64,000 nt of DNA from positions 535,990-599,989 of the forward strand of contig CAXXRG010000002.1 in NCBI GenBank assembly GCA_963676545.2. Direction: 5' to 3'. Position numbers and translations under genes: made by a program. Shown in pieces: positions 1 to 64,000 of the stretch. Numbering within the stretch: position 1 is the stretch's first letter; each line of letters opens with the position of its first letter. The stretch is from an uncultured Martelella sp. Its GTDB lineage: Bacteria > Pseudomonadota > Alphaproteobacteria > Rhizobiales > Rhizobiaceae. The notes under the pieces were generated by a model. That model did not search any database. It was not told the DNA's origin and saw only the letters and a program-made list of their open reading frames with translations.

Positions 1-2197
1 GACCGTCGATCAGACCTGAAAGATAGTCTGCTGACCGGCGGATCGATTTGATCGCCGGTTGCCGCGCGTCGGGAATGGTCGGATCGCGTTCCAGCAGCTG
101 GGCATAGCCCGAAACGGCATTGAGCGGGGTTCGAAGTTCATGCGAAAGGCCGACGACATAGCGGCTTTTCGCGCGGTTGGCGGCTTCGGCGCTTTCCTTT
201 GCCGCCTGAAGCGCGGCATCGGTTTTCTCGTGGGCGGCGATTTCCTTCAAAAGCAGCGTCGTCTGGCGTGAGGATTCCTCTTCGGCCACCATGCGGCTGT
301 CATGGGCGAGTACGTAAAACCAGGCGACGATGCAGGCGAGCATGGAAAAGACGAAGAACACGATCAGCGCCGTGTCGTAGACCACCGAACGGGTTTCCGG
401 CGCTGCGTTCGCCATCTGGTAGGCGATCATGAACAGGATCGCGCCGATGAAGGTGATCGACAGCGCCACCGTGATGCCATAGCGGCCAAGGCGGGTGGAA
501 AGCTGCTCGACCACGCGGCCCGGCAGCAGCGCGCCGGCAACAGTCGCGATCTGGAAGTTCAGCCGCGCCTTGGGTTTGCACAGATCATGGCAGCGGCTGT
601 CGAGCGAACAGCAGAGCGAGCAGATCGGCCCGGCATAGGCCGGGCACCAGGCCATGTCCTCGGGCTCGAAAGGGTGTTCGCAGATGGAGCAGGTAATCGC
701 GGTCTTCGACTGCCAGCCCTTGCGCTGCTTGCGCGCCAGATAATACCGCCCGCCCGTGCCCCAGGCGATCAGTGGCGAGGCGATGAGGGCGACGATCAGC
801 GCGATGAAGGGCGCGAAGGAAACGGCAAGCGGGCCGAACAGGCCGAAATGGGCGGCCAGCGCAACGCCGCCGGAAAGCGCCATGGCGCCAAGGCCGACGG
901 GGTTGATATCATAAAGATGCGCCCGCTTGAACTCGATGCCCGGCGGCGACAGGCCGAGCGGCTTGTTGATGAAGAGGTCGGCGGAGATCGTCGAAAGCCA
1001 GGCCATCGCGACGATCGAGAAGACGCTGAGCGAGGCTTCCAGAAGCCGGTAGATGCCGAGCTGCATCAGGAGCAGCGCGATTGCGACGTTGAACACCAGC
1101 CACACCACGCGGCCGGGATGACTATGGGTCAGGCGCGAGAAAAAGTTCGACCAGGCGAGCGAGCCCGCATAGGCGTTCATCACATTGATCTTCAGCTGCG
1201 AGACCACGACGAAAGCGGCCATCAGCAACAATGCCGCCGTCTCATTCGGGATCATGTAACCGAAGGCGGTCAGGTACATATGCGCGGGATCGGCGGCGGC
1301 TGTCGCCGGCATGCCGGTGGAAAGCGCCAGCACGGCCAGAAACGAGCCGGCCATCAGCTTCGGCACGCCGACCACCACCCAGCCGGGACCGGCAAGGAAG
1401 ATCGCCAGGCGATGGCGAAACTTGCGCTTGCCCGTTGCCGGCAGAAAGCGGAGAAAGTCCACCTGCTCGCCGATCTGCGGCATCAGCGCGAAGATGACGC
1501 CGGCCGCTGCCGCAAAGCCTGCCAGCGTGAAGGGCGCGGCCGAACCGGGGGTAGCACCTTCCGCTCTTATGCCGCCAAAGGCGCGCCACAGCTCGAATTT
1601 CTCAAAGTCCATGAAGGCGATGAAGATGAAGGGCAGGATATTGAGGATGACCCAGAACGGTTGCGTCAGGATCTGGAAGCGCGAGATCATCTGCACGCCG
1701 TAGGTCACGAGCGGGATCACCAGCACGGCGGAGATGATGTAGCTGATCCAGAGCGGAATGCCGAATGCAAGTTCCAGCGCCCCCGACATGATCGAGGCCT
1801 CGATGGCAAACAGGATGAAGGTGAAGCTGGCATAGATCAGCGAGGTGACCGTCGAGCCGATATAGCCGAAGGAGGCGCCGCGCGTCAGGAGATCGATATC
1901 GACGCCGTGGCGGATCGCATATTTGGCGATCGGCAGACCGGCAAACAGCATGACGGCCGAGGCGACGATGGCGGCGAAGAAGGCGTTGGTCGTGCCATAG
2001 GAAAGCGTGATCGTGCCGCCGATGGCCTCCAGCGCCAGAAAGGAAATCGCGCCAATGGCGGTCTGCGAGATGCGGCTTGAGGAGAACCGGCGCGCGCTCT
2101 TAGCGGTAAAGCGCAACGCATAGTCTTCAAGCGTCTGGTTGGCGACCCAGCGGTTATATTCGCGCCGTACGGGAATGATGCGTTGGCGTGGTGTCAT
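1..2197 (-). CDS. Hybrid sensor histidine kinase with large N-terminal multi-TM (NCS1/permease-like) domain; 3' end beyond window start
   Basis: Not in ORF track (no stop in window). ATG at 2197 reads MTPRQRIIPVRREYNRWVANQTLEDYALRFT, then many hydrophobic segments, then HisKA box AKSRYVVGLSHELRTPLN (His codon 140-142). Confidence 0.88.
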   Translation of the reverse strand, partial: MTPRQRIIPVRREYNRWVANQTLEDYALRFTAKSARRFSSSRISQTAIGAISFLALEAIGGTITLSYGTTNAFFAAIVASAVMLFAGLPIAKYAIRHGVDIDLLTRGASFGYIGSTVTSLIYASFTFILFAIEASIMSGALELAFGIPLWISYIISAVLVIPLVTYGVQMISRFQILTQPFWVILNILPFIFIAFMDFEKFELWRAFGGIRAEGATPGSAAPFTLAGFAAAAGVIFALMPQIGEQVDFLRFLPATGKRKFRHRLAIFLAGPGWVVVGVPKLMAGSFLAVLALSTGMPATAAADPAHMYLTAFGYMIPNETAALLLMAAFVVVSQLKINVMNAYAGSLAWSNFFSRLTHSHPGRVVWLVFNVAIALLLMQLGIYRLLEASLSVFSIVAMAWLSTISADLFINKPLGLSPPGIEFKRAHLYDINPVGLGAMALSGGVALAAHFGLFGPLAVSFAPFIALIVALIASPLIAWGTGGRYYLARKQRKGWQSKTAITCSICEHPFEPEDMAWCPAYAGPICSLCCSLDSRCHDLCKPKARLNFQIATVAGALLPGRVVEQLSTRLGRYGITVALSITFIGAILFMIAYQMANAAPETRSVVYDTALIVFFVFSMLACIVAWFYVLAHDSRMVAEEESSRQTTLLLKEIAAHEKTDAALQAAKESAEAANRAKSRYVVGLSHELRTPLNAVSGYAQLLERDPTIPDARQPAIKSIRRSADYLSGLIDG

Positions 2198-2271
2198 GTA
2201 ACGAGTGCGGCGGCGGCCCTTGAAAAGAAACTTGGCTTTTTTGAATGTTCAGGCAATGGCTTGCGATGGCA

Positions 2272-2287
2272 AGCAAAATCGCGGCCC
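2272..2287 (-). promoter_or_regulatory. Weak sigma54-like -24/-12 element upstream of the kinase
   Basis: Minus strand GGGCCGCGATTTTGCT has GG-N10-GC and TTGCT, but a poor -24 half. Confidence 0.25.
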
Positions 2288-2383
2288 GATTCGCCCGATC
2301 CGCCGTACTTTTCCCATTTTCCGGGGAATGTTAGGGTTATTGCAGTCAATTGAAGCTGAAGAGCCGTATCAAAGGAGAGGTTC

Positions 2384-3199
2384 ATGACGAACACCGAGAC
2401 AAAAAATAACGACGGTCAGAGCTTCGGAACCGAGGGCATCGCGCCGATGGAGCGTCCAAGCGCCGTCACGCGGTTCTTCATGGGCCTCGTCAACTGGGCG
2501 GAAAAGCTGAACTACAAGCATGCCATCCATGGCAACCCGCCCGTCTATGACAATGCGACCTTCCCCTGGTCGAAGGAGATCGAGGCGGCGGCGCCTGAAA
2601 TCCGCGCCGAACTCGACAAGGTGCTGCAACGCCAGAGCGAGCTTCCGAGCTTCCAGGACATCTCCACCGACGTGAAGACGATCTCCGACGACAATCACTG
2701 GAAGACCTTCTTCCTGCTCGGCTACGGCCTCAAATCCGAACAGAACATCAAGGCCTGCCCGAAAACCTGGGAGGCGATGCAGAAGATCCCCGGCCTCACC
2801 ACGGTGATGTTCTCGATCTTCGAGCCCGGAAAACACCTGCCGGCCCATCGCGGTCCCTATAATGGCGTGTTGCGCCTTCACCTCGGCATGATCGTGCCGG
2901 AGGCGGAGCCGGACCAGCTTGCAATCCGCGTCAAGGACCAGATTTGCCACTGGGAAGAGGGCAAGGTGCTGATCTTCGACGATGCCTATGAGCATGAGGC
3001 CTGGAACCACACCGACAAGACCCGCGTGGTGCTGTTCGTCGATTTCGTAAAGCCGACGCGCTTTCCGGCGAAATTCGTCAACTGGCTGTTGATGAACATG
3101 GCGATCTTCACCCCCTTCATCCGCGAGGGCCTCGACAACCACAAGGACTGGGAAAAGAAATTTTATGCCGAGGCCGAGGCACTCAGGAACAGGCCTTGA
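2384..3199 (+). CDS. Aspartyl/asparaginyl beta-hydroxylase family 2OG-Fe(II) dioxygenase (LpxO-like)
   Basis: FSIFEPGKHLPAHRGPYNGVLRLHLG and FDDAYEHEAWN motifs; RBS AAGGAGAGG. Confidence 0.85.
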   Translation: MTNTETKNNDGQSFGTEGIAPMERPSAVTRFFMGLVNWAEKLNYKHAIHGNPPVYDNATFPWSKEIEAAAPEIRAELDKVLQRQSELPSFQDISTDVKTISDDNHWKTFFLLGYGLKSEQNIKACPKTWEAMQKIPGLTTVMFSIFEPGKHLPAHRGPYNGVLRLHLGMIVPEAEPDQLAIRVKDQICHWEEGKVLIFDDAYEHEAWNHTDKTRVVLFVDFVKPTRFPAKFVNWLLMNMAIFTPFIREGLDNHKDWEKKFYAEAEALRNRP

Positions 3200-3337
3200 G
3201 CAATCCCTGCGGGCCGTTTGTTGTAGGCTGAAGGGGCTGCCTTCCTATCCGGTGTCCGCCACCCCAGGCGCAAGTCTACTGGTGTCCTGCTGAGCGATCA
3301 GTCGCGTTTGTTTGATGGCACTCTCCCCCTCCACCTG

Positions 3338-3367
3338 CGTCATGCTCGGGCTTGACCCGAGCATCCA
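3338..3367 (+). repeat. CGTC-tagged REP palindrome, copy 1 (forward)
   Basis: CGTCATGCTCGGGCTTGACCCGAGCATCCA; stem ATGCTCGGG/CCCGAGCAT. Confidence 0.92.
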
Positions 3368-3422
3368 GGCGATTCAAGTCATAGAATTCAGGATAATTTC
3401 TGCCGCCGGTTGTCGTGCGGCC

Positions 3423-3452
3423 TGGATCCTCGGGTCAAGCCCGAGGATGACC
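3423..3452 (-). repeat. CGTC-tagged REP, copy 2 (reverse; doublet with copy 1)
   Basis: TGGATCCTCGGGTCAAGCCCGAGGATGACC. Confidence 0.92.
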
Positions 3453-3630
3453 CGGCATGGGCGGGTAGGGTCTTGTTCAGCCGAAGCCGGAGAGAGGGCG
3501 ATATTCTGAAATCCATGGAAGACGCAAAATCCAGCAATTCCAAAGCTTTCGCAACTATAAACCGGACACCGGCGCCTCAAGGCCGGCATGACGGAGGTGA
3601 GCGGTGAAGACCTCCATCAGCGAACTTCCA

Positions 3631-3660
3631 CCCCACCTACGTCAAATGACGTATGTGGGG
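3631..3660. promoter_or_regulatory. Inverted repeat, candidate operator upstream of urtA
   Basis: CCCCACCTACGTCA-AA-TGACGTATGTGGGG: 14-bp arms, one mismatch, about 100 bp before the urtA ATG. Confidence 0.5.
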
Positions 3661-3756
3661 TTCTTTCTCCCTCAACGATAGTTGGCGCAGGCGTTCTTTA
3701 ATGGACGCCGCGATTTCCAAACGCCTTGAAGGCGACAATCCGTTGAGGGGAAAAAC

Positions 3757-5052
3757 ATGAATTTCAAAAAGGCAATGACCGGCGCGGCGCTTCTGGCGGC
3801 GCTCACCGCTTCGACCGCCACCGGCGCTCTGGCGCAGGAAGACACGATCAAGGTCGGCATCCTGCACTCGCTCTCCGGCACGATGGCGATCTCGGAGACA
3901 ACGCTGAAGGACGCCATGCTGATGCTCATCGAAGAGCAGAACGAAAAGGGCGGCCTTCTCGGCAAGCAACTTGAGGCGGTTGTCGTCGACCCGGCCTCCG
4001 ACTGGCCGCTCTTTGCGGAAAAAGCGCGCGAGCTGATCGAAGGCGACGGCGTTTCGGCGGTTTTCGGTTGCTGGACCTCGGTATCGCGCAAATCGGTTCT
4101 GCCGGTCTTCGAGGAGCTCAACAGCATCCTTTTCTACCCCGTCCAGTATGAGGGCGAGGAAAGCCAGCGCAACGTGTTCTACACCGGTGCCGCGCCCAAC
4201 CAGCAGGCCATTCCCGCCGTCGACTATCTGATGGAAAATGAAGGCGTCGAGCGCTGGGTTCTCGCCGGCACCGACTATGTCTATCCGCGCACGACCAACA
4301 AGATCCTCGAGGCCTATCTGAAGGATCACGGCGTTGCCGAAGAAGACATCATGATCAACTACACGCCCTTCGGCTTCTCCGACTGGCAGACCATCGTGTC
4401 CGACATCAAGAATTTCGGCTCCGAAGGCAAGAAGACGGCCGTTGTCTCCACCATCAATGGCGACGCCAACGTGCCCTTCTACAAGGAACTGGCCAATCAG
4501 GGCATTTCCGCCTCCGACATTCCGGTCGTCGCCTTCTCCGTCGGTGAGGAAGAGCTTGCCGGTCTCGATACCGCGCCGCTCGTCGGCCATCTGGCTGCCT
4601 GGAACTATTTCCAGTCCGTCGACACCGATGCCAATTACGACTTCATCGACGCCTGGCATGCCTTTACCGGCGACGATGCCCGCGTGACCAACGACCCGAT
4701 GGAAGCCCATTACATCGGCTTCAACATGTGGGTCGAGGCCGTTGAGAAGGCCGGCACCACCGATCCGGATGCCGTCATCGATGCGCTTGTCGGCGTATCG
4801 GTTCCGAACCTTTCCGGCGGCTATTCGGCGATGATGCCGAACCACCACATCACCAAGCCGGTTCTGATCGGCGAAATCCAGGATGATGGCCAGTTCGACA
4901 TCGTTTACGAGACGCCTGGTCTGGTTGCCGGCGATGCCTGGTCAGACTTCCTGCCGGATTCGAAGAACCTGATTGCCGACTGGCGCGCGCCGATGTCGTG
5001 CGGCAACTTCAATGTCGAAACCGGCCAGTGCGGCGGCATGGCTGCCGAATAA
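3757..5052 (+). CDS. urtA: Urea ABC transporter substrate-binding protein
   Basis: Signal peptide; IKVGILHSLSGTMAISE, YPVQYEGEE, GTDYVYPRTTN, AAWNYFQS motifs. Confidence 0.95.
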   Translation: MNFKKAMTGAALLAALTASTATGALAQEDTIKVGILHSLSGTMAISETTLKDAMLMLIEEQNEKGGLLGKQLEAVVVDPASDWPLFAEKARELIEGDGVSAVFGCWTSVSRKSVLPVFEELNSILFYPVQYEGEESQRNVFYTGAAPNQQAIPAVDYLMENEGVERWVLAGTDYVYPRTTNKILEAYLKDHGVAEEDIMINYTPFGFSDWQTIVSDIKNFGSEGKKTAVVSTINGDANVPFYKELANQGISASDIPVVAFSVGEEELAGLDTAPLVGHLAAWNYFQSVDTDANYDFIDAWHAFTGDDARVTNDPMEAHYIGFNMWVEAVEKAGTTDPDAVIDALVGVSVPNLSGGYSAMMPNHHITKPVLIGEIQDDGQFDIVYETPGLVAGDAWSDFLPDSKNLIADWRAPMSCGNFNVETGQCGGMAAE

Positions 5053-5143
5053 GAACGGCAACTCGGCTCCCGGCGCGTGTTTCGCGCCGGGTGAACAGGG
5101 GGACAGTCGTTTTCGAGGCGGACTGTCAACGTTGGGGGCGCAC

Positions 5144-6784
5144 ATGTCCATTTCTTTTCTACCGCGCTATTTCAGAACCTTTCTCTTATTTGTAACTCTG
5201 ATACTGGCATGTGCGCCCTCGTTTTCACGGGCCGCCGATGACGTCGGATCGCTGATCGATCAGTTTTCAAAAGCCCGTAATTTCAACCAGACGGAAGAAA
5301 TCGTCAAAGCGCTCGCGGCCACCGGCGATCCGGCCGTTATTCCGGTCCTGAAAACCCTTGCCGATGGCGATCTCTATTACCGCGAGGATGACGGCAAGGT
5401 CTTCATGACCGCCGATGGCGAGTCCCGCCGCAACCTGCTTCTGATCGATCCGCTGACCGGCGAAGAGCTTGGCGAGATGTCCAAGCGCGACCTGGAGAAG
5501 ATCAAGGTCAACAATAATCTGCGCAGCGCCATCGATGCCGCCCTTGCCGGCATGACGCTGATGAGCCCGGATCCCGCGGTTCGTCTCTCGGCCGCCCGCT
5601 CGATGATGGATGCGCCGAGCGAGGATAATCTGGCGCTCATTGAAGAGGCGCTCGCGGCTGAAGAGAACGGCGAGATTGCCGCGGTCCTCAGCCAGGCCCG
5701 CGCCGTCTCCATCCTGAATTCCGATCGTCCCATCGAAGCCAAGGCCGAGGCGATTGACGACATTGCCGCGATTGGCGGGCGGGATGCGATCTCCATCCTT
5801 CTTTCGGCGCGCGGCTCGCTTGATCCCGAACTGCAGGACGAGGTCGATGCCGCCCAGGCGAAGATCGAAAAGCGTCTTGCCTTCTGGGATGCGGCTCAGA
5901 ATGTCTGGTACGGGCTGTCGCTCGGCTCGGTGCTGCTGCTGGCGGCCATCGGCCTTGCCATCACCTTCGGCGTCATGGGCGTCATCAACATGGCCCATGG
6001 CGAGATGGTGATGATCGGCGCCTATTCCACCTTTATGGTGCAGCAGGTGATCCGCACCTCCTATCCCGGACTTTTCGACTGGTCGCTGGCGATTGCCCTG
6101 CCGGTTGCCTTCCTCGTCACCGCCGCCGTCGGCCTTGTCATCGAACGCGGCGTCATCCGCTTCCTTTATGGCCGGCCGCTCGAAACCCTTCTGGCGACCT
6201 GGGGCGTTTCGCTGATCCTACAGCAGGCTGTGCGCAGCATTTTCGGTCCCACCAACCGGGAGGTCGGCAATCCGTCATGGATGTCCGGCGCGTTTGATCT
6301 CGGCGGTCTCGTCATCACCTGGTCGAGGCTCTGGATCGTGGTGTTCTCGCTTGCCGTCTTCCTTGGCCTGTTGATGCTGATGAAGCGTTCCGCCTTCGGC
6401 CTGCAGATGCGGGCGGTGACCCAGAACCGGCGCATGGCCGCCTCCATGGGCATTCGCACCCCCTGGGTCGACGCCTTCACTTTTGCCCTCGGTTCCGGCG
6501 TTGCGGGGCTTGCCGGCGTTGCGCTCTCGCAGATCGACAATGTCTCGCCCAATCTCGGCCAGTCCTACATCATCGACAGTTTCATGGTCGTGGTCTTCGG
6601 CGGTGTTGGCAACCTCTGGGGCACATTTGTCGGCGCCTTCTCGCTCGGCATTCTCAACAAGTTCCTCGAGCCCTATGCCGGCGCGGTGCTCGGCAAGATC
6701 CTGGTCCTCGTCTTCATCATCCTGTTCATCCAGAAACGACCGCGCGGTCTGTTCGCACTCAAGGGAAGGGCGGTTGAATCATGA
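5144..6784 (+). CDS. urtB: Urea ABC transporter permease UrtB (long form with periplasmic N-terminal domain)
   Basis: GLAITFGVMGVINMAHGE, RPLETLLATWG motifs. Start moved from 4973 (overlaps urtA) to ATG 5144 after GGGGG. Confidence 0.92.
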   Translation: MSISFLPRYFRTFLLFVTLILACAPSFSRAADDVGSLIDQFSKARNFNQTEEIVKALAATGDPAVIPVLKTLADGDLYYREDDGKVFMTADGESRRNLLLIDPLTGEELGEMSKRDLEKIKVNNNLRSAIDAALAGMTLMSPDPAVRLSAARSMMDAPSEDNLALIEEALAAEENGEIAAVLSQARAVSILNSDRPIEAKAEAIDDIAAIGGRDAISILLSARGSLDPELQDEVDAAQAKIEKRLAFWDAAQNVWYGLSLGSVLLLAAIGLAITFGVMGVINMAHGEMVMIGAYSTFMVQQVIRTSYPGLFDWSLAIALPVAFLVTAAVGLVIERGVIRFLYGRPLETLLATWGVSLILQQAVRSIFGPTNREVGNPSWMSGAFDLGGLVITWSRLWIVVFSLAVFLGLLMLMKRSAFGLQMRAVTQNRRMAASMGIRTPWVDAFTFALGSGVAGLAGVALSQIDNVSPNLGQSYIIDSFMVVVFGGVGNLWGTFVGAFSLGILNKFLEPYAGAVLGKILVLVFIILFIQKRPRGLFALKGRAVES

Positions 6785-7956
6785 TTACGGCCTATGTTCT
6801 CCGTTCGCTCGACCGCAGGGTTTCGATTGCGATTGCCATACTTTTCGGCATCGCCCTGCTGGTGCCGGTGCTGAACCTCGTCATTCCTGCGGCAAGCCCG
6901 TTTCACCTGCCGACCTATCTGGTGTCGCTGTTCGGCAAATATCTCTGCTATGCGCTGCTGGCGCTCTCGCTCGATCTGGTCTGGGGTTTCTGCGGCATTC
7001 TCTCGCTCGGCCACGGCGCCTTCTTCGCGCTCGGCGGCTATGCCATGGGCATGTATCTGATGCGCCAGATCGGCCCGCGCGGCGTCTATGGCGATCCGAT
7101 CCTGCCGGACTTCATGGTCTTTCTGAACTATCAGGAGCTGCCGTGGTTCTGGCACGGCTTCGACATGTTCTGGTTCGCCATGCTGATGGTGCTGCTGGTG
7201 CCCGGCGCGCTCGCCTTCGCCTTCGGCTGGTTTGCCTTCCGGTCAAGGGTCAACGGCGTCTATCTCTCGATCATCACCCAGGCCATGACCTATGCGCTTC
7301 TGCTCGCCTTCTTCCGCAACGACATGGGGTTCGGCGGCAATAACGGCCTGACCGACTTCAAGGACATTCTCGGCTTTTCCGTGCAGGCCGATGGCACGCG
7401 CGCGGCTCTCTTTGCAGCCTCCGCCATCTTCCTTGCCATCGGTTTGTTCATCGCCTCGGCGATTGTCCGCTCCAAATCCGGCAAGGTGCTGGTCGGCGTG
7501 CGGGATGCCGAGAGCCGGGTGCGGTTTCTGGGCTACCGGGTGGAGAACTACAAGCTCTTCACCTTCGTCGTCTCGGCCATGATGGCGGGCGTTGCCGGTG
7601 CGCTCTACGTGCCGCAGGTCGGCATCATCAATCCGGGCGAATTCGCGCCGGCCAATTCCATCGAGGTCGTCATCTGGACGGCGGTCGGCGGGCGGGCAAC
7701 GCTGATCGGTCCGATCATCGGCGCGATCCTCGTCAATGGCGGCAAGACCATTTTCACCGGGCTTTTCCCAGCCTTCTGGCTGTTTGCGCTCGGCGGCCTG
7801 TTCGTCGCCGTCACCCTGTTCCTGCCCAAGGGCATTGTCGGCACGATCTCCGACCGGTTCAGAAAAAAGAGCAGTGACGCCGGCGCGCGCAATGAGCGTT
7901 CCGAGGAGGCTGAGGCCGGCATGGATGTCAACCCGAGCGAGGAGGGCGCACGATGA
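6781..7956 (+). CDS. urtC: Urea ABC transporter permease UrtC
   Basis: LDLVWGFCGILSLGHGAFFALGGY, GGNNGLTDFK motifs; ATGA overlap with urtB. Confidence 0.93.
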   Translation: MITAYVLRSLDRRVSIAIAILFGIALLVPVLNLVIPAASPFHLPTYLVSLFGKYLCYALLALSLDLVWGFCGILSLGHGAFFALGGYAMGMYLMRQIGPRGVYGDPILPDFMVFLNYQELPWFWHGFDMFWFAMLMVLLVPGALAFAFGWFAFRSRVNGVYLSIITQAMTYALLLAFFRNDMGFGGNNGLTDFKDILGFSVQADGTRAALFAASAIFLAIGLFIASAIVRSKSGKVLVGVRDAESRVRFLGYRVENYKLFTFVVSAMMAGVAGALYVPQVGIINPGEFAPANSIEVVIWTAVGGRATLIGPIIGAILVNGGKTIFTGLFPAFWLFALGGLFVAVTLFLPKGIVGTISDRFRKKSSDAGARNERSEEAEAGMDVNPSEEGAR

Positions 7957-8711
7957 GCCCGATGGAAAAACGCGCGAAAAGCCTGCTTTATCTCGACAAT
8001 GTCTCGGTGTCCTTCGATGGCTTCAAGGCGCTGAACGGCCTCTCCTTCGTCATCGAGCCCGGCGAGCTTCGCGCCGTCATCGGCCCGAACGGGGCCGGCA
8101 AGACGACGATGATGGACATCATCACCGGCAAGACGCGGCCCGATACGGGCGAGGTCTTCTTCTCCGATACGATCGACCTGACGCGCAAGGACGAGGCCGA
8201 CATCGCCCAGCTCGGCATCGGCCGCAAGTTCCAGAAGCCGACGGTCTTCGAAAGCCATACGGTGTGGGACAATCTGGAACTGGCGCTCAACCGCAGGCGC
8301 GGCGTGTTTTCCACGCTGTTCTACCGGCTGACGAGCGAGGACCGGACCCGCATCGAGGAAATCCTCGAAACGATCCGCATGAGCGCGCGCAGGCAAGAAC
8401 TTGCCGCCAACCTTTCCCACGGCCAGAAACAATGGCTGGAGATCGGCATGCTGCTGGCGCAGGAGCCGAAGCTTCTTTTGGTCGACGAACCGGTTGCCGG
8501 CATGACCGACGCGGAAACGGTGGAGACCGCGCGCCTCCTGCGCGAGATCGCCGAGACCCGCGCCGTCGTCGTCGTCGAGCACGACATGGGCTTCGTCCGC
8601 GACCTCGGCGTCAAGGTCACCTGCCTTGCCGAAGGCTCCGTGCTGGCCGAGGGCTCGATCGATTACGTATCGAACGACCCGAAGGTCATCGAGAACTATC
8701 TGGGGCGGTGA
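7953..8711 (+). CDS. urtD: Urea ABC transporter ATP-binding protein UrtD
   Basis: GPNGAGKTT Walker A, LSHGQKQWLEIG, LLLVDEP. Confidence 0.93.
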   Translation: MSPMEKRAKSLLYLDNVSVSFDGFKALNGLSFVIEPGELRAVIGPNGAGKTTMMDIITGKTRPDTGEVFFSDTIDLTRKDEADIAQLGIGRKFQKPTVFESHTVWDNLELALNRRRGVFSTLFYRLTSEDRTRIEEILETIRMSARRQELAANLSHGQKQWLEIGMLLAQEPKLLLVDEPVAGMTDAETVETARLLREIAETRAVVVVEHDMGFVRDLGVKVTCLAEGSVLAEGSIDYVSNDPKVIENYLGR

Positions 8712-8754
8712 GGAATGATGGCGCGCGATAAGCAGATGGCTGCGCAAGATCGCC

Positions 8755-8784
8755 TGGATCCTCGGGTCAAGCCTGAGGATGACG
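8755..8784 (-). repeat. CGTC-tagged REP, copy 3 (reverse)
   Basis: TGGATCCTCGGGTCAAGCCTGAGGATGACG. Confidence 0.92.
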
Positions 8785-8874
8785 CGGTTGGAAAGGGCAG
8801 TGCTGGAAAGACATTCTCACGATACCTGTCTTCCGCAGAGACCTCTGTTTCGGCGACGAAACCCCCTCCTCATG

Positions 8875-8904
8875 CGTCATCCTCGGGCTTGACCCGAGGA
8901 TCCA
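8875..8904 (+). repeat. CGTC-tagged REP, copy 4 (forward; 11 nt from GIY-YIG stop)
   Basis: CGTCATCCTCGGGCTTGACCCGAGGATCCA (consensus). Confidence 0.95.
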
Positions 8905-8915
8905 GGCCGCCACGT

Positions 8916-9200
8916 TCAGAGAAAGCGTTCATAAAGATCATCCCAGCCCGGATTGAGATTAGAAACAAGCGTGATCTTCCACGCCCGGTTCCAGCCTTTC
9001 AGCGCCTTCTCCCGCGCAATCGCACTGCCGATCTCGAAGTGTTCCTCATACCAGACGAGCCTGTTGCAGCCGTAGCGGCTGGTGAAGCCTTTGATCAGTC
9101 CTTCGCGGTGCTCGAAAATACGTCGTTCAAGATCGGAGGTTACGCCGATGTAGAGCGTGCCGTGCGGTCTGTTGGTAACGATGTAGACGTAACCGGCCAT
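8916..9200 (-). CDS. Stand-alone small GIY-YIG nuclease family protein (94 aa)
   Basis: GYVYIVTN...LYIGVTSDLERRIFEH...AIAREKALK...NPGWDDL: both Tyr motifs plus conserved Arg, His, Glu, Asn. Confidence 0.9.
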   Translation of the reverse strand: MAGYVYIVTNRPHGTLYIGVTSDLERRIFEHREGLIKGFTSRYGCNRLVWYEEHFEIGSAIAREKALKGWNRAWKITLVSNLNPGWDDLYERFL

Positions 9201-9219
9201 GGCGTTTTGCCGTGTTGCC

Positions 9220-9249
9220 TGGATCTTCGGGTCAAGCCCGAAGATGACA
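9220..9249 (-). repeat. CGTC-type REP, copy 5 (reverse; 19 nt before GIY-YIG ATG)
   Basis: TGGATCTTCGGGTCAAGCCCGAAGATGACA; compensated stem ATCTTCGGG/CCCGAAGAT. Confidence 0.92.
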
Positions 9250-9411
9250 CGGGCGGGGATGGCGCGGCAAGAGCGGCTGCGGCAGAGCGGGTGACATTCT
9301 CACTTACTGATGCGGGAATCTTGCAGCAGGGAGCCATAGTCCTGTTTGTGCTGTTTGCAAGTCTGTCTTTCGCAATGTCATCGGTTGAAGAAACGCGTTC
9401 CTCTCCCCGCG

Positions 9412-9441
9412 CGTCGTCCTCGGGCTTGACCCGAGGATCCA
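9412..9441 (+). repeat. CGTC-tagged REP, copy 6 (forward)
   Basis: CGTCGTCCTCGGGCTTGACCCGAGGATCCA. Confidence 0.92.
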
Positions 9442-9508
9442 GGCGACCTGCCGTCGCATCGGCCAGACCGCTCCGACCTCCTCACCCTTTCCAGAGAGAA
9501 CACTCGCC

Positions 9509-10204
9509 ATGCTGACCATCGATAACGTCAATCTTCACTATGGCGCGGCGCAGGCGCTGCGCGGTGTTTCGCTTTCCGCCGAGATGGGCAGGATCACCTG
9601 CGTGCTGGGGCGAAATGGCGTCGGCAAGTCCTCGCTGTTGCGCGCCGTCACCGGCCAGCATCCGACATCGGGCGGTTCCATCACCTTTCAGGGCGAGACG
9701 CTGGACGGGCTGGCGCCCTATCGCCGCGCCAAGCTGGGTGTTGGCTATGTGCCGCAGGGGCGCGAGATTTTTCCGCTGCTGACGGTCCGGGAAAATCTGG
9801 AGACCGGCTTTGCCCCGCTCAAATCGGCCGACAGGAACATTCCTGACGACATCTTCAGCCTGTTTCCGGTGCTGCAGTCCATGCTGTCGCGCCGGGGCGG
9901 CGATTTGTCGGGCGGCCAGCAGCAGCAGCTCGCCATCGGCCGCGCCATGGTGACCCGACCGAAGATTCTCGTCCTGGATGAGCCGACCGAGGGTATCCAG
10001 CCCTCGATCATCAAGGATATCGGCCGGGCGATCCGCTACCTGCGCGATTCAACCGGCATGGCCATTCTGCTCGTCGAGCAATATCTCGATTTCTGCCGCG
10101 AACTGGCCGATCAGGTCTATATCATGGACCGCGGTGAGATCGTGCATGAAGGCCCGGCCGAAACGCTGGATACGCCTGAAGCCCGCCGCCACCTGACGGT
10201 CTGA
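9509..10204 (+). CDS. urtE: Urea ABC transporter ATP-binding protein UrtE
   Basis: GRNGVGKS, YVPQGREIFP, LSGGQQQQLAIGRA, DEPTEGIQPSII. Confidence 0.94.
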   Translation: MLTIDNVNLHYGAAQALRGVSLSAEMGRITCVLGRNGVGKSSLLRAVTGQHPTSGGSITFQGETLDGLAPYRRAKLGVGYVPQGREIFPLLTVRENLETGFAPLKSADRNIPDDIFSLFPVLQSMLSRRGGDLSGGQQQQLAIGRAMVTRPKILVLDEPTEGIQPSIIKDIGRAIRYLRDSTGMAILLVEQYLDFCRELADQVYIMDRGEIVHEGPAETLDTPEARRHLTV

Positions 10205-10336
10205 TGCTTCCGCGCGCAGGCTGCGGAGAAAATGTGCGCGCCGGGCAGGCATCTGCTGCTATTGTGTCCACAAAACCGTGATGCTTGAGACAGGAATGTC
10301 CCGGCTTTCAACGAAAAACAAAATTCATTTCACCGG

Positions 10337-10352
10337 CGGCACGAAACTTGCT
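10337..10352 (+). promoter_or_regulatory. Sigma54 (RpoN) -24/-12 promoter of the ure genes
   Basis: CGGCACGAAACTTGCT vs consensus TGGCACG-N4-TTGCW (one mismatch). Confidence 0.75.
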
Positions 10353-10404
10353 TTTCCTTGTGTGAGTGAAGAATACGAGGACAAACAATGTGCGGTCAGA
10401 GAAA

Positions 10405-11265
10405 ATGCGGCTTGGAGGAAGCGCCCCGCAGGGCGGAGTGGACGTCTTGATCCGAGGCCTGCCGGGACGAGCGCAGCGCACCTTTGGAAGAGGCGAGGTC
10501 AAGGCCAAGCTCTCGGCGGGCAAGACGCGACTTGATGAATTCTATCAGGAGGGCGCTGCCAAGATCCGCATCCCGGAAAGCTATGACGGGTCGATGGAGG
10601 CGGTGCTGATCAACACCTCCGGCGGGCTGACCGGCGGCGACCGGCTGCAATGGGCGATGACGGCGGAGCCCGGCACAGCGCTGACGGTCACCACGCAGGC
10701 TTGCGAGAAGATCTACAAATCCGACAGCGGCCCTGCGACGATCGACAGCGAGTTGCGAGTCGGCGAGGGCGCGCGCCTCGACTGGCTGCCGCAGGAAACC
10801 ATCCTCTTTGACGATGCCTCGCTGCACCGTCGGCTTGATGTCGATCTTGCCGAAACGGCCGAATTTCTGGCTATTGAAGCCGTGCTTCTGGGTCGCAAGG
10901 CCATGGGCGAGGCGGTGCAGCGCGGTCAGTTCCGCGATCGCTGGCGGGTGCGCCGGCAAGGCACGCTGCTTCATGCGGAAGATGTGCGCATGACCGGCGA
11001 CATCGAAAACCTCGTGTCGCAGACAGCGGTGCTTGGCGGCGATGTCGCCTTTGCCACGCTGCTCTATTGCGGCCCGCGCGCCGAGGCGCTGATGCCGAAA
11101 GTGCGTGCGGCGCTTGGCGCTTCGTCCGGCGGTGCGAGCGAGTGGAACGGCAAGCTTGTCGCCCGCGTCGTGGCGCCTGATGGTTACGCATTGAGAAAAA
11201 GCCTGATTCCCGCGCTGAGGGTCTTGCGGGACGGCGAAAATCTGCCGAAAGTCTGGCATCTTTGA
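10405..11265 (+). CDS. ureD: Urease accessory protein UreD
   Basis: INTSGGLTGGD, VTTQACEKIY, DWLPQETILF. Start uncertain; GTG 10366 lies too close to the predicted sigma54 +1. Confidence 0.88.
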   Translation: MRLGGSAPQGGVDVLIRGLPGRAQRTFGRGEVKAKLSAGKTRLDEFYQEGAAKIRIPESYDGSMEAVLINTSGGLTGGDRLQWAMTAEPGTALTVTTQACEKIYKSDSGPATIDSELRVGEGARLDWLPQETILFDDASLHRRLDVDLAETAEFLAIEAVLLGRKAMGEAVQRGQFRDRWRVRRQGTLLHAEDVRMTGDIENLVSQTAVLGGDVAFATLLYCGPRAEALMPKVRAALGASSGGASEWNGKLVARVVAPDGYALRKSLIPALRVLRDGENLPKVWHL

Positions 11266-11298
11266 AATCTGCAAGCTGTGACAGCGAGAGAGTGACGC

Positions 11299-11601
11299 AT
11301 GAACCTGACGCCGCGTGAAAAGGACAAACTGATGATTTCCATGGCCGCCATGGTGGCGCGCCGCAGGCTGGAACGGGGCGTCAAGCTCAACTGGCCGGAA
11401 GCCGTGGCGCTCATCACCGACTACGTGGTCGAAGGCGCGCGCGACGGTCGCCCCGTGGCCGAACTGATGGAAGCCGGCGCCCATGTGCTGACCCGCGACC
11501 AGGTGATGGAAGGCGTGCCGGAAATGATCCACGACGTGCAGGTGGAAGCAACCTTCCCCGACGGCACCAAGCTGGTGACCGTGCACGAGCCGATCAGGTG
11601 A
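11299..11601 (+). CDS. ureA: Urease gamma subunit
   Basis: [11 protein letters not shown]...[20 protein letters not shown]. Confidence 0.97.
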
Positions 11602-11612
11602 GGAGAGACAAG

Positions 11613-11918
11613 ATGATCCCCGGTGAAATGATCCCCGCAGAGGGTGAGATCGAAATCAATGCCGGTCTGCCGACCGTCACCATCACCGTCTCCAATACCG
11701 GAGACCGGCCGGTGCAGGTGGGCAGCCATTACCATTTCTTCGAGGCCAATCCGGCGCTTGCCTTCGAGCGCGACAAGGCGCGCGGCATGCGGCTTGATAT
11801 CGCGGCCGGAACGGCCGTGCGCTTCGAGCCCGGACAGACCCGCGACGTGACGCTGGTGCCCTTTGCCGGCAATCGCAATGTCTATGGTTTCCGCCAGGAA
11901 ATCATGGGCAAGCTCTGA
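11613..11918 (+). CDS. ureB: Urease beta subunit
   Basis: MIPGE...[19 protein letters not shown]...AVRFEPG; RBS GAGGAG. Confidence 0.96.
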
Positions 11919-12025
11919 GCCCTTTTTGATGCAGGCCCGCCGCCGCAATGTTGTCAGTGGCGCGGGCGTTTGACCAAGCCCTTTTGAGGCGCCGCCCGCG
12001 CCGCCGAACCCGCCAGGAGGAATTC

Positions 12026-13738
<1,713 letters not shown>

Positions 13739-13792
13739 GGTGTGATGGGAAAAGGCCCGGCAGCGGGCCTTCGTTCCGTTCGGGGGCTAAGC

Positions 13793-14401
13793 ATGACTGC
13801 ATGGGAATTGTTCATACCCGCCTGTTTTGCGCTCAACTGCGCGCCGGGACCGAACAATATGCTGGCTTTTTCCAACGGGGCGCGGCTGGGCGCAACGCAC
13901 GCCCTTCTGGGCGGCATGGGGCGGATGCCGGCCTTTGCCTTTCTGATCGCGATCACGGTCGCGGGGCTCGGGGCCATCCTGGCCGCTTCGGCCACTGCCT
14001 TTCTGGTGATCAAGATCATCGGCGCGATCTATCTCGTCTATGTCGGCATCCAGATCCTCATGAAGGCGAGGGCCCTGGCCGAGATGCAGGCGCTGGACGC
14101 CAGCATTGCGGCGCTGATGCGGCGCGATTTCTCGATCGCGATCACCAATCCGAAGGCGATCGCGATCTTCACCGCCTTCTTTCCGCAGTTCATCGTCGAG
14201 GGCGCACCGATCTGGCCGCAGCTGGCCGTCATGGGCCTTGCCTTTCTCGTGATGGAGGTTGTCGCTGTCTGCCTCTATGTCGCCGGCGGCGCCTTGCTCG
14301 GGCGGTTCATCACCTCCAATCGGGTCTTCGTTCAGCTCAACCGTGTTGTCGGCGCGGCGCTGATCTTCGCAGGCGGCTCCATGGCGCTTTCACGCCATTG
14401 A
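13793..14401 (+). CDS. LysE/RhtB family translocator
   Basis: APGPNNML, ITNPKAI motifs; hydrophobic. Confidence 0.85.
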   Translation: MTAWELFIPACFALNCAPGPNNMLAFSNGARLGATHALLGGMGRMPAFAFLIAITVAGLGAILAASATAFLVIKIIGAIYLVYVGIQILMKARALAEMQALDASIAALMRRDFSIAITNPKAIAIFTAFFPQFIVEGAPIWPQLAVMGLAFLVMEVVAVCLYVAGGALLGRFITSNRVFVQLNRVVGAALIFAGGSMALSRH

Positions 14402-14533
14402 GCGAAATATCGAACCGGGTGCGGCGGAATGACGCAGCACGGTTGGGTTGAACCTGAACTGACCGCTATCACATTGAAACTGCTTGGGAGGCGAGGGGCG
14501 TTTGCCATGCGTTATGCGCATGGCAGGTATCAG

Positions 14534-14550
14534 ATTGGAATAATTCTAAG
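14534..14550. promoter_or_regulatory. Irr box (ICE)-like motif upstream of peroxiredoxin
   Basis: ATTGGAATAATTCTAAG matches TTTRGAAYNRTTCYAAA at 15/17. Confidence 0.5.
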
Positions 14551-14645
14551 TTTTGACCTTTATTCCGATTTGAAAATTGATAAAATCCCTCAACCTTTCC
14601 AAGACAGAATTCCTTCCCAAGGGTTGAAGATAACAGGAGATTGAG

Positions 14646-15185
14646 ATGATCGGCCGCAAAGTTCCGAACGTAACCTTCCGCACGCGTGTTCGCGATGAAA
14701 ACATCGAAGGCCCGAACCCGTTCCGCTGGCAGGACATGACCTCGGACGATTACTTCAAGGGCAAGCGCGTCATTCTGTTCTCGCTGCCCGGCGCCTTTAC
14801 CCCGACCTGCTCGACCTACCAGCTGCCCGATTTCGAAAAGCTCTTTCCCGAGTTTCAGGCGCAGGGTATTGACGACATCTACTGCATGTCGGTCAACGAC
14901 GCCTTCGTCATGAACGCCTGGGCCAAGGGGCAGAGCCTTGAGCACGTCAAGGTCATCCCGGATGGTTCCGGCGAGTTCACCCGCAAGATGGGCATGCTGG
15001 TCAACAAGGACAATCTCGGCTTCGGCATGCGCTCCTGGCGCTACGCCGCCATCATCAATGACGGCGTCGTTGAAAAATGGTTCGAGGAAGAAGGCTTCTC
15101 CGACCTGTGCGAGACCGACCCCTACGGCGTCTCCTCGCCGCAGAACATCCTCGAAAGCCTCAAGGGCGAAGCCAAGGCCGCCTGA
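14646..15185 (+). CDS. Peroxiredoxin (Prx5 type)
   Basis: LPGAFTPTCS, SVNDAFVMNAW, GFGMRSWRY. Confidence 0.92.
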   Translation: MIGRKVPNVTFRTRVRDENIEGPNPFRWQDMTSDDYFKGKRVILFSLPGAFTPTCSTYQLPDFEKLFPEFQAQGIDDIYCMSVNDAFVMNAWAKGQSLEHVKVIPDGSGEFTRKMGMLVNKDNLGFGMRSWRYAAIINDGVVEKWFEEEGFSDLCETDPYGVSSPQNILESLKGEAKAA

Positions 15186-15217
15186 GGCCGGGTGCACCTA
15201 TCGTTCAAATGCGTGCC

Positions 15218-15246
15218 AGGCGGTCGGTTTTCCGGCCGCCTTTTTC
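15218..15246 (+). terminator. Rho-independent terminator between convergent genes
   Basis: AGGCGGTCGG-TTTT-CCGGCCGCCT followed by a T-run. Confidence 0.75.
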
Positions 15247-15253
15247 GTGTGCC

Positions 15254-16192
15254 CTAATCGAACACGATCCGCGGGAAATAGAACGACACCACCCAGTTGG
15301 GCACGTCGACGATTTCGCTGATCTTCAGGTCGCCGGCGACCGAGCAGAGCATGTAGGCGTCTGCCGGGTCGAGATTGCGGGTTTTCGCCAGATGCTCGAT
15401 CATGTTGGAGACTGCCGCGCGGGCCGCCTCCATCAGATCGGGACCGATGCCGGTGGTCACCTCGTAGCCCGCGCCGTCGAGATGGCGCGCAATCGGGCCG
15501 GGGGTGACGAAATGCGGCGTTTTCGGCGCTGCGCCCTTCACCACCTCCACGGTGACGGAGACGTCCTTGGCGCTTTCGATCGCCGTGCCGCAGACCTCGC
15601 CGTCGCCCTGGGCGGCGTGGGTGTCGCCGATGGAGAGCAACGCGCCTTCGACCTCGACCGGCAGATAAAGCGTCGTTCCGGCGGCAATGTCGCGGATATC
15701 CATATTGCCGCCGACCCGGCGGGGCGGGATGACGGTATGGTTGCCGGGCTCGGCCAACGCCACGCCGATCGTGCCGATGAACGGGCGGAGCGGCAGGCGC
15801 GCCGAGGGGCTGAAAACGGCGGGCTTCGAGATATCCGTCTCGTAGTCCCAGAGTTTCAGCCTCGGCTCTGAAAACTGGTCGGCCAGAAGGCCAAAGCCCG
15901 GAATGATAGCCGTCCAGCCAAAGCCTGAAGGCGCGAATTCATTGATGGTAACCTTCAGCGCATCGCCGGGCCTTGCGCCTTCGACATAGAGCGGACCCGT
16001 CAGCGGATTGGCCTTGCCGGGCTCGGCGGTCAGAATATCGGCTGCCGTGCTCTGCGGGCCGTAATGTCCGTTGCCGGCGTCGCGGCAGGCAAAGGCGATC
16101 GTCTCGCCGGACCGGGCGACAAGAACCGGCTCGAGCGACCGGTCCCAGCCGAGATGGCCCTGATGATCGTGGATCGTGTGCGTGCATTTCAT
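15254..16192 (-). CDS. Acetamidase/formamidase family protein
   Basis: NPLTGPLYVEGARPGD, GGNMD, GDTHAAQGDGEVCGTAIE. Confidence 0.92.
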   Translation of the reverse strand: MKCTHTIHDHQGHLGWDRSLEPVLVARSGETIAFACRDAGNGHYGPQSTAADILTAEPGKANPLTGPLYVEGARPGDALKVTINEFAPSGFGWTAIIPGFGLLADQFSEPRLKLWDYETDISKPAVFSPSARLPLRPFIGTIGVALAEPGNHTVIPPRRVGGNMDIRDIAAGTTLYLPVEVEGALLSIGDTHAAQGDGEVCGTAIESAKDVSVTVEVVKGAAPKTPHFVTPGPIARHLDGAGYEVTTGIGPDLMEAARAAVSNMIEHLAKTRNLDPADAYMLCSVAGDLKISEIVDVPNWVVSFYFPRIVFD

Positions 16193-16210
16193 CGGCTTTC
16201 TCCCGGCTCG

Positions 16211-17011
16211 TCACGCGCGGTCGCCGGGGCGATCCGGCTTGCGCAAGGCGTTCAGGCGTTCGCGCTCAAGCATGTAAGCCTCGGCCTCGATCATATGTTC
16301 CGCCATGATGGCGCGCGCCTTCGCCGCGTCCCTGGCGCTGATCGCCTTGATGAGTTCGATCTGGTAGAAAATGCCGGTCTCGCGCAGGCCCGGATTGCGC
16401 TCTTCATAGATGGCCCGGCAAACCGGAAGATCGCGCAGAAGGTTGAGCAGAAGACCGCAGGCAAAGCCCAGAACCGGGTTTTGCGCATGGCGGGCAAGCT
16501 CGGCATGAAAGTCGAGTTCGGCGAGACGCTGAATATATTCGTCTTCAGCCGTTTTGGCCTCACCCGCGTAGAGCCTGATCTTGTCCTGCAGCGTCTTGAT
16601 GGCGGATGCCGGCAGATAGAGGGCGGCATCGGCGGCAAGCTCGGGCTCCAGCGTCTTGCGCAGCGCGTAGATGTCGGCAATCGACGGCGGCGCCTGCAGG
16701 AACAGGCTGGTCACCGTCTGGATCGCTTCCGCCGGCTGTACGGCGCGGATGAAAATGCCGCCGCCCGGTCCCGTCTTCGAGGCAATCAGTCCCTGGAATT
16801 CAAGGATTTTCAACGCCTCGCGCACGGTGCCGCGCGACGCGCGCAGGGCATCTTCCTCCAGCCATTCGGTCGGCAGGCGGTCACCGGGCTTCAGGTCCGC
16901 GTCGATCATCCGCTCGCGCAGCATGTCGGCAATCACATCGGGGCGCTTGCGCTTCTTCTCCGCGAAGGGCGGGCCGAAGGCCTGCCGGCTTTCAAGACTG
17001 GTGTTGCTCAT
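16211..17011 (-). CDS. GntR/FadR family transcriptional regulator (FCD domain)
   Basis: LKPGDRLPTE...SRGTVREALKILE...GPGGG; DFHAELA. Confidence 0.88.
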   Translation of the reverse strand: MSNTSLESRQAFGPPFAEKKRKRPDVIADMLRERMIDADLKPGDRLPTEWLEEDALRASRGTVREALKILEFQGLIASKTGPGGGIFIRAVQPAEAIQTVTSLFLQAPPSIADIYALRKTLEPELAADAALYLPASAIKTLQDKIRLYAGEAKTAEDEYIQRLAELDFHAELARHAQNPVLGFACGLLLNLLRDLPVCRAIYEERNPGLRETGIFYQIELIKAISARDAAKARAIMAEHMIEAEAYMLERERLNALRKPDRPGDRA

Positions 17012-17997
17012 GCCGTCCTTTTCGTCATCGGGTGGAAGCAGGCTGCCTTGTGGCCCTCTTCCCCCATCGCCTCGTCGATCGGCGGAACGGAGCGCTGGCA
17101 TGCGTCCGTTCCGTTGGGACAGCGAGCAAAGAAGGCGCAGCCCGGCGGCGGATTGTAAGGGTCGGGCAGTTCGGCTTCCCGGTCACCGCCGGAAACAGCC
17201 TTTCTGCCGGGCGCCGGGGCGGAATTCAACAACAAATGCGTGTAGGGGTGAAGCGCGCCGGAAAACACCTGATCGCGCGCGCCGAGTTCGACGATCCGCC
17301 CGAAATACATCACCGCTACCCGGTCGGAGATCGATTCCACCACGGAGAGATCGTGGGAAATGAACAGGTAAGTGAGGCCGAAACGGGCCTTCAGGTCGTC
17401 CAGGATATTGAGCACCTGCGCCTGCACCGAGACATCGAGCGCGGAGACCGGCTCGTCGAGCACGATCACCTCCGGGTTTGCGGCAAGCGCGCGGGCTATA
17501 CCGATGCGTTGGGCCTGGCCGCCGGAGAATTCATGCGGGTAGCGGTCAAGAAATTCCGGCGCGAGGTTGACGGCGTTCATCAGCTCCTCGAGCCGTTTCC
17601 CGCGCTCGGCCTTGTTGAGCTTCAGAAGGTGGATGAGCGGCGCTTCGAGGATGGTGCGGATCTTCTTGCGCGGGTTGAGCGAGGAGACGGGATCCTGAAA
17701 CACATATTGCACCTGCCGTGCCAGCGCGCGCGGGTTCTTGCGTGCCTCCTCGGCCAGGTCCTTGCCCTCGAAGGTGATCGTTCCGCCCGTCGGCACGTCA
17801 AGGCCGGAAAGCAGGCGGGCGAGCGTGGATTTGCCGCAGCCCGATTCGCCGACAATGCCGAGCGTTTCGCCTTTCTTCACATCGATGGTCACATCCTGCA
17901 CGGCATGAACGGCCGGCAGCTTCCTGCCAAACAGCGTCTTGCCGCCGCCGAACGTGCGCTCCGCCCGGTCGATTGCGATCAACACATCTTCAGCCAT
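17008..17997 (-). CDS. Oligo/dipeptide ABC ATP-binding protein (OppF/DppF type)
   Basis: GESGCGKST, YPHEFSGGQAQRIGIARA, DEPVSALDVSVQAQ, C-terminal GCAFFARCP. Confidence 0.92.
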   Translation of the reverse strand: MAEDVLIAIDRAERTFGGGKTLFGRKLPAVHAVQDVTIDVKKGETLGIVGESGCGKSTLARLLSGLDVPTGGTITFEGKDLAEEARKNPRALARQVQYVFQDPVSSLNPRKKIRTILEAPLIHLLKLNKAERGKRLEELMNAVNLAPEFLDRYPHEFSGGQAQRIGIARALAANPEVIVLDEPVSALDVSVQAQVLNILDDLKARFGLTYLFISHDLSVVESISDRVAVMYFGRIVELGARDQVFSGALHPYTHLLLNSAPAPGRKAVSGGDREAELPDPYNPPPGCAFFARCPNGTDACQRSVPPIDEAMGEEGHKAACFHPMTKRTA

Positions 17998-19930
17998 CGG
18001 CAGTCTCCCTGTTGAGCGGATGGAGGCAGCGCACGCCGCGCTCCTCGCCAAGCGCGGTCATGGCTATGTCGCCGCTGCGACAGTCCTCCTGCACGAAGGG
18101 ACAGCGGTCGGCGAAGGCGCAGCCGTCCGGCAGGTTGTTGACCACCGGCGGACGACCCTCGATCGCATCGAGCCGGCGGTCGGGTTCGCCCAGCACCGGC
18201 ACGCACTCGATCAGCTTGGCCGTATAGGGATGGGCCGGACGGTCGAGGATTTCCTCGGTCGTGCCGGTCTCCACGATCCGCCCGGCATACATCACCGCAA
18301 CCCGGTCGCAGATCGCCGACACCACGCCAAAATCATGGGTGATGAACAGGATCGCGGTGTTGCGCTCCTTGCGCAGCCCGTTCATCAGTTCCAGGATCTG
18401 CGCCTGCACGGTGACATCAAGGGCGGTTGTCGGCTCGTCGGCGATAATCACCTTGGCATCATTGGCAAGCGCCATGGCAATGGAGATGCGCTGGCGCATG
18501 CCGCCCGACAACTCATGCGGAAAGGCCTTCAGCCGCTCGCCGGCATTGGGAATGCGGACCGATTCCAGAAGCGCCGTCGCCTTTTCGCGGGCCGCCCTTC
18601 TGGAAAGCGGCTGGTGCGCCTGGATTGCTTCGATCAGCTGGTCACCGACGGTAAAGAGCGGATGCAGCGTGGAGAGCGGGTCCTGAAACACGTGGCTGAC
18701 ATCGCCGCCGCGCAGCTGGCGAATGCGCTCGTCGCTTGCGGCAAAAAGATCTTCACCGTCGAGCCAGGCAGCACCGCCGGCAATGCGTCCGGGCGGAGTC
18801 GGCACAAGCCCCATCAGCGACATGGCGGTGACTGACTTGCCGGAGCCGGATTCACCCACAAGTCCGACGCACTCGCCCTGGCGCATGTGGAGGTCGACGC
18901 CGCCGACGGCCTTGTAAATGCTGCCGCCGATATGGAATTCGGTACGCATCTCCTGGACGTCGAGCACGGTTTGCGGTTTCTGGCCGCGCTCGGGTACGCT
19001 CTCGCGCTTGACCGCAGTACGCGCACCGGGACGCGCCAGCGCACCGGATTTCAGCCTCGGGTCGAGCACATCGCGAATGCCATCGCCGAGGAGGTTGATG
19101 CTCATGACGAGGGCGAAGATCATCAGGCCCGGCACCATCGAAACATAGGCATCGGTAAACAGCACCTTGCGGCCATCCCCCAGCATGGAGCCGAGATCGG
19201 CCTGCGGCGGCTGGGCGCCGAGACCGAGGAAGGAAAGCCCCGCCGTTTCCAGGATCATCCAGCCGATCGTGGTCGACATGGTGATGATGATCACCGGCAG
19301 AACATTCGGCAGAACCTCGCCGAACAGGATGGAGAAATGCGATTTGCCGGAAAGCCGCGCCGCATCGACGAATTCCCGGCGTGATAGACCGAGCGTCATG
19401 CCGCGAATATTACGGGCGAAGAACGGGATATTGACCACGGCGATGGCATAGAGGGCGTTCAACAGGCCGGGACCGAGAACGGCGACGATTGCGAGCGCCA
19501 GCAAGATGTAGGGGAAGGCCATGACCATATCGACGCCGCGCATCAGAATGTTGTCGGTGCGGCCTCCGGCATAGCCAGCGACAAGCCCGATCAGCGAGCC
19601 GAAGAACGCCGCGATCAGCGTCGCCGAAACGCCGACGGCAAGGCTGACGCGGGTGCCCCAGATGAGGCGCGAGAGAAGATCGCGGCCGAGCGCATCGGTG
19701 CCCAGAAGATGGGCTTCGGTCAATGGCGGCGACAGACGCACGGACGGATCCGTCACATTCGGCGGCTGCAGCGGCAGGATGGGGGCTGCCAGCGCGATGA
19801 CGACGATGATGGCGAAGACGATCAGCCCGCCGGTCGCCAGCGTGTTGTTGAACAAGAGCTTGAAGGCGCTCGGGCGGTCGCTCTTTTTCGTCTTTTTGCG
19901 CGGCGCGCTGTCTGCGGTGGCATCGGTCAT
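17990..19930 (-). CDS. Fused peptide ABC permease (DppC type) + ATPase (DppD type)
   Basis: LGTDALGRDLLSRL and EAA loop, then GESGSGKS, FPHELSGGMRQR in one 646-aa ORF. Confidence 0.9.
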   Translation of the reverse strand: MTDATADSAPRKKTKKSDRPSAFKLLFNNTLATGGLIVFAIIVVIALAAPILPLQPPNVTDPSVRLSPPLTEAHLLGTDALGRDLLSRLIWGTRVSLAVGVSATLIAAFFGSLIGLVAGYAGGRTDNILMRGVDMVMAFPYILLALAIVAVLGPGLLNALYAIAVVNIPFFARNIRGMTLGLSRREFVDAARLSGKSHFSILFGEVLPNVLPVIIITMSTTIGWMILETAGLSFLGLGAQPPQADLGSMLGDGRKVLFTDAYVSMVPGLMIFALVMSINLLGDGIRDVLDPRLKSGALARPGARTAVKRESVPERGQKPQTVLDVQEMRTEFHIGGSIYKAVGGVDLHMRQGECVGLVGESGSGKSVTAMSLMGLVPTPPGRIAGGAAWLDGEDLFAASDERIRQLRGGDVSHVFQDPLSTLHPLFTVGDQLIEAIQAHQPLSRRAAREKATALLESVRIPNAGERLKAFPHELSGGMRQRISIAMALANDAKVIIADEPTTALDVTVQAQILELMNGLRKERNTAILFITHDFGVVSAICDRVAVMYAGRIVETGTTEEILDRPAHPYTAKLIECVPVLGEPDRRLDAIEGRPPVVNNLPDGCAFADRCPFVQEDCRSGDIAMTALGEERGVRCLHPLNRETADG

Positions 19931-20874
19931 CAGCGCAACCTCGGGTCAAGCATGGTCTGGACGACATCGGCGACCAGATTGAACAGCACATAGGCAGCCG
20001 CGACGATCAGTACGCCGCCCTGAACCGTCAGCAGGTCGCGGGTGGAAATCGCGGTTACCAGCATCGAGCCGATGCCCGGCCACTGGAACACGGTCTCGAT
20101 ATAAACCGCGCCGCCGAGCACGAAACCCGCCTGAATGCCGAGCACGGGGATGACCGAGACGAGTGCCGCCTTGAAGGCGTGGCGCATGATCACCCGGCGC
20201 TCCTTCAGCCCCTTGGCGCGGGCGGTGCGGATATAGTCCTGGCGCAGCACTTCCAGCATTGAAGTGCGCGTCAGCCGGGCGACAACGCCGGTTGCCACCA
20301 CGGAGAGGGTGAAGGCCGGCAGGATCAGATGTTTCAAAAGATCGATCGGGCCGCCGCCGCCGTAGATCGCATACATGCCGCTTGCCGGCAGCCATTGCAG
20401 CTTGACGGCGAACAGCAGGATCAACAGCAGGCCGAGCCAGAAGGAGGGGATGGAAATGCCGATCAGCACGAAGAAGGTGACCAGCTTGTCGGTCAGCCCA
20501 TACTGGCGCACCGCCGAGACGATGCCGGCCAGAAGGCCGAGGATGGAACAGAGAATGAGTGAGGTACCGGCCAGGATCAGCGTGTTGCCGAAACGCTCGG
20601 TGATGATGTCGATGACCGGGCGGTTCTGGGTGTAGGAACGGCCGAAATCGCCGTGGAGAATATTGCCGAGCCAGATGAAATATTGCTGCACCAGCGGCTT
20701 GTCGAGGCCGAGCGCCTTGTTGACGCGGTCGACATTTTCCGGCGTGGCATAGGAGCCGAGGATCGCGGTTGCCGGATCGCCGGGGATCATCGCCATGATG
20801 GCGAAGACGATGACGGTCAGGCCGAGAAGGACCGGTATGACGGTCAATAGCCGCCTGAGGATATAGTGTGCCAT
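19930..20874 (-). CDS. Peptide ABC permease (DppB/OppB type)
   Basis: PGDPA, GDFGRS, DYIRTARAKGL, ETVFQWPGIG. Confidence 0.92.
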   Translation of the reverse strand: MAHYILRRLLTVIPVLLGLTVIVFAIMAMIPGDPATAILGSYATPENVDRVNKALGLDKPLVQQYFIWLGNILHGDFGRSYTQNRPVIDIITERFGNTLILAGTSLILCSILGLLAGIVSAVRQYGLTDKLVTFFVLIGISIPSFWLGLLLILLFAVKLQWLPASGMYAIYGGGGPIDLLKHLILPAFTLSVVATGVVARLTRTSMLEVLRQDYIRTARAKGLKERRVIMRHAFKAALVSVIPVLGIQAGFVLGGAVYIETVFQWPGIGSMLVTAISTRDLLTVQGGVLIVAAAYVLFNLVADVVQTMLDPRLR

Positions 20875-20941
20875 GGCGTGTTCTCCGTCCGTGATGGCCA
20901 TGAAACCTTTTATGACGGGCTGGCGACATCACCGCAAAGCC

Positions 20942-20979
20942 CCCAATACTCTCTCCCGCCAGCGGGAGAGAGTATTGGG
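20942..20979. repeat. Long perfect palindrome of a second type (CTCTCCCG...CGGGAGAG)
   Basis: CCCAATACTCTCTCCCGC-CA-GCGGGAGAGAGTATTGGG, 18-bp arms. Confidence 0.8.
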
Positions 20980-21023
20980 AGCAAGCGGGTAAGCCCTGCC
21001 TCCGGACCCACCCCGCCCTCTGT

Positions 21024-21053
21024 CGTCACCCTCGGGCTTGTCCCGAGGGTCTA
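21024..21053 (+). repeat. CGTC-tagged REP, copy 7 (forward)
   Basis: CGTCACCCTCGGGCTTGTCCCGAGGGTCTA; compensated stem ACCCTCGGG/CCCGAGGGT, loop CTTGT. Confidence 0.88.
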
Positions 21054-21149
21054 AGCACGTACCAGCACGATTGGCGTTTCGGGTCAGAAAAGGTCACAAA
21101 AAACGGCCTTGCTGACTGACCATGGACACCGCTCGCGTGGAGAGGGGAT

Positions 21150-21179
21150 TGGATCCTCGGGACAAGCCCGAGGATGACG
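21150..21179 (-). repeat. CGTC-tagged REP, copy 8 (reverse; doublet with copy 7)
   Basis: TGGATCCTCGGGACAAGCCCGAGGATGACG; loop is the reverse complement of CTTGT. Confidence 0.92.
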
Positions 21180-21254
21180 CCTGTCAAGAGGACAGGTTGC
21201 GCCCGAACAGTGGACAGGTTTGTCGCCAATCCGGGCGCTTGGGCAATCGCCCGA

Positions 21255-22814
21255 TCAATTCGGCTTGGCAACCTTCTGCAGCAGCAGGAAGAAGGAGGGC
21301 TGGAGCTTGAAGTTCTCCACGCTCACCTTGGTCACGGCGTTCTGCTTCCAGTTGGCGATGAAGGCCCAGGGGGCGTCATCCTGCACGATCGCCTGCATCT
21401 TCTTGTAGAGCTCGGCGCGCTTGCCCTGATCGGTGGCCGTGCGGGCCTCTTCCAGCAGCTTGTCGACTTCCGGATTGGCGTAATAGCCGGAGTTGAAGCC
21501 GCCCTGGTCGGGGAAGGCTTCCGAGCGCAGCGCCAGATAGGGCAGGGTGTCGGGGTCGTTGGTCATCCATGCCATCTCGGCCATGTCGGCCTTGCCTTCC
21601 AGACCGGGGTTCACCTTGCCGAGGAAGGTGTTCCACTCATAGGTCTCGATCTTGACCGGCATGCCGACGGCTTCGAGATCAGCCTGGATCTGTGTCGCCA
21701 TGGCCTGCGGCTCCAGCATGCCCGAACCGCCTTCGGTGACGTAGAAGGTCAGTTCCGAACCGTCATAGCCGGCTTCCTCAAGCAGCGCCTTGGCCTTTTC
21801 CGGATCGTAAGGGTAGGGCGACAGGCTGTCATCGTAGGCCCAGGCGAAGGCCGGCGGCGTCGGGCCGGCGGCCACGTCGGCGGTGCCCTGCAGGATGTCG
21901 TTGACGATCGCTTCCTTGTTGATGGCGTAGTTGACGGCCTGACGGATCTTCTTGTCGGCGAAGACGCCGTCCTTGAGGTTCAGGATCAGGAACCAGACAT
22001 GCGGCCCGGCCTGTTCGTAAACCTTGTAGCGGTCATTGCCGGAGAACTGCGACAGTGAATCCGGCGGAACCTCGACCATAACGTCGAGCCCGCCCGACAT
22101 CATTTCGGCAACGCGGGTATTGGCATCGGTGACGGGCCGGAAGACGACGGCCTCAAGCGGCGGCGCGCCGTCCCAGTAGTCGGCGTTCCTGGAAACGACG
22201 ACCTTGGAATTTGGATCCCATTCCTCGAATTTGAAGGCGCCCGTGCCGGAGGGATGACGACCGAAATCCTTGCCGTACTCCTTGACCGCCGCCGGCGACA
22301 CGATCAGGCCGGTCGGATAGGCGAGGTTCGACAGGAAGGGCGCATAGGGTTCGGTGAGCGTGAACTTCACCGTCATGTCGTCGACCACCTCGACGGTGTC
22401 GACAGAGGAGAAGAAGAAGGACAGCGGGAACGGCCCGGTGTCGTAATATTCGCTGTTTTCATCCAGCATGCGGTCGAAATTGAATTTCACCGCCTCGGCG
22501 TTGAAGGGCGAACCATCATGAAAGGTCACGCCCTCGCGCAGCGCGAATGTGTAGGTTTTTCCATCCTCGGAAATGTCCCAGCTCTCTGCCAGAGCCGGCT
22601 CGACCTCGAGCGTGCCGTCCTTGTAGCGCACAAGGCCGTCATACATGTTCACCAGAATGCGGAAGTCATTGACGGCGGTGTCGACGGCCGGGTCGAGCGA
22701 TTTCGGCTCGGCGATCTGGCCGACAACCAGAACATTGGGCGGCGTCTGCGCCATGGCGGGCGCGCCGAAAGCCAGCGATGCAGCGGCGAGGGCTGCGGCG
22801 AGAAGGCGTTTCAT
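21255..22814 (-). CDS. ABC substrate-binding protein family 5 (Dpp/Opp type)
   Basis: Signal peptide; EPKSLDP, YDGLV, LAESW, GTGAFKFEEW. Confidence 0.92.
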   Translation of the reverse strand: MKRLLAAALAAASLAFGAPAMAQTPPNVLVVGQIAEPKSLDPAVDTAVNDFRILVNMYDGLVRYKDGTLEVEPALAESWDISEDGKTYTFALREGVTFHDGSPFNAEAVKFNFDRMLDENSEYYDTGPFPLSFFFSSVDTVEVVDDMTVKFTLTEPYAPFLSNLAYPTGLIVSPAAVKEYGKDFGRHPSGTGAFKFEEWDPNSKVVVSRNADYWDGAPPLEAVVFRPVTDANTRVAEMMSGGLDVMVEVPPDSLSQFSGNDRYKVYEQAGPHVWFLILNLKDGVFADKKIRQAVNYAINKEAIVNDILQGTADVAAGPTPPAFAWAYDDSLSPYPYDPEKAKALLEEAGYDGSELTFYVTEGGSGMLEPQAMATQIQADLEAVGMPVKIETYEWNTFLGKVNPGLEGKADMAEMAWMTNDPDTLPYLALRSEAFPDQGGFNSGYYANPEVDKLLEEARTATDQGKRAELYKKMQAIVQDDAPWAFIANWKQNAVTKVSVENFKLQPSFFLLLQKVAKPN

Positions 22815-22844
22815 CAATCGGTTCTCCTCTGTTGGTATTTCGTT

Positions 22845-22893
22845 AATTAATTATGAAAATTCTGTAATTTACAAGGATTGATCATAATAAATT
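22845..22893. promoter_or_regulatory. Inverted pair of AT-rich motifs, candidate operator of the ABC operon
   Basis: AATTAATTATGAA (22845-22857) and ATCATAATAAATT (22881-22893); the latter recurs exactly at 23703-23715. Confidence 0.5.
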
Positions 22894-23087
22894 ACAACCG
22901 GTGGAGCGCTATCTGGAAAATGATGAAATAAAATCAATTGATTAGATGCGAAGGTGCCGTGTCTGGAAAACCAGTTACGGGTCGTAACCCAAACGAAGCT
23001 CGCCTTTAAATTGTCTCAAAATGAGCGTTTCTACCGTCTCCTCGAAGGCGCCGGGCTTTGCTGCCCGTGCCCATGATGGAAAGGCAG

Positions 23088-23609
23088 ATGAACATGAAGA
23101 TGGACAATATCAGCCGCCGCACAATGCTTGCCGGCAGCGCCATGGCGGCGGCATTTGCCGGGCTGGCGCCATTGGTTGCAAATGCCGGTATCGTCACCTC
23201 GGGCTATGCTCACGACACCCTCACGATCGGTCTTTTTTCAGCCGACATTTCCAGTCTGGCGGTCAACAAGGCGCTTCATCCCATGGCGCAGCAGTTCGCA
23301 AGGCTGGAAGAGGCCGAGGCCGAGGCGGTCGGCGGCCTTCTTCTCGGAGCCGGAGCCGCCAAGCCCAAGCGGCCCGACGCGCTCGCCGAGACGTTTGACA
23401 AGCTGAAGGAAATGGAACCTGGAACCGGTTTCGACCGCCTCTACCTCAGAAGCGAGATCGACGGGCATCAGGAATTACTGAAAATCCAGAAGCGCCGTGT
23501 CGCGGAAGGCAAGGCCGGAATCGATACCACGATTGCGACAATCCTCGTGCCCTTCATCGATTCGCATCTCGCCATGCTGCAGGCCGTTGAAAACAGCATG
23601 GCAAAATAG
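23088..23609 (+). CDS. DUF4142-like exported protein
   Basis: SRRTML Tat-like leader; FDRLYLRSEIDGHQELL and IDSHLAML ferritin-like helices. Confidence 0.65.
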   Translation: MNMKMDNISRRTMLAGSAMAAAFAGLAPLVANAGIVTSGYAHDTLTIGLFSADISSLAVNKALHPMAQQFARLEEAEAEAVGGLLLGAGAAKPKRPDALAETFDKLKEMEPGTGFDRLYLRSEIDGHQELLKIQKRRVAEGKAGIDTTIATILVPFIDSHLAMLQAVENSMAK

Positions 23610-23702
23610 GTTTTCTCAGCGGTTCCGTTTCCTGGCGGAAGCGCATTCAGCCACCGGGACGCAGAGACGTTCAGGGCTGCCATTTGCGGGCTGGCTAAAA
23701 TT

Positions 23703-23715
23703 ATCATAATAAATT
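23703..23715. promoter_or_regulatory. Second copy of ATCATAATAAATT upstream of the M20 hydrolase
   Basis: Exact 13-mer match to 22881-22893, about 50 bp before the ATG. Confidence 0.5.
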
Positions 23716-23766
23716 CCCCAACGACAATGCCGCCTTGCGGCAGAGAACAAGGGGAGGCCAACAGCC

Positions 23767-25005
23767 ATGGGCAGCACACCGAAGATCAGTTCCGCGCGGC
23801 TCAAAGCCCTTCTGGACGGCATCAACCGTTTCGGCGCCGGTCGTCCCGAGGAGGGGTTCAATCGCCCCGGTTTTTCCGATGCCGACATGGCTGTGCGCGA
23901 TTGGTTTACCGAGGAAATGCAGGCTGATGGTCTTGCCGTGACGCGCGATGGCGCGAACTCGGTTTTCGGGCGTTTCGGCGCTCCGGACAGCCCTTCGATC
24001 ATGGTCGGCTCGCATCTCGATACCGTCGTCAACGGCGGCGCCTTCGACGGTGCGCTTGGTGTTGCCGTTGCTTTGGAGTGCGTGCGGGCAATGAAGGAGG
24101 CCGGCATTCAACCCGCTGTCCCGATCGAGGTTGTGGCGACCTCCGAGGAGGAGGGCCGGTTCGGCGGCATGCTCGGGTCGCAGGCAATCGCCGGCCTGGT
24201 AACGGCTGAATGGCTGTCGTCCGCCGCCGATGCCGACGGCGTCCTGCTTGCAGATGCGATGCGCGCGCAGGGGCTTGAACCGGAGGCGGTGCTCGGAGCT
24301 GGCCGGCCGAAAGGGTCCGTCAAGGCCTTTCTCGAACTGCACATCGAGCAGGGACCAGTGCTGGAGCGCGAGGCGATCGCGATCGGCCTGCCGGAAGGCG
24401 CGACCGGGATCATCAACCTGCAGGTGACGCTGAAGGGCACGGCCAACCACTCCGGCACGACGCCGATGGATATGCGGGCCGACGCCTTTGCCGGCCTTGC
24501 CGAGATCGCCGTGCAGATTCCGGACATGATCGCGCAGTCGCCGTCTGAGATCGCCCGGATCACGATCGGCAAAGTCGAACTCGCGCCCAACCATCCGCAT
24601 ACGGTGCCGGGCGAGGCCATCTTCTCCGTGATCATCCGGGACGCCTCGGAAGCTGTCATGCGCGGGTTGCAGCGTCTGTTCTACCGCACAACTGCGGCGG
24701 TCGCCGGAAAGCACGGCCTTGCGCACGAAATCGTGGAGAAGAGCGTGATTGCGCCGGTCGCCTTCGACGCCGGACTGGTCAATCTCTTGTCGGAAGAGGC
24801 AAAGGCGCTCGGCCTTCCGGCCAGGCGGATGATCTCCGGCGCAGGCCATGACGCGCAGACGATGATGGCGCTCTGCCCGTCTGCGATGATCTTCGTGCCA
24901 AGCCGCAACGGCATTTCGCACGCGCCGGAGGAGTTCTCCGAATGGGCGGATATCGAAAAGGGTGCGGAACTGATGCTTGCGGCGTTGATGCGGCTTTCCG
25001 CCTGA
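23767..25005 (+). CDS. M20 Zn-dependent amidohydrolase (allantoate / N-carbamoyl-amino-acid hydrolase family)
   Basis: GSHLDTV..GGAFDGALGV, EEEGRF, FLELHIEQGP, ANHSGTTPM, SGAGHDA, ISHAPEE. Confidence 0.92.
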   Translation: MGSTPKISSARLKALLDGINRFGAGRPEEGFNRPGFSDADMAVRDWFTEEMQADGLAVTRDGANSVFGRFGAPDSPSIMVGSHLDTVVNGGAFDGALGVAVALECVRAMKEAGIQPAVPIEVVATSEEEGRFGGMLGSQAIAGLVTAEWLSSAADADGVLLADAMRAQGLEPEAVLGAGRPKGSVKAFLELHIEQGPVLEREAIAIGLPEGATGIINLQVTLKGTANHSGTTPMDMRADAFAGLAEIAVQIPDMIAQSPSEIARITIGKVELAPNHPHTVPGEAIFSVIIRDASEAVMRGLQRLFYRTTAAVAGKHGLAHEIVEKSVIAPVAFDAGLVNLLSEEAKALGLPARRMISGAGHDAQTMMALCPSAMIFVPSRNGISHAPEEFSEWADIEKGAELMLAALMRLSA

Positions 25006-25011
25006 GCGGCG

Positions 25012-25191
25012 TCAGCTGACGACGTAAAGCCGGAGAGCGGCTAAGATCACCAGGGCTGTTGCGGCCAGGAGAACGCCGGCGATCAGCGCCAGTTCGCCGG
25101 CCTGGCTTCCGGCCTCGCCTTTTCTGCTGCTGCTTCTTTCGGGCATGACAGTGCTCGCCTTGATCGTGTCGATGGCTGTCAGCATGATCAT
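25012..25191 (-). CDS. 59-aa small protein with TadE/Flp-like prepilin motif and one TM helix
   Basis: Below ORF-track cutoff. MIMLTAIDTIKASTVMPERSSSRKGEAG-SQAGELALIAGVLLAATALVILAALRLYVVS; purine-rich RBS AAGGAAGGCAGG. Confidence 0.5.
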   Translation of the reverse strand: MIMLTAIDTIKASTVMPERSSSRKGEAGSQAGELALIAGVLLAATALVILAALRLYVVS

Positions 25192-25342
25192 CCTGCCTTC
25201 CTTCGGCGTTAAGAAACATGGTTATCATCTTATAAACACATGGAAACCGGCTCCGGTTCCCCAGGCCGCAACGGCGTTTGCCATCAGCAATGCCAGACGA
25301 TAGAAGAGGAGAACGATTTTTCAGCGCAGGATTGAGCGTCCG

Positions 25343-26563
25343 ATGGCCCGTGCCTTTCTCTATGTTCTCGATTCCTTCGGCATCGGCGGCGCGCCGGATG
25401 CGAAGGCCTATGGCGACCTCGGCGCCGATACGCTCGGCCATATTGCCGAGTTCTGCGCCGCGGGCCTCGGAGATCGGGCGGGCTTGCGGTCCGGTCCGCT
25501 GAACCTGCCCAATCTTTCCGCGCTCGGCCTCCTGGAAGCGGCGAAGCTTGCGACCCGGCACTATCCCGCCGGCATGGAGCAGCCCGAACGGCTTCTGGGG
25601 CGTTACGGCGCGGCGAGCGAGGTTTCGCGTGGCAAGGATACGCCTTCGGGCCATTGGGAGATCGCCGGTACGCCGGTGATGTTCGACTGGGGCTATTTCC
25701 CCGATCAGCCGGACTGCTTTCCCGCTGAACTTCTCGACGCGATCTATCGCGCGGCCGGCATTTCCGGCAGTCTCGGCAACTGCCACGCCTCGGGCACGGA
25801 GATCATCAAGCGCTTCGGTCAGGAGCATGTCTGGACGCGGCGACCGATCTTCTACACCTCCGCCGACAGCGTGTTCCAGATCGCCGCCCATGAATATCAT
25901 TTCGGCCTCGAGCGGCTTATGAAACTCTGCGCGGTCGTGCGCGACCTGACCTATGACCTCAATATCGGCAGGGTGATCGCGCGCCCCTTCATCGGCGAGA
26001 CCGCCGAGACCTTCAAGCGGACCGGGAACCGACGGGATTTCTCGATCGCCCCGCCGGAGGAAACGCTGCTCGACCGGGTGACGGCGGCAGGCCGCAACGT
26101 GCTCGCCGTCGGCAAGATATCCGACATTTTCGCCGGCAAGGGCGTGACCCGGCTGATCAAGGGCGACGGCAATGACGCGCTGGTGACGGCCAGCCTGAAA
26201 GCCATGGACGAGGCGAGCGAGGGCGACCTGGTGTTCACCAATCTCGTCGATTTCGACATGGTTTATGGCCACCGCCGCGACGTGCCGGGCTATGCGGCCG
26301 CGCTCGAGGCGTTCGACGCCCGCATCGAGGAGATCGCCGTGCGGATGAGACCGGGCGACATCGCGGTGCTGACCGCTGATCACGGTTGCGACCCGACCTG
26401 GCGCGGCTCCGACCACACCCGCGAGCGCGTGCCGGTCCTCGTTTTCGGGCCGGGCCTTCAGCCGGGTTCGCTGGGTCTTTGCGAGACCTATGCCGATATC
26501 GGTGAGAGCATTGCCCATCACCTCGGGCTTGACCCCGGTAAATACGGAGCATCCTTCCTGTGA
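25343..26563 (+). CDS. deoB: Phosphopentomutase
   Basis: [54 protein letters not shown]. Confidence 0.95.
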
Positions 26564-27528
26564 CAACACCGAAAGCCGAACTCCACTGTCATATCGAGGG
26601 GGCGACGCCGCCGGCCCTTGCCGCGCGCCTTGCTGGAAAATACGGGATCGACCTGTCGTCCTGGCTTAGGGACGGCCGCTATGTCTGGCATGATTTCTCG
26701 AGCTTCATCGCCTGCTATGCCGCAATCGCCAATGTCTTCCGCTCGGAGGAGGATTTTGCCGCCCTCGCCGAGGCCTATCTGACAGAGCTTGCGAGCGACG
26801 GCGCGATCTATTCGGAGCTTTTCGTCTCGCCCGAACAGGGGCTTGCCGCTGGTCTGTCCCGCGATGCCTATATGCGGGCGATCACGGCGGGTATCGAGGC
26901 GGCGAAGGCAAAGACCGGGATCGAGTGCCGCATGGTGATGATCGGCGAGCGGCATATGGGGCCGGAACAGGTTGAGGGGGCGGCGCGCTACGCCGTTTCC
27001 TGCGGTTTTCCGCTACTCACCGGTTTCAACATGGCCGGCGACGAGCGCATGGGCCGCGTCGCCGACTATGCGCGCGCCTTCGACATTGCCCGCGACGGCG
27101 GGCTGAAGCTGACGATCCATGCCGGAGAGGTGTGCGGGCCGGGTTCGGTGCGCGACGCGCTGGACCTCGTGCGGCCCGACCGCATCGGCCATGGCGTCCG
27201 GGCCGTGGAAGATCCGGCGCTTGTCCGCCGGCTGGCCGAGGAGGGCGTGGTGCTGGAGGTTTGCCCCGGCTCCAATATCGCGCTTTCCGTTTATCCGGAC
27301 TTCCGCTCCCATCCGTTGCGCCAGCTTGTCGATGCGGGCGTCCGGGTGACGCTCAATTCCGATGATCCTCCCTTCTTCGACACGTCGCTGGCGCGTGAAT
27401 ACGCGGTTGCGGAGAGCGAACTGGGCTTTTCGTCTGCCGAGACCGCCCGAATGACGGAAACGGCGATTGCCGCCGCTTTTGTCGATGAGGAAACGCGCGC
27501 AAGGCTTTTTGCCCTGCTGCGCTGCTGA
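26560..27528 (+). CDS. add: Adenosine/adenine deaminase
   Basis: [30 protein letters not shown]. Confidence 0.9.
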
Positions 27529-27642
27529 AACAGTGGAAAAATCGGCGTTTCGGCCCGAAGGCGGGCGTGGTGCTTGCCGCGCCGGTCCCTTTTGCGCCAT
27601 AGAAGGGTTCAGCACGAAAAGATCAAAGCGGGATTGAAGCTC

Positions 27643-28272
27643 ATGGACGGCGTAACGGTCATCGACCACCCCCTGGTTCAACACAAGCTGACGAAGATGC
27701 GTCAGAAGGACACGTCCACGGCGAGCTTCCGCAGGCTGCTTCGCGAAATTTCGACGCTGCTCTGCTATGAGGTAACGCGCGATCTGGAACTCACCATGGA
27801 GACCATCGAGACGCCGATGCAGACCATGGAAGCGCCGGTTCTGGAAGGCAAGAAGCTCGTCTTCGCCTCCATCCTGCGCGCCGGCAACGGTCTGCTCGAA
27901 GGCATGCTCGACCTGGTTCCCTCGGCCCGCGTCTCCCATATCGGCGTCTACCGCGACCACGAAACGTTGGAAGCGATCGAGTATTTCTTCAAGGCGCCGG
28001 AAGATATCGGCGAGCGGCTGGTGATCGTGGTCGATCCGATGCTGGCGACGGGCAATTCGTCGATTGCCGCCATCGACCGGCTGAAGGAGCGCGGCGTCTC
28101 CAATATCCGCTTCCTCTGCCTTCTGGCCGCGCCCGAGGGGATCGAGCACTTCCGCAAAAGCCATCCGGACGTACCGGTCTATACCGCCGCGATCGACAGC
28201 CATCTGAACGAGAAGGGCTATATCGTTCCGGGTCTCGGCGATGCCGGCGACCGGATGTACGGCACCAAGTAA
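27643..28272 (+). CDS. upp: Uracil phosphoribosyltransferase
   Basis: [37 protein letters not shown]. Confidence 0.96.
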
Positions 28273-28311
28273 CCCGCCGTCAGTCCGTCGGCAAACCTGA
28301 CATTGCACGCC

Positions 28312-28344
28312 GCATCATCCTCGGGTCAAATCCGAGGATGATGC
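28312..28344. repeat. Degenerate REP-related palindrome (copy 9) between convergent upp and GNAT genes
   Basis: GCATCATCCTCGG-GTCAAAT-CCGAGGATGATGC, 13-bp arms. Confidence 0.7.
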
Positions 28345-28423
28345 CTATTGGGAGGTTAGTGAAGGCCTCAACCTGTGCACCCACGGGCTCGTCAGCGGTC
28401 TGACGGAATCAAACTAGCCGCCG

Positions 28424-28876
28424 TCACCCCTTCAGCGGCAGGCGGTAGCGCACGAAATCATCGGCCTTGTCGTAGCGGTCGTAGAGCCTGCGCGCGGTCT
28501 CGTTGTCGGAATTGGTGTGCCAGTAGAGATTGGTCCAGCCATCGCGCTTGCCCATCGCGATCAGGTCGTCGATCAGCCGTCTGCCGATGCCCCTTCCGCG
28601 CAAGGCTTCGTCCACGAACAGATCCTCCAGATAGCAGGCGGGCTCGATTGCCCATGTGCGCGGATGGAGAATGCAGGTGGCAAAGCCGACCGGCTTATCG
28701 CCGACAACCGCCAGCCGGGTGAAAACGGGAACGATCGGGTCGGTGATCCGCGACCATGTGGTTTCCGTCACCTCCGGGCCGATGGCGGAACCGTAAAAGG
28801 TCAGGTAACCCTGCCACAGCCCGAGCCAGGATGCCTTGTCTTCCGGGCGCGCATCGCGAATAAGGACATCGCTCAT
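28424..28876 (-). CDS. GNAT family acetyltransferase
   Basis: CYLEDLFVDEALRGRGIGRRLI, N.TARRLYD. Confidence 0.9.
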   Translation of the reverse strand: MSDVLIRDARPEDKASWLGLWQGYLTFYGSAIGPEVTETTWSRITDPIVPVFTRLAVVGDKPVGFATCILHPRTWAIEPACYLEDLFVDEALRGRGIGRRLIDDLIAMGKRDGWTNLYWHTNSDNETARRLYDRYDKADDFVRYRLPLKG

Positions 28877-29823
28877 TCGCCTGCCTCCTGAAGCAGCTGC
28901 AGGGCGTCCTGCGAAAGCTCGACCTCGGGCGCGCGCAGGAGCGTGTCCATCTGCTCAAGCCGTGAGGCGCTGGCAATCGGCGCGGTGACGCCGCGTCGCG
29001 TCATCAGCCAGGCAAGCGCGATCGCCGCCGGATGCTCGCCCGTATCGGCGGCGACTGTTTCGAGCGCCTGCAGAATGCGCCTGCCGCGCTCGTCGAAATA
29101 TTTCGCCACCGCGCCGCCGCGCGCGCTGCCCGCCGTGTCGTCGGCGGATTTGTATTTGCCGGTGAGGAAGCCCGCCGCGAGGCTGAAATAGGTGATGACG
29201 CCGATATCGTGCTCGACGCAGAGTTCCGCCAGCGCGCCCTCGAAGCCGGAGCGGGCATAGAGATTGTATTCCGGCTGCAGAACGTCATAGCGCGCCCGGC
29301 CGGTATGTTCGGCAACCCTGAGCGCTTCCTCGAGCTGCCCTGCATCGAGATTGGAGGCACCGATGGCGCGGACCTTGCCTTGCTCGCGCAGCTTGGTGAA
29401 GGCGCCGATCGTTTCCTCATACTCGGTCTCGGGATCCGGCCAGTGCGCGAGGTAGACGTCGAGATAGTCCGTCTGAAGCCGGCGGAGCGAATCTTCCACG
29501 GCCTGCATGATCCAGCCTTCCTTGAGGCCCTTTTTGCCGGGGCCCATTTCCGATCCAACCTTGGTGATGATCACCACGTCCTCGCGCTTCACGCCGCCGC
29601 GCTTCAGCCAGTTGCCGATAATCGTTTCCGACTCGCCGCCCTGATTGCCCTCGACCCAGGCGGAATAGACATCCGCCGTGTCGATGGCGTTGAAGCCGGC
29701 GCTGACGAAACGGTCAAGCAGCGCAAAGGAGGTCTGTTCGTCCGCCGTCCAGCCGAACACGTTGCCGCCGAAGACAACGGGCGAGATCTCGATATCCGTT
29801 CTTCCAAGTCTTCGCATATGCAT
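28873..29823 (-). CDS. Aldo/keto reductase
   Basis: GGNVFGW, IDTADVY, SLRRLQTDYLDVYLAHWPD, IGASN, LQPEYNL; RBS GGAGG. Confidence 0.92.
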   Translation of the reverse strand: MHMRRLGRTDIEISPVVFGGNVFGWTADEQTSFALLDRFVSAGFNAIDTADVYSAWVEGNQGGESETIIGNWLKRGGVKREDVVIITKVGSEMGPGKKGLKEGWIMQAVEDSLRRLQTDYLDVYLAHWPDPETEYEETIGAFTKLREQGKVRAIGASNLDAGQLEEALRVAEHTGRARYDVLQPEYNLYARSGFEGALAELCVEHDIGVITYFSLAAGFLTGKYKSADDTAGSARGGAVAKYFDERGRRILQALETVAADTGEHPAAIALAWLMTRRGVTAPIASASRLEQMDTLLRAPEVELSQDALQLLQEAGE

Positions 29824-29993
29824 GATTTCCTCCCGGGTGCTGATGGCGTCGCTGTTCCCAACGTAGGTTGCCGGCGCCTGCATGGCAATGGAACGGCCGG
29901 CAAAGCGCAAGCGCGAAACGGGCAATCGGGTCGCTTGCGCACGCGGCTGCCGGTTCCTATGCTGGCCGCCGAGATAACAGGTGAGGATCCCCA

Positions 29994-30983
29994 ATGTTGC
30001 GTTTTGGTATTGTCTCGACCGCCAAGATCGGTCGCGAACTCGTTGTGCCGGCAATCGTCGACGCGGAAAATGCTGTGCTTGCCGCCGTCGCCAGCCGCGA
30101 CCTGGAACGGGCACAGGCGCTGGCGACCCGCTTTGGCGCGCCGCATGCTTTTGCGTCTTATGACGAGATGCTGGCGAGCGACACGATCGACGCGGTCTAT
30201 ATCCCGCTGCCGACCGCCCAGCATGTGGAATGGGCTATCAAGGCGGCGGATGCGGGCAAACATGTTCTGGTGGAAAAGCCGCTGGCGCTGAAGGCTGCGG
30301 ACATCGAGCCGGTGATCGCCGCGCGCGACCGCAACAAGGTGCTGATCAGCGAAGCCTTCATGGTCACCTATTCGCCGGTCTGGACCAAGGTGCGTGCGCT
30401 TCTCGCCGATGGCGCGATTGGCGAGCTGCAGCATGTGCAGGGGGCGTTCTCCTATTTCCTGCGCGATGCGACCAATATGCGCAATATTCCGGAGCTTGGC
30501 GGCGGCGGCCTGCCGGATATCGGCGTCTATCCGACGGTGACGACCCGTTTTGCCACCGGAGAAGAACCAGAGCGGCTGCAGGCGACGGTGCGCTATGACA
30601 GCGAATTCGGCACGGATATCTATGCCTCCGTCAAGGCGGAATTCCCCGGCTTCGAAATGAGCTTCTACGTCTCCACGCAGCTTGCCAACCGCCAGACCAT
30701 GGCTTTCCACGGCACCAAGGGTCTGATCGAGGTGGTCTCTCCCTTCAATGCCAACCGCTGGGGTGAGGAAACGGTGCTGCTCTCCAACCAGAGCCATTCC
30801 GAGACCCAGGCCTTCCGCTTCCAGGACAGCCGGCAATATGTCCGCGAGGTCGAGGCGTTTTCGAAGGCGGCAACCGGCGGTGAGGTCGAAGTGTTCTCGC
30901 TGGAGGATTCGGTGAAGAACCAGCGCGTGATCGATGCGATCTACCGCGCCGGCAAGCTCGACGGCGGCTGGGAGACGGTTTGA
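29994..30983 (+). CDS. Gfo/Idh/MocA family oxidoreductase
   Basis: [38 protein letters not shown]. Confidence 0.9.
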
Positions 30984-31052
30984 TCGGCAATTGACGGACA
31001 GTTCAAACGCGGGTGGCGCGCAAGGCCGCCCGCTTTGTGAAAGGGCAAGGCC

Positions 31053-31406
31053 ATGGCGGCAACGCTTTACGGCATTAAAAACTGCGACACGATGAAGAAG
31101 GCCTGGACCTGGCTTGACGCGCACGACATCGCCTATGCGTTCCACGATTACAAGAAGGCCGGGATTGATCGCGGCCATCTGGAACGTTGGTGCGATGAGG
31201 CAGGATGGGAAAAGGTGCTGAACCGCGCCGGCATGACCTTCCGCAAGCTGGATGACGCTGAAAAGCAGGATCTCGACCGGGACAAGGCGATCGCGCTGAT
31301 GCTCGAAAAGCCCTCGATGATCAAACGTCCGGTGCTGGAGGATGGCGACCGGCTGATCGTCGGCTTCAAACCGGATGACTACGCAGCGTTTTTCGGCAAG
31401 GCGTAA
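31053..31406 (+). CDS. ArsC/Spx-like (YffB) protein
   Basis: LYGIKNCDTMKKA, PSMIKRPVL. Confidence 0.9.
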   Translation: MAATLYGIKNCDTMKKAWTWLDAHDIAYAFHDYKKAGIDRGHLERWCDEAGWEKVLNRAGMTFRKLDDAEKQDLDRDKAIALMLEKPSMIKRPVLEDGDRLIVGFKPDDYAAFFGKA

Positions 31407-31410
31407 GGCG

Positions 31411-31884
31411 ATGGCGAGAACGACGCAGGCGACCCGGTTTCTCGACAAGGCCGGCGTCACGTATACGATCCAGCAATATGACTATGACCCGAACGCCTTC
31501 AAGGTGGGGCTGCAGGCGGCGGAGGCCATCGGCGAGCCGGCGGAACGCGTTTTGAAAACGCTGATGGCCGAGGTCGATGGCAAGCCGGTCTGCGCCGTTT
31601 TGCCGTCCAATGCCGAAGCGTCGATGAAGAAGCTTGCCGCCGTCTTCAAGGGCAAGCATGCGCATATGCTGGATGTGCCCGCCGCCGAGCGGCTTTCGGG
31701 ATATCATGTCGGCGGCATTTCGCCCTTCGGCCAGAGAAAGCGCGTGCCGGTGGTCTTTGAAGCCGCCGCCCTTGGCCACCCTTACGTGATCATGAATGGC
31801 GGCCAGCGCGGCCTTCAGGTGAAGCTCGCGCCGCAAGATGCGGTGAAAGCGCTCGGTGCTCAAACGGCGGGCATTATCGCATAA
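31411..31884 (+). CDS. ybaK: Cys-tRNA(Pro) deacylase
   Basis: LKTL, GYHVGGISPFGQRK, NGGQRGL. Confidence 0.88.
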   Translation: MARTTQATRFLDKAGVTYTIQQYDYDPNAFKVGLQAAEAIGEPAERVLKTLMAEVDGKPVCAVLPSNAEASMKKLAAVFKGKHAHMLDVPAAERLSGYHVGGISPFGQRKRVPVVFEAAALGHPYVIMNGGQRGLQVKLAPQDAVKALGAQTAGIIA

Positions 31885-31893
31885 TACCAAGGG

Positions 31894-32664
31894 TCAGATC
31901 GGATCGCCCCGCGCTGCCTCGCGCGCCTTTGCCAGCGCTTCGGGCGCGAAGGCCGAGCAGGGCGGACTGGTCTCGATCACGGCGTAGAGGTCGTTGCGCT
32001 TGATGGCGTCCTCGACAAAGGCGAGCCGGTCCTTGCCCTGGAGCGCGATTACGGTGTCGCGCAGGATCGGCGCCGGCTCATTGCCGTAGCGGCGCGCCTG
32101 CCGGGCTTCGACATAATAGCGGATATCCGGATTGAGCCGGATGTCGGACCAGTCCTCGACCTCCGCAAGTGCCGGAAGCGCGAAGGAGTTTCCGGTCGCG
32201 GCATAGCCGACGAGCCTGTCGAGAAGCCCCATGATGCGGCTTTCTTCCGCATTGATGTACGGACGACCAGGTTTGCCGCAGAACAGACCCTCGGTCGGTG
32301 TTGCAAAATCGTAGGAATAAAGTTCGCGTAACTCCTCGCTTACCTCGATGACGATGCAGAACGATGAGGCTGCGCGGTTGGTCTCAAGCACATGAAGCTT
32401 CCAGGCTTCCAGTCCTTTGTTGAACGCGTGCGTGAAGGCGAATTCGGGATAGCGTCGGTTGTAGATGAGATACTCGAACACGATTTCGGCAGAGCAATTA
32501 TTAATTCCCGCCCCCATTGCTTCCAGATCGGCAATCATGGCATCCTCTTCTGCGCTGTACTCGTCCATAAAATCCGGATGAGGGTGGTCCGCGAAAGACC
32601 AATTTGCCTGCGCCGGCAAAGCCGCCGAAAACAGAAACAGGCAGGAAGCAGATAGTAGGCGCAT
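31894..32664 (-). CDS. Hypothetical secreted protein (256 aa)
   Basis: Signal peptide MRLLSASCLFLFSAALPAQA; no family recognised. Confidence 0.6.
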   Translation of the reverse strand: MRLLSASCLFLFSAALPAQANWSFADHPHPDFMDEYSAEEDAMIADLEAMGAGINNCSAEIVFEYLIYNRRYPEFAFTHAFNKGLEAWKLHVLETNRAASSFCIVIEVSEELRELYSYDFATPTEGLFCGKPGRPYINAEESRIMGLLDRLVGYAATGNSFALPALAEVEDWSDIRLNPDIRYYVEARQARRYGNEPAPILRDTVIALQGKDRLAFVEDAIKRNDLYAVIETSPPCSAFAPEALAKAREAARGDPI

Positions 32665-32740
32665 CGGTATTCTCCCCGTAAATCCCCGTATGAGTAATAG
32701 GCGCTACGATAGGTTTTTACAACCTTACGGAGTGCTCAGC

Positions 32741-33163
32741 ATGCGTGAACCGGAAAAGGATCCCGACCAGTGCCGTCAACGGCGCAAAACAGCGGTGGAG
32801 ATCAACAACAGGATCAAAGATGCAGCCGATGCCTACAGAGAGGCTACCCGTCGATACGAAAAAGCCAGATCTGATAGAGCGAGCGCTCAAAATGAAGTCT
32901 ACAGATTGCAGGCCGCGCAAGCAGCCGCAACGGCAGCCGGTCTGGCGCCAAACCCGGTGGTTCGAGGCGGAGCCAGCGTCGCCGGAATAGGTCTGGAAAT
33001 AGCCTTGACGCGCGCTGAGGAAAAGCTGCGTCGACTTGATGGTGAAAGCATGACGAGCAGGAACGATATGGAAAGCGCCAAGGAAAAGCAGCGCTTTGGG
33101 AGCGACAAGCTCGCGGAGAATGCTGCTGAGATGCGCGCCCTGAACTGCGTATTTTCCTACTAG
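32741..33163 (+). CDS. Hypothetical coiled-coil protein (140 aa)
   Basis: Heptad-like helices flanking an Ala/Gly-rich hydrophobic segment; GGAG before ATG 32741. Confidence 0.55.
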   Translation: MREPEKDPDQCRQRRKTAVEINNRIKDAADAYREATRRYEKARSDRASAQNEVYRLQAAQAAATAAGLAPNPVVRGGASVAGIGLEIALTRAEEKLRRLDGESMTSRNDMESAKEKQRFGSDKLAENAAEMRALNCVFSY

Positions 33164-33251
33164 CCTGGTTCGAGGAGGCCGGGCCGCTTCAATTTCGCCC
33201 GAAAACGCACTAGATAGGGTCACGATCCATCAATCTGTTAGCGAGGCGACC

Positions 33252-34508
33252 ATGAACGCTGCCCCCCGGCTTCCCCACCCCATCGATCTGAAAGCGCTGG
33301 AAAAACTGGCGGAAGTGGCGGTGCATGTCGGCCTCAATCTGTCGGAAGGGCAGGATCTGGTGATGACCGCGCCGATCGAGGCGCAGCCGCTGACGCGGCT
33401 GATCACCCGCCATGCCTACAGGGCCGGCGCCGGCGTGGTGACGACGATCTTCTCCGATCCGCAGGCAACGCTCGAGCGTTTCGAAAACGCCCATGATGCG
33501 AGTTTCGACAAGGCGGCGAACTGGCTCTACGAGGGCATGGGGCTGGCCTATGAGCGCGGCGCCGCGCGGCTGGCGATTGCCGCCGACGACCCGATGCTGC
33601 TTGCAGCCCAGGACCCGGAAAAGGTCTCGCGCGCCAACCGGGCGAATTCGGCCGCCTACAAGCCGGCTCTGGAAAAGATCGCCGGTTTCGACATCAACTG
33701 GAACATCGTCTCCTATCCTTCGCTTGCCTGGGCAAAGACCGTGTTTCCCGATGACCCGGACGCCATGGCGGTGGCGAAACTGGCGAAGGCGATCTTCGCG
33801 GCCTCGCGTGTCGATCAGCCGGATCCGATCGCCGCGTGGAAGGAGCATAACGACAATCTCCACGCCCGGTCGGCCTGGCTCAATGGCAAGCGCTTTTCGG
33901 CGCTGCGTTACAAGGGGCCGGGCACCGATCTCACCATCGGCCTTGCCGACGAGTATGAGTGGAGCGGCGGGGCTTCGCTGGCCAAGAACGGCATCGTCTG
34001 CAATCCCAATATCCCGACCGAGGAAGTGTTCACCACGCCGCACCGGCTCAGGGTCGAAGGTCATGTCTCCTCCACCAAGCCGCTTTCGCACCAGGGCACG
34101 CTGATCGACGATATCCGCGTTCAGTTCGAGGGCGGACGGATCGTTCATGCGGCGGCTGCCAGGGGCGGTGACGTCTTGAACAAGGTGCTGGATACGGATG
34201 AAGGCGCGCGCCGTCTCGGCGAAGTGGCGCTGGTGCCGCATTCCTCGCCGATTTCGGCAAGCGGCATCCTGTTCTACAACACGCTGTTCGACGAAAACGC
34301 CTCCTGCCATATCGCGCTCGGCCAGTGCTATTCGAAATGCTTTATCGACGGCGACAAGCTTTCCGCAGACGAGATCGCGGCCAGGGGCGGCAATGCCTCG
34401 CTGATCCATATCGACTGGATGATCGGCTCGGACAAGATCGACATTGACGGGCTCGATGCAGACGGCAACGCCACGCCGGTGATGCGCGGCGGCGAATGGG
34501 CCGACTGA
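33252..34508 (+). CDS. M29 aminopeptidase (AmpS/PepT-like)
   Basis: CNPNIPTEEVFTTP, GARRLGEVALVP, TLFDENASCHIALG, SLIHIDWMIG. Confidence 0.92.
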   Translation: MNAAPRLPHPIDLKALEKLAEVAVHVGLNLSEGQDLVMTAPIEAQPLTRLITRHAYRAGAGVVTTIFSDPQATLERFENAHDASFDKAANWLYEGMGLAYERGAARLAIAADDPMLLAAQDPEKVSRANRANSAAYKPALEKIAGFDINWNIVSYPSLAWAKTVFPDDPDAMAVAKLAKAIFAASRVDQPDPIAAWKEHNDNLHARSAWLNGKRFSALRYKGPGTDLTIGLADEYEWSGGASLAKNGIVCNPNIPTEEVFTTPHRLRVEGHVSSTKPLSHQGTLIDDIRVQFEGGRIVHAAAARGGDVLNKVLDTDEGARRLGEVALVPHSSPISASGILFYNTLFDENASCHIALGQCYSKCFIDGDKLSADEIAARGGNASLIHIDWMIGSDKIDIDGLDADGNATPVMRGGEWAD

Positions 34509-34566
34509 TGACGAGAAAGGCTTCCTGAAAAACAGTAGCCCCGGCTGCGGGCCGGAAACGTGCCGC

Positions 34567-36051
34567 TCAGAACAGGCTGCCCTGTTCGGGCGGCTTTGTC
34601 TTGGCCGCCGGCTTTTTCCGGGTCTGCTTTGTTTTTGCGGGCGGCGGTATTTCCTCTGCCGGCTGGGCTGCTGCGGCAGCACTTTCGCCCGTTACCGCAC
34701 TGACGCGGCCATCGGCAAATTCGATCTCGACGGCCTGTGCCTTCCCTAGACCTGCGGCGCGGGATACCGGCTTGTTCTCGCCGTCGCGGATCACGGCGAA
34801 GCCCCGCGCAAGCACGTTCTTGTAGGATAGGGAATTCAGCACCCGATGCTGGCTCGCAAGGGTGGCGCGGTGGGTTTTCAGACCGGCGGCAATCGCCGTG
34901 TCCGCGCGGGCGGCAAGCACCGAGACCTGCTCGCGGTCGCGCGCCACCATCATCGAAAGCCGCTGGGGCATGCCGGAAAGGCCGGAGGCGCTGCGCTCGA
35001 ATGTCCGGCGCTTGTTGATCGTGTTGAGTTCCAGAGCCCGCGTGAGCCGCAGCGCGGCCTCATCGAAACGGCGACGCGGAAGCGCCAGCAACTGGTCGAG
35101 CGAGGGCAGGCCGCGTGACAGGCCCGTGAGCGTCTGGCGATGGAAGTCCATCAGCCGCGCCATGGCCGAGGACAGACGCGCGGCCTGCCGTGCCTGGTCG
35201 GCGACGAGTTCCGCCTTCACCGGAACGGCGCGTTCGGCGGCCCCCGTCGGGGTCGGCGCGCGGTAATCGGCGGCATGGTCGATCAGCGTCCAGTCGGTCT
35301 CATGGCCGACGGCGGAGATCAGCGGAATGTCGCTTTCATAGGCGGCGCGCACCACGGCCTCGTCGTTGAAGCTCCAGAGATCTTCAAGCGAGCCGCCGCC
35401 GCGCGCGACGATCAGCACATCCGGCCGCTTGATCGGACCGTCTGGCGCAAGCGCATTGAAGCCGCGTATGGCGGCGGCTACGGCATCGCCGGAACCCTCT
35501 CCCTGTACCTTCACCGGCCAGACAACGACATGAACGGGAAAGCGGTCGGTGATGCGATGGAGAATGTCGCGGATGACCGCGCCGGTCGGCGAGGTGACGA
35601 CGCCGACGACGCGCGGCATGAAGGGGATCGGCTTCTTGGCCTCCGCGTCGAACAGGCCCTCGGCGGCAAGCTTCTTGCGCCGTTCCTCCAGCAGCGCCAT
35701 CAGCGCGCCGGCGCCGGCGGGTTCCAGCGATTCGATGACGATCTGGTATTTCGATGCGCCGGGGAAGGTGGTGACCTTGCCGGTGGCAATCACCTCCATG
35801 CCTTCCTCCGGCTTGATCTTCAGGCCCGAGAATACGCCGCGCCAGATGACGGCGTCGATGCGCGCGCGCTCGTCCTTCAGCGAAAAATAGGCATGTCCCG
35901 AGGAATGCTGGCCGCGAAAGCCGGAAATTTCGCCGCGCAGGCGAATGCGGTCGAACCGGTCCTCCACCGTGCGCTTGATCGAGCCGGAGAGCTCGGAGAC
36001 GGTAAACTCGGTCAGGTTGGTGGCTGATTCGGCGTCAAAAAGATTGCTCAT
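34567..36051 (-). CDS. xseA: Exodeoxyribonuclease VII large subunit
   Basis: [51 protein letters not shown]. Confidence 0.96.
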
Positions 36052-36162
36052 GGCCTCAGTCTAGCCGATTGATCCCCGTCTTTCACCGTCGATCCCCTGA
36101 AATTCCCGCCCGCTGTAGTTCTGGCAGACTCTCCGAAATCAACGTCTAACAGGAGGACTGCC

Positions 36163-36426
36163 ATGACAGATCGTTTTTCCTCACGCAATGCCACGCCGAC
36201 AAGCCCGGCCTATGACGGTTTCGAGATTATCCCCGATGACGCCGTTCCGCTGGAAGAGGTCACGCGGGCCGTCTATGTGGGCATTGGCGGCAGCATGACC
36301 GCGACCTTGATCTCCGGCGAGACCGTGACTTTCGAGAACCTGCCCTCCGGCTTCGTTCTGCCCGTTCGCATCAGTCATGTGCTGGTCACCGGCACGACAG
36401 CAGGCGCACTGGTGGGGCTGGTATGA
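36163..36426 (+). CDS. GTA/phage head-spike base protein (RcGTA Rcc01079-like)
   Basis: Pattern DxF...TSPA...I.PDD...RAVYVG.GG...G..VTF...LPVR...V..TGTTA..LVG resembles recalled Rcc01079; RBS AGGAGG. Confidence 0.75.
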   Translation: MTDRFSSRNATPTSPAYDGFEIIPDDAVPLEEVTRAVYVGIGGSMTATLISGETVTFENLPSGFVLPVRISHVLVTGTTAGALVGLV

Positions 36427-37730
36427 GGATCGCGAACGGAATATCCCTGTCGGGCACCGATCAGGGCTCCGGCGGGTTTCAGGTCGCCCCGGCTCTTCGC
36501 GCCGATGTGGCGGGCGGCGGCGGGAAATTCGGACCGGCGGCGGTGCTCGACTTTGCCGGCAACCAACATGCACTGCCGCGTCTTCCGTCATCCGCTATCG
36601 CTCTGGCATCACCCTCCGAACTGGCGATGCTTTCCGCCGTTCCCCTTGATCGTCTGGTCTCCTTTGCCCGCCCCGGCAACGCCACCTATGTCGATGAGGG
36701 CGGCGTGATCAGGATCGCAGCGGCAGATGTGCCGCGCTTCGATTACACCAATGGCCGTCGGCAACTGCTGCTCGAGGGGCCCGCGACCAATGTGCTCAAT
36801 GCCTATGCCGCGCCTTCGACGTTCGCGGGCGTGACCAAATCCGGTCAATCAGCGGGCGAGGCGATCCTCTCCATTGAAGACGACGCGGAGGCGCTGACCG
36901 CTGCGGGCCTTGCGGTGCTGACGGGGGGGAAGTGCTACAAGCTCGACAATACCGCCGGCGCCAAGACAGCCAATCTGCGGTTTCTGACGACCTTTGACAG
37001 CACATCGCCCAAGGTTTTGTCCGTCTGGATGCGGGGAAGCGATGGCATGGGCATAAGGACCGGTTACGGCGGCTATCCCTTAAAGCCAACCAGCCCGGAC
37101 GCCTATCGGCGCGTGAGCGTCAACACGACCGAGATCGCGGTCGGCGGCACGAATGCCGCCGATCTTCTCGAAGTCGGGGTTCCGGCGGGCGGCGTTGGCT
37201 ATGTCGTTTGTCCGCAGGTCGAGGCGGGGCTGGTTCCATCGTCCTACATTCCGACCTATGGCACGGCCGTTACGCGGCCGGCGGACAAGGCGCGGCTGAC
37301 CGATGCCGTGGCGGCAGTGCTGCAGCGAAATGAGGCTTCCCTGCTGGTCCAGTTCGAAAGCCTGACCGGCTCTGCCGGCCGGATCGTGGGCGGGGCCGGC
37401 GACTATTCCTTGCTCGGCTTTTCGGGAGCCGATCTCAATGTTGACCAGACTGCTGTTCTGGCGTCCGGCCTGGCCCGGCCAGTCCCGCGCGCAGGCGCTG
37501 CGTTTACATTCGACAGGTCAGGCGAATATGTCGGGGGGGCCTACAACGCAAACGCTGTGGTCTCCGAGAGCCGGGATCTGCTGGGCGATATAGCCAAGAT
37601 CTATCTCGGCCGCGACGAGAACGCGACGACGGCCGATCGCTTTGCCTCCGGCTGGTACGATCAACTGGTGATCTGGCCGTTCCGGATGACGGACGCAGAG
37701 CTTCAAAGACTGGCGGTGCCCTATGCGTGA
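36423..37730 (+). CDS. GTA/phage head-spike fibre protein (Rcc01080-like) with C-terminal lectin-like extension
   Basis: AAVLDF, RPGNATYVD, DVPRFDYTNGRRQLLLEGPATN, PQVEAG...SSYIPT...VTRPAD resemble recalled Rcc01080; ATGA overlap with upstream gene. Confidence 0.75.
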   Translation: MRIANGISLSGTDQGSGGFQVAPALRADVAGGGGKFGPAAVLDFAGNQHALPRLPSSAIALASPSELAMLSAVPLDRLVSFARPGNATYVDEGGVIRIAAADVPRFDYTNGRRQLLLEGPATNVLNAYAAPSTFAGVTKSGQSAGEAILSIEDDAEALTAAGLAVLTGGKCYKLDNTAGAKTANLRFLTTFDSTSPKVLSVWMRGSDGMGIRTGYGGYPLKPTSPDAYRRVSVNTTEIAVGGTNAADLLEVGVPAGGVGYVVCPQVEAGLVPSSYIPTYGTAVTRPADKARLTDAVAAVLQRNEASLLVQFESLTGSAGRIVGGAGDYSLLGFSGADLNVDQTAVLASGLARPVPRAGAAFTFDRSGEYVGGAYNANAVVSESRDLLGDIAKIYLGRDENATTADRFASGWYDQLVIWPFRMTDAELQRLAVPYA

Positions 37731-38055
37731 TGTGTTTCTGAAGTTTGAAGACCATGGCGAGGCCCTGGCGGTTCTCAATGCCGTCGGCGTGACGGAACCG
37801 CTCGCTTACCGCGACGCCGGCCTGCCGGATGGCATGCTGGCGCTGAAGCCCGTCGGCGCGGATTGCGATGGGCTCGTCTATGCACAGACCGGAGAAACGG
37901 CGACGATCGGCGACGGTGCCGATTGTCCGGTGATGGCGCTGGTCACAGGGTTTCACGTCAACATCCGCATGGAAGATGATGTGACGCTGCCGGCAGAACT
38001 TGCCGTCCACGCGCTTGCGCCCGAGCCGGCAACGCCGGCCGAACGCTTCGCCTGA
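37723..38055 (+). CDS. Small acidic phage-like protein coupled to the fibre gene (possible assembly chaperone)
   Basis: MRDVFLKF..., GFHVNIR, P.TP..RFA; 8-bp overlap with fibre gene. Confidence 0.6.
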   Translation: MRDVFLKFEDHGEALAVLNAVGVTEPLAYRDAGLPDGMLALKPVGADCDGLVYAQTGETATIGDGADCPVMALVTGFHVNIRMEDDVTLPAELAVHALAPEPATPAERFA

Positions 38056-38065
38056 TGAAGCAAGA

Positions 38066-38090
38066 AGAAATGGCGACCCGCCGGGCCGCC
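38066..38090. terminator. Hairpin between convergent phage-like gene and dnaA
   Basis: AATGGCG-ACCCGCCGGGC-CGCCATT. Confidence 0.45.
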
Positions 38091-38148
38091 ATTCCTGATC
38101 GATCGATCGGCGCATGAGCCGGATCGCGCCTTGCGCTTCGCAGCAAGG

Positions 38149-39696
38149 CTATTCGTTGATCAGTCGCTTCAGCAGCTCGACTTCCTGCGACAGCTTCTGG
38201 TCCTTTTCCAGAAGATCCTCGATCTTGCGCACCGCATGCAGCACCGTGGTGTGATCGCGTCCGCCGAAGCGGCGACCGATTTCCGGGAAGGACCGGGGCG
38301 TCATGGTTTTCGCCAGGAACATGGCGATCTGGCGCGGCTTGACGATCACCCGTGTGCGGCGGTTGGACACCAGTTCCTGGCGCGTCACGCAGTAGTGTCG
38401 GGCGACCACGCGCTGAATGTCCTCGATGCGCACCCGTTTCGGCTCGCCCGTGCCGACAAGATGCACCAGCAATTCGTCAACCCGTTCGATCGAAAGATCC
38501 GGCTCGAAGGAGCGGCGGAACAGCAACTGGTTGAATGCACCCTCAAGTTCGCGACCGCTCGCCGTCACCTTGCGGGCGACATGATCCAGAACGGTTTCGG
38601 CGATATCGATTGACGGGTCTTCCTGCCGCGCGACGGCGAGCCTGCGCTTCAGCATTTCAAGCCGCATGGCATAGTCCGGGGCCTCGATCTCGAGCGATAC
38701 GCCGCCGGTGAGTCGCGAACGCACGCGTGGGTCAAGCGATTCGAGCTCCCAGGGAGCGCGATCGGCGGCGACGACGACCTGCTTGGCGCTGTCGAGCAGC
38801 GTGTTCAAGAGATGGCAGAATTCGTGCTGGATCATCTTGCCCTGCAGAAACTGCATGTCGTCGATGACCAGGAGATCGATGTTGCGCAGCGAATCCTTCA
38901 GCGTCAGCGCGTCATTGTCGCGGATCGCGGTGGCGAATTTCCACATGAAGTATTCTGCCGTCAGATAGACCACGCGCTGCTTCTCCGGGGCGGCCAGCGC
39001 GGCATTGGCGATGGCCTGCAGAAGATGCGTCTTGCCGAGGCCGACGGAGGAATGAATGAAGAGCGGATTGAACCGCACAGCCGCCATGCCGGATTCGGCG
39101 ATGGTCTTGGCCGCGGCGAAGGCGACACGGTTTGACGAGCCCTCAACGAAGCTGTCGAAGGTGAAAAAGGGATCGAGCGGCGAGCCGAAAACGGTTCTGG
39201 CGCCATGGCCCGCACCGCGGACCGGGCCGCCTTCGGGCTCGGGCATCAGCGGCTGATCGTTGACGGCGCGCGGAACCGGGCGGGCGGTGGTCGTCTGCTG
39301 GGGCAGCACCGGCTTCGGCTTTTCCTCGGGCGCCTGCGGACGCTGGGCGCGCGTTGCCGAACGCACCAGCACCTCGACCTTGAGCACCTGCGGGCGCTCC
39401 GTACGCGCCAGCTCGCACAAAAGGTCGAGATAGTGGTTGTTGATCCACGACTTCAGGAATGCGGTCGGGACCGAGAAACGGATAACGCTCTTTGAAGAGG
39501 AGTGCAGCTTCAGCCGCCCGAACCAGCTTGCATAGACATCGGTGCCCACATGGGCCTTGAGCGCTGTGCAGAAGCGCTCGAAAAACTGATCTTCGGTACT
39601 CAAGGCAGCGTCCGGCGCGTCATCATGTTCCCCCTTCAAGACCTCTGAAGCGCCTGCACCCTGCTCAGGGCTCGAAGTCACCATCCTCGTTCTCAT
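38149..39696 (-). CDS. dnaA: Chromosomal replication initiator
   Basis: [32 protein letters not shown]-like [23 protein letters not shown]. Start uncertain (39684/39696/39723). Confidence 0.96.
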
Positions 39697-40151
39697 TCCT
39701 TGCCGCCTTTCAAAAGTCGTCACACAGGCGCAAGCGCTCTTTGCGCTCGCGGCCCGTTTTCCCTTTGACCCCGGTCAGGGGCCTTTCGTTGAAACTGCCC
39801 GGGTCAAAGCCGGGCTTGGGACAATCCCTGCTGAAGCCAGCGCCCTTCCTCGTAAAGGGTGATGCTGGCCGCAAATTGTCCGGTCAGTCGTTCTCGTCCG
39901 TCTTTGTCCCCATTTGCTTTTCGGCCTGAAAAAGGCGCAAAATGACCGTACCGGAATTCATGAAGAAATCCGGCGCGCAACTTGTGATTGTTGGAAGGAC
40001 GAAGTCAAAACGACCCCGCTTCCAGCTTCAGGAAGACAACGCGCTCCTGGAGAACGCGCCCCTCCCGACAAGATCGGGAGCTCAATCCGTCCGCTGATGT
40101 GGGAAGCATTTAGGCAAGAACGGTCGTCAATTTCAACAAGGAATTTTACGC

Positions 40152-40317
40152 GAATCGCCGCTGCCTGCATTGACTCAGGGGGGCGATTTTGACTCGCCGG
40201 CCAGGCCCGCAAAAGAATCGCTTTTGAATCAATTAGATTCAGAAAGTGATCAATTCTCAGAGCCGAATCGCGCTCAAAAAAATAAAATGACTTGACGCGT
40301 TTCGGGGCTTTGGATTC
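40152..40317. promoter_or_regulatory. Cluster of eight GANTC (CcrM) sites upstream of dnaA
   Basis: GANTC at 40152, 40172, 40191, 40215, 40226, 40236, 40265, 40313. Confidence 0.65.
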
Positions 40318-40440
40318 GGGTCAAAAACGGTGGAAATGTGACCTTCCTCCTGCAACCTATTGAAAAAGCGTAATAAAAATCGTCATTTTTGTGACATCTG
40401 GATGAGACGCCATTGTCATGAAGGACAAGCCTATGAAGAA

Positions 40441-40470
40441 AAACAAAAAACCCGGCCAAGGGCCGGGTTT
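40441..40470 (-). terminator. Rho-independent terminator of rpsT
   Basis: CCCGGCC-AAG-GGCCGGG with an A-run on the plus strand (U-tail on minus). Confidence 0.8.
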
Positions 40471-40495
40471 CTCAAAAAACGATACTTATTCGATC

Positions 40496-40762
40496 TCAGG
40501 CGTTCAGTGCCTTGACCCGCTGAGCGAGACGCGAAACCTTGCGCGACGCGGTATTGCGGTGCAGGACGCCCTTGCCGGCGGCGCGGGCGATTTCCGGCTC
40601 GGCGGCCTTCAGCGCTTCCTTCGCCTGATCGAGGTTGCCGGCTGCGAGCGCCTCTTCAACCTTGCGGACGAAGCCGCGGACACGCGAGCGGCGGGACTTG
40701 TTGATGGCGGTACGGCGGGCCATTTTGCGCGTCGCCTTTTTCGCCGAAGTTGTATTGGCCAT
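40496..40762 (-). CDS. rpsT: 30S ribosomal protein S20
   Basis: [13 protein letters not shown]...[16 protein letters not shown]. Confidence 0.97.
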
Positions 40763-41086
40763 ATAAGTCTCTCTTCGAATGTGGTCGCAAGCTCCGGCAT
40801 CGGCGGCGCGCCGTTATGGCTCTAGTCGCTTTTCTGCCGGGAGCAATTGATGAAGCGTTCAGCTTTCAACACTGTGGTGCGGGCATATAAAGGCAAACGG
40901 GCGGCCCGTCAATGAACAATTGAAGAAAACGGCGGCTGAAACCGTCAGCCTGTCGTCTCAATACGCCGGCTGCGGCGTGTCGCGCCATTGCCATTGCGCC
41001 GGTCCGTTCTAAACTTCATGCAGGAAACCGGGCCGCGAGGTCATTTCGGTCGCCGGCACGAAACACAAGGCAAAGGGTATAGCAAC

Positions 41087-42079
41087 ATGCGCGTCACAGT
41101 CTTTTCGGCCAAGCCCTATGACGAGGAATTCCTCAAAGCCGCCAATGAAGGGCGTCATGACCTGGTTTTCACCGAGGCGCCGCTGCAAGCCCCGACAGCA
41201 AAGCTCGCCGCCGGTTCGAAGGCCGTCTGCGCTTTCGTCAATGACGATCTCGGCGCCTCGACTCTTTCGGAGCTGAAGGAGGCGGGCGTCAGGCTTGTCG
41301 CGCTCAGATGCGCCGGTTTCAACCGGCTCGATCTGACGACCGCCGATCATCTGCAGATGGCGACGGCCCGTGTGCCCTCCTATTCGCCCTATGCCATTGC
41401 CGAACACACGCTGGCGCTGGTGATGACGCTGAACCGCAAGATCCATCGCGCCTATAACCGGGTGCGGGAAGGCAATTTCGCGCTCAACGGGCTTCTGGGC
41501 TTCGACCTGCACGGCAAGACGGTGGGCGTGGTCGGGACCGGCGGGATCGGCCGCAATGTGATGCGGGCCTTTTCCGGCTTCGGCTGCAAGATCCTCGCCT
41601 TCGACCCCTATCCCAATGACGAGGCCATCGCGCTCGGCGCGCGCTATGTCGACAAGGACGAATTGCTGGAGCGTTCCGAGATCATCACGCTGCACTGCCC
41701 GCTGACACCGGAGACGCGGCATTTCATCGACGAGACGGCCATTAACGCCATGCAGCGCTGCAAGATGCTGGTCAATACGAGCCGCGGCGGCGTCATCGAT
41801 ACGCTTGCCGTCATCGACGGACTGAAATCGGGGCGAATCGGCGCTCTGGCGCTCGATGTCTATGAGGAAGAGGAGGACCTCTTCTTCCGTGATCTCTCCT
41901 CCACGGTCATCCGCGACGATATTTTCGCCCGGCTCCTGACTTTTCCGAATGTGCTGATCACCGGCCACCAGGGTTTCTTCACCGAGGAGGCGCTCTACAA
42001 CATCGCCCACACCACGATCGCCAACATCACCGCCTTTGAGGAAAAGGGAACAGCGCTGCATCCGATCGAGAGGCGCTAA
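41087..42079 (+). CDS. ldhA: D-2-hydroxyacid dehydrogenase (D-lactate dehydrogenase type)
   Basis: [50 protein letters not shown]. Confidence 0.85.
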
Positions 42080-42966
42080 CCCTTCTGGCAGGCGGGGCAG
42101 TAAAAGGTGGAGCGGCCGGACTGGACGGCGCGCGCAATCGTGCCGTCGCAGTCGGCGTGCGGGCAGGGCGCGCCGGTGCGGTCGTAGACGGAAAATGAAT
42201 GCTGGAAATAGCCGAGTGTGCCATCGGTCTTGCGGTGGTCGCGCAGCGTCGAGCCGCCGGCCTCGATGGCCTCGGCAATGACGGCGCGGATTGCGGGAAC
42301 CAGGGTTTTCAGACCTTCCTTTGGCTTGCCCGTCGGCGTAACGAGATGGCCGGCAGCCCGGAAGGGCGAAAGTCGCGCTCGCCACAAGGCCTCGCAGACA
42401 TAGATATTGCCGAGGCCGGCGATATTGCGCTGGTCGAGCAGCGCCGACTTGATGGGCTGAGCCTTGCCGGTAAAGCGCGCGGCGAGGAGATCGGCATCGA
42501 GACTGTTGCCTGTCGGCTCCGGACCAAGGCCGGCAAAGCTCGGCTCCTTCTCCAGGTCGGCCTTCCTCGCAATCTTGATGAAGCCGAAGCGGCGCGGGTC
42601 ATTATAGACAACACGGCGCGCGGGCGTTCCGGCCAGTTCGATGACCACATGGTCGTGCAGGGCGTTGACGCTTCGCGGCGCGTGGAACCGTCCCGGAAGA
42701 TGGCTGTCGTCGCTTTCCTCCACTCGCCAGGAGCCCGACATGCCGAGATGGGCGATAATGGTCATGCCGTCATCGAGATCGATCAGCAGATATTTGGCCC
42801 GCCGCCCCAGTGCGACAATGGTCCTCTTTTCCACAGTCTCGACAAGGTTTTCGGGAAAGGGAAAGCGAAGATCGGCGCGGTTGAGAATGAGTTTCTCGAT
42901 GCGGCGGCCCTCCATGGCAGGCGCCAGTCCACGGCGGACGGTTTCGACTTCGGGCAGTTCCGGCAT
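42076..42966 (-). CDS. mutM: Formamidopyrimidine-DNA glycosylase
   Basis: [32 protein letters not shown]-terminal Zn finger [10 protein letters not shown]. Confidence 0.97.
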
Positions 42967-43106
42967 CTTATTTTAAGCCTTTGGCGTTTCGCTTTATTCC
43001 GTTTCGGTTTATAGCCGCACTGTCGGCGGGCGGCAGCAATAGCGCAAGGCTTCGGCTTTCGCTATGGTCGCCTCGAAAATCACTCGGGTAACAGATAGGT
43101 GCGAAC

Positions 43107-43883
43107 ATGGCGGAAAGCCGGACCGGCGCAAACGGCGGCATGGAAACCTCCTTCGGTTTCAGGGATGTGGCCGATGGCGAAAAGCAGCCGCTCGTCAACG
43201 ACGTGTTTCACAAGGTCGCCAAACGCTATGACATGATGAACGATCTGATGTCGGTGGGCCTGCACCGCGCCTGGAAGGATGGCATGGTGAGCGCGCTCAA
43301 CCCGCAGCCGAACCCGGATTACCGCGTGCTCGACGTTGCGGGCGGCACGGGCGACATTGCATTTCGCATCGTGAAAGCCTCGCATAATCTGGCGAAGGCC
43401 ACCGTTCTCGACATCAACGGCTCGATGCTTGCCGTCGGCGAGGAGCGGGCGGCCAAGAAGGGGATTTCGGACAATCTCACCTTCGTCGAGGCCAATGCCG
43501 AGGAGCTGCCCTTCGACGACAAAAGCTTCGATGCCTATACGATCGCCTTCGGCATCCGCAACGTGCCGCATATCGACAAGGCATTGGCCGAAGCCTACCG
43601 CGTCTTGAAGCGCGGCGGCCGTCTTCTCGTGCTGGAATTTTCCGAGGTCGAGGCGCCGATCCTCGACAAGGTCTACGAGGCCTGGTCCTTCCATGCCATT
43701 CCGCTGGTCGGCAAGGCGGTTGCCGGCGACGGCGAGCCCTACCGGTACCTGGTCGAATCGATCCGCAAATTCCCGAGCCAGACGGATTTTGCCGCCATGA
43801 TCGAGCGCGCCGGTTTCTCGCGCGTCAAGTTCACCAATTATTCGGGCGGCATTGCTGCCCTTCACTCCGGCTGGAAGCTTTAG
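43107..43883 (+). CDS. ubiE: Ubiquinone/menaquinone C-methyltransferase
   Basis: [39 protein letters not shown]. Confidence 0.96.
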
Positions 43884-43892
43884 GCACGGCTC

Positions 43893-45482
43893 ATGGGCGC
43901 GTTACGATCCTATTTCAATCTGCTCGGCGTTGGCTGGGTGCTGGCCCGCGAAGGCGTGATCAACGCGCTGCCGTCGGAAGGCCTGCCGGCCTATGCGCGG
44001 CTGGTGAAGGCGCTGCTGGTGCCGTTCGCCCGGCCGAGCGCGCGCAAGAAGGACCGTTCCGACCGGCTTTCCAAGGCAATTTCGCGGCTCGGTCCGTCCT
44101 ATGTGAAGATGGGCCAGTTTCTGGCGACCCGTCCCGATGTGGTCGGCGACGGCTTTGCCAATGATCTGGCGCAGCTGCAGGACCGCATGCCGTTCTTCTC
44201 GGTGGAGGCGTCGAAGTCCACCATCCGCAATTCGCTCGGTCGCCCTGTGGAGGAGCTCTATGCATCCTTTGGCGATCCGATCGCGGCCGCCTCGATTGCC
44301 CAGGTGCATCCGGCGGAAGTGATGGAGCGCGACGGTCGCCGGCAGAAGGTTGCCGTGAAGGTGATCCGCCCCGGCATCCGCCAGCGCTTCCAGGAAGATC
44401 TCGGCGCGATGTATCTGGTCTCGCGCATGCAGGAGCGGTTCATCCGCTCCAGCCGGCGGCTGCGTCCGGTTGATATCACCCGCACGCTGGAGCAGACCAC
44501 CAAGATCGAGATGGATCTGCGGCTCGAGGCGGCGGCCATCTCCGAAATGACGGAGAATACGGCTGATGATCCGGGCTTCCGCCTGCCCAAGGTGGACTGG
44601 GAGCGCACCGGCCGCGATGTCGTCACCATGGAATGGATCGACGGCGTCAAGATGTCGGACCTCGAGGGTCTGAAGAGGGCCGGTCACAATCTTGAGGAAC
44701 TGGCGGTCACGCTGATCCAGTCCTTCCTGCGCCACACGCTGCGCGACGGGTTCTTCCATGCCGACATGCATCCCGGCAATCTCTTCGTCGACAATGACGG
44801 CATGATTGTCGCGGTCGACATGGGCATTGTCGGCCGGCTCGGAAAGAAGGAACGGCGGGTTCTGGCCGAAATCCTCTACGGTTTCATCACCCGCGATTAC
44901 ATGCGCGTGGCGGAAGCCCATTTCGAGGCGGGCTATGTTCCCGCGCATCACAACAAGGCATCCTTCGCCCAGGCGATCCGCGCCATCGGCGAGCCGATCC
45001 ACGGCCAGTCGGCCGAGACGATCTCCATGGGCAAGCTGTTGACGCTGTTGTTCGAGATCACCGAGATCTTCGAGATGTCGACGCAGACGCAGCTCATCAA
45101 CCTGCAGAAGACCATGGTGGTGGTCGAGGGCGTGTCGCGCATGCTCGATCCGCATTTCAACATGTGGAAGGCCTCCGAGCCGGTGGTCGGCAAGTGGATC
45201 GAGGAGAACCTCGGGCCGAAACGCGTTCTCGCGGATATGCGCGAGGGCCTGCGCGCGGCGCTGAAGCTGGCCGAGGCTGTGCCGGAAATTGCCGACAAGA
45301 CCGAGAAATTCCACAATGAAATCATCGCCATGAGCGAGAAGGGCCTGCGCTTCGACGAGGCGACTGCCGAGGCGATCGGTCGTGCCGAAGCGCGGCATAC
45401 GCGCTCGGGCCGGGTGGCGCTGTGGCTGATTGCGGCGGTGATGATCTACATCGCCGTGGTGGCTTCGGTGGCGATCTTTTGA
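43893..45482 (+). CDS. ubiB: Ubiquinone biosynthesis kinase-like protein
   Basis: LGPSYVKMGQFLATRPD, AASIAQVH, VAVKV, FFHADMHPGN. Confidence 0.95.
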   Translation: MGALRSYFNLLGVGWVLAREGVINALPSEGLPAYARLVKALLVPFARPSARKKDRSDRLSKAISRLGPSYVKMGQFLATRPDVVGDGFANDLAQLQDRMPFFSVEASKSTIRNSLGRPVEELYASFGDPIAAASIAQVHPAEVMERDGRRQKVAVKVIRPGIRQRFQEDLGAMYLVSRMQERFIRSSRRLRPVDITRTLEQTTKIEMDLRLEAAAISEMTENTADDPGFRLPKVDWERTGRDVVTMEWIDGVKMSDLEGLKRAGHNLEELAVTLIQSFLRHTLRDGFFHADMHPGNLFVDNDGMIVAVDMGIVGRLGKKERRVLAEILYGFITRDYMRVAEAHFEAGYVPAHHNKASFAQAIRAIGEPIHGQSAETISMGKLLTLLFEITEIFEMSTQTQLINLQKTMVVVEGVSRMLDPHFNMWKASEPVVGKWIEENLGPKRVLADMREGLRAALKLAEAVPEIADKTEKFHNEIIAMSEKGLRFDEATAEAIGRAEARHTRSGRVALWLIAAVMIYIAVVASVAIF

Positions 45483-45584
45483 TGGCGGCGTGTTCTTTCG
45501 GCGCGGCGGCGTTTCTCTGCCACCTACATGATTTGGTTCAATCTTGCCCTGGCGAGGTTTTTGCGGCCTTTTCTCCCTCCGCAG

Positions 45585-45614
45585 CGTCATCCTCGGGCTT
45601 GACCCGAGGATCCA
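45585..45614 (+). repeat. CGTC-tagged REP, copy 10 (forward)
   Basis: CGTCATCCTCGGGCTTGACCCGAGGATCCA (consensus). Confidence 0.95.
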
Positions 45615-45707
45615 ATCACCTCTCTTTGCGATCGGCGTATCGGTCGCACCGCCATATTGCGCCGTCGAGCTCGAACAAACCCGCGTTGCTGCTGTGGTTT
45701 GCGGGGT

Positions 45708-45737
45708 TGGATCCTCGGGTCAAGCCCGAGGATGACG
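45708..45737 (-). repeat. CGTC-tagged REP, copy 11 (reverse; doublet with copy 10)
   Basis: TGGATCCTCGGGTCAAGCCCGAGGATGACG. Confidence 0.95.
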
Positions 45738-45880
45738 CCAAGGGCGGGGAGGGGCAAAGCATACCGCCAGCACGGCGGCAAAGCGCGGCTGAATGCCGAC
45801 AAGAGCCGCATAGCCCCCTCAAGTGGGGAGATTGAGGGAAACCTTTTCCGCTTCTCCCTCCAATCAACGGAGCAAAACTG

Positions 45881-47176
45881 ATGCGTATCGGCGGGCGTCT
45901 TCAAGGCGCAATCGAAATTCTGGCGGATGTTGAAGAGCGGCGGCGGCCGATTGCCAATGCGCTGAAGGACTGGGGCACGACGCATCGTTTTGCCGGGTCC
46001 GGCGATCGCGCGGCGATCGGTAACATCGTCTATGACGCGCTGCGGCTGAAGCTGTCGCACGCCTGGCTCATGGATGACGATAGCCCGGCAGCGCTTGCCC
46101 ATGCCGTTCTTTTCCGCCAGTGGGGCATCTCGCCCGAGACACTGGCCGAACGGCTGGACGGTGACAAATTCGCGCCCGAGCCCTTGTCCGAAGCCGCCCT
46201 GAAGGCCTTTGCCAGCCGCGATCTCGCCGATGCCCCGGATGACGTGCGCGGCGATCTGCCCGCGTGGATCTTGCCAGCCTTCAAGCAGAATTTCGGCGAG
46301 AACTGGCTGGCTGAGGCCGAAGCGCTGAACCTGCGCCCGCCGCTGGACCTGCGCGTCAACACGCTGAAGGCTACGCGGGAAAAGGTGCTGAAGGCGCTTT
46401 CCCGCTCGGGGGCGGGCGAGGGCGGTATCGCGCCCGAGGCCGTGCGCGTTCCGCCCGGAAGCGGGCCGGATCGTCTGCCCAATGTCACCGCCGAGCTTTC
46501 CTTCCAGAAGGGTTGGTTCGAAGTGCAGGATCAGGGCTCGCAGATCGTGGCGAAACTGGTCGGCGCGAAGGCCGGCGACCAGGCGCTTGATTTCTGCGCG
46601 GGCGGCGGCGGCAAGACGCTGGCGCTTGCAGCCGCGATGGAGAATGCCGGGCAGGTCCACGCCTATGACGCCGACCGCACCCGGCTTGCGCCGATCATCG
46701 AGCGGTTGAAACGGGCCGGCACGCGCAATGTGCAGGTTCATGATGCGTTGGAAGGGCTTGCCGGCCTCGAGGCGCGGTTCGACCATGTTCTGGTGGATGC
46801 GCCCTGCACGGGCACCGGCACATGGCGCCGCCGACCGGACATCAAATGGCGGCTTTCGGAGAAGAACCTCGAGGAGCGCACTGCCCAGCAGGCCGAGGTG
46901 CTGACGGATGCCGCGCGCTTCGTCAAGCCGGGCGGACATCTGGTCTATGTCACCTGTTCGCTTCTGCCGGCGGAAAACCAGGATCAGATCACGCGGTTTC
47001 TGCTGAGCGAGACCGGCAGCGGCTTCGCCGCCGTCGACATGAAAACCGTTTGGCCCGCCGTGTTTCCAGGCGTCGAGGCACGGCCTCATATCTCCGGCGC
47101 AGGCTTTGCCACGCTGACGCCCGCGGCAACCGGCACGGACGGTTTCTTCTGTGCGATTTTGGCACGGAAATCCTGA
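45881..47176 (+). CDS. RsmB/NOP-family RNA m5C methyltransferase
   Basis: LRVNTLK, QDQGSQ, DFCAGGGGKT, VDAPCTGTGTWRRRPD, YVTCS. Confidence 0.92.
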   Translation: MRIGGRLQGAIEILADVEERRRPIANALKDWGTTHRFAGSGDRAAIGNIVYDALRLKLSHAWLMDDDSPAALAHAVLFRQWGISPETLAERLDGDKFAPEPLSEAALKAFASRDLADAPDDVRGDLPAWILPAFKQNFGENWLAEAEALNLRPPLDLRVNTLKATREKVLKALSRSGAGEGGIAPEAVRVPPGSGPDRLPNVTAELSFQKGWFEVQDQGSQIVAKLVGAKAGDQALDFCAGGGGKTLALAAAMENAGQVHAYDADRTRLAPIIERLKRAGTRNVQVHDALEGLAGLEARFDHVLVDAPCTGTGTWRRRPDIKWRLSEKNLEERTAQQAEVLTDAARFVKPGGHLVYVTCSLLPAENQDQITRFLLSETGSGFAAVDMKTVWPAVFPGVEARPHISGAGFATLTPAATGTDGFFCAILARKS

Positions 47177-47227
47177 ATTCGGCGCCTCGCCTTGACGATC
47201 ATCAAGGCTGGGATTCGGCCTTTCTGC

Positions 47228-47245
47228 TTATTGATCATTCAATAA
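47228..47245. promoter_or_regulatory. Perfect inverted repeat upstream of imelysin operon
   Basis: TTATTGA-TCAT-TCAATAA in an AT-rich promoter region. Confidence 0.5.
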
Positions 47246-47327
47246 CTGGATTATTTGACACAAGTTTGTTTTTCCTTCATGTAGGCCGCGATCAACCAAG
47301 CGTGAACTCATTGAAGGAGAGGGATTC

Positions 47328-48614
47328 ATGAACCGCACGACAACCATGCGCGTTGCGCTTTCCGCTTTTGCGGCCTCGACCGTTCTTGCGGCCATGCCGG
47401 CTTTTGCGGCGGACGTGACGCCGGAAGACGTCGTCAAGCATTATGCCGATGTCGCCCATGCCAAATATCAGGACAGCCTGACCACGGCGCAGGAACTCGA
47501 CAAGGCAATCCAGGCCTTCATCGAAGCTCCGAGCGAAGAGACGCAGGCTGCTGCCAAGGAAGCATGGATCGCCGCGCGCGTTCCCTATCAGCAGACCGAA
47601 GTCTATCGCTTCGGCAATCCGGCCGTTGACGACTGGGAAGGCAAGGTCAATGCCTGGCCGCTGGACGAAGGCCTGATCGACTATGTCGATGCCTCCTACG
47701 GCATGGAAAGCGACGAGAACACGCTCTACACGGCCAATGTGATTGCCAATCCCGAAATCGAGATCAATGGCGAGACGGTCGATGCCAGCGAGATCACGCC
47801 GGACCTTCTGGCCAACACGCTGCATGAGGCCGGCGGCATCGAAGCCAATGTCGCAACCGGCTATCACGCCATCGAATTCCTGCTCTGGGGCCAGGATCTG
47901 AACGGTACGGACGCCGGCGCGGGTCAACGTTCCTACACGGATTACCTTTCGGGCGAGGATTGCACCAACGGTCATTGCGACCGTCGTGCCGAATATCTCG
48001 CGGCTGCTTCCGAACTGCTGATTGCCGATCTCGAAGATATCGTTGCCGCCTGGGAAGAGGGCGGCGAAGCCTACACCTATGTGACCGAGGATCCGACACG
48101 CGGCGTGGCCGCCATCCTGACGGGCATGGGCTCGCTCTCCTACGGTGAGCTTGCCGGTGAACGCATGAAGCTCGGTCTTCTGCTGCATGATCCGGAAGAA
48201 GAGCATGATTGCTTCTCCGACAATACCCATGCCTCGCACCTCAATGATGTCATCGGCATCCTGCAGGCCTATACGGGCGACTATGTCCGCGTTGACGGCA
48301 CGGAAATGTCCGGCGCTTCGGTTTCCGATCTGGTTGCCGCCAACGATCCGGCGCTCGATGAGGAGATCAAGGCCAAGCTCACCGAGACGGTTGCCGCCAT
48401 GGAAGCCATGGCGACGCGCGCCGAGACTGTCGAGGCCTATGACCAGATGATCGGCGAAGGTAATGAAGAAGGCAACGCCACGGTGCAGGCCGCCATCGAC
48501 GGCCTGATCGCGCAGACGCCGTCGATCGAGCGCGCCATTGCAACGCTGGAACTCGGCCAGATTGAACTGGAAGGTTCCGACAGCCTGGACAATCCGAACG
48601 CTGTCTTCCAGTAA
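47328..48614 (+). CDS. Imelysin/IrpA-family periplasmic protein
   Basis: Signal peptide; VNAWPLDEGLIDYV, GYHAIEFLLWGQD, ELAGERM, EHDCFSDNT. Confidence 0.9.
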   Translation: MNRTTTMRVALSAFAASTVLAAMPAFAADVTPEDVVKHYADVAHAKYQDSLTTAQELDKAIQAFIEAPSEETQAAAKEAWIAARVPYQQTEVYRFGNPAVDDWEGKVNAWPLDEGLIDYVDASYGMESDENTLYTANVIANPEIEINGETVDASEITPDLLANTLHEAGGIEANVATGYHAIEFLLWGQDLNGTDAGAGQRSYTDYLSGEDCTNGHCDRRAEYLAAASELLIADLEDIVAAWEEGGEAYTYVTEDPTRGVAAILTGMGSLSYGELAGERMKLGLLLHDPEEEHDCFSDNTHASHLNDVIGILQAYTGDYVRVDGTEMSGASVSDLVAANDPALDEEIKAKLTETVAAMEAMATRAETVEAYDQMIGEGNEEGNATVQAAIDGLIAQTPSIERAIATLELGQIELEGSDSLDNPNAVFQ

Positions 48615-48677
48615 GAACGATGATAGCGGGTCTTGCCGGAGTTGCAGGGCCCGCATTGCCCCTGGACGTGAAAGACC

Positions 48678-50207
48678 ATGACGATGCGGTATTCGAGAAC
48701 TCTTCCGTTGGCGGCGCTTGCCGCCTTGTTCGGTTTTGCGGCTCTGGCTCAGGACTGGCCATTGCCGGAGACGCGCGACGATCTCGACGCCAAGGACAAG
48801 GCCCGCGTTGAAAAGGTCACCGAGCCGACCGATGATTTCTCCAGGGCCGAGCAGTTCGAAACCATGCAGGGCGGCGCGGCGACCACCAAGGCGACCGTCA
48901 ACCGCGATGTGTTTTCCAAGTCCTCCGCCAATATCACCTTCGCCGAGGAAGAGACGTTCAAGCTCGGCAATGCGCTGTTTCGCAAATTCTGGGTTTCCTC
49001 GCCATCTTCGACGCAAGCCTCCGACGGGCTCGGTCCGCTATTCAACGCGCGCTCCTGCCAGAGCTGTCACCTGAAGGACGGGCGCGGCCATCCGCCGGAA
49101 GGCGACAGCGATGCCACCTCGATGTTCCTGCGTCTGGCGCGGCCCGCCCGCACGCCGGAGGAGCAGGCGCGCATCGACAGTTATGAGACAATCAATTTTC
49201 CCGACGAAGTCTATGGCGGTCAGTTCCAGGATTTCGCCGTGCCGGGCCTTGAAGCCGAAGGCCATATGAAGATCGATTATACGGAAAAGCCGGTGACGCT
49301 CGGCGACGGCACGGTCGTATCGCTGCGCGAGCCGACCTACAGCGTGACCGATCTCGCCTATGGCCCGATGGGCGAGGACACGACGCTTTCGCCGCGTATT
49401 GCCAACCAGATGATCGGCATGGGGCTGATCCAGGCAATCCATCCGGCGGATATCCTGTCTCAGGCCGATCCCGATGACGCGGACGGCGACGGCATCTCCG
49501 GACGTCCGGCAATCGTCAGCGATCACAGGACCGGCGAGGTCAAGCTCGGCCGCTTTGGCTGGAAGGCGCAGAATGCCACCGTGCGCGACCAGTCCTCGGG
49601 CGCCTTTTCCGGCGACATCGGCATTTCCTCACCCGATGCGCCAAACCACTGGGGCGATTGCTCCGAGGCGGAAGCCGCCTGCCTCGACATGCCGCACGGC
49701 GCTCAGGCGCGGCTTGGCGATACCGAAGCGCCCGACCCGGTGATGGAACTCGTCACCTTCTATTCGGAAAACCTCGCCGTGCCCGCCCGGCGCGATGTCG
49801 ATGATCCTGAGGTCTTGCGCGGCAAGCAGGTGTTCTACGAGGCCGGTTGCACGTCCTGCCATACGCCGAAATACGTCACCAGCCGCGATGCGGAAAATGC
49901 CGCGCATCGCTTCCAGCTGATCTGGCCCTATTCCGATTTCCTGCTGCATGACATGGGCGAGGGGCTTGCCGACCATCAGCAGGTCGGCGTTGCCGATGGC
50001 TATGAATGGCGCACCGCGCCGCTCTGGGGCACGGGGCTGACGGAGGTTGTCAGCGGCCACTCCTTCTTCCTGCATGACGGTCGGGCGCGCAACCGCACCG
50101 AGGCGATCCTCTGGCATGGCGGCGAGGCTGAAGAGGCGCGCGACAATTTCGCCAATGCCTCGAAAGAAGACCGGGACGCGCTGATCACGTTTTTGAAATC
50201 GCTGTGA
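48678..50207 (+). CDS. Di-heme oxidoreductase family protein
   Basis: Two CxxCH motifs (CQSCH, CTSCH), GLGPLFN, GRFGWKA, LHDGRAR. Confidence 0.9.
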   Translation: MTMRYSRTLPLAALAALFGFAALAQDWPLPETRDDLDAKDKARVEKVTEPTDDFSRAEQFETMQGGAATTKATVNRDVFSKSSANITFAEEETFKLGNALFRKFWVSSPSSTQASDGLGPLFNARSCQSCHLKDGRGHPPEGDSDATSMFLRLARPARTPEEQARIDSYETINFPDEVYGGQFQDFAVPGLEAEGHMKIDYTEKPVTLGDGTVVSLREPTYSVTDLAYGPMGEDTTLSPRIANQMIGMGLIQAIHPADILSQADPDDADGDGISGRPAIVSDHRTGEVKLGRFGWKAQNATVRDQSSGAFSGDIGISSPDAPNHWGDCSEAEAACLDMPHGAQARLGDTEAPDPVMELVTFYSENLAVPARRDVDDPEVLRGKQVFYEAGCTSCHTPKYVTSRDAENAAHRFQLIWPYSDFLLHDMGEGLADHQQVGVADGYEWRTAPLWGTGLTEVVSGHSFFLHDGRARNRTEAILWHGGEAEEARDNFANASKEDRDALITFLKSL

Positions 50208-51310
50208 GAAATGAGGTCGCTGTGAGACATTTTGCCGGAACCGCTTTCGCCGTCCTTCTCGCTTTGCCGCTTGGCGCGGGCAGCGCCCGGGCGATGAACG
50301 AGGAGGCGGTGCCGATGGTGCTTGAAAACGCTGTCGATAACTTTATTCGCCCCGGTTATCAGGCCTTCGCGCAGGCTTCCGGCGCCATGGCCTCGGCAAT
50401 GGGCGCCTTCTGCGCCACGCCCGATGCGGCGACCTATGGCGAGGCGACGGCGGCTTTTGATGATCTCGTCGGTGCCTGGTCGCATATCGAGATCGTGCGC
50501 ACGGGACCGGTGATAGATGACCATCGGTTCGAGCGCATTCTGTTTTATCCCGACCGCAAGAGCATTGGTCTGAAACAGGTGCAGGCTGCGATTATCGAGC
50601 AGGATGAAACGGCCACCGACCCGGACGACCTGCCGGAAAAAAGCGTTGCCATGCAGGGGCTGCTGGCGCTCGAATTCGTGCTCTTCGGCACGCAATACGA
50701 AACCATGTTCGATGTGCCAGAGAGCTATCGCTGCCGCTATGGTGCCGCGATTGCCGAGAATATCGACAGCATCGCCGGCGAATTGTCGGAAGAATGGGAC
50801 GCGCCGGATGGCGTTGCAGCGCACTGGAAGAACCCCGGTCCGGACAATCCGCTGTTCCGTACGAATGACGAGGCGCTGACGGCGCTGCTCGGCGTGCTGG
50901 TGCATGGCATGGAGGCGGTGCGTGACCAACGGATCGAATATTTCTATCGCGGCGAGGAGGGCCCGAATATCCCCACCCGCGCAATCTACTGGCGATCGCA
51001 AAATACCTGGCCTTCGATCCTCGACAATCTTGCGGGCTTGCAGGCGCTCCTGAACAATTCGGAGATGGTTGATCTGCTGGATGATGACGCGCGCTCCATC
51101 GTCTCCTCGATCAACTTCCTGTTTTCCTCGGTCGAGGGCGTGGTTGGCGACATGAACCCGGATATCGAGGTCGTGCTCTCCGATCCCGACCAGCTGGCCA
51201 AGCTTGATTACCTGCTGATCAACACCAAGGATCTGATTCTGCGGCTCAATGACCGCTATGGCGGCGCGATCGGCCTTGGCGCAGGCTTCTCCTTCTCGGA
51301 CGGGGACTGA
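50204..51310 (+). CDS. Second imelysin-family protein
   Basis: ILFYPDRK, QGLLALEFVLF, GLGAGFSFSDGD C-terminus. Confidence 0.85.
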   Translation: MRNEVAVRHFAGTAFAVLLALPLGAGSARAMNEEAVPMVLENAVDNFIRPGYQAFAQASGAMASAMGAFCATPDAATYGEATAAFDDLVGAWSHIEIVRTGPVIDDHRFERILFYPDRKSIGLKQVQAAIIEQDETATDPDDLPEKSVAMQGLLALEFVLFGTQYETMFDVPESYRCRYGAAIAENIDSIAGELSEEWDAPDGVAAHWKNPGPDNPLFRTNDEALTALLGVLVHGMEAVRDQRIEYFYRGEEGPNIPTRAIYWRSQNTWPSILDNLAGLQALLNNSEMVDLLDDDARSIVSSINFLFSSVEGVVGDMNPDIEVVLSDPDQLAKLDYLLINTKDLILRLNDRYGGAIGLGAGFSFSDGD

Positions 51311-51315
51311 CGCGT

Positions 51316-52404
51316 ATGCGCTCGCCGCTCATCGATCGCCGGCGCTTTGTGAAGGCGGCAGGGGCTGCCTTCGTTGCAGGCCTGACACCGCAAGCGGCCT
51401 TCGCGCTGTCGCGCGCCGATGCGGTTTATGCCACAGGCATTCGCAAGCCCGATCGCGGTTTCGCGCTGGCGCTGATGAGCGAGGCGGGCGATTTCATCGC
51501 CGAGATCGAACTGCCCGACCGCGTCCACGGTCTCGCAGCCTCGCCCGCTACCGGTGAGGTGGCGGCTTTTGCCCGTCGGCCCGGCACCTTCATTCTGGTG
51601 TTTTCGCCGGACGGCGCAAACGGCCAGTTCATCATCAATGCCGTTGCCGACAGGCACTTCTATGGCCACGGGGCGTTTTCTCCGGATGGTCGTTTTCTCT
51701 ATGCCAGCGAGAATGACTTTGAGAACCGCCGGGGCGTGATCGGCATCTATGATCGTCGCGATGGCTATCTCAGGATCGGCGAATATCCGACCTATGGCAC
51801 CGGACCCCATGATCTGGCGGTCTCGCCGGACGGGCGTTTTCTGATCGCGGCCAATGGCGGCATCGAGACCCATCCCGATTTCGGGCGCACCAAGCTCAAT
51901 CTCGACCATATGGCGCCTTCGCTGGCGTTGATCGACGCGGCTTCCGGTTCGCTCGTCGAAAAGCATGCCTTGCCCGCCGAACTCAGCCAGCTCTCGACCC
52001 GGCATCTGGCGATTGGTGCGGAGGGCCGCGTGTGGTTTGCCTGCCAGTATGAGGGACCGCGCAATGCGCTGCCGCCGCTCGTCGGCCGGTTTGCCCCCGG
52101 CGAGGCGCTTGCCTTTGCCGAGCTGCCGGAAGACATCACCATCGGGCTTGGCAATTATGTGGGCGCCATTGCCTATAATCCGCGCGACGGGCTTATCGGC
52201 CTTTCCTCCCCGAAGGGCGAGGGAATGGTGGCAAGCCTTGACGAGGCAACCGGTCAACTGCGCTCATCGCGCCGGCTGGCCGATGCGGCGGGTATCGCTG
52301 CGGCAGACCATGGCTTTGCTGTCGGCACCTATGGCGGGTCATTCCAGGGCCGCCACCATGATGTCGCTTTCGACCAGCATATCCAGCGGCTGGTCGGGCA
52401 ATAG
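51316..52404 (+). CDS. DUF1513 family beta-propeller protein (Tat signal)
   Basis: DRRRFVK, ARRPG, FYGHGAFS, ANGGIETHPD, STRHL, QYEG. Confidence 0.85.
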   Translation: MRSPLIDRRRFVKAAGAAFVAGLTPQAAFALSRADAVYATGIRKPDRGFALALMSEAGDFIAEIELPDRVHGLAASPATGEVAAFARRPGTFILVFSPDGANGQFIINAVADRHFYGHGAFSPDGRFLYASENDFENRRGVIGIYDRRDGYLRIGEYPTYGTGPHDLAVSPDGRFLIAANGGIETHPDFGRTKLNLDHMAPSLALIDAASGSLVEKHALPAELSQLSTRHLAIGAEGRVWFACQYEGPRNALPPLVGRFAPGEALAFAELPEDITIGLGNYVGAIAYNPRDGLIGLSSPKGEGMVASLDEATGQLRSSRRLADAAGIAAADHGFAVGTYGGSFQGRHHDVAFDQHIQRLVGQ

Positions 52405-52447
52405 ACAGACTGGACAATCGCGTGTCGGGCGCTAAATCATTTTCGCC

Positions 52448-52903
52448 ATGAAAAACATTTTTATCCATGCCGTCTTCATTGCCGGCGTTGTCGTCGTTGG
52501 GTTCATCGTCGGTATCTTGAATGTGCCGGGCGAATGGTACCAGTCGCTCGCCAAACCGCCCTTCAACCCGCCAAACTGGGTCTTCGCGCCCGCCTGGAGC
52601 CTGCTTTATGTGCTGATCGGCTGGGCTGGCGCCCGGCTTTTCATTGGCCGGCCTCTGACGTCCGGCGCGCTGACGCTGTGGACGGCGCTTCTGGTTCTGA
52701 ACCTTGCCTGGTCGCCGCTGTTCTTCGGCATGGAAATGCCGGCGGCAGCGCTCGTGGTGGTGGCGGCGCTTCTTGCCGGCATCCTTCTGTTCATCGCCCG
52801 CACCTGGGGCAAGGACCGGGTGGCGGCTCTGTTTTTCGTGCCCTATGCGGCCTGGGTCGCCTTCGCGACGCTGCTCAACCTCTCGATCGTTTACCTCAAT
52901 TGA
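52448..52903 (+). CDS. tspO: TspO/MBR family membrane protein
   Basis: WYQSLAKPPFNPPNWVFAPAW, LNLAWSPLFF, PYAAWVAFATLLN. Confidence 0.9.
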   Translation: MKNIFIHAVFIAGVVVVGFIVGILNVPGEWYQSLAKPPFNPPNWVFAPAWSLLYVLIGWAGARLFIGRPLTSGALTLWTALLVLNLAWSPLFFGMEMPAAALVVVAALLAGILLFIARTWGKDRVAALFFVPYAAWVAFATLLNLSIVYLN

Positions 52904-52964
52904 TCTTTCCCGCTTGTTGGGAATAGGCGACCGTGCCAATCTTCCGGACAAGACGAGGTGAGGC

Positions 52965-53417
52965 ATGGCGAATTTCGAGCACGGCGATTTTCACGCCCGG
53001 ATCATGAACAGTTTTGCGAGCCAGGGCGCGATGGAGATGCTCGGGGCCGAGCTGACCCGCATCAGCCACGGCGTGGTCGAGATCGAGTTGCCGTTCGGCC
53101 AGAAGCTGACGCAGCAGCACGGCATTCTTCATGCCGGCGTGATTGCGACCGGGCTCGAGACCGCCTGCACCTATGCCGCCTATACGATGGTCGACACCGA
53201 CGCCTCGCTGCTCACCATCGAGTTCAAGGTCAACCTCCTGTCGCCGGGGCGGGCGGGGCGGTTCCTGTTTCGCGGCGAGGTGACCAAGCCCGGTACCAAC
53301 ATCATCGTCACCGACGGGCGCGGTTATGCGATCGGCGAGGACGGACCGGCAAAGCTGATTGCCTCGATGACCGGCACATGCATGGTCGTGCGCGACCGGG
53401 AAGGGTTTCAGGGGTAG
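52965..53417 (+). CDS. PaaI family thioesterase
   Basis: QQHGILHAG, LTIEFKVNLLSP. Confidence 0.85.
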   Translation: MANFEHGDFHARIMNSFASQGAMEMLGAELTRISHGVVEIELPFGQKLTQQHGILHAGVIATGLETACTYAAYTMVDTDASLLTIEFKVNLLSPGRAGRFLFRGEVTKPGTNIIVTDGRGYAIGEDGPAKLIASMTGTCMVVRDREGFQG

Positions 53418-54047
53418 ATGCTCGATCAGGTAGCCGGCAAACCCGTTCTCTTCGTCATGGCGGCCGAGGCCGAGTATGGCGAGAGGCTGAAAGCGCGGAT
53501 TTCGCCGCTGATGGCGGGCGTTGGCCCGGTCGAGGCCGCGATATCGCTGACCAAGGCGCTGACGGTATTCGCCGCAGCGGGCAGGCAGCCAGCGCTGGTT
53601 GTTTCACTGGGGTCGGCGGGGTCTTCGACGCTAGAGCAGACGGAGATCTATCAGGCGGCCTCCGTTTCCTATCGCGATATGGATGCCTCGCCGCTCGGTT
53701 TCGAGAAAGGGCGGACGCCGTTTCTGACTATCCCGGCAGAAGTGCCCTTGCCGTTCTCTATCCCCGGCCTGCCGTCCGCGCGTCTTTCAACCGGCGCCAA
53801 TATCGTCTCGGGCGCGGCCTATGACGGGGTCGATGCCGATATGGTCGACATGGAGACTTTTGCGATTTTGCGGTCTTGTCAGCTCTTCGGCGTGCCGTTG
53901 GTTGGCCTTCGCGGTATTTCCGATGGCCGGGAAGAACTCAAACATGTCGATGACTGGACCCAATATCTCCATATCATCGATGAAAAACTCAGCCATGCCG
54001 TCGATCGGCTGGAAAGCGCCATTGAAACGGGCGCGATTCCCCTCTAA
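53418..54047 (+). CDS. 5'-methylthioadenosine/SAH nucleosidase family protein
   Basis: GVGPVEAA, SLGSAGS, LSTGANIVSG, VDMET, RGISDG. Confidence 0.85.
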   Translation: MLDQVAGKPVLFVMAAEAEYGERLKARISPLMAGVGPVEAAISLTKALTVFAAAGRQPALVVSLGSAGSSTLEQTEIYQAASVSYRDMDASPLGFEKGRTPFLTIPAEVPLPFSIPGLPSARLSTGANIVSGAAYDGVDADMVDMETFAILRSCQLFGVPLVGLRGISDGREELKHVDDWTQYLHIIDEKLSHAVDRLESAIETGAIPL

Positions 54048-54084
54048 ACGCAGCTTTTAGCTTTCATTGAGCGGAAGGCCTCCC

Positions 54085-55650
<1,566 letters not shown>

Positions 55651-55815
55651 TTCAGGCCCATCAGAACATCGCCGATGTTGCGCTGAAATAAGATCTAACC
55701 AACTGAAAATAAAAATAAATTCCTTCTATGCCTATCGGCGTCTATCGGTGGGCATAGATCGCGTTTGGCAGCCTCGCTGACGGGCCTCGCCCCCATTGAT
55801 CAAACGGAAAAACGA

Positions 55816-55925
55816 AAGTACCTTCAGGAGTAATGAGGCTTCTGACGGTACTTTTTTTGATCTACGACGCTGAATTAAAATTGTTTTCGACGCCGCCAGC
55901 CTCCAAAAACCGCGTGACGGTACTT
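55816..55925. repeat. Three copies of TGACGGTACTT, candidate integrase arm-binding sites
   Basis: Direct copies at 55843-55853 and 55915-55925; inverted copy AAGTACCTTCA (one mismatch) at 55816-55826. Confidence 0.6.
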
Positions 55926-55944
55926 CTCCGTGAGGAGGCCCGAA

Positions 55945-57201
55945 ATGTTGACCGATGCAGCGCTTAAGTGTCTGAAACCAAAAGTCAAAATGTACGAGGT
56001 ATCCGATCGTGACGGCATGTATGTGCGCGTCATGCCGTCGGGTGCCATCTCGTTCAGGCTCGACTATCGGCTGAATGGCAGGCGAGAGACCGTCTATCTC
56101 GGTAGGTATGCCCGTGACGGAATATCGTTCGCCAGGGCTCGCGAGCTATGCATCGACGCACGGCGCGCAATTGCCGAGGGGCGGTCTCCTGCCATTGAGA
56201 AGCAGCGGGAGAAGCGCCGGATCAAGGAAGCGAAGAGTTTCGGTCAGTTCGGAGAGAAGTGGCTGACGAACGCAACCATGGCCGACAGTACGCGCGCGAT
56301 GCGTCGCTCCATCTTCGAGCGCGAACTCATGCCCGTCTGGCGCAATCGTCTTCTGACGGAGATCACGCCTGATGACCTGCGTGCCCACTGCGGCAAGATC
56401 GTCGAACGAGGTGCGCCTGCAACGGCTATCCATGTGCGGGATATCCTGAAGCAGATCTACAGCTATGCCATTCTGCACGGCGAGAAGGTCGTCAATCCGG
56501 CCGATGACGTCGGTCCGGCTTCAATCGCCACCTTTACGCCGAAAGACCGCGCATTGTCGCCCGCCGAGATCCGCATCATGTTCAAGCAACTCGAGCATGT
56601 CGCGACGCTGCCAACGATCCGCCTCGGTATGAAGCTCTTCCTGCTGACCATGGTCCGAAAGAGCGAGCTGCAGGACGCGGTGTGGGACGAGATCGATTTC
56701 GACAACGCTGTCTGGACGATACCAAAGGAGCGCATGAAGCGGTCGAAGCCGCACAACGTCTACCTGTGCCGACAGACATTGGACATCATGATCGCGCTCA
56801 AAGCCTGCTCCGGCAACTCCCGATATCTTCTGCCGTCCCGGTACGACGCTGATGCTCCCATGTCCCGCGCGACCTTTAACCGTATCACCTATGCTGTCGT
56901 CGCACAGGCCAAGAAGGAGGGGGTGCCGCTGGAGCCGTTCACCGTGCACGATCTGCGGCGCACCGGGTCGACGCTGCTAAACGAATTGGGCTTTAACAGC
57001 GATTGGATCGAAAAGTGCTTGGCGCACGAGGACGGGCGCTCATCGCGCGGCGTTTACAACAAGGCCGAGTATGAAGTGCAGCGCCGGCATATGATGCAGC
57101 AGTGGGCGGATACTGTGGATGCCTGGATCGGCGGTCGTAAGTACGCTCCCACGCTTTTGCCGCAAGCTATGCCCTTGATGGAGCTTGATCCTGCCCTTTG
57201 A
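55945..57201 (+). CDS. P4-like tyrosine integrase with N-terminal arm-binding domain
   Basis: MLTDAALKCLKPK, DRDGMYVRV, VRKSEL, HDLRRT, LAH, GVYNKAEY; RBS GAGGAGG. Confidence 0.93.
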   Translation: MLTDAALKCLKPKVKMYEVSDRDGMYVRVMPSGAISFRLDYRLNGRRETVYLGRYARDGISFARARELCIDARRAIAEGRSPAIEKQREKRRIKEAKSFGQFGEKWLTNATMADSTRAMRRSIFERELMPVWRNRLLTEITPDDLRAHCGKIVERGAPATAIHVRDILKQIYSYAILHGEKVVNPADDVGPASIATFTPKDRALSPAEIRIMFKQLEHVATLPTIRLGMKLFLLTMVRKSELQDAVWDEIDFDNAVWTIPKERMKRSKPHNVYLCRQTLDIMIALKACSGNSRYLLPSRYDADAPMSRATFNRITYAVVAQAKKEGVPLEPFTVHDLRRTGSTLLNELGFNSDWIEKCLAHEDGRSSRGVYNKAEYEVQRRHMMQQWADTVDAWIGGRKYAPTLLPQAMPLMELDPAL

Positions 57202-57442
57202 CGGGGCGGGTTTTACGCTTGGTGACATCGGGGTGTTGGGCGCGCCGGATCGGCGCAGCCCGCCGTGCCATCAGCCAAGCCTCGACTTCTGCAAGGTCCC
57301 AAACGACACAACGCGGAGAGAGCGCAAACCGACGGGGAAACTCGCCACGTTGCTCCATTTCATAAATGGTGCTGTCAGCCAGGGGGACCATTTCACGTAG
57401 CTGCTGGCGCCGAATCGTTCGACGAGAAGCTGGAGTATTCAT
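57167..57442 (-). CDS. alpA: AlpA-family regulator / excisionase
   Basis: VPLADSTIYEMEQRGEFPRRFALSPRCVVWDLAEVEAW; RBS GGAGG; overlaps integrase 3' end by 35 bp. Confidence 0.88.
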   Translation of the reverse strand: MNTPASRRTIRRQQLREMVPLADSTIYEMEQRGEFPRRFALSPRCVVWDLAEVEAWLMARRAAPIRRAQHPDVTKRKTRPVKGQDQAPSRA

Positions 57443-57638
57443 TCTATGTCCTCCGATCATCGTGAGAACCATAGAAAGCGATAGAAGCTGAATGTGAAAA
57501 GTCCTTGCGGGCGCTTGTGCGGTGATTTCGCGCTATGTCGTGCAAATCGGATTGGTCTTGGAAGACACACATCCCATAACCGTTCAGAAGACAGCGAGTT
57601 ATCAATAGCTGTTGATGGTTTGTTGTGCACAATGCAAC

Positions 57639-58110
57639 CAGGCAGTCTTCGGGCGAGAATGTCCACTGCCCGGACAATCTACCCCTCGTCCAGCGCCGCA
57701 TAGCCGAGGCGAAGGGCTTGGGGGGGGGGCGCCAGAGCGAAACGCGTTCCGGACAGCAGCGCAAGTCCGGCCGCGTCGGCACGCTCCGCCCAGGTGTAGG
57801 CTGAAATGTTCAAGCCTCGCAGTCACAGGAGCCGCCCGCCTGCAGGGCTTTCGAAGATAATCGCCCGCCCAAATGCGCCGACAGCGCCGTCGCCAGGACA
57901 TCGCGGCGGCCCGGTAAATGCGACGGGCGTGCCGGGCATGGTGGCCGCCATGCAGCCAAGCAGCGACTCCGGGGTCATGGCATAGCCGAGGCGAATGCCG
58001 GGCGAGAGCAGTTTGGAGAGCGAGCCCACATAGATCAGCGGCAGGTTTGGCGGTGCCCGCGCCGCAAGTCAGGGCGTCCCTCGCAGCGGCACTCGTGATT
58101 CGGGTCCAAT
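57639..58110 (-). pseudogene. Decayed 3' part of a MocR-family gene, paralogous to 60456-61871
   Basis: 57976-58040 matches 60885-60949 at 63/65 nt; fragments GSLSKLLSPGIRLGYAM and DILARRLPG; 82-bp deletion and a G10 run disrupt the frame. Confidence 0.85.
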
Positions 58111-58146
58111 TCGAGCTGCTCACATCGACTTCATATGTGACATCGA

Positions 58147-58156
58147 TTATCTATAA
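58147..58156. promoter_or_regulatory. BioR box upstream of bioR
   Basis: TTATCTATAA fits TTATMKATAA exactly, 3 nt before the ATG. Confidence 0.85.
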
Positions 58157-58159
58157 TCC

Positions 58160-58828
58160 ATGACAAAAGAGACCGACGAGACCATTTCCGACCGGATCGC
58201 GCGCATTCTCGCGGATCGGATCATATCGGGCGCGATCCGGCCCGGCGCGCGGCTGCGGCAGGATCATGTCGCGACGGAGTTCGGCGCCAGCCACGTGCCG
58301 GTACGCGAAGCTTTTCGCGCACTGCAAAAGCAGGGGCTGGCGGAGAGCGAGCCCTGGCGCGGGTTCCGCGTCACAGAGTTCGATATCGCCGAATTGCGCG
58401 AGGTCGCCGAAATGCGGGCGAGCCTCGAATCGCTCGCCCTGCGTCATGCCGCGCCAAGCCTGACGCGGGCAATTCTCGATGAAGCAGAAGAGGTTACCCG
58501 GCATGGCGATCGCGCCGGCAATGTCCGCGACTGGGAGGCCGCGAACCGCAGATTTCATCATCTGATCCTGGCGCCGTGCCACATGCCGCGCCTGCTGCGC
58601 ACGATCGACGACTTGCAGGCGGCGAGCGCACGCTTCCTGTTTGCCGCGTGGCGCAGCGACTGGGAGGCGCGCACAGACCACGACCACCGCGCCATCCTCG
58701 ATGCCCTGCGGAAGGGTCAAACCGAGTTTGCCTGTTCAACGCTAGCACGCCATGTCGGCTGGATCGGCAAGCGCAAGCCGACATCAAAAAATGCCGATAT
58801 CAGAGAGACTTATGAGATTCCTGGCTGA
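58160..58828 (+). CDS. bioR: GntR-family biotin regulator BioR
   Basis: GntR HTH (LRQDHVATEFGASHVPVREAF) plus FCD domain; flanked by BioR boxes and adjacent to bioY-bioB. Confidence 0.85.
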   Translation: MTKETDETISDRIARILADRIISGAIRPGARLRQDHVATEFGASHVPVREAFRALQKQGLAESEPWRGFRVTEFDIAELREVAEMRASLESLALRHAAPSLTRAILDEAEEVTRHGDRAGNVRDWEAANRRFHHLILAPCHMPRLLRTIDDLQAASARFLFAAWRSDWEARTDHDHRAILDALRKGQTEFACSTLARHVGWIGKRKPTSKNADIRETYEIPG

Positions 58829-58880
58829 TTATCTATAATTTGCATTGATCACATGGAATTGACTCCGGAATTATAGATAG
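58829..58880. promoter_or_regulatory. Two BioR boxes upstream of bioY-bioB
   Basis: TTATCTATAA (58829-58838) and TTATAGATAG (58871-58880, 9/10). Confidence 0.82.
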
Positions 58881-58910
58881 CGTCGAAACCTATCTTCGGA
58901 GAACAGCCTC

Positions 58911-59468
58911 ATGGCCTTGCTCACCCCCTCCCTGACCCGCCCGGCATCGCTCTGGCGCGGTGTCGCCCTCACGCTTTTCGGCGCGGTGCTGATCACGATC
59001 GGCGCCAAGGTGCAGATCCCGTTTTGGCCCGTGCCGATGACGCTGCACACGCTCGCGGTGTTCTTTCTGGCCGCGGCGCTCGGTCCCCGTCTCGGCTTTG
59101 CAGCCATGGCCGCCTATCTCGCCGCCGGGGCGGTGGGCCTTCCGGTATTTTCCGGCTCGCCGGCGCGCGGGATCGGACTTGCCTACATGGCGGGGCCGAC
59201 CGGCGGCTATCTGCTGGGCTACCTGCTCTCGAACCTCGTGATCGGCAGGCTGGCCGAAGGAAATGGCCCGATGCGGCTGGCGCTGGAGATGCTCGCAGGT
59301 CTCGCCGTGGTCTATGCCTTCGGCCTGGCATGGCTCGCATTGTTCGTGCCGGCCTCTGGCCTGATCACCGCCGGCCTCGCCCCGTTCATCCTCGGCGATC
59401 TGATCAAGATCGCGCTGGCGGTCTCCCTGATCATCGGCCTCGGCCGCCTCAAGGGTCGCGCGGCATGA
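58911..59468 (+). CDS. bioY: Biotin transporter BioY
   Basis: [36 protein letters not shown]. Confidence 0.93.
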
Positions 59469-60454
59469 TCGGCGCCAAGATCAGAACCGACTGGACCATG
59501 GACGAGGCGCGGGCGATCCACGCCCTTCCGTTTCCCGACCTGATCCACCGGGCGCAGTCCCTGCACCGCGCCCATTTCGACCCGACCGCGATCGAGACGG
59601 CGAGCCTCTTGAGCATCAAAACCGGCGGCTGCCCGGAGGATTGCGGCTACTGCTCGCAATCGGCCCACCACCAGACCGGCGTGAAGGCGACGAAGCTGAT
59701 GGCGACCGAAGATGTGCTGGAAGCCGCCCGGCGCGCGAGGGAGGCGGGCGCGCAGCGTTTCTGCATGGGGGCTGCCTGGCGCAGCCCCAAGGACCGCGAT
59801 ATGGACAGGCTCTGCGCCATGGTGCAGGGCGTGTCCGAACTCGGGCTCGAAACCTGTATGACGCTCGGCATGCTGAAACCGGATCAGGTGGCGCGGCTGA
59901 AGGCGTCCGGGCTCGATTTCTACAACCACAATATCGATACCTCGCCGGACTATTATCGCGAGATCGCCACCACGCGGACGATGGCGGACCGGCTGGAGAC
60001 GGTCGAGCATGTCCGCAAGGGCGGCATCAGGGTCTGCTGTGGCGGCATAGTCGGCATGGGCGAGACGGAAGAGGATCGCATCGCCATGCTGGTGACGCTC
60101 GCGACGCTGCCAGCCCATCCCGACAGCGTGCCGGTCAACCTGTGGAACCCAGTCGAGGGCGTGCCGGTACAAGAGACAGCAAGGCCGGTCGATCCGTTCT
60201 CGCTCGTCCGGCTCGTGGCGCTCGCGCGCACCCTGATGCCGGCCTCTGTGGTGCGGCTTTCCGCTGGCCGCACGGGGATGAGCGACGAGTTGCAGGCGCT
60301 CTGCTTCCTTGCCGGCGCGAATTCCATTTTCGTCGGCGATCAGTTGCTGACCACCGACAACCCCGCGGCCTGGAAGGACCACGACCTGTTGCAACGGCTC
60401 GGCATGCATGTGGCGCCCGCCAGGCCTCACGACACCGCCATGGCGGCCGAGTAG
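59465..60454 (+). CDS. bioB: Biotin synthase
   Basis: [56 protein letters not shown]. Confidence 0.97.
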
Positions 60455-60455
60455 C

Positions 60456-61871
60456 TCAATCAGGCAAGCTTCGGGCGAGGATATCCACCGCCCGGGCAAT
60501 CTGCCCCTCGTCAAGCGCCGCATAGCCGAGACGAAGGGCCTGCGGTGCGCCGCGATCAAGGGCGAAGCGTGTTCCGGGCAGCAGCGCAAGCCCGGCCGCA
60601 CCGGCCCGCTTCGCCCAGGTGTCGGCGGAGACGTCCACGCATCGCAGCCACAGCGCCAGCCCGCCCGCAGGGCTGTCGAACATGATCCGCCCGCCCAGAT
60701 GCGCCGACAGAGCAGACGCCAGGACGTCGCGCCGGGCCCGATAGATGCGACGGGCCTTCCGCGCATGGCGGCCGAGATCGCCGTCGCGGATCAGGTCCGC
60801 CAGCGCGGCCTCAAGCGGCGCGTCACCCTGCCGGTCGATGGCCGCACGGGCGGCCGCCATGCGGCCCAGCAGCGGCTCGGGGGCCATGGCATAGCCGAGG
60901 CGAATACCGGGCGAGAGCAGTTTGGAGAGCGAGCCCACGTAGATCAGCGACATATCTGCCGGGGCGCGGGCCGCAAGCGGCAGGACCGGGCGCCCCTCGA
61001 AACGGTACTCGTGATCGTAATCATCCTCGATCAGCGTGATGCCGTGACGCTCGACGGCGTCCAGAAGCTGCAGCCGCCGCGCCGCGCCCATGGTGACCGT
61101 GGTCGGATACTGGTGATGGGGCGTGACATAGACCGCCGCGATGCGCGGATCGCTTTCAATCGCCGCCTCAAGGGCGGCGACCGACAGCCCGCCCGCATCG
61201 ACGGGAACGCCCCGGACGGCAGCGCCTGCGGCCCGGAAGGCCTCCCAGGCCAGCGGGTAGCCGGGTTCTTCCACGGCAATCGCCTGACCGGGTTTCACCG
61301 CCGCCCTGGCCGCCAGGAACAGCGCCATCTGGCTGCCGCGCGTGATCAGCAGCCGTGCCGGATCGGCGACCACGCCCCGGTCCGTGGCGAGATAGGACGA
61401 CAGCGCGTGACGCAGGACCGGCGTGCCCCGGGCATCGCCATAATCCGCGCCGCCGCGGAAGGCCGGCGACAGCAATGCCCGGCGGAAGGCGCGCGCCAGC
61501 GCCTTGTCCGGCACCAGCCTGGGATCGGGAGCGCCGTCGCTGAAGGCGAGATGCGGGCGGGCGGTTGCGGGCTCTCTGGGCACGGACACCGAAACCGGCT
61601 CCGCCATGCTTTCGGGCAGATCCTCGGCGACGAATGTGCCGCGAGCGGGTTCGGCATGGAGCCAGCCCTGCGTCATGAGCTCCTGATAGGCCGCGTCAAC
61701 CGTATTGCGGTGAACGCCGAGCTCACGCGCCAGCGCCCGCGTTCCCGGCAGGCGAACGCCGGGCTTCAGGCGGCCACGCATGATGTCGCGGGTGATCGCG
61801 TCGGCGATCGCCAGAAACAGCGGGCCGGAAGGCTCCTTCTCGATATCCAGCGCAAGCGGTTCCGATGCCAT
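60456..61871 (-). CDS. MocR/PdxR-family regulator (GntR HTH + PLP aminotransferase-like domain)
   Basis: RLPGTRALARELGVHRNTV, AVEEPGY, YVTPHHQYPT, IEDDYDHEY, GSLSKLL. Start re-picked at MASEPL. Confidence 0.92.
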   Translation of the reverse strand: MASEPLALDIEKEPSGPLFLAIADAITRDIMRGRLKPGVRLPGTRALARELGVHRNTVDAAYQELMTQGWLHAEPARGTFVAEDLPESMAEPVSVSVPREPATARPHLAFSDGAPDPRLVPDKALARAFRRALLSPAFRGGADYGDARGTPVLRHALSSYLATDRGVVADPARLLITRGSQMALFLAARAAVKPGQAIAVEEPGYPLAWEAFRAAGAAVRGVPVDAGGLSVAALEAAIESDPRIAAVYVTPHHQYPTTVTMGAARRLQLLDAVERHGITLIEDDYDHEYRFEGRPVLPLAARAPADMSLIYVGSLSKLLSPGIRLGYAMAPEPLLGRMAAARAAIDRQGDAPLEAALADLIRDGDLGRHARKARRIYRARRDVLASALSAHLGGRIMFDSPAGGLALWLRCVDVSADTWAKRAGAAGLALLPGTRFALDRGAPQALRLGYAALDEGQIARAVDILARSLPD

Positions 61872-61959
61872 GACAACCGGCCTATCCAAAGTTTCAGAAC
61901 TGGCACTTTTGTTCAGGCCGGATATTCGCGAGACACCTGGAAAAACGCAAGAGGTCCCC

Positions 61960-62658
61960 ATGTCGAAATCCGCCCTGATTCTGCGCCATCTCGCTTTCGA
62001 GGACCTTGGCAGCTTTGACCCGGTGCTTGAGGAAGAAGGCTACCGGCTCATCCATGCCGAAGCTGGCATCGATGCCTTGCCGGATTCGCGCGACTCCGAT
62101 CTCGTGGTGGTGCTCGGCGGCCCGATCGGGGTGAATGACGCCGATGCTTATCCCTGCATGAAGACAGAGCGCGACTGGCTGGCACCGCGTCTGGCTGGCC
62201 GCCGCCCGACGCTCGGGATCTGCCTTGGCGCGCAGCTCATGGCGGCGGCGTTCGGCGCGAGGGTCGCCCCGATGCCGCGCAAGGAAATCGGCTTTTCCGC
62301 TCTAACGCTGACGGAGGCAGGCATCAACAGCCCGCTTCGTCACCTGCGGGATGTGCCCGTTCTCCACTGGCACGGCGAAGCCTTCGAGATCCCGGATGGA
62401 GCGGACAGTCTCGCAGGAACTGCGGCCTCAGCGACGCAGGCCTTTGCCATGGGCGCAACTGTTCTGGCGCTGCAATTCCACCCCGAAGCAGGCGAACTGC
62501 CCGCCTTCGAGCGCTGGCTCATCGGCCACAGCGTGGAACTGGCTGAGGCCGGCATCGATCCGGCCAGCCTGCGCCGCGACGCCATCGCGCATGGCCCGGC
62601 GCTGAGGCAGGCCGGCCAATCCATGCTCCGGGCATGGCTGCGGGATCTGCCGGCATGA
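61960..62658 (+). CDS. Class I glutamine amidotransferase-like protein
   Basis: VLGGPIG, GICLGAQL, HWHGE, QFHPE (Cys-His-Glu triad). Confidence 0.9.
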   Translation: MSKSALILRHLAFEDLGSFDPVLEEEGYRLIHAEAGIDALPDSRDSDLVVVLGGPIGVNDADAYPCMKTERDWLAPRLAGRRPTLGICLGAQLMAAAFGARVAPMPRKEIGFSALTLTEAGINSPLRHLRDVPVLHWHGEAFEIPDGADSLAGTAASATQAFAMGATVLALQFHPEAGELPAFERWLIGHSVELAEAGIDPASLRRDAIAHGPALRQAGQSMLRAWLRDLPA

Positions 62659-63335
62659 CCGCGATCACCCTCCTGACCGGGCGCGCCAGACCGCTGCCGG
62701 GAAGCGACGCGCGAAGCGGCATTATGAAAGCGCCGGTGGAAAGGCCGCTTCGCCTCGGCCAGGAAGGGTTCGAAGGCGACGAGCAGGCGGACCGGCGGGT
62801 TCACGGCGGCGTCGAAAAGGCCGTGCATCATTACCCGCTGGATCATTATCCGCTCTGGCGAGAAGAACTCGGCGATCTGCCGGCGCTTGCCGTTCCCGGC
62901 GGATTTGGCGAGAACATCTCGGCATACGGCCCCACCGAAAACATTGTCGCAGTGGGAGATGTTTTCCGGCTGGGCACGGCACTCCTGCAGGTCTCGCAGG
63001 GGCGACAGCCCTGCTGGAAACTCAATCATCGTTTCGAGGTGCCTGACATGGCCCGTCGCGTGCAGCAGAGCGGCCGCACCGGCTGGTATCATCGCGTGCT
63101 GGAAGACGGGCTCGTGAAGACGGGAGATCGGCTTGAACTGGTGGACCGCGTCGCACCGGACTGGACGCTCCACCGGCTCTGGCATGCGCTTTATGTCGAC
63201 CGGCTGAACCTGGACGAACTGAAGGGCATCGCAGCCCTCGACGTGCTGGCCGAAGGCTGGCGGAGATATGCGGTGCGGCGGCTCGAGAGCGGTCGGGTGG
63301 AGGATTGGCGCAACAGACTGGACGGCACTCCATGA
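62655..63335 (+). CDS. MOSC-domain protein (YiiM-like)
   Basis: HGGVEKAV, FGENIS, SQGRQPCWKL, TGWYHRVLEDG. Confidence 0.9.
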   Translation: MTAITLLTGRARPLPGSDARSGIMKAPVERPLRLGQEGFEGDEQADRRVHGGVEKAVHHYPLDHYPLWREELGDLPALAVPGGFGENISAYGPTENIVAVGDVFRLGTALLQVSQGRQPCWKLNHRFEVPDMARRVQQSGRTGWYHRVLEDGLVKTGDRLELVDRVAPDWTLHRLWHALYVDRLNLDELKGIAALDVLAEGWRRYAVRRLESGRVEDWRNRLDGTP

Positions 63336-64000
63336 CCTCTCCTCCCTTCGTGATATCGATCCAGAGTCAGGTCGTGTTCGGCCATGTCGGCAATTCCGCG
63401 GCCGTGTTTCCGATGCTCGCGGCTGGGCTGGAGGTGGCGGCGATCCCGACGGTCATCTTCTCCAACACGCCCGACTATCCGACGTTGCGTGGCCGGGCGC
63501 TGCCGCCGGAATTCTTCTCGGACCTGTTGCAGGGCGCACGCGAGCGCGGCCTGCCGGAACGCGCGGATTTCATCCTGACAGGCTATATCGGCTCGTTCGA
63601 TGTGGCGCTGATGGTCGCGGATTTCGTGGCCGAGGCCAAGGCCGTCAATCCGCGCCTTGTCTATCTCTGCGATCCGGTGATGGGCGATGCCGGGCCCGGC
63701 CTCTATGTGCCGGAAGCGATCGCCGACGTCATGCGCGACCGATTGCTGCCGATGGCCGATATCGCGACGCCGAACCCGTTCGAACTGGGCTGGCTGACCG
63801 GGCAGCCGATCGCGTCCATGGCGGGCCTCAAAGCCGCGCGAGCCTTTCTCCGCATCGCGCCCGGCGCCCATCTTATCGCCACGGGCTGCGCGCTCGAAGA
63901 TACGCCCGACGGCCATATCGAAAGCGTCATTCTCGGAGCCGCCGGCGCAAGCCGTCATCCGGTGGAGCACCTGCCGGTCGCGCTTCCGGGAACGGGCGAT
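63332..64000 (+). CDS. pdxY: Pyridoxal/pyridoxamine kinase; 3' end beyond window
   Basis: Not in ORF track. ISIQSQVVFGHVGNSAA, TGYIGS, CDPVMGD, TPNPFEL, GTGD. Confidence 0.88.
   Translation, partial: MTSPPFVISIQSQVVFGHVGNSAAVFPMLAAGLEVAAIPTVIFSNTPDYPTLRGRALPPEFFSDLLQGARERGLPERADFILTGYIGSFDVALMVADFVAEAKAVNPRLVYLCDPVMGDAGPGLYVPEAIADVMRDRLLPMADIATPNPFELGWLTGQPIASMAGLKAARAFLRIAPGAHLIATGCALEDTPDGHIESVILGAAGASRHPVEHLPVALPGTGD

Follow-up and report, generated by a model that had tools for sequence, protein, structure and literature searches.

In this uncultured Martelella genome, the 797-bp gap between urtD and urtE is filled by four CGTC-tagged REP hairpins and one minus-strand gene for a 94-aa GIY-YIG nuclease, hereafter ssn. 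The layout is REP-gene-REP with one outer REP partner on each side, so that the gap holds two hairpin-forming doublets. The features are listed below in coordinates of the window, that is, the whole stretch of 64,000 nucleotides that was analysed.

7953..8711, plus strand: urtD, urea ABC transporter ATPase, the host gene upstream (TIGR03411, 385 bits against a cut-off of 304)
8752..8785, minus strand: outer REP, left doublet partner of the inner REP (CGTC tag at 8784..8781; one stem mismatch)
8786..8873, no strand: spacer A of the left doublet, alpha type, containing GACATTCTCAC and CTGTCTTCCGCA
8874..8907, plus strand: inner REP on the 3' side of the gene, 8 nt past the ssn stop codon, its CCA tail facing the gene
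8916..9200, minus strand: ssn-like gene, 94-aa single-domain GIY-YIG nuclease (PF01541, E 5e-17)
9217..9248, minus strand: inner REP on the 5' side of the gene, 16 nt before the ssn ATG (TGTC tag; compensated stem ATCTTCGGG/CCCGAAGAT)
9249..9409, no strand: spacer A' of the right doublet, on the ssn upstream side, alpha type with about 72 extra nt
9410..9444, plus strand: outer REP of the right doublet (CGTC at 9412-9415)
9509..10204, plus strand: urtE, urea ABC transporter ATPase, the host gene downstream (TIGR03410, 340 bits against a cut-off of 286)

The identity of the host genes is clear, as UrtD and UrtE both exceed the NCBIfam equivalog cut-offs, and urtA and urtC were found upstream of urtD. 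An original prediction, made from the letters of this stretch, had described four REPs between the two genes. All four lie where it placed them (8752-8785, 8874-8907, 9217-9248 and 9410-9444), every motif that it listed was recovered in place, and the nuclease gene is indeed antisense to urt (ORF 8916-9200 on the minus strand). Each REP spans 32-34 nt and consists of a CGTC or TGTC tag, a 9-bp stem beginning with AT, the loop CTTGA and the tail CCAGGC. The tags of the four copies read GCGTC, GCGTC, GTGTC and GCGTC, and the stem is AT(C)CTCGGG. The CCA tails of the inner REPs face the ssn gene, and their CGTC tags point outward.

Complementarity between REP arms is 94-97% among the four copies, with 97% for 8752-8785 versus 8874-8907. 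The arms of the outer REPs are prolonged to 50 nt at 86% complementarity (8747-8796 and 9400-9449), and these longer arms include the GATCGCC and GGCGACC that had been predicted to extend the inverted repeat. As single-stranded DNA, the entire left doublet folds into one long hairpin (z -10.9 relative to shuffles), and the entire right doublet does likewise (z -7.8). Folded singly as DNA, three of the four REPs reach z -2.7 to -3.4 and beat nearly all shuffles, whereas the outer REP with the stem mismatch (8752-8785) reaches only z -1.6, and 13 of 200 shuffles fold equally well. An Rfam search of the region returned chance-level matches only, and a scan of the region for sigma-70-like promoters revealed none, including for ssn. 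The terminator scan of the region found two terminator-like hairpins, no more than in shuffles. A weak terminator-like hairpin with a T-rich run lies at 9325-9346 (plus strand), in the urt sense direction, within the ~72-nt segment found only in spacer A'.

These repeats belong to a family that is abundant in the genome. Copies of the urt-locus REP number 70 at up to 3 mismatches, and tagged hairpins with a perfect stem number 183 genome-wide, compared with 27 in a reversed-genome control. The published SRM pattern of Ssn-associated repeats matches 91 times genome-wide versus 28-52 times in shuffles. In its strict form it fits one of the four locus REPs (the inner copy, at 8875-8905), and the other three are each one base off. 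We searched the whole genome, which is 99.88% complete, for a Y1/RAYT transposase (PF01797) and obtained no match. Three more gene-less REP doublets with outward tags lie in the window, at 3339-3451, 21025-21178 and 45586-45736; one is of a heterodimer family with 49-nt spacers and two are of a family with spacers of ~87-90 nt. In the commonest doublet family (for example C2:350090-350201 and C3:330705-330817), the 49-nt spacers start with CGCACGGCAAA, a beginning that resembles AACACGGCAAAACGCC, the 16-nt leader that separates the ssn ATG at the urt locus from the REP upstream of it. Judging from the two sequences, this likeness may reflect an origin by internal deletion.

The protein itself is small and consists of a single domain. 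PF01541 spans residues 3-75 of its 94 residues (E 5e-17), and there is no extra DNA-binding domain. A tblastn search detected only three ssn homologs in the genome, counting the urt copy; Y6, Y17 and E64 are invariant across the three, and REP doublets lie on both sides of all three. The subfamilies that bracket them have 27, 24 and 10 perfect-stem copies, hence all are multi-copy. Among PDB sequences, the nuclease has no better match than a marginal one, UPF0213 BH0048 (1ZG2, E 0.005), apart from a spurious WD40 hit. NCBIfam holds no model specific to it, and TIGR01453, the model for group I intron endonucleases, reaches 24 bits where the cut-off is 56, over residues 4-35 only.

The second paralog (113 aa) splits sufB from sufC (L032:859-1583; G000:C3:1007859-1008582), a junction that again adjoins the gene of an ABC-type ATPase. 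It is flanked by two 150-bp doublets with homologous 86-nt spacers and REPs of a subfamily with the loop CTTGT, and the doublet tags point toward the gene, opposite to their orientation in the urt cassette. The third paralog (L031:886-1491; G000:C3:357385-357990) lies downstream of an MsbA-like ABC transporter gene, and its REP subfamily has a different, fully compensated stem, ATCCCGGC/GCCGGGAT. The ortholog of this third paralog in the congener G009 carries an in-frame TAA stop. At the sufB-sufC junction of another congener, G002 (L121:903-1349, minus strand), a tight REP-ssn-REP was observed with the outer partners absent; the 11 nt that follow its stop codon are identical to the end of the 86-nt doublet spacer. 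This shared end suggests that the suf cassette and the gene-less doublet derive one from the other.

The arrangement is that of the Ssn system first described in 2025 (Chenal et al. 2025, PMC11893778). The SsnA protein of N. meningitidis belongs to the cd10448 family and comprises, in 94 aa, a single GIY-YIG domain; it binds the hairpin repeat NTS (CGTCATTCCCGCGMAVGCGGGAATCYRG, encompassing dRS3) solely as ssDNA and cuts a few nt upstream of it. Neither dsDNA nor RNA is cut, the mutants Y6A, Y17A and E64A lose cleavage, and the enzyme modulates recombination in Neisseria (PMC11893778). Bacterial Ssn homologs are flanked by related motifs, termed SRM, the NTS-ssnA-NTS arrangement has been called IS-like, and the same study raised the hypothesis that Ssn mobilises the repeats (PMC11893778). 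Our locus shares the 94-aa single-domain GIY-YIG protein with Y6, Y17 and E64, and the inverted, multi-copy hairpin repeats that bracket the gene, with CGTC as the 5' tag and a C following the palindrome (PMC11893778); its REP is one compensated base pair apart from the published NTSvar (CGTCATACTCGGG..CCCGAGTATC). It differs in its Rhizobiaceae-like alphaproteobacterial host, its stem sequence and its position inside the urt operon. Here, moreover, each inner REP has an outer partner with which it forms a long-hairpin doublet, and the genome holds three paralogs with REP subfamilies of their own. The original prediction had treated the nuclease as a bystander; the gene is instead the centre of a REP-gene-REP unit, as in Ssn/SRM.

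Other known systems share parts of this architecture. Di Nocera et al. (2013, PMC3733652) classed dRS3 and alphaproteobacterial repeats as CGTC-tagged REPs that lack a dedicated transposase. Repeats of that superfamily have stems of 8-9 bp and loops of 4-5 nt; those of the families CGTC-3/4 share with ours the CGTC or TGTC tag, the AT at the start of a 9-bp stem, the 5-nt loop and the CCA tail, and they occur as dimers with conserved or variable spacers; unlike there, where no dedicated enzyme was assigned (PMC3733652), a nuclease gene lies between the repeats here and in PMC11893778. REPtrons, which comprise a RAYT gene, GTAG REPs and REPINs, likewise have inverted REPs on both sides of a small nuclease gene, doublets without the gene that form long hairpins, and one to few vertically inherited copies with cognate repeat subfamilies (PMC2817692, PMC3116915); they differ in combining an HUH-Y1 nuclease with the GTAG tag, where our locus has the GIY-YIG fold and the CGTC tag. 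GIY-YIG homing endonucleases of the I-TevI type differ from our 94-aa protein, which is without the C-terminal DNA-binding region and scores below the TIGR01453 cut-off. Rhizobium-specific intergenic mosaic elements (RIME) are paired large palindromes between genes of rhizobial operons; compared by description alone, their likeness to the locus doublets is only a lead. Judged by its sequence features, the locus is a clear new example of the Ssn gene-plus-repeat system and not a new kind of element.

The pairing of gene and repeats extends far beyond this genome. We scanned for homologs in one genome per species, which returned 80 loci with relatives, 77 of them scorable, from Rhizobiaceae, Phyllobacteriaceae, Sphingomonadaceae, Bradyrhizobium, Burkholderiales, Chloroflexi, Bacteroidota and Saccharimonadales. 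The two 400-bp flanks of each gene were then compared for a common repeat of at least 40 bits, with placements of the same geometry elsewhere within the same loci as the control. A common flank repeat was present at 48 of the 77 homolog loci versus 3 of 120 control placements, and the shared arms are CGTC-tagged hairpins. In many of these loci, 6-50 nt separate the upstream arm from the start of the protein match and 0-12 nt lie between the stop and the downstream arm, which is also the spacing here. NTS-consensus repeats bracket homologs with 54-62% identity; the sequences around the homologs of Undibacterium and a Chloroflexi MAG agree with the published NTS consensus (PMC11893778) at 27 of 28 positions. 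In 11 of the 77 scored loci, the gene lies between long direct repeats of 81-190 nt.

According to the original prediction, the spacer between paired REPs was a conserved part of the element that had been duplicated along with them as an R-spacer-F unit. Spacers A and A' are indeed related: GACATTCTCAC occurs exactly at 8810-8820 and 9293-9303, CTGTCTTYCGCA is found at 8826-8837 and 9363-9374, and their local alignment reaches z = 4.3, a value attained by 3 of 500 shuffles, which denotes a real but modest similarity. The surplus of A', given as roughly 50 nt, is about 72 nt (164 versus 92 nt, or 163 versus 88 nt between REP coordinates). The right spacer of G009 and the one spacer of G013 are likewise relatives of both (z 3.7-5.7 for these comparisons). 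The prediction further proposed a genome search for the spacer motif near REPs. GACATTCTCAC occurs exactly four times in the 4.36-Mb genome, close to the chance expectation, and neither of its two copies outside the locus is near a REP. The exact count of CTGTCTTCCGCA is also four, once at the urt locus, where its partner differs by one base; none of the copies outside the urt locus is near a REP. The spacers of two other same-orientation doublets in the genome are unrelated to A and A', and the left and right spacers at the urt site in G009, G011 and G004 bear no significant likeness to each other. Since the motifs occur at background frequency and are unlinked to REPs elsewhere, the element does not include the spacer as a conserved module. 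The relatedness of the two R-spacer-F units in this genome stands, and the notion of a conserved spacer falls. By our reading of PMC11893778, nicks are predicted ~3 nt 5' of each tag and hence within the spacer ends; as a speculation, such nicks could explain why REPs are uniform while spacers turn over.

We compared the urtD-urtE gap across 13 congeners and one genome of another family (G025). It measures 8 bp in the congener G003 and 12 bp in G025, which bears out the predicted insertion into an intact, tight operon. In G005 and G008, the gap is 225 bp long and free of REPs. The prediction had named a long REP-free gap in relatives, or spacer motifs at background frequency, as observations that would speak against it; the comparison of relatives thus yields both the short junctions that it foresaw and a REP-free gap that counts partly against it, as do the motif counts above. 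In four further congeners (G002, G006, G007 and G010; L007, L009, L010 and L006), a gap of ~255 bp holds a different palindromic doublet, ATCTCCCCC-CTTGA-GGGGGAGAT, with the stem length and loop of the urt REP and a different stem sequence. Two families of hairpin repeats have therefore settled at the urtD-urtE site. A single doublet occupies the gap in G001, G012 and G013, and the complete doublet-gene-doublet arrangement is found in four species, namely this genome, G004, G009 and G011. In a tree of the rpoB region, the empty and REP-free states form one clade whose genomes hold 0-3 copies of this REP, and the remaining states are intermixed, with the close sisters G001 and G006 differing from each other.

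The four ssn copies at the urt site are intact ORFs of 94 codons. Their nucleotide identity is 78-86% versus 81-93% for urtD/urtE, the genome pairs rank identically by the two measures, and dN/dS of ssn is 0.04-0.12 with dS near saturation, indicating strong purifying selection. Divergence in step with the flanking genes and a low dN/dS together argue that the insertion is old, vertically inherited and kept by selection. The left doublet of G009 aligns with the one doublet of G012 at z = 53, and the one doublet of G013 has the spacer type of this genome; such gene-less single doublets fit a loss of ssn by recombination between same-oriented REPs. In the genomes compared, ssn copies number 0-3 per genome. 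The complete genomes of G001, G012 and G013 have no ssn homologs and carry 52-92 REPs, 27-46% of which are perfect 28-mers, as in gene-bearing relatives. By the fraction of perfect copies, no REP decay was found in these ssn-less congeners. As they are as REP-rich as the ssn-bearing ones, REP upkeep does not visibly depend on ssn.

Taken together, we estimate a probability of roughly 80% that the region is an Ssn-type cassette, in which a nuclease gene is bracketed by inverted cognate CGTC-tagged REPs that form two REPIN-like doublets. Support for this reading includes the boxing of all three paralogs by REPs, each with its own multi-copy subfamily, the common flank repeats at 48 of 77 homolog loci and the lack of a RAYT in the genome. 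Counted against it are that only one of the four REPs fits the strict SRM pattern, that the reversed bracket of the second paralog makes the bracket non-uniform, that the ssn-less G001, G012 and G013 keep abundant REPs, and that ssn has no promoter-like site. By inference from SsnA, the protein encoded here would bind the REP hairpin in ssDNA only and nick a few nt 5' of the tag. The nicks would then fall just outside the REP-gene-REP unit, one per strand, within the two spacers. The comparative series suggests that the doublets act as substrates of recombination: exchange between same-oriented REPs would delete the gene in some lineages and leave single doublets behind, and gene conversion would keep the REPs alike as the spacers drift or undergo replacement.

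Several accounts of how such a unit arose and is maintained can be weighed against these data. The original one, in which a REP array entered the operon and grew by R-spacer-F duplication, with a functional spacer (a promoter or ncRNA) and the nuclease as an incidental passenger, appears very improbable. The collinear motifs of spacers A and A' (z = 4.3) and the empty junction of G003 agree with it, but the motifs are at background frequency and away from REPs elsewhere, other same-orientation doublets have unrelated spacers, the left and right spacers of G009, G011 and G004 are unlike, the region yielded neither an Rfam match above chance nor a promoter-like site, and the pairing of nuclease and REPs recurs in three paralogs and across phyla. 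The genome-wide motif counts and the congener spacer comparisons thus largely refute this account. A homing-type selfish gene, whose nuclease cuts REP sites and is copied in by repair, with the REPs as targets rather than cargo, would suit the direct repeats of 81-190 nt around 11 of 77 homologs and the existence of the urt-site doublet with or without the gene. We nevertheless judge it improbable, given that the published enzyme leaves dsDNA uncut (PMC11893778), that a 94-aa protein without homing-endonuclease DNA-binding domains scores 24 bits against the TIGR01453 cut-off of 56, and that ssn has diverged in step with its neighbours and shows no hint of a recent spread. The direct repeats are also compatible with Campbell-type integration, in which a circle carrying the gene and a doublet would enter a resident doublet; tandem duplication predicts the same.

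An autonomous, IS-like REP-ssn-REP element, with the nuclease as the transposase that also mobilises gene-less doublets and hence as the missing enzyme of CGTC REPs, is a tentative possibility that we hold to be on the unlikely side. In its architecture the unit is like an insertion sequence or a REPtron, the genome has no RAYT, each paralog has its own REP subfamily, and the sister genomes G001 and G006 differ at the urt site. CGTC REPs are without a dedicated transposase (PMC3733652), and the hypothesis was raised in PMC11893778. Suggestive only are the 49-nt doublet spacers that begin like the ssn leader; the REP-ssn-REP ends at the G002 sufB-sufC junction continue as the ends of 86-nt doublet spacers. 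These two likenesses are suggestive at most that gene-less doublets may be deletion derivatives of the cassette. Against mobility, the urt-site copy is old and vertical rather than recently inserted, genomes have just 0-3 copies, perfect REPs abound where ssn is missing, and the strand open to cleavage is not the same in the two arms, which sets them apart from IS200/IS605 ends. Strand transfer, moreover, is not a known activity of GIY-YIG nucleases. A domesticated host function is a stronger candidate, although still short of even odds: the nuclease would restrict or trim REP-bearing ssDNA during conjugation, transformation or at replication gaps and so modulate recombination, with the flanking REPs as its recognition sites. 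The function published for N. meningitidis (PMC11893778), the strong purifying selection and the fixed chromosomal position over species divergence favour this, yet the gene is dispensable in several congeners, and the account leaves unexplained why the gene is so consistently boxed by its own targets and why each paralog has a REP subfamily of its own.

Within the Ssn-type cassette reading, we lean slightly toward a long-lived, vertically inherited partnership of nuclease and repeat of the RAYT/REPIN kind, in which RAYTs are presumed to spread the REPINs. Its points are the REP subfamily of each paralog, the vertical persistence, the lack of a RAYT and the hints that gene-less doublets look like cassette ends. 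A host role in trimming REP-bearing ssDNA, as in Neisseria, is equally possible as such a RAYT-like partnership. A bolder version makes Ssn the partner that creates and spreads CGTC-tagged REP doublets, as a GIY-YIG analogue of RAYT/REPIN, such that doublet-gene-doublet cassettes would be long-lived vertical replicators and tag-proximal nicks would drive spacer replacement, doublet duplication and REP-mediated deletion; we regard it as doubtful.

The five states of one junction within one genus (empty, REP-free, different doublet, single doublet and doublet-nuclease-doublet) constitute a natural experiment. Between two of its cistrons, a transporter operon that looks essential accommodates an antisense insertion of 800 bp with four strong hairpins. 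The nuclease is kept intact under selection here, yet it has been lost in several relatives without visible REP decay. This occupancy series bears on a question left by PMC3733652 and PMC11893778, namely whether Ssn nucleases are the mobilisers of CGTC REPs or a domesticated host function, and it names strains in which the two can be tested. The main value of the locus is thus a well-resolved comparative series on whether Ssn nucleases mobilise their repeats.

Follow-up and report, generated by a model that had tools for sequence, protein, structure and literature searches.

The gene that lies between urtD and urtE in the 64-kb window (the whole stretch of Martelella DNA that was analysed) very probably encodes a nuclease of the Ssn family, whose recognition sites would be the CGTC-tagged hairpins on either side of the gene and at many other places in the genome. 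Sequence and architecture together place the locus in this family. Ssn proteins, assigned to cd10448 (GIY-YIG_unchar_3) in CDD, are about 94 aa long and consist of one GIY-YIG domain, and 'Ssn-related motifs' (SRMs) lie beside their genes; the SRM of Neisseria is the NTS, CGTCATTCCCGCGMAVGCGGGAATCYRG (Chenal et al., Nat Commun 2025, PMC11893778). A second body of work describes the CGTC-tagged REPs, a superfamily of intergenic stem-loops, found mostly in Alphaproteobacteria and often as close inverted dimers, whose unit is a palindrome of 20–40 bp with an unpaired CGTC at one end (Di Nocera, De Gregorio and Rocco, BMC Genomics 2013, PMC3733652). The features of the locus and the gene-free doublets of the window are the following.

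3338–3452, no strand: gene-free doublet 3338/3422, tags outward, 53-nt spacer, with a compensatory stem change in one copy
7953–8711, plus strand: urtD, urea ABC transporter ATPase (Pfam ABC_tran), left neighbour of ssn
8752–8907, no strand: left composite unit, consisting of a hairpin (minus), a spacer with GACATTCTCAC and CTGTCTTCCGCA, and a hairpin (plus)
8754–8784, minus strand: outer hairpin on the urtD side (core match, motif scan)
8875–8905, plus strand: inner hairpin (SRM / CGTC-REP) 3′ of ssn, CGTCATCCTCGGGCTTGACCCGAGGATCCAG, 10 nt past the stop codon, CGTC tag distal
8916–9200, minus strand: ssn, gene for a single-domain GIY-YIG nuclease (Ssn family by sequence), 285 nt, 94 aa, ATG start
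9201–9218, minus strand: leader from the inner hairpin to the ATG, 18 nt, GCAACACGGCAAAACGCC
9217–9444, no strand: right composite unit, which repeats the left one directly and has a spacer about 60 nt longer
9219–9249, minus strand: inner hairpin (SRM / CGTC-REP) 5′ of ssn, TGTCATCTTCGGGCTTGACCCGAAGATCCAG, TGTC tag distal
9412–9442, plus strand: outer hairpin on the urtE side (core match, motif scan)
9509–10204, plus strand: urtE, urea ABC transporter ATPase, 90–92% identical to UrtE-named homologues of Martelella spp.
21024–21179, no strand: gene-free doublet 21024/21149, tags outward, 94-nt spacer
45585–45737, no strand: gene-free doublet 45585/45707, tags outward, 91-nt spacer

The 94-aa product of ssn begins with MAGYVYIVTNRPHGTLYIGVT and matches the Pfam GIY-YIG family (PF01541) over residues 3–75 at E 5e-17. 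Its AlphaFold model (pLDDT 95) is one compact domain with the GIY-YIG fold. In domain and structure searches GIY-YIG is the sole domain, with nothing appended to it, and neither an HUH motif nor the features of a catalytic-tyrosine transposase are found. Residues Y6, Y17, R27, H31 and E64 are all present and are invariant or nearly invariant among 30 homologues, in agreement with an earlier reading of the catalytic-type residues as intact. Y6, Y17 and E64 have numbering identical to that of SsnA from N. meningitidis, another protein of 94 aa, in which the substitutions Y6A, Y17A and E64A each abolish cleavage (PMC11893778). A homologue from Neisseria sp., which serves here as a proxy for N. 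meningitidis SsnA, is 63% identical to the window protein over 86 aa at E 1e-42, far below the E < 1e-10 that was set for family homology, and NTS-like repeats are present near its gene. The nearest relative of the window nuclease is that of M. lutilitoris, with 93% identity.

Among solved structures in the PDB, where a search returned no Ssn protein, the best matches to the model are UPF0213 protein 1zg2 and Slx1, the UPF0213 entries being NMR models. The UPF0213/YhbQ-type proteins (PDB 1zg2, BH0048; 1ywl, EF2693) and Slx1 have the same fold and size (sequence E 0.005), but identity to the window protein is about 30%. We know of no association of these proteins with hairpin repeats, and Slx1 requires Slx4 and acts on branched DNA.

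Nine matches to a 28-nt core are present in the window at no more than three mismatches, against 0 expected from shuffled sequences, and hairpin and motif scans add a tenth at 21024, which is more divergent. Every copy folds into a 9-bp stem with a 5-nt loop; in the window hairpin the stem contains CCTCGGG/CCCGAGG and the loop is CTTGA. The tag is CGTC in seven of the ten copies and TGTC or GGTC in the remainder, and eight of the ten are arranged in inverted pairs, 53–162 nt apart. As short intergenic stem-loops with an unpaired tag, present in many copies and in close inverted dimers, they have the features of the CGTC-REP superfamily. No Rfam family covers them. A search for sequencing runs that contain the region gave no RNA data; the two runs recovered are DNA-like assemblies of the same organism, in which contigs end at the repeat and the flanks beside it are of many kinds. 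The published SRM pattern, applied as HGTCWYN(0-2)YYVSBRHN(0-5)WNVSBRGN(0-2)RNCYNB, fits two of the ten repeats exactly, including 8875–8905, and all ten when one mismatch is allowed, as is needed for 9219–9249. With one mismatch the pattern is loose, giving 27 matches in the window against 12 expected, so that the ten repeats are identified by their common sequence and by a scan for tag plus stem, not by the pattern alone.

Around ssn the core matches are at 8876–8903 (minus) and 9221–9248 (plus). When the hairpins are taken as units of 31 nt, the layout is repeat 8875–8905, 10 nt, the open reading frame, 18 nt, and repeat 9219–9249. The first-pass annotation, which counted 30-mers with spacers of 11 and 19 nt, had described this same bracket, and the bracket is real. 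It had also observed that the flanking repeats share their orientation with the doublets at 3338, 21024 and 45585, and this is correct: the tags of both inner hairpins point outward from ssn, as do those of all three doublets. The hairpin at 9219–9249 has a compensatory change from C-G to T-A in its stem and folds as DNA with −11 kcal/mol (z −3.6). An origin of the gene-free doublets as MITEs by deletion was considered and rejected, their spacers having nothing convincing in common with the leader or trailer of the cassette.

The whole array of hairpins and ssn fills the gap of 797 nt between urtD and urtE, and ssn is antisense to the surrounding urt operon, in a urea-transporter/urease cluster. 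M. lutilitoris provides the nearest relatives of both UrtD and UrtE (97–98% identity), with 97.6% between the urtD product and its counterpart at the equivalent position there, and these identities mark the source as a Martelella near M. lutilitoris. The two composite units match each other as direct repeats in segments D1 (82 nt, 76%), D2 (47 nt, 81%) and D6 (11 nt, 100%), and GACATTCTCAC and CTGTCTTYCGCA are common to the spacers of both. The outer copies at 8754 and 9412 and the antisense setting between urtD and urtE had been missed in the first-pass annotation.

The 18-nt leader has no Shine-Dalgarno-like run, as had been noted before. Among 40 hairpins that lie upstream of the gene on the same strand in various taxa, 19 are separated from the ATG by 18–19 nt. 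The loop of the hairpin carries CTTGAC. A scan for consensus promoters over 8650–9560 gave no match, and intrinsic-terminator calling picked out neither inner hairpin, the two terminator-like sites of the region being elsewhere. To judge by the sequence, the CTTGAC loop and the fixed spacing to the ATG would fit a promoter that overlaps the hairpin and a nearly leaderless mRNA. Since many taxa keep the end of the hairpin 18–19 nt ahead of the ATG, the earlier statement that there is no room for a promoter is doubtful.

The association between gene and repeat extends well beyond the window. Homologues were sampled across bacteria at 80 loci, and among their 88 gene copies an SRM is present within 120 nt of 56 and on both sides of 20, compared with 0.029 per flank predicted from the background density; the enrichment is 13- to 17-fold across phyla. 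Of the 15 copies from Rhizobiaceae/Martelella, 13 lie within 40 nt of one or more hairpins in the canonical orientation, and eight have both, where 0.006 per slot would be expected. Repeats that flank one gene are a median of 1 edit apart and those of different genes 11 (0 of 2000 permutations), and the distances between proteins and between repeats are correlated (Mantel r 0.28; 0 of 2000 permutations), a correlation to which host phylogeny contributes. Stems vary in a compensatory manner, as in CTTCGGG/CCCGAAG, GCTCGGG/CCCGAGC and CCCAGGG/CCCTGGG. The pattern that the first-pass annotation had named as contrary, with most homologues unflanked, repeat-rich genomes routinely without the gene and a protein with no repeat-specific activity, is seen neither here nor in the published data, where a flanking SRM accompanies 71% of Ssn homologues (both sides in 42%) and 81% of the genomes with more than 200 SRMs encode a homologue (PMC11893778).

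The biochemistry of the family is known from four purified proteins, each of which binds the hairpin beside its own gene in single-stranded form and cuts just upstream of it (PMC11893778). SsnA of N. meningitidis binds the NTS hairpin solely as single-stranded DNA, and the tagged strand alone; it cuts a few nucleotides upstream of the hairpin and is inactive on double-stranded DNA, on the reverse strand and on RNA, and the other three homologues each cut close to the repeat beside their own gene (PMC11893778). The window protein and its hairpins resemble this system in the length of 94 aa, in Y6, Y17 and E64, in the bracketing CGTC-tagged hairpins that recur genome-wide and in the fit to the SRM pattern. 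They differ in the hairpin itself, which has TTCCCGCG/CGCGGGAA in Neisseria in place of the stem and loop given above, and in the locus, which has four hairpins, a direct repeat of the composite unit on either side of the gene and a position inside the urt operon.

By homology with SsnA, the window nuclease would bind the folded hairpin in single-stranded DNA, and there the CGTCAT-stem-loop-stem-ATCC strand alone, and with Mg2+ would cut about three nucleotides 5′ of the tag. Cleavage is predicted near 8872 on the plus strand and near 9252 on the minus, in each case just outside an inner hairpin; since specificity in the family depends on both sequence and shape, and the window stem differs from that of Neisseria, the cut position is an extrapolation. 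The tags of the gene-free doublets point outward too, so predicted cuts would bracket them as well.

The proposal in the first-pass annotation that the nuclease is the missing cognate enzyme of the CGTC repeats is supported as far as hairpin recognition is concerned, by the four purified homologues (PMC11893778) and the association replicated here. It is not new, having been published in 2025, and the suggestion of an RNA-bound complex is contradicted for SsnA, which neither binds nor cuts RNA (PMC11893778). A role in the restriction of transformation has been shown for Ssn in Neisseria (PMC11893778). The window enzyme may process hairpins that are exposed in single-stranded DNA during replication, during entry of conjugative or transforming DNA, or during repair, and such processing would modulate recombination at repeat-marked sites. 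The host is a marine or plant-associated Martelella and, to our knowledge, is not known to be naturally competent, so the role seen in Neisseria may not apply to it.

A copy of ssn lies antisense between urtD and urtE also in M. lutilitoris, M. mangrovi, Ectorhizobium quercum and R. rhizogenes, and the copies at this site cluster together in a rough tree. Among the syntenic genomes dN/dS is 0.04–0.2 and dS 0.9–2.3; purifying selection on ssn is strong, and synonymous sites are near saturation. The four hairpins are nevertheless 90–96% identical, against 56% for third codon positions and 43% for the rest of the intergenic DNA. Across the five syntenic genomes the identity is 90% for hairpin 9219–9249, 96% for 8875–8905 and 93% for 9412–9442, and the outer hairpin 8754–8784, which is kept in four of the five, is 92.5% identical. 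The four flanking hairpins are retained at one chromosomal site across genera, held there either by selection or by continual gene conversion with other genomic copies. Away from the urt site hairpins come and go between sister species: neither M. lutilitoris nor M. mangrovi has the 3338 doublet at the orthologous site, where the former carries a lone hairpin of a different subtype.

Other relatives have different contents at the urtD-urtE junction. The two genes abut directly in Agrobacterium vitis and Phyllobacterium, are separated by gaps of about 200 nt without the window hairpin repeat in M. alba and Ensifer adhaerens, and enclose an unrelated ORF of 172 aa in R. bangladeshense. In M. mediterranea a single unit of hairpin (minus), spacer and hairpin (plus) is present and ssn is absent, which could be the result of a deletion between units or the state before insertion. 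Nine further copies of ssn in Rhizobiaceae occupy at least eight different genomic contexts, so the cassette has moved on long timescales; R. bangladeshense carries a tandem pair. Comparison of the urtD-urtE gap with six more genomes, and of the 3338 site with two sister species, revealed no target-site duplication and no clean empty site, the intergenic DNA being too diverged for insertion boundaries or a target duplication to be defined. From the conservation at the urt site we infer that the cassette is old, 'domesticated' and by now inherited vertically, and is not an element that still hops.

An active autonomous element, with hairpin-ssn-hairpin as the transposon, Ssn as its transposase and the gene-free doublets as MITE-like derivatives, would be the counterpart of RAYT and REPIN, and it is unlikely. 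GIY-YIG enzymes are hydrolytic nucleases, for which we know of no covalent intermediate or strand-transfer activity, and the window copy sits at a single site in five genomes between which synonymous divergence is saturated; on these grounds the autonomous REP element of the first-pass annotation is not upheld. The architecture is indeed of the insertion-sequence type, as Chenal et al. remarked of ssn loci (PMC11893778), and is matched by the outward tags of the doublets, but the near-identical copies, target duplications and empty sites by which an insertion sequence is recognized are found neither in the window, with its one ssn copy in 64 kb, nor in the relatives compared. Mobility is suggested by the scattered contexts in Rhizobiaceae, the tandem pair in R. 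bangladeshense and the two sister species that lack the 3338 doublet; against a derivation of the doublets from the cassette, their spacers hold no remnants of its leader or trailer. The CGTC repeats were described without a dedicated transposase (PMC3733652), as the first-pass annotation had correctly stated.

A homing-type selfish cassette is more doubtful still. Doublet hairpins would be nicked and repair would copy ssn into them, the hairpins acting as homology arms and the gene as a parasite of the repeats. The GIY-YIG domain is typical of homing endonucleases, and the window protein has in common with the I-TevI type a catalytic domain and a compact gene cassette; I-TevI-type enzymes, however, have a separate DNA-binding domain and cut double-stranded DNA, whereas the 94-aa protein is the catalytic domain alone and matches the TIGR01453 profile weakly, at 24 bits, far under the cutoff of 56. 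The characterised Ssn proteins leave double-stranded DNA uncut (PMC11893778). The polarity of the cassette is exactly that of a doublet, and the order unit-ssn-unit is what recombination of a circular or copied segment with a unit already in place would produce, but just one of the four doublets in the window bears the gene. The single unit without a gene in M. mediterranea would be the empty target of such an event, and deletion between direct repeats explains it equally well.

That the hairpins are ordinary REP-type stabilizers of RNA or terminators beside an unrelated small gene is very improbable, for although REPs gather in intergenic DNA and 3′ of genes (PMC3733652) and the urtD-urtE junction is variable, with different inserts in related genomes, this coincidence is opposed by the 13- to 17-fold flank enrichment across phyla, the agreement of repeat type between the flanks of one gene and its tracking of protein distance, the fixed spacing from hairpin to start codon, the direct biochemistry of homologues (PMC11893778) and the result that the inner hairpins are not called as intrinsic terminators.

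A parallel to the window locus is the RAYT/REP/REPIN system, in which one enzyme gene likewise lies between inverted copies of a repeat recognized as a single-stranded DNA hairpin, and in which inverted doublets also occur. In the studies of Nunvar (2010), Bertels and Rainey (2011) and Ton-Hoang (2012) the RAYT gene is reportedly single-copy, as a rule, and vertically inherited. The chemistry is different, RAYT being an HUH/Tyr transposase that forms a covalent link with DNA and is paired with GTAG repeats, while the window has a hydrolytic GIY-YIG nuclease and a CGTC tag. It is possible, as a tentative reading, that Ssn is to the CGTC repeats what RAYT is to GTAG REPINs, and that, as an anciently domesticated and vertically inherited nuclease, it both gives rise to the repeats and maintains them by its nicks. 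Nicks at the outer tags of doublets would then lead to nick-primed copying or recombination and not to classical transposition.

The partnership of enzyme and repeat was already published, in March 2025, and the window locus is one of thousands of members. The Ssn paper (PMC11893778) does not cite Di Nocera et al., so the equation of SRMs with CGTC-REPs is drawn here and not taken from the literature; it is a small connecting remark, not a discovery. The spacing of 18–19 nt to the ATG, the syntenic frame of four hairpins and the unit-gene-unit structure are modest additions. The first-pass annotation re-derived from raw sequence a partnership whose publication came only in 2025.

If the RAYT-like reading is true, the unit-ssn-unit repeat and the invariant frame of four hairpins between urtD and urtE would be the fossil of such an event, and the question of what moves the CGTC repeats, raised in 2013, would be answered by a chemistry unlike that of any known transposase. 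The urtD-urtE locus of Martelella and other Rhizobiaceae is a convenient natural system in which to ask whether Ssn merely cuts its repeats or also propagates them, and it is equally suited to asking what Ssn does in organisms where a transformation role of the Neisseria type may not apply.

The junction between urtD and urtE, in which the nuclease gene ssn of the window lies antisense, is a variable spot in Rhizobiales, as the gaps compared in six loci of relatives (L083-L088) demonstrate. In A. vitis and Phyllobacterium, urtD directly abuts urtE. The gap is 225 nt in M. alba, where it is without repeats, and 204 nt in E. adhaerens, where it holds a different C/G-rich repeat; that of R. bangladeshense contains an unrelated 172-aa ORF, for which there is no Pfam match. 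In the window, direct repeats of one composite unit are located on both sides of ssn (8752-8907 and 9217-9444). Each unit has a CGTC-tagged hairpin on the minus strand, followed by a spacer containing GACATTCTCAC and CTGTCTTYCGCA, and then a hairpin on the plus strand. The equivalent site in M. mediterranea (L083:2223-2500) has a single composite unit and no ssn, which reflects either a deletion between the direct repeats or the state before insertion.

A C-rich tract (CCCC, CTCC) sits immediately 5' of the CGTC tag in almost all repeat copies in the window, and recurs in other Rhizobiaceae loci. Examples, 5-20 nt outside the tag, are:

3322-3337, C-rich tract
8860-8874, C-rich tract
9250-9262, C-rich tract
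45566-45584, C-rich tract

Since this tract accompanies nearly every tag, the repeat unit may be about 50 nt long rather than 30. Its position coincides with the place where the Ssn cut site would be predicted.

Hairpins without a gene also differ among relatives. The doublet at 3338/3422 is not present in M. lutilitoris or M. mangrovi when window positions 3238-3573 are compared with their equivalent site. M. lutilitoris has there one lone hairpin of another subtype, GTCACCCCGGACTTGATCCGGGGTCCA (L089:15698-15724). This subtype, which has no copy within the 64-kb window, also adjoins the Parvibaculum homologue of ssn (L011).

Some genomes carry multiple ssn copies at close range. R. bangladeshense has a tandem pair (L001:2335-3272) whose proteins are 95% identical and whose upstream flanks are duplicated. 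Three copies lie inside 5 kb on a Parcubacteria contig (L062:3043-7900), and in a further locus (L060:5001-7682) one full-length copy and two truncated to 60 aa are located among about eleven hairpins. A common neighbour gene lies downstream of ssn in Pararhizobium sp. (L005) and upstream in R. lusitanum (L015), an exchange of sides that would be consistent with the cassette having inverted between the hairpins that flank it in opposite orientation. In Rhizobiales bacterium IMCC20636 (L027:3611-5285), a less similar homologue (57% identity), flanked by canonical hairpins, adjoins ureD; this is a second instance of the cassette next to urease genes, arranged differently. The urease gene cluster of the window itself contains an antisense Rfam match, which may do no more than mirror the conserved urease coding sequence of the other strand:

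12180-12465, minus strand, 5_ureB_sRNA (RF02514), 93 bits, E 6e-23

Among 40 upstream same-strand hairpins of ssn homologues, the start codon is found exactly 18-19 nt past the hairpin end in 19, across taxa with differing stems. The loci tied to this spacing are:

window 9201-9249, minus strand, leader and upstream hairpin of ssn
L001, L005, L006, L008-L011, L027, L036, L042, L050, L054 and L073, loci in other genomes

The loop of the upstream hairpin reads CTTGAC, which corresponds to the -35 consensus of rhizobial promoters. In the 19 cases with this spacing, position -11 is A in 13 and position -7 is T in 11. L042 has a perfect TATAAT at these positions; the window's own copy is without a good -10. 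Such an arrangement would be consistent with a promoter that overlaps the hairpin and with an ssn mRNA that has little or no leader, which, if so, would account for the absent Shine-Dalgarno of ssn.
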